DNA of 27,929 bases from a virus. Lineage: Duplodnaviria; Heunggongvirae; Uroviricota; Caudoviricetes. Below are positions 1 to 27,929 of the stretch, piece by piece. Under the pieces are notes generated by a model that worked only from the letters and a program-made list of their open reading frames with translations, had not been told where the DNA came from and searched no databases. The position numbers and the translations under genes were made by a program. The stretch lies in IMG/VR virus record IMGVR_UViG_2802429243_000001. One strand, given 5' to 3'. Positions within the stretch are counted from its first letter, which is position 1, and every line of letters starts with the position of its first letter.

Positions 1-469
1 TTACTATGCTTTTTATTAACATAAACTCACTACAACGCACCTGAAACCTCTTGCTATATATATGTCAACCGTTTGAATTTAAAATAAAAAGAGTATCATT
101 TTTACTTGCATTTCTTATCAAGTCACATTCAACAACAGTAAAAAAACATTATTAGAACCATTCAATTAACAAAAAACCAACATTCAGCTTGCTTAATTTT
201 TCTTTATTAAACGATATTGAAAATCAATTGATAAAATACATCTAAACAACCTTTTGGGGCGCAAAAGCATAACATCAAACAAACAAATAACACACCGAAA
301 AAACTCACAATTAATAACCTATGATATACATACTGTTTATTATGGTTGAATAAGCCACTCGATATCTGGTGCTACGGAAGTGTCCACACGGTTTAGCAAC
401 ACCCGATACTTTTTCCTGGCTTCCAGCAACGGGGTTTCTTCCTCCGTTGCATATACAGCTCACCTTTTT

Positions 470-763
470 TCACCCACGATTAACCAACAGCCAGACCAGC
501 AGACACGCCACCACCGGCACAGCAAAATCCATCAGGCTTGCCACATCCCAAGCTCGCGGATCAAAACCGCCCCACCACGGCATATTCATACGCTTGCCAT
601 GTCCGAACATTTCAATCCAGCGATATTCTGCCTGGGTGTGTTCACGCGCAATGAAGAACGTACAACCAGCTATCGCTCCGTAAGCCCAGTTTCCGGTAAA
701 AAGACCAACCAGTATCTGCGCAGCCACAGCACAAAGTGCATGAAGTAAGGGGCTTATATCCAT
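470..763 (-). CDS. Small hydrophobic protein (97 aa, about 3 predicted TM segments), function unknown; last gene of the stf operon
   Basis: ATG at 763 preceded by AAGGAGG 5 nt upstream; the RBS lies inside the end of the upstream 92-aa gene. Translation has three hydrophobic stretches (LLHALCAVAAQILVGLF, AYGAIAGCTFFIA, LMDFAVPVVACLLVWLLV). I recognise no family. Confidence 0.55.
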   Translation of the reverse strand: MDISPLLHALCAVAAQILVGLFTGNWAYGAIAGCTFFIAREHTQAEYRWIEMFGHGKRMNMPWWGGFDPRAWDVASLMDFAVPVVACLLVWLLVNRG

Positions 764-775
764 TATTTCCTCCTT

Positions 776-1054
776 TCAGCTCCATTCCCGAAGCGGTGTT
801 TCCAGCTCCACGACATAATCAGAGAATACAGAAACATCAAACAAGTCATCAAGAATGCGAATGTTGACAAAATAACCGTCATTCCGGATACAGACAGGTT
901 CTCCCTCTTCAGTTACCCCTGTTTCTGTGTAGGTGAAACCAATTTCATCGACTAACAGTTTATTCTGGAGGTCTTCATCTTCCTCCCAGTCAAGAGATGA
1001 CAGGAAGGATTTAAACTCTCTGTTTCCAGGAAATTTCAAAGTTAAATCTTTCAT
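776..1054 (-). CDS. Small strongly acidic protein (92 aa, about 24 D/E vs 8 K/R), function unknown; translationally coupled to stf
   Basis: ATG overlaps the stf stop (ATGA at 1051-1054); AGGAGG 4 nt upstream. I recognise no family. Confidence 0.55.
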   Translation of the reverse strand: MKDLTLKFPGNREFKSFLSSLDWEEDEDLQNKLLVDEIGFTYTETGVTEEGEPVCIRNDGYFVNIRILDDLFDVSVFSDYVVELETPLREWS

Positions 1055-3072
1055 ACTGCCTCCTTGATTTGCCTGTCATTTAATTCTTTAAACCAGACTC
1101 TGAAATTTCTGATGTGTCCAAACAAATGACGCGTTCCTGCTGCGGTCTGCCCACCAAACCGGTACGATGTTGCTGTAACTCCAAATATTTTACCATTAAG
1201 GTTTGTTGTATAATTACCATTGCATATTGCATTTACTGATAAATCAGATTTAGCTCTCACACCCACAATGAACCTTTCTCCATCTGAGGCAATTTGTGGC
1301 TGAACCATTCCTACGTTGGCGCTTATCTTTCCTGTTGAAACAAACCCCAGCGATAAATAATTATCATCAATACTGTGCCCTCCAACATCAAATATCCTTG
1401 GCGCAACATTGGGCGGTGTACTCCAGTTCCTGCTTACTTCGCACAATACCGTAAAAGGCCGTGTTGACAGGTTATTCTGCGATGGGATAGTAACCACATC
1501 ACTTGCGCGTGTTGTTGGCATTGTAGTTACAATAAATGACGATGCCGTATTGCCCAGTTCAATTTGCGGCGTCGTCATGGTTAATGTTGAGTCATCATAG
1601 AATGGCTCATTACTTATTTTATTTGTCATATAAAAAGCACAGTTAACGGTATCAATGTCCGTATTAGCTGTATAAGTGGCCTCATAGTAGGTCCACTCGC
1701 CCTGTTGTTCAGCTTTGGCTGTTATAAGGGATGTATTACCGCTTACTGTTGCGATCCGGGTATCCAGATCAAGATAAGAGTCAGCAGAGAAGGTATCTGT
1801 TCCACCAATAATAACTGAAACTCTTAACCTGCATCGTGCTTTAGCGCCTTTAACCCGGCACGAAAAAGTGAAACATTCACCACTTGCCAGCGGGAATCTG
1901 TCTGCTGCAACCACACCATGCACAGTATAGCCACCTGTTGTTCCCACTATACTTTCCGTGGGTGTCACCGTGGCATAATTGAACCCCTGTTTATCAGTGC
2001 CAAATGTTTTATTCAGTGCGGAATGAACAGTCCATGAGTCTGGTTTATTTGAGTTCCTCAGATAATTTGTCCTCTGTCCTTCAATCAATAAGCCATCGCG
2101 CTCAAATCGCGGTTCATCAACTTCAGCAAGCTTGAGTTGGCCGGACTTATTAATATACGTTGCTGTTGAAGCACGTTTAAACTTAACAATCTTGTCGCCT
2201 GGCATTGTTATTTCATCGTCACCAATAACAATCTTTTTATATGATGGCGAAAACCCCGTAATCATATCCAGTGTATCGTTAAACGGTATCCATACATCAG
2301 GCAGCGGCGGCACTATATTCGCATAGGGCTCTGCAGTCACTTCCGCTGCGGCTTCTGCGCGGTCTGCCGCCTTTTCTGCTCGTGTCGCTGCCGACAGAGC
2401 CTCATCCTTTTTCTGCCCGGCCTTTGTTGCGTCTGCTGCGGCCTCCCGCGCTTTTGTGGTGGCGATTCCGGCATTTTCAGCGGCTGACTCTGCATTACGG
2501 CGGGAAGCCTCTTCACTGTCTGCGGAGGCTTCCTCTGACGCACGGGCATTTGTCTCTGAATGTTCTGCCGCTGTTGCTGCATTTTGTGCGGCTGTTTTTG
2601 AAGAAGCTGCCGCTTTCGCGCTGTTACCTGCATTCGTCTCTGATGTTTTCGCCGCGTTCCTGGACGATGCCGCTGCTGTTTCTGATTTCTTTGCTGCCGC
2701 TGCGCTCTGAGAGGCGGCTTCAGCGTTGCGTGCCGCCTCTTCCACCATCTTTTCAAAACGATACAGTGCCTCCGGACGAACATCATCTTCTGTTGCAGCG
2801 CCCAGAAAATCATTCAATGTCCCCGGCTTAGAATCCTCATACACGGTGATGGTCCCGGCATGTGAAGGCGGAAAACCTTCAACCAGCAGGGCGACGCTGT
2901 ACTGGCCATACTCAACATCCATGCTGTAACGTCCGGCTTCATCCGGATTTTCTGAGGCCACCGTGTTCACCACAACTGTGGTGCTGTTACGTTTTGCTTT
3001 GAGCTGAATGGTGCAGTTCTGTATCGGTTTTCCTGCACCGTCTTTCAGCACACCTGAAATCTGTACTGCCAT
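1051..3072 (-). CDS. stf: Side tail fibre protein (Stf-like); lambda-like N-terminal anchor and Ala/Ser/Thr-rich shaft, non-lambda C-terminal distal domain
   Basis: N-terminus MAVQISGVLKDGAGKPIQNCTIQLKA... matches lambda Stf as I recall it, followed by AAxxSETNA-type repeats. Likely start is the ATG at 3072 (GGAG RBS); the ORF track extends to a GTG at 3078. Confidence 0.85.
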   Translation of the reverse strand: MAVQISGVLKDGAGKPIQNCTIQLKAKRNSTTVVVNTVASENPDEAGRYSMDVEYGQYSVALLVEGFPPSHAGTITVYEDSKPGTLNDFLGAATEDDVRPEALYRFEKMVEEAARNAEAASQSAAAAKKSETAAASSRNAAKTSETNAGNSAKAAASSKTAAQNAATAAEHSETNARASEEASADSEEASRRNAESAAENAGIATTKAREAAADATKAGQKKDEALSAATRAEKAADRAEAAAEVTAEPYANIVPPLPDVWIPFNDTLDMITGFSPSYKKIVIGDDEITMPGDKIVKFKRASTATYINKSGQLKLAEVDEPRFERDGLLIEGQRTNYLRNSNKPDSWTVHSALNKTFGTDKQGFNYATVTPTESIVGTTGGYTVHGVVAADRFPLASGECFTFSCRVKGAKARCRLRVSVIIGGTDTFSADSYLDLDTRIATVSGNTSLITAKAEQQGEWTYYEATYTANTDIDTVNCAFYMTNKISNEPFYDDSTLTMTTPQIELGNTASSFIVTTMPTTRASDVVTIPSQNNLSTRPFTVLCEVSRNWSTPPNVAPRIFDVGGHSIDDNYLSLGFVSTGKISANVGMVQPQIASDGERFIVGVRAKSDLSVNAICNGNYTTNLNGKIFGVTATSYRFGGQTAAGTRHLFGHIRNFRVWFKELNDRQIKEAV

Positions 3073-3084
3073 ATTCACTCCACA

Positions 3085-3112
3085 AATAAAAAAGGCACCA
3101 TTTCTGGTGCCC
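3085..3112 (-). terminator. Putative rho-independent terminator between J and stf
   Basis: On the minus strand, GGCACC-agaaat-GGTGCC hairpin followed by TTTTTTATTT, directly downstream of the J stop. Confidence 0.5.
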
Positions 3113-3130
3113 GAATTTGGGTTTTAAAAT

Positions 3131-6100
3131 TCAACTGATACTGATGCCGGCTGTTGATTTCTTCATCACGACAACAAGAAGGTCGCTGATACTGGTCGTT
3201 GGCGTCCAGTTATTTGCACCATATGAAGAAACATTGAAAGTCAGGGTGACATGGCCGTGTCCGGCAGGCATATCAATGACTGATGAAAATACCCTGCTGA
3301 CATCCGTCGCGGGTTGCTGAAAGATTTCCTGTCCGTTCTTCAGCACCTGCAGCTTACAGGTTGAATACCAGTATGACTGTTGGTTGTTGCTGTTGAAGTT
3401 TTCATGCTTACCACCGCGAAACAGAACGGGGGGGATTACTATCTGACGGTCAAAAGCCTGGTCATCGTACACCGTGACCGTTATTGTACCGCTGGCATAA
3501 CTGCTATTTCTCGGAAAGGCTTTTCCCACCGTTTTAACAATATCGCCTTCAATCTGGTTGGCTGACAGTTTTCCCAGAATCCGGCAGTTCTGATTAATCG
3601 TGACATTGTTGAGCGTCCCGGAGTTCGCGTTCACGTTACCGCTGATATCCGCATTTTTCGCCGTCAGCCGCCCGTCCGGTGTCAGGGAAAATGCCGGAGG
3701 ATTACCGCCGCTGGTAATGGTGGGAGCCGTCAGATATTTCAGGAACACTTCATTCATAAATATCTGATCGCCCTGACCAACAAACATCGGCTTTGTATTG
3801 CCATTCGCAGGATTAATCATCGCAATCCTGTCCGCCGCCAGCAGCACCTGACTCTGCATACCGTCAGGGGTATTCTCAATACCGGCACCAATACCCGCGA
3901 TATAAAGGCGTCCGTCCTGCATCTGCTGCAGCTTCACAGCCCACATGCTGTTCAGGTTATTATTTGTATCAACCTGAACCTTCTGTATCTGCTGGATCGC
4001 TGCACTCTGGTCTTCCAGTTTCTTATTGACGGTCTGCGTGATTTCATTGCTGACATCCGTAATGGACGTCCTGATTTCAGCCAGGTCAGGCGCAAGCTGA
4101 CCGTTATCAATCTGCGTCCACAACTCCTGAGCCAGATGGGTTTTCCCTATCTCTCCTTTGAAAAAATCCAGATAGCCGGATGCATCATCACTCGGCTGGC
4201 CAACAGCCTCCACAAATGCCGATTTGCCAACGGTGTTCACACTGCGAATGTAAAAATAATAATCATGGCCCGGTTTGATATTGATACTAGCGGCTATCCA
4301 GTACAGCGCCGTACCAAGATAACGCGCGCTGGCTTCAACCTGCCTGATATCCGCAATCCGCTTTTCCGAGAACCAGAACTCAAACTGTACCGTCGGATCA
4401 TAAACGGCAAGATGCGGCGTTGCGGTTATCTGAAAATAGCCCGGCGTCAGCTCAATCCGCGATGGCGCTGCCGGTGCGGCAATCCGGAACGATACCGACG
4501 CCGGATCCCCCTGCTGCCCCCACGCATTTACCGCCCGGACTGTCAGCCTGTAGTTCCCCAGCGCCAGTTGCCTGAAGCGGTATGTGGTTTCCGTCGTCCT
4601 GGCCGTGCTGACCAGCCGCTCACTGCCGTCATCCGCTGCCACGGTCAGGCGAAGCATAAAGCTCCCCCCCTTCACCACCTTCGGCGTGTCCCAGCGCGCC
4701 AGCACCTGGTATTCCCCGCTGTCTGCGGTGACTTCTGCAGTCAGGTGCTGCACCGCGGGCGGCGTGACACCGTTCACCGTTCCGCTCTGGTCGCCGTCAA
4801 AGTACGCCCCGTTATCCACGATGGCTTCTTTCTCCGGTACATGCTGCACGGCAGTGATGGCATACGTGCCGTCATCGTTCTCACGGATACTCACACAGCG
4901 GAACAGGCGCTGGCGCAGCATCGGCAGCTTCAGCCCCCACACGCTGTATCCGGCAACGCCGTCAGGAACACGGCTCACTTTCACCTTCACACCGTCGGTG
5001 ACGGACTGGACCTCCACGCTGACCGGATTCCCCTGCCCGTCAACCAGGCTTATCAGCGTGGTGCCGGAGGATGGCAGCGTGATTTCACGGTCGAGCGTCA
5101 GCGTCCGGGTCTGGCTGTTCACCGCCAGCACACGCCCACCGATGCTGATACCGGCATAGTCATCATCGCAGATTTCAATGACATCCCCCGGTACATGGCG
5201 AAGCCCTTCAGCACCCACGCTGAAGTCCACGGTCTGCGTTTCCAGCAGCTCCGTTTTAATCAGCCACAGCCCGGCGCGGTGTGCCTGCCCCCGACTGGTA
5301 CAGCCAAAGGCATCCATCTTCGTGACGTTACGGCCGTAACGGGCAATGGCCTGCGTATCCTCCACGAGCTCTGTCGCCGTCTCCCAGCCGTTGTTCGGGT
5401 CAATCCAGTTCACCTCAACGGCATTATGGCGGTCCTTCAGGGCGCTGAAGCTGTAGCGGAACGGCGCGCCATCATCCGGCATCACCACATTACTGCGGTT
5501 ATAGGTCCACACCTTATCTGATGGTCGGTCCTGCACGAACGTCAGCGTCTGCCCGTTCCATACCGGCATACAGCGCATCGCCGAGCAGAAATCACTGAGC
5601 ACATCCCACGCCTTGCGCTGTGTGGTCAGGTACGCATTACAGGTGATGCGCGGCTCCGTGCCGCCAAAGCCGTCCGGCACTGACTGGTCGCAGTACTGGC
5701 CGATGACATACAGCGCCCATTTATCCACATCCGCCGCACCAAGACGTTTCCCCATGCCGTAGCGCGGATGGGTCAGCATATCCCACAGACACCAGGCCAT
5801 GTTGTTGCTGTATGCCGGTTTAAACGTTCCGTCCCAGATACCGCTGTATTGCCGCGTCTGCGGGTTATAATTCGACGGCACCTGCAGAATACGCCCGCGC
5901 AGATGATAATTACGGCTCACCTGCTGACTGCCGAACTGCTCCGAGTCCACCTGCACGCCGACCAGTGCCGTGTTCGGGTAGCACTGTTTCACATCGATAA
6001 TTTCGGTGTATGACGACCAGAGCGTTTTGTTCTGCAGCTGGTCTGTGGTGCTGTCCGGCGTCATCCTGCGCATCCGGATACTGAACGGGCGCGGCGGCAG

Positions 6101-6613
6101 GTTATCCACCACCACCGAGGCCAGATACTGTGAAGTGGTTTTACCCTTAATGGTGATGTCTTTTTCCGTCACCCAGCCACCGTTACGTTGTATCTGAACC
6201 AGCAGGCGGACTTCCGATGGATTCCTGTCCCCCTTTGAGGTGGTTTCCACCAGTGCCTGCACGCCGAAAGTAAAACGCAGACGGTCAATGTTTGCCGACG
6301 TGATGGTCCGGGTGATCGGCGTGTCATATTTCACTTCTGTACCGAGCACCGTCTCGGAGCCGGAGGATTCAAATCCCTCCGGCGGTGTCTGCTCCTGCTC
6401 ACCGGCCCGGAACACCACCGTGACGCCGGATATATTGGTATTCCCCTCACTGTCCAGCACCGGCGTACTGTTCAGCAGCACGCTTTTTAATCCATCCACC
6501 GGACCTTCAACCGGCCCTTCGCTGATGGCATCGATCACACTCAGCAGCTGCGTGGACTTCAGGTTGTCCTTCGCTTCGCGCGGGATATGCCCCTTACTGC
6601 TGCCTTTACCCAT
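3131..6613 (-). CDS. J: Tail tip host-specificity protein J (central tail fibre), 1160 aa
   Basis: N-terminal about 850 aa near-identical to lambda gpJ as recalled (MGKGSSKGH...); C-terminal about 300 aa differ. Confidence 0.95.
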
Positions 6614-6673
6614 TCGTCATGCTCCATAAACGATAAAACCGCCCGGAGGCGGTTTCACATAAAACATTTTGCA

Positions 6674-7345
6674 TCAGCGACCAATCACCACAATCTGACC
6701 ACCATCCCCTTCGTCTGCCGTGCTGATCTCCTGAGAAACCACGCGTGACCCCACGCTCATTTCACCGTACAGAACCGGCAGAACATTGCCCAGGGCAACC
6801 ATGTTATCCAGTGAGGAGAAATAGGTGTTCTGTTTGCCGTTATCCGTTGTCTGTGTACGGGGAGTTCTGGCTTTCGGTGCCAGCATCTGCGCCACACCAC
6901 CGAGCACCATACTGGCACCGAGAGAAAACAAGATGCCGGTCATACCACCGGCCCCAATGGCTGCCCCCCATGCTGCAAGGGTGGCTCCGGCGGTAAAGAA
7001 TGATCCGGCAATGGCGGCAGCCCCCAGGACAATCTGGAATACGCCACCTGACTTGGCCCCTGCGACTCTGGGAACAATATGAATCACAGCGCCATCAGGC
7101 AGAGTCTCATGTAACTGCGCCGTTAACCCGGACGTGCTGACGTCCCGCCCGGCAATCCGTACCTGATACCAGCCGTCGCTCAGTTTCTGACGAAACACCG
7201 GGAGCTGTGTGGCCAGTGCGCGGATGGCTTCAGCCCCCGTTTTCACACGAAGGTCGATGCGGCGGCCAAATCGTTGTAAATCCCCGTAAAGGCAGATGCG
7301 TGCCATGCCCGGTGACGCCAGAGGGAGTGTGTGCGTCGCTGCCAT
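6674..7345 (-). CDS. I: Tail assembly protein I (223 aa)
   Basis: Same length and position as lambda gpI; Gly/Ala-rich C-terminus; overlaps the K 3' end as in lambda. Confidence 0.9.
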   Translation of the reverse strand: MAATHTLPLASPGMARICLYGDLQRFGRRIDLRVKTGAEAIRALATQLPVFRQKLSDGWYQVRIAGRDVSTSGLTAQLHETLPDGAVIHIVPRVAGAKSGGVFQIVLGAAAIAGSFFTAGATLAAWGAAIGAGGMTGILFSLGASMVLGGVAQMLAPKARTPRTQTTDNGKQNTYFSSLDNMVALGNVLPVLYGEMSVGSRVVSQEISTADEGDGGQIVVIGR

Positions 7346-7986
7346 TTGTCGGTATACCTCTCTCGTTTGCTCAGTTGTTCAGGAATATGGTGCAACAGCT
7401 CGCCGTCGCCGCAGTAAATGGCGGCATGATTCGGCACCGATGAACCAAAACAGCACAGCAGCACATCGCCCGGCTGCGCCGCTGACAACGGCACCTGATA
7501 CAGCCCTGTGGCCTCCAGATTATCCAGATAGAGATTCTGACCGTTACGCCACCAGTCATCCTCGCGGTGAAAATCCGGCATCTCAATCCCCGCCAGATGG
7601 TAAGCGTCCCGGAACAGCGTGTAACAGTCCGTCACCCCGTGCTCAAAGCGCCGCCCGATGAGATACGGCACACAGCGGAATTTATGAATCTCCCCGCGGC
7701 AGACCAGCCACCACGGTAAATCACTCTGCACCTGCAGCCGCCGGTCGGCTTCACTCAGCCAGGGCAGACCACCGGGATGGCTGTGGACCAGCGCCACAAT
7801 CTCACCCTGCATCTCTGCCTGCAGCCAGTCCTCCGGCGACATCCGGAAATACTCCTCCGGCTCACCGGAGATATTCACGCAGGGAAAATATCTTTCCCCC
7901 TCCGGCGTTCTCACCACGAAGCCGCACGACTCCGCTGGCGCACATCGTCGGGCGTGCGCCAGAATCGCTGATTCTGTCTCTGTCAT
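7243..7986 (-). CDS. K: Tail assembly protein K (NlpC/P60 + JAMM/MPN-like)
   Basis: HSHPGG motif and lambda gpK-like sequence; ATG at 7986. True start not verified. Confidence 0.85.
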   Translation of the reverse strand: MTETESAILAHARRCAPAESCGFVVRTPEGERYFPCVNISGEPEEYFRMSPEDWLQAEMQGEIVALVHSHPGGLPWLSEADRRLQVQSDLPWWLVCRGEIHKFRCVPYLIGRRFEHGVTDCYTLFRDAYHLAGIEMPDFHREDDWWRNGQNLYLDNLEATGLYQVPLSAAQPGDVLLCCFGSSVPNHAAIYCGDGELLHHIPEQLSKRERYTDKWQRRTHSLWRHRAWHASAFTGIYNDLAAASTFV

Positions 7987-7991
7987 GGGAT

Positions 7992-8690
7992 TTACTGCGA
8001 AAGTTTGTTAATGGAAAGGAAGCCGCCAAAGTTGCCGACGTTATTGCGAAACTTACAGCCACTCAGGCATTTGCTGCATTTATCCTTCGTGATATCGGAC
8101 GTCGGCTGGTCATATTCATCCGCGACAGCCGGACCGTGATAACCGCACTCATCACCGCGATAGGTCCAGGTGCAGGTATTAGCCAGCATGATGCGCCCCG
8201 GAAAAACAGCACCATCCGTTTCAGTCGGCGTGGACAGTACAAAAGAGGCACTCACCGCGCTCAGTTCGCTGCACTGTTCGATGCGCCAGCGGCTGATCAC
8301 CTCCTGCTCCGGATCGGCGTCGCTGTTTCCGTTAACGAAGTTCACCGCATCCAGAAAACGGGCGTAAACCTTACGCCGGACCACCGTTCCGCCGACCAGA
8401 CTCTGCAGGTCTTCCGCCATACCGGTGACCATGCCGTGCAGGTTAGAGACCGTCAGCGTGGGGCGCGTACTGGTGCCTTTGCCATTCAGTTCAAAACCGC
8501 TCCCCTGAATGGGATACGGCTGATACTGTCGCCCCTGCCAGGTGACCGGCTCACCTTTTTCGTTCTGCTCATTACAGAAAAAATAACGTTCTCCACCGAC
8601 CTCTGTCAGATCGATTTCCCAGAGCACCACGCTGGCCGACTGCTCCGCACGGGTGCATTCATTCAGTGTTTCCTGCCGGATATCCTGCAT
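7992..8690 (-). CDS. L: Minor tail protein L (232 aa)
   Basis: Length and synteny identical to lambda gpL; Cys-rich C-terminus. Confidence 0.9.
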   Translation of the reverse strand: MQDIRQETLNECTRAEQSASVVLWEIDLTEVGGERYFFCNEQNEKGEPVTWQGRQYQPYPIQGSGFELNGKGTSTRPTLTVSNLHGMVTGMAEDLQSLVGGTVVRRKVYARFLDAVNFVNGNSDADPEQEVISRWRIEQCSELSAVSASFVLSTPTETDGAVFPGRIMLANTCTWTYRGDECGYHGPAVADEYDQPTSDITKDKCSKCLSGCKFRNNVGNFGGFLSINKLSQ

Positions 8691-9019
8691 CAGTTCACCA
8701 CCTGTTCAAACTCTGCGCTGAACTCAACACGCAGCATACTGACCCGCGACGACCATTTTGCGCAGGTCACCTTTATCTGCCGCCACTCATAAGGCGGCGT
8801 CCACAGAAAGGATTTCCAGCCCCCGTGCTCAGCCAGAAACGACTCAAGCGCCGTGGCCTCCCAACGGGGAACAGAAAGCGTCACGCTGTACGTTTTCAGG
8901 TCGGCATTCAGCCCGGCAGGCGCTCGCTGAGAATAGCCATCACCAAAGCGCACCTTTCTTACGGAAGGGGCCGAAGCCACATCCATACCGGGTTTCACTT
9001 TCCAGCGGAAGGTTTTCAT
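8690..9019 (-). CDS. M: Minor tail protein M (109 aa)
   Basis: Length and synteny of lambda gpM; start overlaps the H stop. Confidence 0.9.
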   Translation of the reverse strand: MKTFRWKVKPGMDVASAPSVRKVRFGDGYSQRAPAGLNADLKTYSVTLSVPRWEATALESFLAEHGGWKSFLWTPPYEWRQIKVTCAKWSSRVSMLRVEFSAEFEQVVN

Positions 9020-11577
9020 CGTCCACCTCCGGAGAACAGACCACCATCGCGCATCTGCCCGGTCACAACATCCATTGCCGCCTTACGGGCTACGTCATAA
9101 ACCGCCTTCAGCGCCTGTGGCCCTATCTGACCGTTCGTGCCGTCGTTGTTAATCACCACATGGTTATTCTGCTCAAACTTCCCGGACGCCTGCGAGCGGC
9201 TGTCCGCCATGCTGCCCGGTGTACCGACATAACCGCCGGTGGCATAGCCGCGCATCAGCCGGTAGAGATTCCCCACGCCAATCCGGCTGGTTGCCTCCTT
9301 AGTGAAGACAAATTCACCACGGTGAACAATCCCCGCTGGCTCATATTTGCCGCCGGTTCCCGTAAATCCTCCGGTCGCAAAATGGAATTTCGCCGCAGCT
9401 GCCTGAATGGCTGTACCGCCTGACGCTGATGCGCCGCCACCAACAGCCCCGCCAATGGCGCTGCCGATACTCCCGACAATCCCCACCATTGCCTGCTTAA
9501 GCAGAATTTCTGTCATCATGGACAGCACGGAGCGGGTGAAGCTGCGCCAGTTCTGTTCACTGCCGGTCAGCATCGCCGCCATATTCTGCGCAATACCATC
9601 AAAGGTCTGCGTGGCTGCACTTTTAACCTGCGACATACTGTCCGTGGCGCTCTCTTCCCACTCACTCCAGCCGGACTTGAGGCCTGCCATCCAGCTCCCG
9701 CGAAGCTGGTCTTCAGCCGCCCAGGTCTTTTTCTGCTCTGACATGACGTTATTCAGCGCCAGCGAATTATCGCCATACTGTTCCTTCAGGCGCTGTTCTG
9801 TGGCTTCCCGCGCTGCCTGCCGGTCAGTAAGCCCCCGGTTTTTCGCCTCAATGGCTGCCCGTTTTGCCCGTTGTTGCTGTGCGAACTTATCCGCCTGCTG
9901 CGCCAGCGCATTCAGGTGCTCCTGATACGTGACCTTATCGCCAAGTACAGCCAGCTGGCGTTTGTACTCCAGCGTCTCATCTTTATGCGCCAGCAGGGAT
10001 TTCTCCTGTGCGGATAGCTGGCGACGTTGTGCCGCCTCCTCCAGTACCGCGAACTGATTTTCCGCCTTCCACAAATCCCGGCGCTGCTGGCTGATTTTCT
10101 CATTCGCTCCGGCATGCTTCTCCAGCGTCCGGAGTTCTGCCTGAAGCGTCAGCAGGGCAGCATGAGCACTGTCTTCCTGACGATCGCCCGCAGACACCTT
10201 CACGCCGGACTGTTTCGGCTTTTTCAGCGTCGCTTCATAATCCTTTTTCGCCGCCGCCATCAGCGTGTTGTAATCTGCCTGCAGGATTTTCCCGTCTTTC
10301 AGTGCCTTGTTCAGTTCTTCCTGACGGGCGGTATATTTCTCCAGCGGTGTCTGCAGCCGTTCGTAAGCCTTCTGCGCCTCTTCGGTATATTTCAGCCGTG
10401 ACGCTTCGGTATCGCTCTGCTGCTGCGCATTTTTGTCCTGTTGACTCTGCTGTTCAGCCTTCTTTCGGGCGGCTTTAAGCGCAAGACGGGCCTTTTCACG
10501 GTCATCCCAGTAACGCGCCCGCGCTTCATCGTTAACAAAATAATCATCCTTGCGCAGATTCCAGATGTCGTCCGCTTTCTTAAACGCAGCCTCTGCCTTA
10601 ATCAGCATCTCCTGAGCGGTATCAGGACGACCAATATCCAGCACCGCATCCCACATGGATTTGAATGCCCGTGCTGTCCTGTCTGCCCAGGTTTCCAGCG
10701 TGCCCATGTTCTCTTTCAGGCGTCGGGTCTGGTCATCAAACCCTTTCGTTGCGGCCTCGTTCGCCGCCTGCAATGCCCCGGCTTCATCGCCGGAACGCTG
10801 CAACTGAGCAACATACGCAATCTGTTCCGCCGTCACGTTATGGAACTGGCGTGCCATCGCCGTCAACCCCGACGTCGGGTCTGTGGTCAGCTTCCCGAAG
10901 GCTTCAGCGACCTTGTCCACCTCCACACCGGATGCAGAGGAGAAACGCGCCACACTCTGGCTGATGGACGCAATCTGAGCCTCACCGCTTACCCCCGCCT
11001 TAACCAGTGCGCTGAGTGACTCGCTGGTCTGGTTAAACGTCAGCCCTGCCGCCTGCCCGGCTCTGGACAGGACCAGAATACGATCTGCCGTCAGTCCCGC
11101 CTGATTGCCGGAAAGGACCAGCGTTTTGTTGAAATCGGACAGGGTTGAGTTGCCCTGATACCAGGCATACGCCAGCGCACCGGTCGCCACCGCCAGCGAG
11201 GTGGCCCCGACCATCGGCAGGGTGATCGCACCGGCAAGCCCCCTGAACATGGGGATCATCCCGCCGAAGGAGTCCTTAACCTGACCACCCTGTTGCAGCA
11301 GGATCAGCCACGGACTTTGCCCGCCTGCAAGCTGCGTGGCCACGTCGGTGAACTGTGCAGGAAGCATACGCATGGCGGCTTTATACTGTCCGACGGAAAT
11401 CCCCGCTTTCTGTGCAGCCAGCGCCTGTCGGCTCAGCGACTGTTCAACGACTGCCGCTGTTTTTTTCGCATCAGTTTCCGTACCGGAAAAATGACGCCTG
11501 ACTCTGGCCATCTGCTCGTCAAATCTGGCCGCATCCAGACTTAAATCAACGACCAGATCGCCTACCGGTTCAGCCAT
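9016..11577 (-). CDS. H: Tail tape measure protein H (853 aa)
   Basis: Same length as lambda gpH; coiled-coil-rich centre and Gly-rich C-terminus. Confidence 0.95.
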   Translation of the reverse strand: MAEPVGDLVVDLSLDAARFDEQMARVRRHFSGTETDAKKTAAVVEQSLSRQALAAQKAGISVGQYKAAMRMLPAQFTDVATQLAGGQSPWLILLQQGGQVKDSFGGMIPMFRGLAGAITLPMVGATSLAVATGALAYAWYQGNSTLSDFNKTLVLSGNQAGLTADRILVLSRAGQAAGLTFNQTSESLSALVKAGVSGEAQIASISQSVARFSSASGVEVDKVAEAFGKLTTDPTSGLTAMARQFHNVTAEQIAYVAQLQRSGDEAGALQAANEAATKGFDDQTRRLKENMGTLETWADRTARAFKSMWDAVLDIGRPDTAQEMLIKAEAAFKKADDIWNLRKDDYFVNDEARARYWDDREKARLALKAARKKAEQQSQQDKNAQQQSDTEASRLKYTEEAQKAYERLQTPLEKYTARQEELNKALKDGKILQADYNTLMAAAKKDYEATLKKPKQSGVKVSAGDRQEDSAHAALLTLQAELRTLEKHAGANEKISQQRRDLWKAENQFAVLEEAAQRRQLSAQEKSLLAHKDETLEYKRQLAVLGDKVTYQEHLNALAQQADKFAQQQRAKRAAIEAKNRGLTDRQAAREATEQRLKEQYGDNSLALNNVMSEQKKTWAAEDQLRGSWMAGLKSGWSEWEESATDSMSQVKSAATQTFDGIAQNMAAMLTGSEQNWRSFTRSVLSMMTEILLKQAMVGIVGSIGSAIGGAVGGGASASGGTAIQAAAAKFHFATGGFTGTGGKYEPAGIVHRGEFVFTKEATSRIGVGNLYRLMRGYATGGYVGTPGSMADSRSQASGKFEQNNHVVINNDGTNGQIGPQALKAVYDVARKAAMDVVTGQMRDGGLFSGGGR

Positions 11578-12010
11578 ACCGGACTCCTCCTGCGATCCCT
11601 TCTGATACTGTCATCAGCATTACGTCATCCTCCGTCATGTCCGCCACATCCGGGGAAGCGGGGATAACTTCATTCCCGTCCGGGCCAAAACGAACGCCTC
11701 CGGCAAGCCCTGCCGCTTTCTGCATCAGCACATCATCTTCAGGCTCTTCGTCAGCCTCGCGCCGGTTCAGCAGACTGAAATCCAGCGGATGCATATCCGG
11801 ATCGCTGAAAAACAGGCTGAGCACGGTGTACGTCAGCCCGGAAAAGTGCATATCCAGCAGAACATCATGAAAATAATGGGTACTGTAAAAGCGGTGCCAG
11901 TCGGCATACTCCGTGGATGACATCCCGGCAAGCATGGCACGCCAGTCGGGTCGCCCCATCTCACGCGCCAGTTTCAGGGCAAAACTCAGCTCACCGTCGA
12001 ACACTTTCCC
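11570..12010 (-). CDS. T: T-frame segment of the G-T tail assembly chaperone, expressed by -1 programmed frameshift from G
   Basis: ORF in the -1 frame relative to G begins over the slippery heptamer; 144 aa, the length of lambda gpT. Confidence 0.8.
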   Translation of the reverse strand, partial: GKVFDGELSFALKLAREMGRPDWRAMLAGMSSTEYADWHRFYSTHYFHDVLLDMHFSGLTYTVLSLFFSDPDMHPLDFSLLNRREADEEPEDDVLMQKAAGLAGGVRFGPDGNEVIPASPDVADMTEDDVMLMTVSEGIAGGVRYG

Positions 12011-12408
12011 GCAGAAACAGGCTCTGCAGGCCCGGCGTCCTCTGTCTGTTCAGGGGTATTATTCACAACAAACTCATACATACCAGACAGCCGGTACACC
12101 ACGTTTTCAGCATGAGAAATTGCCTCCGTGGGCCAGGTGGTAAGCACTTCCTGCTCAATCTGTTTAACGGCTTCATTCATGGACGGCATCTGCGTCTTCT
12201 GCGGATGGTTATGCCACAGGGACATCGCCACCAGAAACGCGCCGGTTCTGATGGCGTCTTCCACAGTAAACTTCCGGTTGCTGTCTGACTCCGCCTGTTC
12301 TGCCTGCCGTTTCATCAGGGCGAGATGCTCAATACGCTGCAGGGCTGACAGTTCAGAAAGCGTGACGGTCACACCGTTATGTTCAAATGATTCGGTTTTC
12401 AGGAACAT
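11986..12408 (-). CDS. G: Tail assembly chaperone G (140 aa)
   Basis: Length and synteny of lambda gpG; ends just after the slippery site. Confidence 0.9.
   Translation of the reverse strand: MFLKTESFEHNGVTVTLSELSALQRIEHLALMKRQAEQAESDSNRKFTVEDAIRTGAFLVAMSLWHNHPQKTQMPSMNEAVKQIEQEVLTTWPTEAISHAENVVYRLSGMYEFVVNNTPEQTEDAGPAEPVSAGKCSTVS
12004..12010 (-). other. Programmed -1 ribosomal frameshift slippery site GGGAAAG (G to G-T)
   Basis: Minus-strand GGGAAAG lies just before the G stop codon at 11986-11988; this is the canonical lambda G/GT site. Confidence 0.75.
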
Positions 12409-12423
12409 CTCTGACTCTCCGGA

Positions 12424-13164
12424 TTAACTGGCGGTGACGGTGATTTCTGCAACCGCAGCAAACTCACCATTACCGGATACGACCGGAATGTTGACCTTAC
12501 CTGCAGCAACGCCATTCACGGTGATGGTCATACCACTGACCGACACGGTGGCTTTTGTTTTATCCGCTGACACCGCACGGAAGCTCTTGTCGGTTGCGCC
12601 TTCCGGCTGGAATGCCACGGTCAGCGTGGTGCTCTTCCCTTTCACTACGGAAGCGCTGGCTGGCGTCACGGTCATACCGGTTGCCGCTGTTACCGTGCTG
12701 CGATCTTCTGCCATCGACGGACGTCCCACATTGGTGACTTTCACCGTACGGGTGATCACTTCCTTCGCCGTCACCGCCTTACCGATACTGCTGACCCAGC
12801 CACGGAACACATCGACCGTGCCGTTCGGGAAGCGGATTTTATAGGCACGGGTATCGCCTTCATTAAACCACGCCAGCAGCGCCTGCTGCCCCTGCTCTCC
12901 GGGCATCCACGCCAGCGTGAAGCTGGTATCTCCGGCAGATTTCTGCCCCTGCCCGGTCGCGGTCCAGTCTGCATCTTCATCATCGAGATAGCTGTCGTCA
13001 TAGGACTCAGCGGTCAGTTCGCCGGGCGTCAGGTCTTTAACTTTAGCCAGACGCGACCAGTCAACGTCTGAAAGCGGGTTCGCATAAGGGTCACCGTTCC
13101 CCTTATAAACCCACAGGGTGGTCCCGGCCCCTTTCACCGGTATTGCTGGATTTGGTACAGGCAT
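12424..13164 (-). CDS. V: Major tail tube protein V (246 aa)
   Basis: Sequence from [22 protein letters not shown] matches lambda gpV as recalled; ATG at 13164. The ORF track is over-extended to 13194. Confidence 0.9.
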
Positions 13165-13171
13165 ATCGTCC

Positions 13172-13567
13172 TCACATTTCATAGGTAATGACATAAGTCA
13201 TATCGGCTGAACTCCACAGGCCCGCATCATCGTCGCGCCGGTAGTCATAGCCGCTGGCCACCATACTGGTGATCAAATCTGACAGTGCCGGGATATCACT
13301 CATCACCGGATAAATCCGGGACTCCATCCACGCATCCAGCTCTGAATCCGGCACCTGAGCAGGCAGGAAAACTTCGATATGCAGCTCCGCCTGCCAGGTA
13401 TCGCTGTCCAGCTCTTCGCCCGTGTATTCAGCGCCGGTGAGATAAACGGCAACTGCCGGAAAATCCGCCTCATCAAAAACAGCGGGGCGACCATCAAAAA
13501 ACGTCGCCCCGGTGTCATGCTTCTCCAGTGCATCCAGTACGGCTGCACGGAGTTCAGTATGTTTCAT
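13172..13567 (-). CDS. U: Tail terminator protein U (131 aa)
   Basis: Length and synteny of lambda gpU. Confidence 0.9.
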
Positions 13568-14142
13568 CGCTTTATTACCATTCTCAGTTGATGCTGCAGC
13601 GCATAGCCCAGCTCTTTCGGAAGACGTTCACGCCGTATCCGTTCAATATTCTGTTTAAACGCCGTGGTCAGCGGCACCGCCATCGGGATTTTCACTACAT
13701 CAATGGGGTAACGGTTTTTCCCGGCCACACGCTGCATAACATGCCACCGGCCGTTTTTCAGTTGCTGAATAAACGCGCCGGGAATACGACGGTTTCCCAC
13801 CACAAGCACGCTGCCGCCACCTTTCAGGGCTGAACGCTGCCCCTTTTTACGACGCCTGCGTCGGGACAGGACAACCCGCGCGTTACCCAGCTTGATTACG
13901 GGCAAATCCCCCCGGTTAACTTTGATTCTGGCCTGCGGATTTTTGACCGTGGCCCTTTTCAGCCTGGCCCTTTCCTTTACCAGTTTCCGGCGCACCTTTG
14001 TCTCACGGGCAACCTGTGACGCCGACTGCGATATCGCGGATGAAGCAACGCGGTTAATGGCCATTGCGGCGGCACCAGGCACCGCCGTTTTGCTGATACG
14101 GCTGAGGTTTTCAACGGCCTGCTCAAGACCTTTTATGGCCAT
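13564..14142 (-). CDS. Z: Tail completion protein Z (192 aa)
   Basis: Length and synteny of lambda gpZ; basic RRRRRKKG patch. Confidence 0.9.
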   Translation of the reverse strand: MAIKGLEQAVENLSRISKTAVPGAAAMAINRVASSAISQSASQVARETKVRRKLVKERARLKRATVKNPQARIKVNRGDLPVIKLGNARVVLSRRRRRKKGQRSALKGGGSVLVVGNRRIPGAFIQQLKNGRWHVMQRVAGKNRYPIDVVKIPMAVPLTTAFKQNIERIRRERLPKELGYALQHQLRMVIKR

Positions 14143-14153
14143 ACATCCCCCTT

Positions 14154-14507
14154 TCAGCGGCGACGGTTAACGGCAGGCGGTACCCCCCGCCCAAGCCAGA
14201 GATGACAGCTTCCGCCATCATCCGGCGTAACCCGATCTACCCAGAAGTTTTCCTCACCGATGGTCAGCGTGTCTCCACGCCGCAGTTGCCGCACATCATC
14301 AGTCCGGACAAACAGGGACGGGCTGGAGCCTTCAACGCGCACGCCCTGTCCGGCATAGCTGATATTTTCAGGGTCATCAAAAACACCACGTATTACTGCG
14401 CCGGACTGCTCACCGGATGTCATGGTGGCTGACGTTCCCATGTACCCGCGTATCGTTTCATCGGCGCGGGCAATGGCAGCATCGAACAGGTTATCGAAAT
14501 CAGCCAC
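14154..14507 (-). CDS. FII: Head-tail joining protein FII (117 aa)
   Basis: Length and synteny of lambda gpFII. Confidence 0.9.
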   Translation of the reverse strand: MADFDNLFDAAIARADETIRGYMGTSATMTSGEQSGAVIRGVFDDPENISYAGQGVRVEGSSPSLFVRTDDVRQLRRGDTLTIGEENFWVDRVTPDDGGSCHLWLGRGVPPAVNRRR

Positions 14508-14518
14508 AGCGCCTCCCG

Positions 14519-14914
14519 TTATTGCATTCTGGCCAGGCCACGTTCTGTCATTTCGGCTGCCACAACGACAGAGACACGAAACGCCGTTCCCGGCAGCACA
14601 AATGCCACAGCCTCATCCCGCGTGGCGTGAAGTGCATCAGTATGCAGCGTCACCAGTGCCACAACCGTGACCAGATCAGCCGTATCAGTCACGGTATCCG
14701 GCTGCGCTGATACAACCTCATTTTCATGTCCGGTCAGCACATTTTCCGGGCTGAGAGGGGTATCCTGACCGGCAGTGTCGCCCGTGTCATCAAGCTCTTC
14801 TTCCAGCTCTGCCACACGGAGCGCCAGTTCTTCTTTCGTCCCCGTCAGGCTGACATCACGGTTCAGTTGCTCACCCAGCGACCGGAGACGGGCAATCAGT
14901 TCATCTTTCGTCAT
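14519..14914 (-). CDS. FI: DNA packaging protein FI
   Basis: Starts MTKDELIARLRSLGEQLNRDV at the ATG at 14914 with a GGAGGAG RBS; the ORF track is over-extended to 14953. Confidence 0.85.
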   Translation of the reverse strand: MTKDELIARLRSLGEQLNRDVSLTGTKEELALRVAELEEELDDTGDTAGQDTPLSPENVLTGHENEVVSAQPDTVTDTADLVTVVALVTLHTDALHATRDEAVAFVLPGTAFRVSVVVAAEMTERGLARMQ

Positions 14915-14955
14915 GGACTCCTCCACAGAGAGAAAATGGCCCCGAAGGGCCATGA

Positions 14956-15981
14956 TTACGCCAGTTGTACGGACACGAACGCATCAGGGTCAGCCAGCAG
15001 CATCAGCGGTGCTGACTGAATCATGGTGAACTCACGCGCCGGATCGCCGGTGGTCACCCAGTTTTTCGGGTAGCGGGCAGAGGCGTTAATACCTTCGCGC
15101 TGTGCGTCCGCATCCTGAATGCAGCCATAGGTGCGCAGACCGCGTGCCTGAGTGTTCCCCAGCACCATCGTGTTGTCCGGAAGGAAGTTCTTTTTGACGT
15201 CGTTTTCCACGTACTGTCCGGAATACACGACGATCGCCGTATCGCCATACATCCCCTTATAGGACACCGCTTCGCCCAGGTCTTTTACCGCTGTCTCCAG
15301 CTCGGAATTAGAGCCGCGACGGGTATCCAGCTTCTCCTTGACGGCTTTGAAGGAACGGAACAGCGCCCAGCCTTTCGGATCAAACACGATGATATTCACC
15401 ACACCGCTGGCGTTCAGCGCGTAGGCTTCGATATCGTCGGTCGGGTCATACGTGGACTTGTCACGCTTGCTCCACTCCGTACCGCCGGACTGCGTGATGT
15501 TATTTGCCTCACTGCGCCCCATATCCACTTCAACCGGATCGAAGGCTTCACCGGTCATGGTGTATTTGCCCTTAAGCACGGCAGAAACTGCCTGCATCTC
15601 TTCGACCTGAGCAATGGCCAGCTCTTCGTCTCGCATGTTCTGCAGGATGATGCGACGGCGGCGGTAAGCCGGGTCCGCCAGATTCTGTGGATCTTCATCC
15701 GGCAGGCGACGCAGGGTCATCTGCGGATTCACCTCATGCTTGGGCTTGACATATCCCGGTGTAAATTCAGAGGTGGAGCCGCCACGGGAGCGGATAACCT
15801 CACCGGAAACAATCGGCGAAACGTACAGCGCCATGTTTACCAGTCCCGGAATTTGTGAGAGATAGACTTTCTCCGTGGTGAAGGGATAGCTCTCACGGAA
15901 AAAGAGACGCAGAAACAGCGGATCAAACTTAAATTTCTTCTCATTTGCCGCCAGCAGCTGGGCGGTTGTGTACATCGACAT
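14956..15981 (-). CDS. E: Major capsid protein E (341 aa)
   Basis: Starts MSMYTTAQLLAANE at the ATG at 15981; matches lambda gpE as recalled. The ORF track is over-extended by 9 codons. Confidence 0.95.
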   Translation of the reverse strand: MSMYTTAQLLAANEKKFKFDPLFLRLFFRESYPFTTEKVYLSQIPGLVNMALYVSPIVSGEVIRSRGGSTSEFTPGYVKPKHEVNPQMTLRRLPDEDPQNLADPAYRRRRIILQNMRDEELAIAQVEEMQAVSAVLKGKYTMTGEAFDPVEVDMGRSEANNITQSGGTEWSKRDKSTYDPTDDIEAYALNASGVVNIIVFDPKGWALFRSFKAVKEKLDTRRGSNSELETAVKDLGEAVSYKGMYGDTAIVVYSGQYVENDVKKNFLPDNTMVLGNTQARGLRTYGCIQDADAQREGINASARYPKNWVTTGDPAREFTMIQSAPLMLLADPDAFVSVQLA

Positions 15982-16036
15982 AAAAAAATCCCGTAAAAAA
16001 AGCCGCACAGGCGGCCTTTAGTGATGAAGGGTAAGG

Positions 16037-16369
16037 TTAAACGATGCTGATTGCCGTTCCGGCAAACGCGGTCCGTTTTTTCGTCTCGTCGCTGGCAGCC
16101 TCCGGCCAGAGCACATCCTCATAACGGAACGTGCCGGACTTGTAGAACGTCAGTGTGGTGCTGGTCTGGTCAGCAGCAACTGCAAGAATGCCAACGGCAG
16201 CACCGTCGGTGGTGCCATCCCACGCAACCAGCTTACGGGTGGAGGTGTCCAGCATCAGCGGGGTCATTGCAGGCGCTTTCGCACTCAATCCGCCGGGCGC
16301 GGTTGCGGTATGAGCCGGGTCACTGTTGCCCAGCGGCTGGTAATGGGTAAAGGTTTCTTTGCTCGTCAT
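16037..16369 (-). CDS. D: Head decoration protein D (110 aa)
   Basis: [12 protein letters not shown]... matches lambda gpD as recalled; ATG at 16369. Confidence 0.9.
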
Positions 16370-16378
16370 AAACATCCC

Positions 16379-17678
16379 TTACACTGGTGTGTTCAGCAAA
16401 TCGTTAACGGCATCAGATGCCGGGTTACCTGCAGCCAGCGGTGCCGGTGCCCCCTGCATCAGACGATCCAGCGCAGTGTCACTGCGCGCCTGTGCACTCT
16501 GTGGTGCTGCGGCCAGAATGCGGCGGGCCGTTTCCACGGTCATACCGGGGGTTTCTGCCAGCACGCGGGCCTGTTCTTCGCGTCCGTGAGCCTCCTCACA
16601 GTTGAGGATCCCCATAATGCGGCTGTTTTCTGCCGCAACCGCAGCGGTGATCTGCGCGTTCACGTCCGGCTGCGCCGCGCTGGCGTTTTCGCCCTCCGTC
16701 GCTGGCACCACGTCAGTAACGTCAGCCTGCGAAGCAGTGGCTGAAACAGTTGTTGATTGAGTCTCTTTGGTCATTCGCCCTCCTGAGAGACGGGATTTAC
16801 GCGCATCCAGTGCATCACGCATGACGGTGATCGCATCGGTGCTGTTAACAAGTTCATCAGCCAGTCCGGCATCAATGGCCTCCTGACCGCTGTACACTGC
16901 AGCCTCGGTATCCAGCACAGCCTGCACAGACAGGCCGGTATATGCCGACACCTTCTGCGCAAACATCTGGCGGGTTGCGTCCATCCGGGACTGCAGTGTC
17001 TCCCGGACGTCATCCGGAAGATGGCTGTAGGGATTGCCATCCACCTTATGGCTGCCGCTGTAAATCAGCGTGATTTCCACACCCTGTTTCTCCAGGGCAG
17101 CACCGTAATTACTGTGAGCCATCATGACGCCGATGGAGCCTGTCCGGGCGGTCTGCGTGACCAGACGCCGGGAGGCGGCGCTGGCAAGCAGCTGACCTGC
17201 ACTGCAGTTCATGTCGTTGGCAAGCGCCCATACCGGTTTTATGTCACGCACACGGGCGATGATGTCAGCGCAGTCAAATGCCCCCGCCACCATTCCGCCT
17301 GGCGTGTCCATATCGAGCAGAATGCCGTCCACCATCGGGTCGCTGGCAGCCTGTTGCAGACGGGCGATAATGCCGTTGTAACCGGTCATCCCCGAGTACG
17401 GCTGCAGCGCCCGCGTCCGGCTGACCAGCGTGCCGGACACCGGCAGCACGGCGATGCCGTTCATGACCTGATAACTGCGGGCCTGTCGTGGTCCGTCATC
17501 ATCACCGGATAATGCCAGCGTCGCGAGTGCCTCCTGGGCAGTCAGGCTGTCGCCGGACACCGCATCCGTCAGGCGGCTGATCCCAAGCTGGCCTGCAAGC
17601 GCACAAAAGAAAACCCGCGCATAGGCGGGTTCAAGCATCAGCGGCTCATTAAAGGCCATGCTGGCAATATGCGGGAGA

Positions 17679-17698
<20 letters not shown>
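16379..17698 (-). CDS. C: Head protease/scaffold C (S49 peptidase family, 439 aa), with scaffold Nu3 nested in-frame in its 3' part
   Basis: GTG at 17698 gives VTAELRNLPHIASMAF...; the length equals lambda gpC. Overlaps the B 3' end as in lambda. Confidence 0.9.
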
Positions 17699-21379
<3,681 letters not shown>

Positions 21380-21405
<26 letters not shown>

Positions 21406-21925
21406 TCAGCAACCCCGGTATCAGTTCATCCAGCGCGGCTGCTTTGTTCATGGCTTTGATGATATCCCGTTTCAGGAAATCAACATGTCGGTTTTCCAGT
21501 TCCGGAAAACGCCGCTGCACCGACAGGGGGATCCCGTCGAGAATACTGGCAATTTCACCTGCGATCCGCGACAGCACGAAAGTACAGAATGCGGTTTCCA
21601 CCACTTCAGCGGAGTCTCTGGCATTTTTCAGCTCCTGTGCGTCGGCCTGCGCACGCGTAAGTCGATGGCGTTCGTACTCAATAGTCCCTGGCTGCAGATC
21701 TGTCTCGCTGGCCTGCCGCAGTTCTTCAACCTCCCGGCGCAGCTTTTCGTTCTCAATTTCAGCATCCCTTTCGGCATACCATTTTATGACGGCGGCAGAG
21801 TCATAAAGCACCTCATTACCCTTCCCGCCACCTCGCAGAACGGGCATTCCCTGCTCCTGCCAGTTCTGAATGGTACGGATGCTCGCACCGAAAATGTCAG
21901 CCAGCTGCTTTTTGTTGACTTCCAT
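21380..21925 (-). CDS. Nu1: Terminase small subunit Nu1 (181 aa)
   Basis: MEVNKKQLADIFGASIRTIQNWQEQGMPVLRGGGKGNEVLYD... is essentially lambda gpNu1 as recalled. Confidence 0.95.
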
Positions 21926-22102
21926 TGTTCATTCCACGGACAAAAACAGAGAAAGGAAACGACAGAGGCCCAAAAGTTCGTTTTCAGCACCTGTCGTTTC
22001 CTTTCTTTTCAGGGGGTATTTTAAATAAAAACATTAAGTTACGACGAAGAAGAACGGAAACGCCTTAAACCGGAAAATTTTCATAAATAGCGAAAACCCG
22101 CG
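21926..22102 (-). promoter_or_regulatory. cosB region (terminase-binding R sites and IHF site) between cosN and Nu1
   Basis: Minus-strand sequence from 22114 downward reads GGGCGGCGACCTCGCGGGTTTTCGCTATTTATGAAAATTTTCCGGTTTAAGGCG..., the lambda left end. Confidence 0.8.
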
Positions 22103-22114
22103 AGGTCGCCGCCC
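22103..22114 (-). promoter_or_regulatory. cosN: 12-nt cohesive-end sequence (GGGCGGCGACCT on the minus strand); mature genome ends here
   Basis: Plus strand AGGTCGCCGCCC at 22103-22114; the flanking minus-strand CGATCCGACAGGTTACG matches the lambda right end as recalled. Confidence 0.85.
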
Positions 22115-22313
22115 CGTAACCTGTCGGATCGCCGGAAAGGACCCGCAAAATGATAATAATTATCATCTACATGTCACAACGTGCATCTACGCCATCAAAC
22201 CACGTCAAATAATCAATTATGACGCAGGTATCGTATTAATTGATCTGCATCAACTTAACGTAAAAACAACTTCAGACAATACAAATCAGCGACACTGAAT
22301 ACAGGGCAACCTC

Positions 22314-22547
22314 ATGTCAACGAAGAACAGAACCCGCAGAACAACAACCCGCAACATCCGCTTTCCTAACCAAATGATTGAACAAATTAACATCGCTCTT
22401 GTTCAAAAAGGGTCCGGGAATTTCTCAGCCTGGGTCATTGAAGCCTGCCGCCGGAGACTGTGCTCAGAAAAAAGAGTTTCGCCTGAAGCAAACAAAGAAA
22501 AGAGTGACATTACTGAATTGCTCAGAAAACAGGTCAGACCAGATTGA
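22314..22547 (+). CDS. Small ribbon-helix-helix-like DNA-binding protein (77 aa), AT-rich accessory gene
   Basis: Basic N-terminus (RTRRTTTRNIRF), then two short helices separated by KGSG (NQMIEQINIALVQ / NFSAWVIEACRRRL), typical RHH topology. Opposite strand to the late genes. Confidence 0.55.
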   Translation: MSTKNRTRRTTTRNIRFPNQMIEQINIALVQKGSGNFSAWVIEACRRRLCSEKRVSPEANKEKSDITELLRKQVRPD

Positions 22548-22604
22548 AGCAATTTAGATAATCGTGCAGACTACGCCCCATCATATCACATGGAAGGTAC
22601 TACA

Positions 22605-23015
22605 ATGGCTCAGGTTGCCATTTTTAAACAAATATTCGATAAAGTGCGAAATAATTTAAACTATCACTGGTTTTATTCTGAACTAAAACGTCACAATGTC
22701 TCACATTACATTTACTATTTAGCCACAGAGAATATTCATCTTGTTCTTGAAAACGATAATACGGTTTTAATAAAAGGACAGGGTAAGGTTGTAAATGTAA
22801 GATTTTCAAAAAATAAATGCCTTATAGAAGCCACCTTAAAAGGATTCAAATCAGGAGAGTTATCATTTTACGAATACAGGAAAAATCTTGCTACAGCAGG
22901 GGTTTTCAGATGGATTACAAATATCCACGAAAACAAAAGGTATTACTATACCTTTGATAATTCATTACTATTTACTGAGAACATTCAGAACACTACACAA
23001 ATATTTCCGCACTAA
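22605..23015 (+). CDS. DUF1398 / YbcV-like protein (136 aa), AT-rich accessory gene
   Basis: ATG at 22605 with GGAAGG 7 nt upstream; length and position match YbcV of DLP12 (the lambda putative envelope protein) as recalled. The ORF track start at 22590 has no RBS. Confidence 0.55.
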
Positions 23016-23023
23016 ATCATAAC

Positions 23024-23052
23024 GTCCGGTTTCTTCCGCGCCAGAACCGGAC
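23024..23052. terminator. Inverted repeat GTCCGGTT-13 nt-AACCGGAC directly after the YbcV-like stop; possible terminator
   Basis: Perfect 8-bp stem seen in the sequence; no clean U-tract. Confidence 0.35.
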
Positions 23053-23603
23053 TCGCTGGCATGATGAAATATGTGTACCCGGTAACCCCGGTGTGCATCG
23101 TTTTTGATTATTCCCGCACACTCACGCAGAAGGAATTCCCCGTCGGGCTACGGTCTCTGTTAATACGGGAATACGGCGACGATACAGCGCATGATGTGTC
23201 AGGCTTGAATACCTTTATCCTTTAAAAGGGATATCAGTTAAGTTATCCCGTGTAGGGTATAAGCCATTATCAAAGCCACTCTGTAGGGAATGGCTTTTGT
23301 GATGGCATCACTTACTCTTTACGCTGCTATCCCACTCATCCCGGAATTTTGATGGGTTATTGAAACCTTCTGCTGACATAACAACTCCTTCAATGTTTGG
23401 CTGAAATTAGGATGTCTTTCCATCAGTCCGCCACCACAAAGAATCTTTTTTGCCATAAGGCAGGAGGTTCATCTTTCAGTGGCTGCCGGTGTTATTTCTC
23501 CACTTACTGGCTTGGGTTGTTTCGTGGTACTGCCGTTAACTGGTGGCCCAGAATAAATTCCGGTTTCATTATCAAGCCCACCCGTAAATGGGCTTTGTAA
23601 TGG

Positions 23604-23879
23604 CTACTTCACTTTTGCTTTTGCTTTTGCTTTTGCTTCCGCTCGCTTACGCCGGCGCTCTTCTTTCCTCTCGGCTTTTGCCATGTCCATGAATGCCTGC
23701 ATGATCGAGTTCCGCATCATGTAGCTAACAAAGTGATGATTGACACAGCCGTTGAGGCGCAGCTGCTCGCCAAACTCATCCACCGAGGCCAATGCTTCCA
23801 TCATGCCCTTCTCGCCTTTCATGAACTCTGAGAAGTCGCGCCCCGCTCTGGAGGCGCATTCAATAACCCGATCACTCAT
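23604..23879 (-). CDS. Hypothetical protein (91 aa) with KR-rich and (AK)n C-terminal tail; coupled to the upstream KilA-N gene
   Basis: ATG overlaps the KilA-N gene stop (ATGA at 23876-23879). C-terminus KAERKEERRRKRAEAKAKAKAKVK. Confidence 0.55.
   Translation of the reverse strand: MSDRVIECASRAGRDFSEFMKGEKGMMEALASVDEFGEQLRLNGCVNHHFVSYMMRNSIMQAFMDMAKAERKEERRRKRAEAKAKAKAKVK
23612..23638. repeat. Hexanucleotide tandem repeat (CTTTTG, about 4.5 copies) encoding the (AK)n tail of the 91-aa protein
   Basis: Direct inspection of 23612-23638. Confidence 0.8.
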
Positions 23880-24373
23880 CCCGGAAGCCCGGGGATCGTA
23901 ATCTGCAGCTGGTTAGCCAGGGAGTTAATCTCAGCGACCAACACTGGCTTCGTATAGCGCCATGCTGCCAGCCCTTGTCCGCAGAAGCTCGCCATGTCTT
24001 TCTTCTGGTCAAACTCATGACATTTCATGTTGAGCTGCGCACTTAAGCTGTTGCGATGCTGAAGTTCTCCGGTGAAGTAGTCATCGAGGACTTTATAGGC
24101 CGCGTACTTGAACCCGGGGTTTAACCAAGCCGCATAATCGTAAGCAACAAACTTCCCGCCATATGTTCCACCGTGTACACCGCGCTCAGTAAAAACCACA
24201 GATTCGTGGTTTTTCTCCAGCTCGGCTAAGAACTCTTTGGTCTGCTTGTTTCGCAGGTAGTGGTAAGGCGATTCAGATTCACTTTTACCACTGGCTTTCC
24301 ACATATCAGTGAGGCAGATCATGCCATCTTCACCGATACGAATTGGTTGATTGAAGAGGGTTAATGATTTCAT
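23876..24373 (-). CDS. KilA-N domain protein (165 aa)
   Basis: Pattern IRIGEDGMICLTDMWKASGK...YLRNKQTKEFLAEL...RG.HGGTYG...VAYDYAAWLNPGF fits the KilA-N/APSES consensus; ATG at 24373. Confidence 0.65.
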   Translation of the reverse strand: MKSLTLFNQPIRIGEDGMICLTDMWKASGKSESESPYHYLRNKQTKEFLAELEKNHESVVFTERGVHGGTYGGKFVAYDYAAWLNPGFKYAAYKVLDDYFTGELQHRNSLSAQLNMKCHEFDQKKDMASFCGQGLAAWRYTKPVLVAEINSLANQLQITIPGLPG

Positions 24374-24488
24374 AGCGTGTACCTACTCTTTGAAATGAAC
24401 CTTTGCCGCACAGGAAACCAGCCCACCGAGGCTCGCCAGCACTAACTGGTATCCTCAAAGGCCCATTCCAAAGGGGCAGGTTCGGTGT

Positions 24489-24513
24489 AAAAAACATGCG
24501 TTGCGGTACGCAT
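24489..24513 (-). terminator. Putative rho-independent terminator downstream of Rz
   Basis: Minus strand ATGCGT-accgca-ACGCAT followed by GTTTTTT. Confidence 0.45.
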
Positions 24514-24574
24514 TTATTGCAAAAAGCCCCGCATCGCGAGGCTCATTAAATGGACTTTGTGATTTGCAAAAAAA

Positions 24575-25033
24575 TTATTTCAGGCATTGCGTCCTGATGT
24601 ATTCCTGCAGGTAGTTAACCTGCGCGGTTATCTTGTCGATTCCACTTCGGAGACGGTAATAATTGAGTTCAGCATCTGCTGTAAGTCCTGGGCTTTCTCC
24701 ATCGCCCATGCCGCTGGCTCCGGTCGTTGACTTTGCACAGGTGGCGGCGACTTGCAGGCGCTTACGCCCAGCAGAAACATCAGCACGGAGACTTTCGATA
24801 GTCGCGTTAGCATCAGCAAGCTCCTTTGTGTATCTTGCGTCGAGTTCTGCTACATCACGTTGACGCTTCCGCATGTCAGCGATGGTGGCGTTCGCCTTCT
24901 CCAGTTCACTGGCCTTGTTATCGCGCTGCTCTTTGTAGGCGATTGCGTTATCACGGTAATGATTAACAGCCAATGACAGGCAGACGATGATGCAGATAAC
25001 CAGAGCGGAGATAATCGCGGTTACTCTGTTCAT
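24575..25033 (-). CDS. Rz: i-spanin Rz (152 aa)
   Basis: [20 protein letters not shown]...NHYRDNA... with N-terminal TM, coiled coil and C-terminal Cys; ATG at 25033 overlaps the R stop (ATGA). Confidence 0.9.
24628..24813 (-). CDS. Rz1: o-spanin Rz1 (lipoprotein), embedded in the +1 frame of Rz
   Basis: [20 protein letters not shown] lipobox, then Pro-rich [16 protein letters not shown]; AAGGAG RBS 7 nt upstream of the ATG at 24813. Confidence 0.8.
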
Positions 25034-25527
25034 TGCTGACCCCACAAACAGATTTCACGCTCAATCTCACGACGAGTCATGAGACCTTTCCATTGCTTAC
25101 CGCCAGCATATGTCCAGCGACGTAGCTGATCACATGTGCCTTTGATATCGCCCTGGTTTATTTTGCGAAGAAGCGTCGATGTTCTGAAATTGCCAGCGCC
25201 CACGTTGTAAACGAACGAGTAAAGAGCGCCGCGCATTGTTTCCGGTATATCAACTTTTATGTACGGGTTAATTTGTCTGGCGACCGTGGCAAGGTCTTTA
25301 TTCAGGAGGGCTTTGCATTCTGCTTTGGTATACGTTTTACCGAGCATGATGTCTTTTCCTGTATGCCCGTGACATACAGTCCATACACCAACAATATCTT
25401 TGTATGGTATGTAGCTGACACCTTCCAGACCATCGTTACCACTTGGGCCAGTGATTAACACTGATGCTATAGCAATTGCTCCGCCACCAATAGCAGCAGC
25501 AACGACTTTTCGTAATGATGGAGGCAT
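25030..25527 (-). CDS. R: SAR (signal-anchor-release) endolysin, phage-21 R type lysozyme (165 aa)
   Basis: Gly/Ala-rich weakly hydrophobic N-terminal SAR domain ([20 protein letters not shown]) followed by a lysozyme domain; matches R21 as recalled. Confidence 0.9.
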
Positions 25528-25742
25528 TATTCACCTCTCGCAGCCTTGCGCTTATCTTCTTTAATCTTGAAATAAAGGTTTGTCAGGTACGTCAGCAGGC
25601 CAAATACCAGGCTACCCAGCACACCTATTGCTGCCCACTGTGAGGGCGTGACTTTATCGAGCAGCTGTAAAAACCAGTAGCCAGCACTGCCTGCGGAGGT
25701 GCCGTAGGCAATGCCCGTTGTTAACTTATCCATGGATTTCAT
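25527..25742 (-). CDS. S: Pinholin S21 (71 aa; dual-start motif MKSMDKL giving the S21-71 antiholin and S21-68 holin)
   Basis: [31 protein letters not shown]...[13 protein letters not shown] matches phage 21 S as recalled; GGAGGTGAGG RBS. Confidence 0.9.
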
Positions 25743-25837
25743 AGCCTCACCTCCGCAAATAACGGATGGTGTACACGGTTCGGAACGAAGAGGAAAGGTA
25801 TAGAAGTTACATTAGCGTAAGGCTTGAACATCTATTC

Positions 25838-25868
25838 AAAAAGAAAAACGCCAGCGATTATTCTGGCG
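25838..25868 (-). terminator. Rho-independent terminator between the AraC-like gene and S
   Basis: Minus strand CGCCAG-aataatcg-CTGGCG followed by TTTTTCTTTTT. Confidence 0.55.
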
Positions 25869-25930
25869 TAGCTGAAAGCATCATACAATTATCAAATACG
25901 AAAATTACAAAATCATTAAAACGCATCACG

Positions 25931-26662
25931 TTACATCATGTCTTTTTCTAAAAAAAATCTTGATGAATATTGATGGGGAGGAACACCAAAATATCTTCTG
26001 AAAACACTTACAAAATATGACGTGTTTTCATAACCGCATATCTCAGCAACTTTTCCAACAGAATATAAATTGTAGCTTAATAACCTTTCCGCCATCACCA
26101 TTCGCTCTTCAAGAATTAATTTACTAAATGATAAGCCTTCGTGCTTTAATTTTCTTTTTAACAGACTTTCACTCAGATACAGTCTTGAAGATATATCACA
26201 AAGTCTCCATGTTGCAGATATATCCGTGTGAATAATAGCCTTAACTTTACTTCCTAAACTATTAAGACATCCAAATAAAAAACTTTGCACTATTTTCTCT
26301 GAAGATAAGATAGCAAGACATGCAAGTGATATTTGATTTCTAACAAAATCCACAGTTCTGCCATCACAATTCAAGCATGCAATCAAGTTCTTTAACAATG
26401 AAAAATCTTCACATTCCACCATCAAGTATGCCGGATAAAACCTTCTTACAGAAAAAGGTGAGAGTGTGTTGCTTTTAAAGAAATCATTAACTGTTTTCTC
26501 TTCAACATCTACGATCATTACATGATCTATATTTGATGAAAAAAAATCTTTTAAATTGTAATCAATGAGAACAGCACTTCCTTTTTTAAACAAAATATCT
26601 TCTTTACCAATTCGGACATCAAACGAGTTCAACACCAAAATGATAGAACATATGTATGGCAT
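25931..26662 (-). CDS. AraC-family transcriptional regulator, AppY/EnvY-like (about 243 aa), AT-rich accessory gene
   Basis: C-terminal AraC-type HTH (VGKVAEICGYENTSYFVSVFRRYFGVPPHQY); N-terminus MPYICSIILVLNSFD... resembles AppY of DLP12 as recalled. ATG at 26662 with AGGTGG RBS; the track start at 26671 is a GTG. Confidence 0.75.
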   Translation of the reverse strand: MPYICSIILVLNSFDVRIGKEDILFKKGSAVLIDYNLKDFFSSNIDHVMIVDVEEKTVNDFFKSNTLSPFSVRRFYPAYLMVECEDFSLLKNLIACLNCDGRTVDFVRNQISLACLAILSSEKIVQSFLFGCLNSLGSKVKAIIHTDISATWRLCDISSRLYLSESLLKRKLKHEGLSFSKLILEERMVMAERLLSYNLYSVGKVAEICGYENTSYFVSVFRRYFGVPPHQYSSRFFLEKDMM

Positions 26663-27013
26663 ATTATCCACCTGATATCATTGGGGTTACACCAGGTAAG
26701 TATAGGTGGAAAATCAATATTCGCCAGTTCAACAATAAGGAAAATCTCATTGCATCACAAGTATAAAATTATGTATTTAACTCACAAAGACAAATTATTA
26801 AACCAATCTGTTATATTATATATAGCTGCGTGGAATCATAATATCATATATTTTGACTGGCATGTTTACCAAATTTAAGTTGCATCTCAATGGTTTCTTC
26901 AGCGTAAACAGAGTTTTTATACAAACTGACACTCTGGGTATCATAGTGTAGTTTTTACGATTGTAAATATCCTGTATGCAGGAACTCATCCTTTTGGATG
27001 ATATCGCATACAA

Positions 27014-27793
27014 TTAATTTACCATCAGTCTTAGAGCCAGTTCGTCCGGATAGGGATCGAAGTAATTCTGTGTAAGCAAGTAATCATTAGGATACTCACC
27101 CAGATAATGCTTCAGCAGAGTCAACGGCGCAAGAAGAGGTAATGTGCCAGAACGATAGTTAAGTATAACCTCGCTCAACTCTTTACGCTGGCGTGTACTT
27201 AAGTAGTTACTAAAATACCCCTGTATATGCATCAGCACATTCGTGTGATTTTTACGTGATGCAGGTTTTCTGAGAATCGCCATCAGCTTATCACGATACA
27301 CCTCAAAGTATGATTCAAGATCCGCCCACTCGTGTATTGCAGCCACAAATGGTCCCATATCTTTATAGCCTGTCTGACTATGCGCCAACAACTGAAGCTT
27401 ATAACGACTATGAAAAGCCAATAACTCTCTTCTTGATAATTTCTCCTTGTAAAGGTGATTGAGCTCATGCAAAGCAAAAACTCTTTCAACAAAATTCTCA
27501 CGAAGCACTGGATCATGTAATCGCCCATCCTCTTCAACCGGTAGCCAGGAAAACTTTTCCATCAAAGTGCTCGTAAATAGTCCCACTCCATCTTTACGAC
27601 CTCGATTACCATTTTCATCATAGACACGCACGCGCTCCATGCCACAGCTGGGAGATTTAGCACAAACCACAAACCCCGATACATCCTTTAATTTGTCCAT
27701 ATAAGAACGACTAAACTCTGTCATTCTCTCTGTCACATCCTCATTCTGGTCGTGGCTGAAACACATCCGTATATTTCCTTGCGTCGAGCGCAC
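27014..27793 (-). CDS. DUF523/DUF1722 (YbgA-like) protein, probably 5'-truncated by the adjacent IS element
   Basis: Contains the SPSCG motif and a DUF1722-like C-terminal half (HTNVLMHIQGY...LLAPLTLLKHYL) as recalled for YbgA; the N-terminal part of DUF523 is absent; the reading frame runs open into the IS terminal repeat; the first in-frame start is a GTG at 27793. Confidence 0.55.
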   Translation of the reverse strand: MRSTQGNIRMCFSHDQNEDVTERMTEFSRSYMDKLKDVSGFVVCAKSPSCGMERVRVYDENGNRGRKDGVGLFTSTLMEKFSWLPVEEDGRLHDPVLRENFVERVFALHELNHLYKEKLSRRELLAFHSRYKLQLLAHSQTGYKDMGPFVAAIHEWADLESYFEVYRDKLMAILRKPASRKNHTNVLMHIQGYFSNYLSTRQRKELSEVILNYRSGTLPLLAPLTLLKHYLGEYPNDYLLTQNYFDPYPDELALRLMVN

Positions 27794-27802
27794 AAGACGT
27801 AG

Positions 27803-27929
27803 TGAATCGCCCCGGGAATCCTGGAGACTAAACTCCTTGAGAGAGAGGTAAACAGGATGACTAAAAATACGCGCTTTTCCCCTGAGGTCCGTCAGCGGGC
27901 CGTTCGTATGGTTATCGAAAGCCAGAATG
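27803..27929 (+). mobile_element. Left end of an IS3-family insertion sequence (IS629/IS3411-like), partial; continues beyond the window
   Basis: Terminal repeat TGAATCGCCCCGGGAATCCTGGAGACTAAACTCC resembles the IS629 IRL as recalled (not identical). Confidence 0.8.
27857..27929 (+). CDS. IS3-family transposase OrfA, N-terminal fragment (continues beyond the window)
   Basis: MTKNTRFSPEVRQRAVRMVIESQN matches the IS629-group OrfA N-terminus as recalled. Confidence 0.85.
   Translation, partial: MTKNTRFSPEVRQRAVRMVIESQN

Follow-up and report, generated by a model that had tools for sequence, protein, structure and literature searches.

What is encoded behind the side tail fibre gene of a lambda-like prophage when no intact tfa gene follows it? 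Host range, in lambda-like phages as well as in engineered delivery particles, is determined by the side tail fibres. The question was raised by a stretch of viral DNA of 27,929 nt (IMGVR_UViG_2802429243_000001; the whole stretch is called the window below), for which an earlier note had described a remodelled tail fibre locus, with a chimeric stf followed in tandem by a gene for an acidic 92-aa protein (orf92) and a gene for a 97-aa membrane protein (orf97).

Layout and spread of the locus

The ORF listing of the window places stf, orf92 and orf97 on the minus strand, and the tandem arrangement proved to consist of real, tightly coupled reading frames. The features of the locus, in the direction of transcription, are as follows.

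3093-3112, minus strand: hairpin resembling a terminator, with a T-run, between J and stf (motif scan; the homologous phage 21 site is annotated as a terminator)
1051-3078, minus strand: stf, encoding a side tail fibre of 675 aa if read from GTG 3078 (Pfam phage_tail_N, E 2e-68; phrog_1419, E 8e-294; NCBIfam GTA_spike_fiber, E 3.5e-18)
2680-3072, minus strand: lambda-type N-terminal anchor of Stf, residues 3-133 (Pfam PF08400; identity to lambda orf-401; PDB chain 9e7m)
2314-2679, minus strand: Ala/Ser/Thr-rich shaft of Stf, residues about 134-255 (orf-401 match; composition of the translation)
2063-2313, minus strand: conserved junction block PLPDVWIPFND...EPRFERDGLLIEGQRTNY, residues about 256-338 (DNA blocks, protein sequences, BLASTP)
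1163-2062, minus strand: exchangeable receptor-binding cassette, residues about 339-638 (unalignable with phage 21; NF048003 match)
1054-1162, minus strand: conserved last 36 stf codons, ...RHLFGHIRNFRVWFKELNDRQIKEAV (homology block 395-1162 against phage 21)
776-1054, minus strand: orf92, putative acidic 92-aa fibre partner, phrog_1361/phrog_18574 (ORF, PHROG, synteny with fibre genes, structure model)
470-763, minus strand: orf97, three-helix membrane protein, phrog_1443 (ORF, PHROG, structure model)
340-459, minus strand: 3′ remnant of tfa, 39 codons, pseudogene and right-hand joint (Pfam Caudo_TAP; lambda Tfa identity; PGAP annotation)

The start of stf is probably ATG 3072, from which the protein reads MAVQISG as in lambda Stf and in the phage 21 annotation. 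The ATG of orf92 overlaps the stf stop codon (GTATGA, 1051-1054) and orf97 begins 12 nt past the orf92 stop, each small gene having a Shine-Dalgarno sequence AAGGAGG (at 1059-1065 and 769-775, respectively), in agreement with the strong ribosome binding sites and overlapping stop and start signals described earlier. A promoter scan, with an overall yield at chance level, found no promoter-like site inside orf92 able to drive orf97. The window also has, at 2574-2587, the CII-type site known from the annotation of phage 21 stf, a pattern whose frequency equals the chance rate.

The locus as a whole belongs to a lambda-like prophage and is its side tail fibre module, of the phage 21 type. Gene order and joints are the same in phage 21 (CPT_21_22, CPT_21_23 and CPT_21_24; GenBank OL657228), where the three genes show 92-100% identity to those of the window (orf97 100% and orf92 92%, with the first 338 and last 36 residues of Stf about 93% identical at the DNA level); the central Stf cassette of some 300 aa is, in contrast, a different allele, of roughly 43% protein identity. 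Downstream, phage 21 has sitABCD, whereas the window continues into the appY region. At least 80% of positions 1-3200 of the window was covered in 509 of 5426 complete E. coli genomes. The arrangement is commonplace and has been sequenced many times, and is neither a rare nor a surprising structure; the special remodelling of this particular window was thus not borne out.

Since both small genes fall within PHROG families (E 2e-58 and 1e-39), and orf97 differs from its phage 21 copy by five synonymous and no non-synonymous codon changes, leaving the protein 100% identical, orf92 and orf97 were taken to be real genes. Neither protein had been recognised in the earlier note, and neither was found to have a characterised homologue: neither the 92-aa nor the 97-aa product could be clearly related to known chaperones or to any characterised family, no match was obtained for either in Pfam, NCBIfam or PADLOC (the PADLOC defence-system models at E up to 1), and their PHROG families are all annotated as of unknown function. 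The annotators of the phage 21 genome assigned a function to neither small gene (GenBank OL657228). Neither protein is discussed in the phage 21 genome, BASEL, DT57C fibre, LL5, Hf4s, svsR or Eligo papers, and literature searches by accession number and PHROG id returned nothing on them.

A lambda-type anchor joined to a lectin-type fibre end

Of the features of a lambda-type Stf, the N-terminal attachment domain is present and the lambda-like C-terminal receptor-binding region absent. PF08400 (phage_tail_N) matched residues 3-133 with an E value of 2.3e-68 and was the sole Pfam match in Stf; residues 3-96 matched PDB chain 9e7m, named 'Tail fiber protein'. Identity to lambda orf-401 was 74% over residues 1-160, and the orf-401 shaft gave a 53% match over residues 136-242. 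For the lambda-like C-terminal region (the orf-314 part), tblastn gave no significant match past Stf residue 242. The description of Stf as a chimera therefore held, with the lambda anchor and shaft kept and the rest unrelated, as did the description of its C-terminal region as unrelated to lambda Stf, to which nothing matches beyond about residue 243.

From about that residue onwards Stf is, judged by its sequence, a lectin-type fibre, in which an exchangeable cassette of some 300 aa is based on the GTA head-spike-fibre (ConA/LamG-like) fold. NF048003 (GTA_spike_fiber) scored 66.8 bits against a curated cut-off of 36, and this lectin-like domain, at residues 331-525 (nt 1504-2088), lies mostly inside the receptor cassette. 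The cassette could not be aligned with phage 21 DNA, whereas both flanks were 93-94% identical. On the N-terminal side, the junction block is common to fibres of T1-like, T5-like and Aeromonas phages, with DNA blocks conserved in phage 21, loci L006 and L008, IrisVonRoten and tonn, and is included in the BLASTP alignment of Stf to an Aeromonas fibre. On the C-terminal side, the terminal motif recurs in the fibres of IrisVonRoten, tonn, L006, L008 and Aeromonas, and the last 36 stf codons move together with orf92 and orf97 as a single homology block.

Fibres of this kind have been described before. The head spike fibre of RcGTA (Rcc01080, GhsB) has the NF048003 domain and a beta-rich lectin-like fold in common with Stf, and is the one for which binding of capsular polysaccharide has been shown experimentally (PMC10218006); unlike that of Stf, its N-terminus sits on the capsid spike base, not on the tail. 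An orf92-like partner has not been reported for the RcGTA fibre, and the recombinant protein bound cells alone, an activity without a partner protein that runs counter to the need for one (PMC10218006). Another is Gp22 of phage IrisVonRoten, a homologue of Stf for which a role as proximal fibre and a galectin-like domain at the C-terminus have been described (bioRxiv 10.1101/2024.09.12.612763). In the branched lateral tail fibres of IrisVonRoten (Gp22, Gp23, Gp24) and of T1-like phages such as tonn (gp58-60), it is the proximal fibre that has junction, GTA_spike_fiber domain and C-terminal motif in common with Stf; the N-terminal anchors are others.

The statement that no tfa follows stf was correct in that an intact tfa has been replaced, but a 39-codon 3′ remnant lies directly after orf97. 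This remnant corresponds to positions 95-130 of the 131 of Pfam Caudo_TAP (E 1e-12), shows 81% identity to the C-terminal 36 aa of lambda Tfa, and is called a tfa pseudogene by PGAP in strain TUM1886. The locus thus resembles lambda Stf/Tfa in its anchor and shaft, in its place after J, in having a small gene directly behind the fibre and in retaining this remnant, and differs from it in the unrelated C-terminal 430 aa of Stf and in an orf92 without a Caudo_TAP match. Recombination exchanged everything in a lambda-type stf beyond about residue 243, together with almost the whole of tfa, with the left joint within the shaft and the right joint within the last 39 tfa codons. The incoming cassette comprised the lectin-type fibre end (junction, cassette of about 300 aa and C-terminal strand), the 92-aa gene and the 97-aa gene.

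The 92-aa protein is coupled to one type of fibre gene

The product of orf92 is strongly acidic, as had been noted (22 Asp and Glu against 8 Lys and Arg; pI 4.05), although its net charge is about -14 and not -16. It was matched over its full length by phrog_1361 (E 1.4e-39) and by no Pfam family, Caudo_TAP included, at E up to 0.1. The structure model (pLDDT 89) is a small, compact alpha/beta sandwich that showed no structural resemblance to Tfa-type chaperones and, against BFVD, found uncharacterised phage proteins only. Identification as Tfa itself (PF02413, Caudo_TAP) was rejected, the only match to that family being the remnant at 340-459. The family is small: an exhaustive profile search of 1.84 billion proteins yielded only 84 representatives. 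A few long proteins were also matched by the profile, over short repeated stretches only.

Homologues of orf92 occur in 145 phage records and, among the matches listed, overlap an annotated tail fibre gene. Genomic context was examined in the T5-like phage IrisVonRoten, the T1-like phage tonn, the Aeromonas myovirus 14AhydR10PP, the cyanomyovirus S-WAM2, a P1-like Leclercia element, and Comamonas and Pantoea prophages. In every one of these lineages the gene upstream of the orf92 homologue has the GTA_spike_fiber domain, and its stop codon overlaps the start of the orf92-family gene; the P1-like element carries two such fibre-partner pairs in tandem. In IrisVonRoten- and tonn-type phages the 92-aa homologue (47-50% identity) likewise overlaps the fibre stop codon, and directly behind it comes the gene for a distal fibre, which has a Peptidase_S74 chaperone domain. 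The N-terminal motif of this distal fibre, MATxTxIPxDIxxLK, was found in 59 phage records and starts just after orf92 in every record cross-checked; where the distal fibre gene is present it begins 9-16 nt past orf92, and it is missing from the window. The published account of the IrisVonRoten fibre describes Gp22 and Gp24, not the 92-aa protein (bioRxiv 10.1101/2024.09.12.612763).

Because the family is coupled to one fibre type, in virulent phages as well, orf92 is better read as a fibre partner (chaperone or adaptor) than as an exclusion or anti-restriction protein, and of the roles suggested for it earlier that of a fibre accessory is the one that fits. On the evidence of synteny it would be the dedicated partner of the lectin-type fibre class, replacing Tfa without being related to it, and the overlapping stop and start codons would allow it to be produced in step with the fibre. 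Whereas lambda Tfa varies with the fibre tip, orf92 stays constant, keeping 92% identity to phage 21 while the receptor cassette falls to about 43%. Its most likely site of action is the conserved portion of the fibre end, where it would assist folding or assembly or form a stoichiometric cap; in branched fibres it may also help the distal fibre to dock. Chaperone, cap and adaptor are all compatible with the present data.

The alternative put forward in the earlier note, that the two small genes serve defence or otherwise benefit the lysogen, orf92 as an anti-restriction DNA mimic or exclusion factor and orf97 as a receptor-masking or superinfection-exclusion counterpart of Llp and Cor, is considered unlikely. 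Both genes lie at the end of the late operon, a common site of exclusion genes and morons, and the strong acidity of orf92 would suit a DNA mimic. However, virulent phages of the T1-like and T5-like groups, and a cyanobacterial myovirus, also have orf92 translationally coupled to a fibre gene, always by overlap, an occurrence that makes both of its proposed roles improbable, and its sandwich fold and want of Pfam, NCBIfam and PADLOC matches also speak against them. Assignment to the DNA mimics Ocr and ArdA was rejected on like features: no Pfam match, a compact alpha/beta sandwich in place of an elongated acidic DNA-like fold, and a late-operon position coupled to the fibre.

The 97-aa protein and its neighbours

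The prediction that the 97-aa product is a polytopic membrane protein was confirmed by a confident structure model (pLDDT 93.7) and an agreeing hydropathy profile, with three hydrophobic helices at residues 4-23, 26-53 and 74-96. Against the PDB the model found generic helical bundles only. Signals of topology under the positive-inside rule conflict, since basic C-terminal tails point to a C-in orientation while the conserved loop has more Lys and Arg than the opposite side. A profile search placed at least 2114 clusters in the family, none with a Pfam domain or a name, and residues H8, R40, E41, Q44, E46, Y47, R48, G56, W72 and P83 are invariant.

Members of the family are found in siphovirus, podovirus and myovirus prophages, and mostly in temperate phages or prophages, in a variety of settings. 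Homologues follow a tailspike gene in the P22-like phage Gally and in Desulfovibrio, J-like genes in Comamonas and Pantoea, and a receptor-binding gene (P2-type fibre) in a P2/HP1-like Leclercia prophage; a Salmonella contig has a homologue flanked by two tailspike genes, and phage HC6 a shortened copy behind a tailspike gene. In phiHAP-1 the homologue overlaps the end of tfa, and its place between tfa and the sheath gene is presumably that of the P2 Z/fun site. In Comamonas, a P1-like element and an Aeromonas phage, homologues adjoin lysis genes. Stable chromosomal copies occur as well, downstream of ligA in sphingomonads and flanked by the pirin and RIO1 genes in Aeromonas. These placements hint that orf97 may be an accessory gene that is mobile in its own right, coding for a small inner-membrane protein, and that it may have come to lie repeatedly at the 3′ end of clusters of receptor-binding genes.

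The site is of the same kind as that of the T5 llp, phi80/N15 cor and P2 Z/fun morons, directly 3′ of receptor-binding genes, and the predominance of temperate phages and prophages among its carriers would also fit a gene that benefits the lysogen. The likeness to Llp and Cor nevertheless failed at the level of sequence: no similarity to these exclusion genes was seen, and orf97 is not a lipoprotein but a polytopic protein without a lipobox, the residues before Cys11 being H-A-L (Leu at -1) and Cys11 not being conserved in the family. The gene is, moreover, conserved across hosts and types of receptor-binding protein, staying constant while the adjoining receptor-binding proteins vary, which is at odds with receptor-specific masking. 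That the protein is very highly conserved in alpha-, beta- and gamma-proteobacteria alike, and has stable chromosomal copies, tells against phage-specific exclusion.

Proximity to lysis genes raises the further alternative that orf97 encodes a holin-like protein or lysis-timing regulator lying at the boundary of the fibre and lysis modules. In Comamonas (locus L003) it heads an overlapping chain leading to an SLT-like gene of phrog_3108 and an Rz-like gene within which a lipobox ORF is embedded, in the P1-like locus L163 it follows a terminator and directly precedes lydA-like and lydB genes, and in Aeromonas phage 62AhydR11PP its position is two genes past a phrog_3108 gene; small size, three hydrophobic helices and the basic C-terminal tails of many homologues are in keeping with such a role. 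In lambdoid, P22-like and P2-like phages and in phiHAP-1, however, the lysis genes are elsewhere, and in the window the lysis-sized ORFs are about 23 kb from orf97; it is only certain distant relatives that have it next to lysis genes. No holin family in Pfam or PHROGs matched it, and both a 34-residue loop with invariant polar residues and stable chromosomal copies would be unusual in a holin. That orf97 belongs to the lysis module is accordingly rated very unlikely.

The trio of fibre, orf92 and orf97 recurs in prophages of alpha-, beta- and gamma-proteobacteria, and orf97 could, on this ground, work with the fibre after all. The three genes would then form one functional unit, in which orf97 could be a membrane-bound platform for assembling or holding the fibre, or could provide self-protection by keeping the fibre or progeny off the glycan pathway of the producing cell. 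Their order is maintained at low identity in E. coli lambdoid, P1-like Leclercia, Comamonas and Pantoea elements, the alphaproteobacterium Chelativorans has all three with the small genes swapped, orf97 directly follows orf92 in all 77 E. coli prophage loci with downstream sequence, and the genes are closely spaced with strong Shine-Dalgarno sites. Against such a unit, all virulent phages examined, including those of the IrisVonRoten and tonn type, have the fibre and orf92 without orf97; orf97 is found without orf92 behind unrelated tailspike genes, J-like genes and fibre genes of the P2 type, and by itself in chromosomes; and in L006 and L163 an intrinsic terminator parts orf97 from the fibre genes. 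Two independent habits, of orf92 following this fibre type and of orf97 following any receptor-binding gene, could explain the co-occurrence, and a single unit is regarded as improbable. The reading preferred here, as a guess, is that orf97 might act not in fibre assembly but in the cell envelope during infection or lysogeny, where it would serve superinfection exclusion or lysis timing.

Significance

Taken as a whole, the locus is probably best understood as a phage 21-type module acquired by recombination, in which orf92 would serve as a partner of the fibre and orf97 in the envelope. A lectin-type fibre end with a partner other than Tfa would mean that this partner must move along when fibres are swapped, and could explain failures of chimeric fibres. 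The orf97 family is a blind spot of annotation, with more than 2000 clusters spread over all tail types and chromosomes, invariant polar residues, and neither a name nor a Pfam domain. Phage 21, a classical and genetically tractable phage, carries both small genes, which makes direct testing possible. It is conceivable, if rather unlikely, that orf97 represents an undescribed class of conserved inner-membrane proteins, recruited beside receptor-binding genes by phages of all three tail types and forming with orf92 and the fibre a three-part module that acts on a universal envelope target. One possible target is the lipid-linked glycan pathway, action on which would spare the fibre or progeny phage from being trapped by the producing cell; if so, orf97 would provide a new kind of receptor-management function.

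Gene layout and origin of the fibre locus

In the window, the side tail fibre gene (stf), an acidic 92-aa gene (orf92) and a 97-aa membrane protein gene (orf97) follow gene J head to tail.

Features of the fibre locus
3131-6613, minus strand: gene J
3093-3112: terminator hairpin between J and stf, from a scan of the window
1051-3078, minus strand: stf, with the GTG 3078 start of the ORF listing
776-1054, minus strand: orf92, from the ORF listing
470-763, minus strand: orf97, from the ORF listing
340-459: 39-codon 3′ remnant of tfa (lambda fibre-assembly chaperone gene), directly after orf97; Pfam Caudo_TAP positions 95-130 of 131, E 1e-12

Comparison with the lambda and phage 21 annotations indicates that the true start of stf is probably ATG 3072 rather than GTG 3078. 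The orf92 start overlaps the stf stop (GTATGA), with an AAGGAGG within the 3′ end of stf, and orf97, also preceded by AAGGAGG, starts 12 nt beyond the orf92 stop. The orf92 protein (pI 4.05) contains 22 D+E and 8 K+R residues, a net charge of about -14 rather than the -16 estimated in an earlier note made from the sequence, and three hydrophobic helices were found in orf97 by both structural modelling (pLDDT 93.7) and hydropathy profile. ORFs, signals, composition and helices thus bear out that note's description of a chimeric stf followed by a coupled acidic gene and a membrane protein gene. The gap between J and stf (3079-3130) holds the hairpin terminator only, without lom; a 199-aa lom occupies this position in the close relatives E. 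coli TUM1886 and E. ruysiae (L005). The window has a TTGYN6TTGY motif at 2574-2587 (+), where the phage 21 annotation places a CII binding site within stf, and the frequency of this motif in the window is that of chance (5 found vs 5.6 expected). AT-rich stretches (31-34% GC) are present at 1-340, which is intergenic DNA towards appY, and at 22000-23000 and 26000-27000, which flank lysis-sized ORFs at 23.6-25.5 kb.

Stf is 74% identical to its lambda counterpart over residues 1-160 and the Ala/Ser/Thr shaft matches too, while sequence comparison found no lambda match from about residue 243 onward. The earlier note saw no tfa behind stf, which needs correcting: the remnant after orf97 is 81% identical to the C-terminal end of lambda Tfa. 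Since the Stf match stops near residue 243 and only the end of tfa remains after orf97, an incoming cassette took the place of the distal part of stf and of nearly all of tfa. Its right-hand joint lies at the tfa remnant. Window positions 395-1162 and 2063-3300 are 93-94% identical to phage 21, and 1163-2062 gives no alignment; in the fibre, an exchangeable cassette (about 300 aa) therefore sits between two conserved flanks, a junction block on the left, PLPDVWIPFND...GLLIEGQRTNY, and on the right the last 36 stf codons with orf92 and orf97.

Occurrence of the locus

Classical phage 21 has these three genes as its genes 22-24, whose annotations read side tail fibre, hypothetical protein and putative membrane protein. 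The phage 21 genome paper left both small genes without function despite HHpred. At least 80% of the region is covered in 12 phage records and in 509 of 5426 complete E. coli genomes. In strain TUM1886 the module adjoins appY, ompT and envY, a neighbourhood that in K-12 is the site of prophage DLP12; appY lies about 200 bp from the window start. Phage Lambda_4B5 and many complete E. coli genomes carry the stf allele of the window split by IS4, IS2, IS3 or IS5 and annotated as two proteins; inactivation of the fibre gene is frequent among prophages.

orf92 and the lectin-type fibres

The new part of Stf matches the GTA_spike_fiber domain of NCBIfam with 66.8 bits, where the cut-off is 36. This domain was founded on the RcGTA head spike fibre, a beta-rich, lectin-like protein that binds capsular polysaccharide (PMC10218006). 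In T5-like phage IrisVonRoten, the homologous Gp22 has been described as the proximal fibre, which ends in a galectin-like C-terminal domain and bears a distal fibre (bioRxiv 10.1101/2024.09.12.612763).

The orf92 family is small (45 clusters in a word-indexed search; 84 representatives among 1.84 billion proteins) and comprises phrog_1361 and phrog_18574, both annotated as of unknown function. Homologues occur in 145 phage records, virulent T1-like, T5-like, Dhillonvirus and Seuratvirus phages included, and overlap an annotated tail fibre gene among the matches listed. In each distant case checked (IrisVonRoten, tonn, Aeromonas myovirus 14AhydR10PP, cyanomyovirus S-WAM2, a P1-like Leclercia element, and Comamonas and Pantoea prophages), the gene immediately upstream carries a GTA_spike_fiber domain and the partner start overlaps or abuts the fibre stop; the P1-like element has two such pairs in tandem. 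Since this coupling extends to virulent and distant phages, orf92 would be made in step with the fibre. The same homologues argue against a lysogeny-specific role in exclusion or anti-restriction, and hence against the DNA mimic that the earlier note had considered; its alternative of a fibre accessory stands, as a partner other than Tfa that is fibre-coupled in all lineages checked. Between phage 21 and the window, orf92 keeps 92% identity where the receptor cassette is about 43% identical. Constant while the cassette varies, orf92 would therefore act on the conserved fibre end rather than on the receptor-binding surface, which varies; Tfa differs in this respect. On these sequence comparisons, the best reading of orf92 is a partner, distinct from Tfa, of the lectin-type fibre class.

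Many coliphages carry a second, distal fibre gene after orf92; its product starts with a conserved motif, MATxTxIPxDIxxLK, and includes a Peptidase_S74 chaperone domain. The motif is present in 59 phage records and begins 9-16 nt after orf92 in every record cross-checked, a position that would fit an adaptor role. orf92 is retained without a distal fibre in the window, phage 21, the Aeromonas, cyanophage and Comamonas cases, and 77/77 sampled E. coli prophage loci with downstream sequence, so that its core role would concern the lectin-type fibre itself. The orf92 model is a beta-alpha-alpha-beta-beta sandwich (pLDDT 89) for which fold searches returned no resemblance to anything characterised; the protein may be a folding factor, cap or adaptor.

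orf97 as a proposed accessory gene

The orf97 family is large, with 577 clusters, and at least 2114 in an enlarged search, with no Pfam family or informative name among them. Conservation is high: identity between proteins from E. coli phages and those from Comamonas, Aeromonas or sphingomonads is 45-65%, with H8, R40, E41, Q44, E46, Y47, R48, G56, W72 and P83 invariant and a core motif RExTQAEYRWI...G.G.R.NMPWWGG. The gene lies directly 3′ of unrelated receptor-binding gene types, in all three tail morphologies.

Placements of orf97 homologues
After lambdoid stf
After the tailspike gene of P22-like phage Gally
Overlapping tfa in myovirus phiHAP-1
After a P2/HP1-like fibre gene in Leclercia
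After J-like genes in Comamonas and Pantoea
After tailspike genes in Leclercia and Desulfovibrio
Between two pectate-lyase-type tailspike genes, baseplate genes adjoining, in a Salmonella 160-kb contig (L166, 3398-8777)
After the tailspike gene of phage HC6, as a shortened (truncated) copy

By its size, the Salmonella contig may come from a large phage genome, which could be virulent. orf97 is absent from the virulent orf92-carrying phages examined. Putative lysis genes border orf97 in three lineages, and in another compared locus (L006) and the P1-like element a terminator stands between orf97 and the fibre genes. Stable chromosomal copies also exist: in sphingomonads downstream of ligA, and in Aeromonas with the pirin and RIO1 genes on either side. 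From its placements, orf97 is read as an accessory gene, mobile in its own right, which would settle at the ends of receptor-binding gene clusters. An envelope role, in exclusion or lysis timing, is our best guess, offered with low confidence; the analogy with Llp and Cor drawn in the earlier note found no support.

In the P1-like element (L163, 1892-7164), the two pairs of GTA_spike_fiber/LamG fibre gene and orf92-family gene lie ahead of a strong terminator, beyond which stand the orf97 homologue, a lydA-like gene, lydB and darA. A protein of phrog_3108, a family without annotated function, has SLT-like E-S and G-F-W-Q motifs and is encoded close to the orf97 homologue in a Comamonas prophage (L003, 6970-7521) and in Aeromonas phage 62AhydR11PP (L169, 2499-2996); judging by these motifs, phrog_3108 may be an unannotated endolysin family. 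In Chelativorans, an alphaproteobacterium, the same three families are present (L031, 4526-6590), with orf97, whose start overlaps the fibre ORF end, preceding the orf92-family ORF.

Fibre, orf92 and orf97 may share a joint function, since prophages of alpha-, beta- and gamma-proteobacteria carry all three together, with low sequence identity. As an arrangement the locus is common, yet it carries two widespread gene families without assigned function.

Follow-up and report, generated by a model that had tools for sequence, protein, structure and literature searches.

The window, by which we mean the whole 27,929-nt stretch of DNA analysed here, is a segment of a lambda-type prophage or phage, reversed relative to the usual lambda map and with its tail and head genes on the minus strand. 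Two small genes occupy the plus strand 200 bp from cosN, antisense to the terminase genes Nu1 and A (Table 1). Since Nu1, A, Rz, lysozyme and the KilA-N gene all lie on the minus strand, the pair is antisense to the late operon. The cohesive-end sequence AGGTCGCCGCCC has a single exact match in the window (chance expectation 0), 200 bp upstream of the start of the first gene, and the DNA flanking it aligns with the cos regions of lambda, Qin-like and DLP12-like loci. It marks the boundary between the two phage ends, with the pair on the right one and Nu1 and A on the left one. On its other side the pair is flanked by a minus-strand 91-aa ORF, the KilA-N gene, Rz and lysozyme. The GC content is 0.31-0.43 across positions 22200-23000, compared with 0.53-0.58 in the structural genes at 19000-21800. 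The initial annotation had described an AT-rich pair of opposite-strand genes near cos, and its coordinates, strands, base composition and 57-nt spacer are all borne out. A search of the whole window against Rfam returned no RNA family. A 54-aa ORF at 23061-23225, which has no family match, was set aside as probably non-coding.

Table 1. Features of the window in order of position.
Feature	Coordinates	Strand	Evidence or remarks
Terminase A	19480-21405	-	Late operon
Nu1	21380-21925	-	Pfam Phage_Nu1, 3.9e-101
cosN cohesive-end sequence	22103-22114		AGGTCGCCGCCC, reverse complement of lambda GGGCGGCGACCT
Imperfect inverted repeat	22212-22244	+	ATCAATTATGACG / CGTATTAATTGAT, 85% complementary (repeat search)
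ynfO/ylcI-type gene, 77 aa	22314-22547	+	Pfam DUF3950, NCBIfam YlcI_YnfO_N, PHROG 949
Conserved core of the 77-aa protein, residues 13-50	22350-22463	+	RNIRFP-NQMIEQINIALVQKG-SGNFS-AWVIEACRRRL
Perfect palindrome	22532-22540	+	GGTCAGACC, within the last codons of the 77-aa ORF
Shine-Dalgarno-like GGAAGG	22592-22597	+	7 nt before ATG 22605; kept in 5 of 5 aligned relatives
ydfO/ybcV-type DUF1398 gene, 136 aa	22605-23015	+	Pfam DUF1398, PDB 2HH8 match
Hairpin just 3' of the DUF1398 stop	23024-23052	+	RNAfold -13.4 kcal/mol; no T-run
Strong hairpin followed by TTTTG	23263-23306	+	RNAfold -29.4 kcal/mol for 23240-23310
AraC-family regulator	25931-26671	-	HTH_18, 1.1e-14
DUF1722 / 2-thiouracil-desulfurase-like gene	27014-27793	-	Follows the AraC-family gene

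In the product of the first gene, a DUF3950 core is preceded by a basic N-terminal arm and followed by a C-terminal tail of variable sequence. It matches the Pfam model of DUF3950 (PF13132; 2e-20, 72.8 bits against a cut-off of 25) over the full 30 model positions and the NCBIfam model YlcI_YnfO_N (NF041551; 35.2 bits, cut-off 30), while the PHROG group that it matches is annotated as of unknown function. In a 99.4%-identical locus, RefSeq names the gene 'ynfO: YlcI/YnfO family protein'. The gene thus combines the profile of the YlcI/YnfO family with its lambdoid, packaging-side and opposite-strand context, and the layout is the same in Qin-like and DLP12-like loci, in lambda and in phage 2851. 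Among 16 homologues residues 1-49 are invariant or nearly so, and the tail after about residue 50 differs completely between variants. Crude codon counting against phage 2851 gave a ratio of non-synonymous to synonymous changes of about 0.27.

More distant DUF3950 members adjoin Icd-like genes, divergently in the case of the Klebsiella member, or, in satellite-like elements, are transcribed divergently from a cluster of capsid genes. A record deposited as an Enterobacter kobei plasmid (NZ_CP110875.1, p4_SCLZS19, 34.3 kb; L157) appears to repeat a unit of roughly 8.6 kb about four times in tandem, and looks like a small phage satellite in concatemeric form. Each copy contains capsid genes; a tail-assembly gene recurs, as does, divergent from the capsid genes, a YlcI/YnfO protein of up to 175 aa, whose DUF3950 domain bears a long C-terminal extension. 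An integrase is annotated once. A tblastn match in Pasteurella phage Pmp7 (41.5%, E 5e-5) was discarded, as it runs antisense to an annotated repressor gene.

For the second gene, an alternative upstream ATG at 22590 would yield a protein of 141 aa. The start at 22605 is the likelier one, as it is preceded by the GGAAGG element and is the start used by RefSeq in the 99.4%-identical locus; it leaves a spacer of 57 nt after the first gene. The protein covers positions 1-119 of the 119 in the Pfam model of DUF1398 (PF07166; 3.3e-43, 147 bits, cut-off 22) and is 80% identical to E. coli K-12 YdfO (PDB 2HH8; 1.4e-69 over 140 residues). These matches uphold the initial assignment of the gene to a YbcV-like DUF1398 protein, present in lambda and DLP12 and without an established function; RefSeq calls it a 'DUF1398 domain-containing protein'. 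The entry 2HH8 is an NMR structure of YdfO, a small soluble protein deposited as 'hypothetical protein'. The fold of YdfO in this structure consists of two alpha-beta3 halves. A search for fold neighbours with a predicted model of the DUF1398 protein, which was of poor quality, returned none. The family is narrow: of 1.84 billion proteins searched, it accounts for 189 cluster representatives (50% clustering), and many of these are fragments.

The 77-aa and DUF1398 ORFs are in frame with each other, and the TGA at 22545-22547 is the only stop codon between the first ORF and the DUF1398 start. Databases contain two-domain 'fusion' proteins (P0133, 233 aa and 761 members, and P0134) in which this TGA is read as Trp; most simply, these are gene calls made with a code in which TGA encodes Trp. 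More speculatively, low-level read-through of the TGA could produce an RHH-DUF1398 fusion protein.

DNA similar to positions 21900-23300 was detected in 4933 of 5426 complete E. coli genomes, at a query coverage of at least 80% in 2491 of them, and in 253 phage records, lambda among them. In 2373 E. coli records the only DNA match was at 60-80%, which is consistent with near-universal ycgX, and on the basis of these matches ycgX appears to be nearly universal in the species. E. coli K-12 contains the pair in two prophages, Qin (ynfO-ydfO) and DLP12 (ylcI-ybcW-ybcV), and the window has the Qin order. The pair is, in other words, the known and already named YnfO/YlcI and YdfO/YbcV accessory pair of lambda-like prophages. 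Rather than a new toxin-antitoxin or defence locus, it is among the commonest accessory pairs of E. coli lambda-like prophages, and a false lead is thereby cleared.

Comparison with named relatives outlined how the two genes are combined. The Qin locus nohA-ynfO-ydfO presents the same order and strands: a Nu1 homologue and cos are followed by a YnfO of 77 aa and, after a short spacer, DUF1398. Its YnfO tail is of the same type and its GGTCAGACC leader is identical, although the DUF1398 sequence differs by some 20-24%, and Qin is a decayed remnant whereas the prophage of the window retains a complete set of lambda-type head and tail genes. In lambda, the N-terminal 50 residues of the YlcI-like ORF show two differences from the YnfO of the window, and the order at the right end is the ylcI-like ORF, lambdap79, lambdap78 ('putative envelope protein') and bor. 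Lambda and DLP12 share with the window the DUF1398 family (76% identity), its leader and the position beside cos. They differ from it by an insert of about 550 bp with an opposite-strand 68-aa gene, which splits the pair in lambda and DLP12-like loci, by a short and different YlcI tail (64 aa), and by the presence of bor after DUF1398, where the window lacks bor and has the 91-aa and KilA-N genes instead.

In Stx-converting phages such as 2851 and BP-4795, DUF3950 (core about 83-85% identical) occupies the equivalent slot opposite the late genes and is followed by the same downstream DNA, small ORF and KilA-N gene as in the window; unlike the window, these phages lack DUF1398, use HNH, TerS and TerL for packaging and carry another DUF3950 tail. 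In phage 2851, DUF3950 stands alone between HNH/terS and the KilA-N and lysis genes, and positions 23073-23306 of the window, just past the DUF1398 gene, are 90% identical to the DNA that follows it there. The 91-aa ORF of the window overlaps the gene for a protein with KilA-N and ORF11CD3 domains by 4 nt (23604-24373, minus strand); its C-terminus is rich in lysine and alanine and it has no family match. The two genes also follow the DUF3950 gene in phage 2851. E. coli YcgX, encoded between bluR and iraM, belongs to the same Pfam family as the DUF1398 protein of the window and has the same length (44% identity), but it is chromosomal, lies away from cos and Nu1 and has no DUF3950 neighbour.

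The two families differ markedly in abundance: tblastn searches of phage records identified DUF3950 in 153 and DUF1398 in 43. At least 110 of the 153 contain DUF3950 without DUF1398, and this excess is made up mostly of Stx-converting phages. The surroundings of DUF1398 were surveyed in one genome per species by searching the flanks, usually 4 kb on each side, with custom HMMs. The cos-proximal copies (identity of 70% or more; L084-L091) all have DUF3950 upstream and Nu1 beyond it, and in the viral loci with a cos-proximal DUF1398 gene DUF3950 lies upstream in 79 of 80. Neither DUF3950 nor Nu1 was detected in the flanks, usually 4 kb on each side, of ycgX-type genes (44-53%) or of the DUF1398 genes of Klebsiella, Kluyvera, Raoultella, Pseudocitrobacter and Salmonella diarizonae (34-39%).

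Loss of the 77-aa ORF from most homologous prophages with retention of DUF1398, a pattern that the initial annotation had singled out, was not found among cos-proximal copies, and the common pattern is the opposite, with the RHH-like gene kept and DUF1398 absent. The RHH-like gene is thus the constant element, and DUF1398 an optional cassette with its own conserved palindromic leader. The locus displays two features of a moron, namely presence/absence polymorphism between collinear phage modules and a deviant base composition. The one example of DUF1398 kept and the RHH core lost was seen in a metagenome-assembled genome assigned to Veillonella parvula (L114, positions 2200-3310), in which a lambda-type DUF1398 gene is preceded by a ybcW-like gene and tail-like remnants are left of a protein whose DUF3950 N-terminal domain is missing.

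Many records match at lambda-level identity. Contigs and 'plasmids' of about 3.5 kb attributed to unrelated organisms (Staphylococcus, Acinetobacter, Xanthomonas, Arcanobacterium, Brevibacillus, Pedobacter and Kitasatospora) carry ylcI-ybcW-ybcV of lambda; they comprise contigs L092-L113 and L126-L128, the PLSDB entries H124-H127 and the phage matches H45 and H46. They resemble the lambda control DNA of sequencing kits (the 3.6-kb control strand used in nanopore sequencing) rather than real replicons. A record named Campylobacter phage CJLB-4 (48,361 bp) likewise matches at this level.

The DNA upstream of the DUF1398 gene was aligned from the window, Qin-like, lambda and DLP12-like loci and one further locus (L114). 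The alignment revealed that homology begins abruptly at AGGTCAGACCAGATTGA, about 75 nt before the DUF1398 start codon, despite unrelated DNA further upstream. The palindrome GGTCAGACC, invariant in the window, Qin-like, lambda, DLP12-like and L114 sequences, opens this leader of about 75 nt, which always goes with the DUF1398 gene and accompanies it, from GGTCAGACC to the start codon, in both gene arrangements. The last codons and the stop of the 77-aa ORF fall inside the leader block, so that the YnfO tail is partly a by-product of the point at which the DUF1398 cassette was joined. As judged from these alignments, DUF1398 and its leader behave as a mobile unit of their own; the RHH-like gene behaves as a second one, which remains at the packaging end. 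The palindrome also coincides with a PdhR site, AAcaGGTcagACCAgaT, reported from SELEX-chip for K-12 ynfO>ydfO (PMC7660256); the same study places a second PdhR site at ybcV<>ybcW.

Signals around the pair were also mapped. The inverted repeat upstream of the 77-aa gene, at a distance of 70-100 bp, is a candidate operator or promoter region only, and conservation of the repeat is uninformative because the region is near-identical in lambda-type relatives. A scan of the plus strand upstream of either gene for the sigma-70 consensus returned no match, and manual inspection yielded weak candidates only. Downstream, the first 176 nt past the DUF1398 stop are homologous to the DNA that follows the DUF1398 gene of lambda. 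The stronger of the two hairpins is terminator-like and lies between the plus-strand pair and the convergent minus-strand genes (91-aa ORF, KilA-N, lysis); a simple terminator scan missed it.

The initial annotation attributed a ribbon-helix-helix (RHH) signature to the first gene; an RHH-like sequence pattern is indeed present, and the fold itself is weakly supported. The successive segments of YnfO, RNIRFP, NQMIEQINIALVQKG, SGNFS and AWVIEACRRRL, fit the strand, helix A, G-x-S/N turn and helix B of the fold, the GSGNFS turn being read from sequence. Alignment with hhalign placed YnfO residues 13-45 in register with an RHH (Arc/CopG/ParD/NikR) profile, at a probability of 17% and an E value of 1.5e-3. 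This profile comprises ten RHH domains, and retrieves Arc, Mnt, omega, AmrZ, CopG, PutA, ParD, RelB, NikR and FitA from the PDB. An AlphaFold (AF2) monomer model, built on a shallow alignment, presents a disordered basic arm and helices at residues 19-32 and 34-52 (pLDDT 83-86), with the RNIRF segment not called as a strand. The best-fitting structural neighbours of this model include the RHH antitoxins MazE6, MazE4, MazE7 and ParD2, at scores that are not significant.

Of the Pfam matches anticipated for the two genes, that to DUF1398 was obtained (3.3e-43), while the 77-aa protein matched DUF3950 alone at E values up to 10, and no RHH model; a search of PDB sequences with a YnfO family profile (hmmsearch) found nothing. 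YnfO resembles RHH regulators and antitoxins (Arc, Mnt, CopG, ParD and the N-domain of MazE6) in its size, its basic N-terminal arm, its alternating strand-like segment, its two helices with a G-x-(S/N) turn and its in-register alignment. It differs from them in lacking a significant sequence or fold score and a conserved partner-binding tail, and its dimerization and DNA binding are putative. Weakly supported by sequence and model, an RHH fold of YnfO is plausible, and should be regarded as probable rather than demonstrated.

The proposal of an antitoxin-toxin or repressor-effector layout had been prompted by a small RHH-like gene that is followed, after 57 nt and in the same orientation, by a slightly larger one. 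If the pair were a type II toxin-antitoxin module, YnfO would be the RHH antitoxin that neutralises a DUF1398 toxin and provides autoregulation, and the module would stabilise the prophage or abort infection. Besides the arrangement itself, this is suggested by the RHH antitoxins among the structural neighbours and by the presence of DUF3950 upstream of all cos-proximal DUF1398 copies examined. However, either gene can occur without the other: DUF3950 persists without DUF1398 in most of the phage records that contain it, and lone DUF1398 paralogues (ycgX of E. coli and those of Klebsiella, Kluyvera, Raoultella and Salmonella) have no RHH gene, usually within 4 kb. In lambda and DLP12 a convergent gene separates the pair, so that DUF1398 cannot be co-transcribed with the RHH gene, as an opposite-strand gene lies between them; RNA-seq work lists ybcW-ylcI as convergent overlapping transcripts in K-12. 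An antitoxin would contact its toxin through the C-terminal tail, but in YnfO this part is hypervariable and some of it is encoded by the DUF1398 leader. Hence neither an obligate adjacent pair nor a conserved toxin-binding region outside the DNA-binding domain, two hallmarks of such modules, is found here. The proteins match no toxin or defence model, and the PADLOC defence models gave no real match to either; a Csx23 match (E 0.025) was disregarded, and a match to HEPN_AbiA_CTD (E 0.014, 15.8 bits) lies below the cut-off of 27. Moreover, ASKA overexpression clones of the K-12 orthologues ybcV and ydfO are viable and show mild phenotypes (PMC2853380, PMC4077768). A toxin-antitoxin module is therefore very unlikely, and the antitoxin-toxin proposal is not supported; a looser repressor-effector reading of the pair may still apply.

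The constancy of the first gene raises another possibility, in which YnfO would be a cis-acting or packaging-linked factor that regulates packaging or late genes or binds near cos, with DUF1398 as unrelated cargo. DUF3950 adjoins two unrelated terminase systems, lambda-type Nu1/A in the window and HNH-TerS-TerL in phage 2851, occurs in capsid-forming satellites and is far more conserved than its neighbours. Against this, the homology with phage 2851 begins at the DUF3950 ORF itself and not in the cos-side DNA, so that no shared binding site is evident, and the gene is retained in K-12 cryptic prophages that no longer package DNA. The CRISPRi map of lambda (PMC10695390) likewise does not flag the same-strand accessory genes lambdap78 and bor as essential, the ylcI ORF not being listed. 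On balance, we consider a packaging role unlikely. For DUF1398, a structural role is implied by the 'head protein' label of PHROG 413 and by the labels 'putative envelope protein' or 'head protein' that several records give to the lambda orthologue. No experimental source was found for these labels, and they are at odds with the transcription of the gene against the late operon, with the dispensability of the lambda orthologue for plaque formation (PMC10695390), with the absence of DUF1398 from most related phages with the same head genes, with the chromosomal paralogues outside prophages and with a solved structure of a small soluble, 'hypothetical' protein. The probability that DUF1398 is a structural protein is accordingly close to nil.

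The best reading of the locus, which we hold to be reasonably probable, is that of an accessory cassette, with expression from the prophage, in which a small regulator is combined with a DUF1398 gene that is mobile on its own and affects host stress physiology. The gene identities, the layout, the distribution, the separability of the two genes and the conserved leader are established here. Under this accessory-cassette reading, the pair would be a standard 'moron' at the right end of a lambda-like prophage, between the lysis genes and cos and directed against the late operon. YnfO/YlcI, a small basic protein whose 50-residue N-terminal domain most likely adopts a dimeric RHH DNA-binding fold, would most likely regulate transcription locally; its gene remains at the packaging end. 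The DUF1398 product would be a non-essential soluble alpha/beta protein, encoded in some phages only by a unit of its own that includes the 75-nt leader. Expression of the cassette probably takes place from the prophage and, in lytic growth, would be overridden by the antisense transcription of the late genes. The probable role of DUF1398 is to modulate the stress physiology of the host and not to kill the cell. A more specific version, in which YnfO would be an RHH repressor that binds near the GGTCAGACC leader or the upstream repeat and, together with host PdhR, gates a DUF1398 effector that alters the stress or phage-resistance phenotype of the lysogen, is distinctly improbable as it stands.

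The available expression data on both families come entirely from K-12 cryptic prophages rather than from the window element, and no mechanism was found in the literature on either family. Transcripts of ylcI, ydfO and ybcV have been detected in K-12, and the lambda orthologue lambdap78 was scored as non-essential by CRISPRi (PMC10695390). Overexpression of ybcV from its viable ASKA clone altered glycogen content (PMC2853380), and ybcV is up in a sabinene-tolerant strain. In exponential-phase cells, an ionic liquid raised ydfO expression 12- to 116-fold (PMC4077768). The same article states at second hand that YdfO overexpression raises oxidative-stress resistance; ydfO was not found in the main text of the paper cited for this claim. 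Although most E. coli strains carry them, both families count among the uncharacterised genes of the species, and the constant RHH-like gene, together with a leader overlapping a PdhR site, offers a starting point for assigning them a function.

A second AT-rich stretch was observed past the lysis genes, with a GC content of 0.31-0.33 over 25800-27000; it encodes the AraC-family regulator and is followed by the DUF1722 gene. As no Q or nin-region genes are visible within the window, this stretch represents either another accessory insertion or the edge of a truncated prophage.

Follow-up and report, generated by a model that had tools for sequence, protein, structure and literature searches.

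The window analysed here, a 27,929-nt stretch of viral DNA, carries on its minus strand two coupled genes downstream of the lysis genes (Table 1). The preliminary description had placed a 165-aa KilA-N gene and a 91-aa gene here in the late orientation, and we verified both open reading frames, their coordinates and their overlap: plus-strand positions 23876-23879 read tcat, or ATGA on the coding strand, so that the stop of the KilA-N gene overlaps the start of the 91-aa gene. The order of the neighbouring genes downstream of Rz matches what had been described, as does the absence of a bor-like open reading frame between the pair and Nu1, where we found just DUF1398 and DUF3950/YnfO genes on the opposite strand. 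Neither a Q gene nor pR' was seen in the window, which also has no sar-like antisense RNA, and the list of open reading frames and the neighbour annotation gave no Arc/Mnt-type regulator or LexA-type control near the pair. Just past the stop codon of the 91-aa gene, a hairpin without a U-run forms the commonest 3' boundary of the cassette; homology to the window stops at 23567 in 37 loci, and Klebsiella phage RAH1 has an equivalent GCCCA/UGGGC hairpin 3' of its small gene. Two short open reading frames downstream of the pair, a hydrophobic one of 25 aa on the plus strand (23479-23556) and one of 21 aa on the minus strand, were rejected as genes because their variable sites are not biased towards any codon position and 1-nt deletions occur in some copies.

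Table 1. Coordinates of the cassette, its leader and the neighbouring genes in the window.
Feature	Position	Strand	Basis or remark
Lambda-type Nu1	21380-21925		downstream of pair
3' hairpin, AAGCCCA-loop-UGGGCUU	23574..23595	minus	just past stop codon; read from sequence
Small partner, 91 aa	23604..23879	minus	PHROG 875; basic K/R/A-rich C-terminal tail
Perfect hexanucleotide repeat GCAAAA (coding strand), 4.5 copies	23612..23638	minus	Tandem Repeats Finder
Bro-network protein, 165 aa	23876..24373	minus	Pfam; PHROGs 129 and 10441
Long leader hairpin, ~100 nt	24371..24478	minus	covariance model R1, 48.6 bits, E ~2e-11
Leader hairpin 2, AUGCGU-accgca-ACGCAU	24496..24513	minus	scanner match; U-run follows in window
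Leader hairpin 1, stem AGCCUCGC-gau-GCGGGGCU (24543-24525) plus U5 (24524-21)	24521..24543	minus	sequence reading
Rz	24575-25045	minus	upstream of pair
Lysozyme	25030-25527	minus	upstream of pair
Holin	25527-25742	minus	upstream of pair

Protein domains were assigned where the score lay above the Pfam gathering score. The upstream gene does encode a KilA-N protein, with KilA-N (PF04383) at residues 9-101 (E=1.3e-15, 57.6 bits against a cut-off of 23.8) and ORF11CD3 (PF10549) at residues 109-161 (E=2.4e-13, 50.5 bits against a cut-off of 25). The ORF11CD3 prototype, D3 orf11, aligns across 92% of the query, and HkbK of phage HK620 is 96% identical to the window protein. Pfam searches of this protein gave no match to Phage_pRha (PF09669) and none to the AntA, ANT or P22_AR_N domains, and found no nuclease domain in either protein of the pair. 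Across relatives, an N-terminal DNA-binding module is joined to interchangeable C-terminal modules, KilA-N being paired with ORF11CD3 or P63C and ORF11CD3 with KilA-N, Phage_pRha or P22_AR_N, which places the protein in the Bro network.

The 91-aa open reading frame is a true gene, as judged by its match to PHROG 875 (E=3.9e-54), its 138 database relatives and its low pairwise dN/dS (0.04-0.31, with dS up to ~2), indicative of purifying selection. This coding signature across homologues answers the doubt that the preliminary description had raised about the frame. The protein was not recognised then and is still uncharacterised: PHROG 875 is of unknown function, neither Pfam nor NCBIfam nor PDB-sequence profile searches gave a match, and the AlphaFold model (three helices, pLDDT 91) retrieved nothing with E<=0.001 from the PDB and BFVD using Foldseek. 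The basic C-terminus reported earlier is present, its (AK)n part being encoded by the hexanucleotide repeat, and differences in repeat copy number account for the 85-, 87-, 89- and 91-aa variants found in different phages. A candidate zinc site at C8, C45, H48 and H49 was dropped, as distant homologues replace C8 and C45.

The 190 nt upstream of the KilA-N gene constitute a conserved structured leader with three hairpins, which the preliminary description overlooked. The terminator-like hairpin that it reported is real and corresponds to hairpin 2, but it is just one of the three. Hairpin 1, which marks the 5' boundary of the cassette, consists of an 8-bp G+C-rich stem followed by U5 and is a predicted intrinsic terminator. 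In HK97, HK620 and Klebsiella phage RAH1 our scanner placed the same hairpin and U-run ahead of the cassette; its equivalent is annotated as a putative terminator in the phi80 record, and in two loci (L071 and L088) a different stem replaces it at the same position. Every leader type keeps hairpin 2 in the form of a GCGC-stem hairpin, and one pair in it is compensatory. In the RNAfold minimum-energy structure of the long hairpin in the window, an anti-Shine-Dalgarno (SD) segment, ACCUGC, pairs with the SD stretch GUAGGU, located 7 nt before the ATG at 24373-24371. The SD stretch is likewise the 3' strand of the basal helix (helix 1) in the covariance-model consensus (gCCuuu with aaaGG), in a register slightly different from that of the window, and this helix is 96.5% paired across sequences. 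Among 48 distinct sequences of the long hairpin, pairing holds in 94.8% of cells and compensatory changes occur in 28 of the 33 pairs, a level of covariation reached by none of 500 shuffles; these counts were made on an alignment fitted to the model structure, which inflates pairing, but slid controls were nonetheless far lower (34-49% paired). The covariance model was built, and the leaders re-aligned, because RNAalifold on a MAFFT alignment mis-registered the long hairpin. A degenerate pattern scan of viral contigs was unspecific, and screening with the model yielded further true leaders among the matches listed. The leader had no Rfam match at gathering thresholds, and the best scores below them were at chance level (rimP leader, 20.1 of 47 bits; DUF805b, 14.1 of 35.6 bits). 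This leader also stands in front of P22 rha, phi80 rha, HK97 gp73 and ST104 orf45, as well as AntA, P22_AR_N+ORF11CD3, T5orf172-fusion and HNH_3 genes, and several loci contain two leader-cassette units in tandem.

A crude consensus scan of the coding strand from Rz to the ATG, which weak or non-sigma-70 promoters could escape, gave no sigma-70-like site. Nor did the scan back a promoter inside the leader, where candidate -10 elements are not conserved from one leader type to another. With respect to morons, the cassette has flanking hairpins, and no conserved sigma-70 promoter appeared in the crude scan. Expression from the prophage is not what these features suggest: what we read upstream of the pair is a terminator-like hairpin and a hairpin predicted to mask the SD, instead of a promoter-like site.

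Taken as a unit, the two genes are a real, widespread and uncharacterised phage cassette. The pair is present in 389 of 5,426 complete E. coli genomes and also constitutes hkbK/hkbL of HK620. At all 93 loci with readable upstream sequence the KilA-N gene ends at the start of the small gene, the upstream gene encoding KilA-N+ORF11CD3 in 87 cases and KilA-N+P63C in 6, so that the proposed coupling is borne out as a conserved pair. The pair also co-occurs independently of its neighbours: its flanks fall into at least 11 types on the upstream side and at least 22 on the downstream side, homology breaks off recurrently at 23567 and 24446-24511, and some copies in Klebsiella and Raoultella sit amid tail genes. 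The two genes travel together, even to such tail-gene sites, and the idea that an accessory slot of variable content lies between Rz and cos is supported.

Other contexts of the small gene bear on what its product may be. At two loci (L098 and L099) its domain lies next to Rha. In an arc-ant-rha locus, the gene of a divergent homologue begins across the stop codon of a Phage_pRha gene, and in distant relatives the domain is fused to T5orf172/MUG113 (P0133, E=6.8e-5; P0136, E=6.7e-4; also L207). The constancy of Bro-network neighbours together with the T5orf172 fusions, which the preliminary description had not noted, identifies the small protein as an unnamed Bro-network module rather than a cognate antitoxin. 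Moreover, the small proteins of mEp234 and the window are separated by a dN of 0.015, while their upstream proteins are just 23% identical. Near-identical small proteins beside very different Bro proteins argue against a specific complex, and the two proteins may act independently. The cognate toxin-antitoxin pairing entertained at the outset does not survive this comparison, in which the C-terminal domain of the upstream protein differs as well. On our preferred reading, set out next, the cassette is neither a cognate toxin-antitoxin pair nor a lysogenic-conversion gene like bor.

The pair sits in what is classically the rha slot of phages P22 and phi80, a correspondence that the preliminary description had missed. 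We see almost an even chance that the cassette acts like Rha and is one allele among the accessory cassettes that lambdoid phages interchange at this place in the late operon. The link to Rha rests on the slot, the leader and one common C-terminal domain, with different N-terminal domains. Under this reading the cassette, having no promoter of its own, would be transcribed only during late lytic growth, by Q-modified polymerase reading through from pR'; the hairpin 1 terminator would block stray transcription in the lysogen, and the masked ribosome-binding site would hold translation low or conditional until the long stem is opened, by RNase III cleavage, to speculate, or by another factor. 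The products would be dose-sensitive, DNA-directed proteins acting like Rha, which is itself dispensable but, if deregulated in an IHF-deficient host, halts phage DNA synthesis. The small protein would be a separate Bro-network module working with a DNA-binding domain; in this cassette and its kin another protein (KilA-N or Rha) would provide that domain in trans, and in the T5orf172 fusions it would be present in cis. The basic tail of the small protein probably contacts nucleic acid. Rather short of even, in our estimate, is the chance that the leader is an undescribed cis-regulatory RNA gating Bro-network and HNH genes and that the 91-aa protein is a new Bro-network module; with the same reserve, this joint reading may take in P22, phi80, HK97, HK620 and Stx phages at the Rz-terminase slot.

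Alternatively, the KilA-N protein, with or without its partner, could be an antirepressor that, in the manner of P22 Ant, binds the CI-type repressors of prophages or satellites in the same cell and inactivates them late in infection, so triggering cross-induction. Classical antirepressors belong to the Bro network, AntA and P22_AR_N genes are preceded by the same leader, and tight gating would suit a protein that induces a prophage upon leaking; homologues of the small protein also occur in such surroundings, one in an arc-arc-ant-rha locus and one, as a fusion protein, beside an Arc/Arc/Bro-N locus. We nevertheless regard this role as unlikely, because the protein in the window lacks the AntA, ANT and P22_AR domains, has no Arc-family open reading frame or other Arc/Mnt- or LexA-type control close by, as the P22 Ant-type class would, and carries in KilA-N a domain that is viewed as DNA-binding and not repressor-binding (Iyer et al., 2002, as cited in PMC8585504).

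The occurrence of the leader before HNH endonuclease genes may mean that it marks a landing site of selfish genes and not a functional class. The slot and leader would then be a landing pad for freestanding endonuclease-like genes and their DNA-binding relatives; expression would be held down solely to keep damage to the carrier phage small, and the pair would bring no benefit. The HNH_3 genes behind the leader are of the AP2 type and the T5orf172 fusions are GIY-YIG-like, the distribution is mosaic with sharp recurrent breakpoints, leader-cassette units occur in tandem in several loci, and hairpins that sequester the ribosome-binding site are known to limit the expression of phage homing endonucleases (T4 I-TevI, Aeh1 mobE). 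However, both proteins of the window lack a nuclease domain, and the small protein, being under strong purifying selection and conserved in several genera, probably has a selected function, making a purely selfish cassette a rather doubtful proposition.

Membership in a defence, anti-defence or toxin-antitoxin system is not supported, and the toxin-modulator, anti-defence or exclusion role put forward in the preliminary description found little in PADLOC, which matched the KilA-N part to the candidate model PDC-S22 (1.2e-8) at the domain level and returned nothing meaningful for the 91-aa partner, as did NCBIfam. An anti-defence pair directed at a host defence system is improbable even though the slot varies among otherwise similar phages and the proteins are small and of unknown function, as late gated expression would come too late for most counter-defence roles and neither protein resembles any characterised one. 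Least probable of all is a prophage-expressed toxin-antitoxin, abortive-infection or exclusion system. P1 KilA kills its host, and the PDC-S22 match could be read in the same direction; yet no promoter was found, a terminator-like hairpin and a masked SD lie upstream, the cassette is placed and oriented within the late operon, the small protein fails to vary in step with the upstream one, as the partners of a type II toxin-antitoxin system should, and the only PADLOC match was not to BstA, which has 307 aa against 165 here. The abortive-infection protein BstA does contain a KilA-N domain, as the protein in the window does (PMC8585504).

Bro-network genes (KilA-N, Rha, Ant, Bro-N and T5orf172) are among the commonest unexplained genes of temperate phages; they occur in Shiga-toxin phages as well as in the models P22, phi80 and HK97. 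What the analysis adds is the placing of the pair as a rha-slot allele and of its partner as a shuffled Bro-network module, with alleles that share a covarying, putatively SD-masking leader. These "hypothetical proteins" thereby become a testable unit, with one RNA element, one slot and well-developed genetic systems. If the joint reading of the leader and the small protein is true, it would open a molecular way into the Rha/IHF phenotype, known for 40 years, and into the role of these ubiquitous late "antirepressor-like" genes; were the cassette only selfish, the finding would be ordinary. There is also a consequence for annotation, in that pipelines often set the start codons of rha- and kilA-type genes within the leader.

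Several known systems can be set beside the cassette. Control of translation by a leader hairpin is known from the lambda N leader and RNase III, and the leader described here resembles such phage mRNA leaders in that an extended, imperfect hairpin lying directly before the start codon pairs with the SD; the leader has no sequence relationship to the lambda N or T4 leader hairpins and belongs to no Rfam family. BstA is a protein of ~307 aa with its own C-terminal domain, expressed from the prophage beside the repressor locus and containing an internal aba element, whereas the 165-aa protein of the window is encoded in the late operon, behind a terminator-like hairpin and a leader predicted to mask its SD. 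The P22 Ant/immI-type antirepressors and other Bro-network proteins (Iyer, Koonin and Aravind, 2002) are likewise modular, with N- and C-terminal domains swapped. Their genes are nonessential, lie among late genes and are tightly controlled, in which they can be likened to our cassette, and relatives of the small protein in arc-ant-rha loci link it to Ant-type systems; the window differs in lacking a P22_AR, AntA or ANT domain, Arc/Mnt regulators and a sar-like antisense RNA.

Closer relatives are found among the lambdoid phages, and literature searches found no functional study of hkbK/hkbL, gp73, PhiR49 or ORF11CD3. HK97 (gp73 and the downstream open reading frame HK97p61) and mEp234 have the small gene and the leader in common with the window, but HK97 gp73 is a KilA-N+P63C protein of 242 aa whose KilA-N part is just 23% identical to that of the window, and a frameshift interrupts the small gene of HK97 after residue 54. 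The hkbK/hkbL genes of HK620 are direct orthologues, and all 85 residues of HkbL match those of the window protein. The rha genes of P22 (orf201) and phi80 lack the small partner gene, and Rha carries Phage_pRha as its N-terminal domain in place of KilA-N. The IHF-dependent phenotype is documented for Rha only, growth inhibition in IHF-deficient hosts and regulation by IHF being known just from the genetics of phi80 and P22. The phi80 record reads "DNA synthesis inhibition in IHF- hosts", and the work of Mozola and Friedman (1985) and of Henthorn and Friedman (1995) is summarised in PMC4936722. Nevertheless, rha and the cassette share the slot directly after Rz/Rz1 in the late operon; the phi80 rha leader is identical to the HK620 type (133.7 bits) and that of P22 rha is 94.6% identical to the window leader; P22 Rha has the ORF11CD3 C-terminal domain in common with the protein of the window; and all of these proteins are members of the Bro network.

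The window corresponds to the late half of a prophage resembling lambda, read on the minus strand: the holin, lysozyme and Rz genes are followed by the pair (see table) and, further downstream, by genes for a lambda-type Nu1, terminase A, the portal, the head and the tail. The preliminary description had reported a KilA-N domain gene overlapping a 91-aa gene with a basic tail, and no bor-like gene. This observation was confirmed by Pfam matches far over the cut-offs to both KilA-N (E = 1.3e-15) and the ORF11CD3 domain (E = 2.4e-13), by the overlap of the small-gene ATG with the upstream TGA (ATGA), and by the failure to find any bor-like ORF in the window. Neither a Q gene nor pR′ is visible within the window, so the activator may be missing from this prophage's late operon, or morons may lie between Q and S. 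The ~590 nt past the pair are without a credible gene. The arrangement of DUF1398 and DUF3950/YnfO genes is also present in PhiR49_1 and APEC IMT5155. A non-coding stretch 3′ of the pair (23411-23567) is ~85-99% conserved in HK620, HK97 and mEp phages; it holds a 25-aa hydrophobic ORF (plus strand, after AGGAGG) and a 21-aa ORF (minus strand), which were rejected as genes given the absence of codon-position bias and the 1-nt deletions in some copies. Rfam gave a sub-threshold match in this stretch (Proteo-phage-1, 19.8 of 42 bits).

Coordinates of the pair, its leader and its neighbors in the window and in related phage loci
Feature	Sequence	Coordinates	Strand	Remarks
DUF1722/2-thiouracil-desulfurase-like gene	window	27014-27793	-	beyond AraC-family gene
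AraC-family regulator gene (HTH_18/HTH_AraC)	window	25931-26671	-	directly upstream of holin, late orientation
P21-type holin	window	25527-25742	-	first in late gene order
Lysozyme	window	25030-25527	-	after holin
Rz with embedded Rz1-like ORF	window	24575-25045	-	after lysozyme
Leader	window	24371-24543	-	
Hairpin 1, AGCCUCGC-loop-GCGGGGCU plus U-run	window	24543-24521	-	terminator-like, 5′ end of leader
Hairpin 2, GC stem	window	24513-24496	-	hairpin of the preliminary description
Long imperfect hairpin, ~100 nt	window		-	third leader element, ends just before ATG
KilA-N+ORF11CD3 gene, 165 aa	window	23876-24373	-	after Rz
Small partner gene, 91 aa	window	23604-23879	-	after KilA-N gene
DUF1398 and DUF3950/YnfO genes	window	22314-23015	+	between pair and cos/Nu1, opposite to late operon
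Leader	P22 (L101)	39465-39646		
Leader	phi80 (L226)	7610-7778		
Leader	HK97 (L004)	1591-1774		
Double leaders	L071	1566-1672, 2937-3043		
Double leaders	L089	3402-3509, 5136-5223		
Double leaders	phi80 (L226)	7673-7778, 9267-9355		

The small ORF is genuinely coding. Pairwise dN/dS was 0.04-0.31 among nine DNA copies, with dS reaching saturation, and the motifs GRDFSxFxxGEK and GCxNHHF are invariant. Over its whole length the protein aligns with PHROG 875 (E = 3.9e-54), which is listed as "unknown function"; it has no relatives in Pfam, NCBIfam or the PDB. We found 138 relatives in a database of 5.8 billion clusters, nearly all from Enterobacteriaceae; the family is narrow, as a search of 1.84 billion proteins with a profile built from 20 diverse members returned no more than 22 representative clusters. 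AlphaFold modeled the protein confidently (pLDDT 91) as three helices (3-20, 26-42 and 48-90), and Foldseek returned no significant match to this model in the PDB or BFVD. The C-terminal tail is consistently K/R-rich, and its (AK)n stretch derives from a perfect GCAAAA repeat (23612-23638) whose copy number varies among phages to give products of 85, 87, 89 or 91 aa. The HK97 copy (HK97p61, L004 2501-2734) diverges past residue 54 and is 77 aa long, being apparently frameshifted when compared with mEp234 and HK022. Two chimeric database "proteins" (P0001 and P0006), in which the ORF11CD3 end or a piece of Rz runs into the small protein, could mislead domain-architecture surveys; they probably represent copies that have been frameshifted or rearranged.

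A KilA-N gene ends at the start of the small gene in all 93 loci with readable upstream sequence. In 87 of these it is of the window type, with a 4-nt overlap, while the other six carry a KilA-N+P63C gene of the HK97 gp73 type separated from the small gene by 2 nt. The two types of KilA-N protein are only 23% identical, yet the small proteins of the window and mEp234, which lie behind different types, have a dN of only 0.015, and the Klebsiella-type small protein is found behind both. These swaps rule out a co-evolving cognate pair, and in view of them a specific heterodimer is no more than a possibility. In one arc-arc-ant-rha locus, the stop codon of the Phage_pRha gene is overlapped by a divergent homolog (P0122). 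In the most distant homologs (P0133, P0136 and L207) the small-protein domain is fused N-terminally to a T5orf172/MUG113 domain, which likewise belongs to the Bro network; one such locus adjoins a KilA-N+P63C gene and an Arc/Arc/Bro-N locus, and another sits between lysis genes and terminase. KilA-N+ORF11CD3 or KilA-N-only genes without the partner occur in D3 (the prototype orf11), ST104 and a Vibrio phage. By Rosetta-stone reasoning, the small protein would be an accessory module functioning with a Bro-type DNA-binding domain. Its translational coupling, its fusion to such a domain elsewhere and its basic tail indicate that it probably acts together with the DNA-binding protein.

The 190 nt from Rz to the KilA-N start form a leader that is conserved whichever KilA-N type follows it and whatever the context. 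The terminator-like hairpin previously noted downstream of Rz is present, but is the second of three leader hairpins. In two lineages another terminator-like stem takes the place of hairpin 1. RNAfold reached the same architecture independently for most leader types (-70.8 kcal/mol, z = -2.9 for the window leader); the HK97/RAH1 type and ST104 gave alternative minimum-energy folds, although the covariance model still aligns both to the common structure. That model of the long hairpin, built from the HK620-type core (106 positions, 33 pairs), matched the window copy with 48.6 bits (E about 2e-11) and identified ~65 leader copies among the fetched loci. Across 48 distinct leader sequences, standard pairs made up 94.8% of cells and 28 of the 33 pairs had both partners changed (268 cells). 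These values were not reached in any of 500 shuffles, and slid-partner controls gave 34-49% pairing and 5-9 pairs with two-sided changes; fitting the alignment to the model favors pairing, but the contrast with the controls is nonetheless large. In the basal helix, an anti-SD is paired with the Shine-Dalgarno sequence (GCCUUU/AAAGGU in most types, ACCUGC/GUAGGU in the window). No Rfam 15 family matches the leader, and no sigma-70-like promoter was found in the window leader or is conserved among leader types.

Defining downstream genes from the ATG that closes each leader copy, we found that the leader precedes KilA-N+ORF11CD3 and KilA-N+P63C genes, each with the small gene; KilA-N-only genes (ST104 orf45 type); Phage_pRha genes with or without ORF11CD3, among them P22 rha and phi80 rha; AntA and P22_AR_N+ORF11CD3 genes; and small-domain/T5orf172 fusions, HNH_3 endonucleases and a few unknowns. 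By blastn, the window-type leader alone is present in 75 phage records, including P22, BTP1, ES18 and HK544. Two leader-cassette units in one phage, as in L071, L089, L106, L146, L170, L215 and phi80, suggest an insertion or expression module that can recur and is marked by the leader. One such locus has a P22_AR_N+ORF11CD3 gene before Rz and the KilA-N pair after it, and phi80 has rha and a 242-aa ORF similar to N15 gp59. CDSs overlapping the leader are annotated in many records. The deposited start of P22 rha is an in-frame GTG inside the leader (L101 39575), and that of phi80 rha lies inside it as well, 12 codons upstream (L226 7740); the ATG common to all leader copies (P22 39644, phi80 locus 7776) is more likely to be the true rha start.

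The 770-bp pair occurs in 389 of 5,426 complete E. coli genomes (at least 80% coverage), a larger count of 1,878 genomes taking in hits on Rz and on the leader by itself; PGAP annotates it as "KilA-N domain-containing protein" and "hypothetical protein." The small protein is encoded by 57 phage records, including HK620 (hkbK/hkbL), ECP1, PhiR49_1, Stx phages 1717 and 2851, Salmonella phages, HK97, HK022, mEp phages and Klebsiella phages. Across the fetched loci the pair has at least 11 upstream and at least 22 downstream flank types. Homology to the window recurrently ends at 23567, just beyond a hairpin after the stop codon, and also at 23411, at the R/Rz junction and, upstream, at 24446 or 24511. 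In Klebsiella phage RAH1 and one Raoultella contig the pair is located among tail genes. These varied flanks, breakpoints and locations indicate that the pair moves as a unit. Enterobacterial-phage-like copies in a contig labeled Candidatus Nanosynbacter MAG (L008; small protein 98% identical, DNA 98.7% identical to the window) and in Actinobacillus phage vB_Apl-pPE4 (PP818812; KilA-N protein 96% identical, small gene present for its first 22 residues only) more likely reflect mis-binning or contamination than true host range.

The window pair is an allele of the rha slot, for which experimental knowledge concerns only Rha. This product of the late operon is described as dispensable; in hosts deficient in IHF it stops phage DNA synthesis and growth, and rha is reportedly regulated by IHF (phi80 record; PMC4936722, citing Mozola and Friedman, 1985; Henthorn and Friedman, 1995). 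The terminator-like hairpin in front, the lack of a recognizable promoter and the masked ribosome-binding site are best read as a double lock. Transcription of the cassette would come solely from Q-antiterminated read-through, and the masked site would hold translation low or conditional. Control of this kind implies that the product does harm when its timing or dose is wrong, in keeping with a DNA-directed protein similar to Rha, Kil or an antirepressor. An antirepressor for cross-induction is a plausible alternative that overlaps with this reading. A selfish homing-type cassette is unlikely: HNH and T5orf172 genes sit behind the same leader, but the small gene is under strong purifying selection and the window pair lacks a nuclease domain. 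The anti-defense role proposed in the preliminary description is more doubtful still, having no positive evidence and the wrong timing of expression. A prophage-expressed toxin-antitoxin or BstA-like abortive infection system, the least probable, is contradicted by the gating, by where the cassette lies and by partners that do not co-vary.

The KilA-N+ORF11CD3 architecture received its name in 2002, and the pair has been in databases since HK620 and HK97 were sequenced; at that level it is an ordinary uncharacterized member of the Bro network. Within the literature and databases searched, the recognition of the small protein as a Bro-network module, of the cassette as a rha-slot allele and of a covarying, SD-masking leader common to all alleles appears to be new. 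It is this leader, rather than the earlier defense or toxin idea, that carries most of the significance. In the lambda N leader a stem is cleaved by RNase III, and by analogy we suggest that the long stem described here may be opened in the same way.

Follow-up and report, generated by a model that had tools for sequence, protein, structure and literature searches.

The window analysed here, a stretch of 27,929 nucleotides from a virus of the class Caudoviricetes (IMG/VR record IMGVR_UViG_2802429243_000001), carries an intact gene for an AraC/XylS-family regulator directly upstream of its lysis genes. By analogy with characterised prophage regulators, we consider it reasonably probable that this protein, the product of a moron that a lambda-like E. 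coli prophage carries between Q and S, would activate the gadE/hdeA acid-resistance circuit of its host in the manner of PatE and be expressed according to the scheme proposed below. The evidence establishes the family and domain architecture of the protein, the position of the gene, its linkage to a terminator, the conserved Q-blc-rudS-regulator-S cassette, purifying selection and wide spread.

The reading frame of the regulator had been listed as 25931..26671 with a GTG start. The actual start is the ATG at 26662, and the NCBI PGAP annotation of identical genes begins at the same codon; the listed GTG lies within the Shine-Dalgarno sequence AGGTGGA, which is kept in 1H12, IdasGreatGrand and DRR122498 (Table 1). 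The encoded protein is 100% identical to WP_001146311.1 (strain 582). Residues 161-237 match two Pfam domains above their cut-offs, HTH_18 with 54.9 bits (cut-off 33.6) and HTH_AraC with 44 bits (cut-off 26.6), and the protein has the C-terminal double helix-turn-helix of about 100 aa by which AraC/XylS members are recognised. The phrog_1450 profile, whose PHROGs label is "unknown function", aligns with nearly the whole protein (358 bits, E 5.5e-107, residues 1-239 on positions 8-253 of 254), and the mean pLDDT of an AF2 model is 81.5. At 31.4% GC the gene stands apart from rudS (43%), S-R-Rz (49.2%) and the whole window (52.6%). The regulator gene, S, R, Rz/Rz1, the terminator and rudS all lie on the minus strand of the window, and the first-pass annotation, which had reported an AT-rich AraC-family gene directly upstream of S-R-Rz and in the same orientation, is borne out by reading frame, Pfam match and base composition alike.

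Table 1. Coordinates of the regulator gene and of neighbouring features in the window.
Feature	Position	Strand	Evidence or remark
patE-like AraC/XylS-family regulator gene	25931..26662	-	243 aa, intact, in-frame T8 allele
Shine-Dalgarno AGGTGGA	26667..26673	-	4-nt spacer TAAT, then ATG 26662; read from sequence
T8 homopolymer, codons 39-42	26539..26546	-	recurrent frameshift site; window copy in frame
Second T8 tract, codons 236-238, past DNA-binding domain	25950..25957	-	sequence
Candidate own promoter TTTACA-16 nt-TATGAT	26940..26967	-	~275 nt upstream of regulator start codon
Intrinsic terminator between regulator gene and S	25838..25869	-	terminator scan and centroid fold
Holin S (P21/EssD type)	25527..25742	-	Pfam Phage_holin_2_1, 120.9 bits; essD in annotation of relatives
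Endolysin R (RrrD type)	25030..25527	-	Pfam Phage_lysozyme, 153.5 bits
Spanin Rz	24575..25045	-	Pfam Phage_lysis, 135 bits; relatives annotate a 459-nt gene
Rz1, embedded in Rz	24628-24819	-	ORF with lipoprotein-like N-terminus
rudS/ybgA 3' part, 5'-truncated	27014..27802	-	Pfam DUF1722 and partial 2-thiour_desulf (TudS desulfidase) domain
IS3-family insertion sequence end	27803..27929	+	terminal inverted repeat TGAATCGCCCC..., orfA begins 27857; runs past window end

Alignments with GadW, AppY, YdeO and Sakai ECs0287 extend from end to end and share an N-terminal motif, M..CS[VI]I. The highest identity was to ECs0287 (53.6% over 235 aa, 249 bits); it reaches 72% in the DNA-binding domain, where the first recognition helix, SESLLKRKLK, is identical in both proteins, and 40% in the N-terminal domain. 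We infer that ECs0287 is PatE (Z0321): Sp1, the counterpart of CP-933H/OI-8, has no other gene of the AraC type, and the locus numbers agree with this assignment. PsrA aligned at 47.8% over 159 aa and 40% over the full length, its DNA-binding domain reaching 57% and its N-terminal domain 26%; GadW (33.8%, 143 bits) and YdeO (123 bits) both fell within 32-34% identity. The best NCBIfam model was that of YdeO (NF007407), at 127.2 bits and thus below its cut-off of 348 (residues 4-239 on positions 1-234 of 253); the GadX model NF007432 reached 85.6 bits, below its cut-off of 500, over the C-terminal half only. Set against these values, AppY (31.8%, 131 bits) and EnvY (29%, in a partial alignment only) make the AppY/EnvY-like label under which the gene was introduced a weak one. 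The regulator is closer in sequence to ECs0287 (PatE type) and Psr than to the chromosomal paralogues and, like the PatE/PsrA/PsrB group, is accessory cargo on a lambdoid prophage. These comparisons point to a further clade (phrog_1450) that is related to PatE and PsrA/B rather than to AppY. Target specificity is not readable from the sequence; similar recognition helices occur throughout the subgroup, also in members that control other regulons.

Between the regulator gene and S lies an intrinsic terminator composed of a 7-bp stem (ACGCCAG/CTGGCGT), an 8-nt loop and a TTTTTCTTTTT tail, with the stem running from 25869 to 25848 and the tail to about 25838. The separation of the gene from S by a terminator at 25838-25868 had been proposed from the letters alone, and its coordinates were right within one base. 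This terminator is the strongest among six terminator-like sites in 3.5 kb (2.1 +/- 1.4 expected), and its stem is the sole pairing in the centroid fold. 1H12 and IdasGreatGrand retain both it and the regulator gene; in K-12 DLP12 there is no such terminator upstream of essD, and similarity restarts only at the essD ribosome-binding site. Lambdoid morons, in the sense of Hendrix and Juhala, are characterised by deviant base composition and a terminator of their own, and they can be expressed both in the lysogen and through Q-dependent late read-through. The regulator gene displays a deviant base composition between conserved phage genes and a downstream terminator of its own. The best promoter-like site of the region matches at 10 of 12 positions, with the number of such sites not above chance; it falls within a 28-nt block in which the diverged 1H12-type intergenic region differs from the window type by one mismatch, while the flanks of the block diverge. 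From its sequence we infer a promoter function for this TTTACA-16-TATGAT site.

The upstream end of the locus is truncated in the window, which stops inside an IS3-family element 1.27 kb upstream of the regulator start codon, a feature that the first-pass annotation had missed. Relatives encode a full RudS/YbgA of 319 aa, and homology of the window to these intact copies ends at 27802; the matches to 27803-27929 carry an IS3 family transposase annotation. The junction between the insertion sequence and rudS at 27803 occurs in no complete E. coli genome of the collection, and a search of the whole window against Rfam matched no family. The orthologue of the window rudS/ybgA in 1H12 is gp66, with cluster cysteines 12, 44 and 110, and gp66 is RudS_vir (PMC11417400). 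Q is not visible in the window because the IS3-family element cuts rudS at 27803. The expectation that Q and pR' would be found upstream held for Q, which lies about 2.2 kb upstream of the regulator gene in intact relatives; within the window neither can be seen.

Intact relatives share a fixed order of Q, a tR'-like terminator, blc (on the opposite strand), rudS/ybgA, regulator, terminator and S. Q and a tR'-oriented terminator stand upstream in strain 582, 23CRST050, IdasGreatGrand and 1H12, and the last two of these are viable, plaque-forming phages with an intact regulator gene. The tR'-like terminator downstream of Q is clear in the relatives; a promoter scan for pR' downstream of Q found nothing convincing, the candidate TTGCTG/TAACAT being a weak match. 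Cassette order was unchanged in every IMG/VR contig that reaches far enough (57 contigs scanned), and the blc-rudS-regulator-S cassette is also present on a Qin-type backbone. The suggestion that the gene occupies the position at which Shiga-toxin phages carry stx proved sound: the gene fills the Q-to-S interval in intact relatives, and in an Stx2k phage the interval from Q to stx2AB holds a related AraC gene. Sakai psrA sits in the same slot, between Q and tRNA genes, and in K-12 DLP12 the Q-S interval is filled by nmpC.

The regulator gene was found in 996 of 5,426 complete E. coli genomes (~18%). It is under purifying selection, with a dN/dS against the 1H12 allele of 0.28 for the whole gene and 0.17 for the DNA-binding domain. 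A one-genome-per-species scan returned one close match, on a mis-binned MAG contig, and two distant C-terminal matches; since it relied on strict back-translated patterns, it is weak evidence for a clade confined to E. coli. An exact-sequence look-up of contexts (P0011) returned one contig.

At the T8 tract of codons 39-42 the reading frame is shifted recurrently, the T7 form bringing a stop after 44 codons. Complete genomes contain the exact T8 in 243 cases and the exact T7 in 239, the latter out of 516 near-identical alleles, and the IMG/VR contigs divide into 51 T8 and 6 T7 among 57. The T7 form sits on six gene haplotypes, which belong to at least five backgrounds. In the 1H12-type allele the slippery tract itself is interrupted and the gene is intact, and C-terminal variants of 241 aa and 237 aa exist, of which the 237-aa allele is intact. 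Disruption in most homologous prophages, which the first-pass annotation had named as an argument against a conversion regulator, was not what these counts revealed, although disruption is still common, and the frequency of T7 alleles indicates that the gene is dispensable, perhaps costly, in many lineages. We regard it as unlikely that the tract is a contingency-like ON/OFF switch by which an acid-resistance regulator would be turned off, and possibly on again, as lineages pass between niches in which constant acid-resistance signalling is of benefit or a burden, with the gene's own promoter and Q read-through coupling induction to an acid-stress burst in intact phages; evidence for such a switch is limited to the T7 form being frequent, lying on several haplotypes and being avoided in the diverged allele with the interrupted tract.

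What the regulator controls could be read in several other ways. If it were an AppY or EnvY orthologue, it would govern the hya/app/cbd anaerobic and stationary-phase operons, and it does belong to the same length class as AppY, aligns with it end to end (E 5e-41) and shares with it a prophage location (DLP12). We consider this very unlikely, as AppY ranks behind ECs0287, GadW and PsrA, its N-terminal domain being just 25% identical and its DNA-binding domain 41%, the EnvY alignment is only partial, and the gene shows neither the identity nor the position beside ompT that mark an AppY equivalog. Moreover, a sister prophage in strain 582 holds a genuine appY beside ompT, at its other end, besides the regulator gene. 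Of the two target groups proposed at the outset, acid resistance is thus supported by the relatives; given the weak AppY identity and the true appY present as a paralogue in strain 582, the hya/app part is left without specific support. Another reading would make it a virulence regulator of the Rns/CsvR/ToxT type, with genes for fimbriae or other adhesins as its targets and a fatty acid in the pocket of an N-terminal beta-sandwich domain as its off-switch: the top full-length Foldseek matches were CsvR, Rns and ToxT (E 1e-10 to 1e-7, TM ~0.55), and in a sequence search of solved structures the ToxT match, over residues 22-233, took in part of the N-terminal domain. These proteins share only 16-19% identity with the regulator, and all sequence relatives are acid-resistance regulators. 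The best match in that sequence search was the GadX DNA-binding domain, on which (3mkl) Foldseek also placed the DNA-binding domain of the regulator at an rmsd of 1.7-1.9 A and 40% identity. Full-length structures of GadW, YdeO, AppY and PatE were absent from the sequence and fold matches, and the ranking may for that reason mirror which structures have been solved. We give an adhesin regulator little credence.

A regulator of rudS, blc or lysis timing, serving the phage rather than acting on host regulons, would be in keeping with the habit of AraC-family proteins, which often control adjoining genes, and with the order of blc, rudS, regulator and S, which is invariant in all loci examined, that is, in two prophage backbones and in viable phages. 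Several observations make such a role improbable. No AraC gene adjoins the chromosomal RudS genes of Citrobacter and Salmonella, and the rudS-regulator pair is therefore not an operon passed on by descent; rudS has 43% GC and the regulator gene 31%; in the window the insertion sequence has destroyed rudS and the regulator gene is still intact; none of the regulator, RudS and Blc matches a defence-system model in PADLOC; and the characterised relatives of the regulator act on host promoters. An ancestral rudS-regulator operon, for which Salmonella SPI-2 orf319/orf242 was a candidate, was rejected on the same absence of an AraC neighbour from chromosomal rudS loci, and a Salmonella tblastn match proved to be the AraC-family gene at the adiY position, flanked by adiA and adiC. 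It is also unlikely that the gene is decaying cargo without current function, a pseudogene-to-be in a degenerating prophage. The T7 frameshift, which is common among the near-identical alleles of complete genomes and has arisen on several haplotypes, would fit decay, as would the insertion sequences found in the AT-rich region of several genomes, the window included. Against it stand the in-frame copy of the window, the low dN/dS values, the intact gene in viable phages and in most IMG/VR contigs, and the intactness of the diverged 1H12-type and 237-aa alleles, the former with its slippery tract interrupted.

The PatE-like reading draws on what is known of the relatives. PatE activates gadE, gadBC and hdeAB and increases acid resistance, PsrA and PsrB induce gadE, and PsrB binds the hdeA and gadE promoters (PMC10877973); AppY directly activates gadE and acid resistance (PMC10057817). 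PatE, PsrB and AppY all activate gadE/hdeA and boost acid survival (PMC10877973, PMC10057817). That the gene might encode a lysogenic-conversion regulator, as first proposed, is reasonable by analogy with these characterised prophage regulators (PMC10877973, PMC10057817), and the best homologues do not have an unrelated role, acid resistance being what PatE and PsrB control. According to a 2025 preprint, overexpression of an E. coli Nissle "PatE" (CIW80_12240) raises acid survival; we set it aside as evidence because RefSeq CIW80_RS12240 is bcsZ, the GenBank tag perhaps lying near gadW/gadX by position.

The protein is a two-domain AraC/XylS factor of the GadW/YdeO/AppY/PatE/Psr subgroup, with PatE as its closest characterised relative, and its gene lies in the leader of the late operon. 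In the scheme that we propose, a promoter belonging to the gene and situated in the AT-rich stretch that follows rudS would drive its transcription in a lysogen, and the terminator would halt the transcript ahead of the holin and endolysin genes, whose expression would otherwise be lethal. Upon induction, Q-modified RNA polymerase starting at pR' would pass tR', rudS, the regulator gene and the terminator into S-R-Rz, and through this read-through the regulator gene would lie within the late transcript as well; in the window, the insertion sequence in rudS probably weakens or abolishes this late route. The regulator would bind AT-rich host promoter sites in the acid-fitness island (gadE, hdeAB) and, like PatE, PsrB and AppY, would raise glutamate-dependent acid resistance, with the less conserved N-terminal domain deciding when it is active.

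Comparison with known systems shows where the gene departs from its relatives. PatE (Z0321, OI-8/CP-933H of EHEC EDL933; ECs0287 in Sp1) is likewise a prophage-borne AraC-like protein of about 245 aa; its gene lacks a T8 tract, however, and PatE-type genes lie past the tail-fibre genes near the prophage end (Sp1, mEp332) rather than between Q and S. As the N-terminal domain of PatE is only 40% identical, the inputs and partners of the regulator may differ from those of PatE. PsrA/PsrB (Z1789/Z2104; ECs1087 in Sp4) and the Psr-like gene of the Stx2k phage phiSTEC1575 occupy the same slot, the interval from Q to the lysis genes, but their neighbours are other morons, and psr genes are followed by tRNA genes and effector or stx cargo, whereas the regulator gene is followed by a dedicated terminator directly before S. 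AppY of K-12 DLP12 is also a prophage-borne AraC/XylS protein, of the same subgroup and length; unlike the regulator gene, appY lies at the far prophage end beside ompT, and since both genes coexist in one prophage type they are paralogues. YdeO, GadW and GadX, in contrast, are chromosomal core genes, and the regulator is phage cargo. As an extra gene between conserved phage genes, the regulator gene resembles the Q-S morons stx of Stx phages and nmpC of DLP12, as well as bor and lom. Instead of a toxin or a porin, the cargo of this cassette consists of a transcription factor, a tRNA-demodifying enzyme and a lipocalin.

Prophage-encoded AraC-like regulators (AppY, PatE, PsrA/B) feed the gadE circuit and, in EHEC, modulate type III secretion, and acid survival bears on gastric passage and infectious dose. 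The clade described here extends well past EHEC, to about 18% of the complete genomes of E. coli. If its action is PatE-like, commensal, extraintestinal and multidrug-resistant lineages would have their acid survival altered by a cassette that is common in temperate phages. The T8 and T7 alleles provide natural ON/OFF pairs for fitness tests. The cassette joins the regulator to RudS_vir, a tRNA 4-thiouridine eraser, and can therefore serve as a compact model for lysogenic conversion by several genes expressed from the leader of a late operon. Our findings on the regulator gene extend current concepts and do not change them.

The first-pass annotation had placed an AraC-family gene directly upstream of, and in the same orientation as, the lysis genes, and open reading frame and Pfam analyses confirmed this, with matches to HTH_18 (54.9 bits) and HTH_AraC (44 bits) over residues 161–237 of the protein, both above the gathering scores. 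All features of this finding lie on the minus strand. Our ORF lister opened the regulator frame at a GTG (25931..26671), a codon that lies within the Shine-Dalgarno sequence of the ATG start. The gene has a GC content of 31.4%; the lysis genes have 49.2% and the window as a whole 52.6%. Outside this locus, the window covers the late genes of a lambda-like prophage, running from the tail fibres to the terminase.

Features of the regulator locus in the window
Feature	Position	Strand	Details
IS3-family element	from 27803, leaves window at 27929		terminal repeat and start of orfA; sequence and homology
rudS 3' part (ybgA family)	27014 to 27802	-	Pfam DUF1722 and part of the 2-thiouracil-desulfidase domain
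Shine-Dalgarno AGGTGGA	4 nt before ATG 26662	-	contains the ORF lister's GTG
Regulator gene	26662..25931	-	ATG start, 243 aa; PGAP uses the same ATG in identical genes (WP_001146311.1)
T8 run, codons 39-42	26539-26546	-	frameshift hot spot; window copy in frame
Second T8 run	25950-25957	-	close to regulator 3' end; C-terminal variants of 241 aa and 237 aa coincide with it
Intrinsic terminator	stem 25869->25848, tail to ~25838	-	between regulator stop codon and S start codon
Holin S, P21/EssD type	25527-25742	-	directly downstream of regulator gene; ORF and Pfam
Endolysin R, RrrD type	25030-25527	-	ORF and Pfam
Rz (spanin)	24575-25045	-	ORF and Pfam
Rz1 (spanin)	embedded in Rz	-	ORF list

The terminator reported between the regulator gene and S proved right almost to the base: it consists of the stem ACGCCAG/CTGGCGT, an 8-nt loop and the tail TTTTTCTTTTT, and the centroid fold of the interval shows no pairing other than its hairpin. 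It is kept together with the regulator gene in the phages 1H12 and IdasGreatGrand, while in K-12 DLP12 the interval holds nmpC and similarity restarts only at the essD ribosome-binding site. The terminator is thus part of the regulator gene's unit and not of the lysis cassette.

Beyond Rz, between it and the terminase region (23604-24373), lie a KilA-N/ORF11CD3 (antirepressor-like) gene, whose product has a weak partial match to the PADLOC candidate PDC-S22 (E 1e-8, 30 residues), and a 91-aa phrog_875 gene; strain 23CRST050 and K-12 DLP12 carry bor/iss at this position. In the ~590 bp from the DUF1398/ybcV-like gene to the phrog_875 gene (23016-23603) there is neither a convincing ORF nor an Rfam match, and strain 582 likewise lacks annotation over the matching stretch.

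Relatives of the regulator protein were ranked by pairwise BLASTP.

Relatives of the regulator protein; domain columns give identity over the N-terminal and DNA-binding domains
Protein	Identity	Aligned	Score	N-terminal	DNA-binding
Sakai ECs0287	53.6%	235 aa	249 bits	40%	72%
GadW	33.8%	234 aa	143 bits
PsrA (ECs1087)	47.8%	159 aa	138 bits	26% (full ORF)	57% (full ORF)
AppY	31.8%	233 aa	131 bits	25%	41%
YdeO	31.6%	237 aa	123 bits
GadX	40.6%	101 aa	85.5 bits
EnvY	29.4%	218 aa	72.8 bits
YbcM	22.4%	125 aa	43.5 bits

The closest relative, ECs0287, shares the first recognition helix (SESLLKRKLK) identically and is the sole AraC-type gene of Sakai prophage Sp1. PatE is Z0321, a 'putative regulator' of prophage CP-933H/O-island 8 (PMC10877973); since Sp1 is the counterpart of CP-933H and the locus numbers differ by a consistent offset, we infer that ECs0287 is PatE. 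Among NCBIfam models the best was YdeO, aligned over its full length at 127 bits against a cut-off of 348 bits, and GadX scored 85.6 against a cut-off of 500. The deposited CDS of psrA (195 aa) begins at an internal Met; its frame is open upstream to a start at MVVVCSVI..., and this longer product of 237 aa includes the N-terminal motif of the subgroup, so the deposited annotation is probably N-terminally short.

The label 'AppY-like' does not hold for this protein. An orthologue of AppY is rejected on identity (31.8%, compared with 53.6% for ECs0287), on position, and because a sister prophage in strain 582 (NZ_CP120568.1 2818000-2840000) carries both a true appY, located next to ompT at the far end, and the regulator gene, between Q, the late antiterminator gene, and S. 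Two AraC paralogues from the acid-resistance subgroup thus share that prophage, and some relatives also retain ybcM. An AlphaFold2 model from a nine-sequence alignment (mean pLDDT 81.5) has a beta-rich N-terminal domain, a helical linker region and a seven-helix C-terminal DNA-binding domain, and Foldseek searches of the PDB matched CsvR, Rns and ToxT over the full length (E 1e-10 to 1e-7, TM ~0.55). These fold matches are the sole basis for reading the protein as a Rns/ToxT-like virulence regulator under fatty-acid control. The modelled DNA-binding domain matches GadX (3mkl) at an rmsd of 1.7–1.9 Å and 40% identity, in agreement with a PDB sequence search; the PDB matches include no full-length member of the GadW/YdeO/AppY/PatE group, so the ranking of Rns and ToxT may reflect which structures have been solved.

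Upstream of the regulator gene, an AT-rich spacer of 351 bp leads to rudS, here in its phage form, a fusion of a TudS domain with DUF1722. The enzyme is a tRNA 4-thiouridine desulfidase, and its 1H12 orthologue, gp66 ('RudS_vir'), has been experimentally tested (PMC11417400). The match to intact rudS copies ends at 27802, where the IS3-family insertion deletes ~57 N-terminal residues, among them the cluster ligands Cys12 and Cys44, and as a result the enzyme is inactivated in the window. This junction occurs in no complete E. coli genome of our collection, and segment 25500-27802 is present at 99% identity or more in hundreds of E. coli chromosomes. Because the window ends 1.27 kb upstream of the regulator start codon (27929 minus 26662), Q and the late promoter pR' are not visible in it. 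The expectation that Q lies upstream was borne out in relatives with an intact locus; the window itself ends in the IS element before reaching Q or pR'. The order in 582, 23CRST050, IdasGreatGrand and 1H12 is Q, blc (a lipocalin gene, on the opposite strand), full-length ybgA (rudS, 319 aa), regulator, terminator, S-R-Rz, and 57 IMG/VR contigs found in exact-match scans have identical order and orientation wherever they reach far enough. About 100 nt past the Q stop codon is a strong terminator (9-bp stem and T run, oriented in the direction of Q) that occupies the place of lambda tR'; its segment is conserved in 1H12 and IdasGreatGrand, and a promoter scan downstream of Q in the relatives gave no convincing pR'.

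The cassette of Q, blc (opposite strand), rudS, regulator and essD occurs on a DLP12-type backbone (rrrD/rzpD) and, with a regulator allele encoding 237 aa (89% DNA identity), on one of Qin type (ydfR, rrrQ, rzpQ, cspI; NZ_CP019267.1); the cassette is therefore a mobile module exchanged among lambdoid phages. A further copy of the regulator gene at 98% identity lies on a 3.2-kb contig binned as a 'Candidatus Nanosynbacter' MAG (JARKOR010000151.1), almost certainly mis-binned E. coli prophage DNA.

The remark that the gene occupies the position of stx was correct, but the arrangement is not new. In Sakai Sp4, ECs1087, named psrA (PMC13502914), lies upstream of the lysis genes, with Q (ECs1084) on one side and the ileZ-argN-argO tRNA genes on the other, and in the Stx2k phage phiSTEC1575 the interval from Q to tRNAs-stx2AB-holin contains a Psr-like gene that is 38.8% identical to the window protein. 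In contrast, PatE-type genes (Sp1; mEp332) follow the tail-fibre genes, the other classical moron site, as does appY in DLP12.

A reading as decaying cargo is contradicted by sequence constraint and by intact copies: dN/dS relative to the 1H12 allele is 0.28 for the whole gene (0.32 for the N-terminal and 0.17 for the DNA-binding domain), which indicates purifying selection, and the viable phages IdasGreatGrand and 1H12 carry intact copies (98.8% and 82% protein identity). Of 5,426 complete E. coli genomes, 996 carry the gene with coverage of at least 80% (~600 at 95% DNA identity or above, 433 at 80–90%). Recurrent loss by frameshift is nonetheless real: T7 alleles end after 44 codons and are flagged 'frameshifted' by PGAP. 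Exact 60–61-nt queries found T8 in 243 and T7 in 239 complete genomes, and among IMG/VR contigs 51 have T8 and 6 have T7, so disrupted copies are not the majority, and over-sampling of clinical clones is the probable reason for the higher T7 share in RefSeq than in IMG/VR. The T7 form is spread over six gene haplotypes that fall into at least five backgrounds; the T8 counterparts of one differ at only 1–2 other sites, one derives from a Logan assembly of public reads, and three T7 sequences, which contain additional indels, may stem from faulty assembly. The tract is interrupted in the 1H12-type allele. Local action of the regulator on rudS or blc is argued against by chromosomal rudS genes that lack an AraC neighbour, by the different base compositions of rudS and the regulator gene, and by the window itself, where rudS is destroyed and the regulator gene intact.

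We favour a PatE/Psr-type regulator that would be transcribed from its own promoter. The best candidate, TTTACA-16-TATGAT (26967->26940, minus strand), falls in a 28-nt block with one mismatch between window-type and the much-diverged 1H12-type spacers, and the number of promoter-like sites in the scan, this one included, was not above chance. By established lambda biology, making holin and endolysin kills the cell, and intrinsic terminators do not stop Q-modified polymerase; the terminator would therefore shield S-R-Rz from this candidate promoter in a lysogen, and in intact phages the regulator gene would also be carried on the late message. The IS3-family element points against late transcription and probably reduces or abolishes read-through into the gene here. 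It seems unlikely that the T8 tract works as a contingency-like switch for the regulator, with dual expression linking acid-stress reprogramming to prophage induction.

The protein belongs to PHROGs family phrog_1450, annotated as of unknown function, and our literature search found no paper on it. Its kind is well known: prophage AraC-like acid-resistance regulators, including ones between Q and S. PatE, PsrB and AppY all activate the gadE/hdeAB circuit (PMC10877973, PMC10057817); the hdeA promoter responds to PatE and PsrB through its -132 to -45 region, the gadE promoter is bound directly by PsrB (PMC10877973), and gadE is a direct AppY target (PMC10057817). Together with recognition helices conserved across the subgroup and the 72% DNA-binding-domain identity to the PatE type, these functions suggest that the regulator would activate gadE/hdeAB, a target set to which we give roughly even chances. 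Family and two-domain architecture, deviant composition, the co-travelling terminator and the conserved position downstream of Q form the observed basis of our explanation. The gene is very probably a PatE/Psr-type, moron-encoded regulator in the Q-S slot, and the fuller account, in which it would be expressed from its own promoter and act on acid resistance, is one that we hold with moderate confidence.
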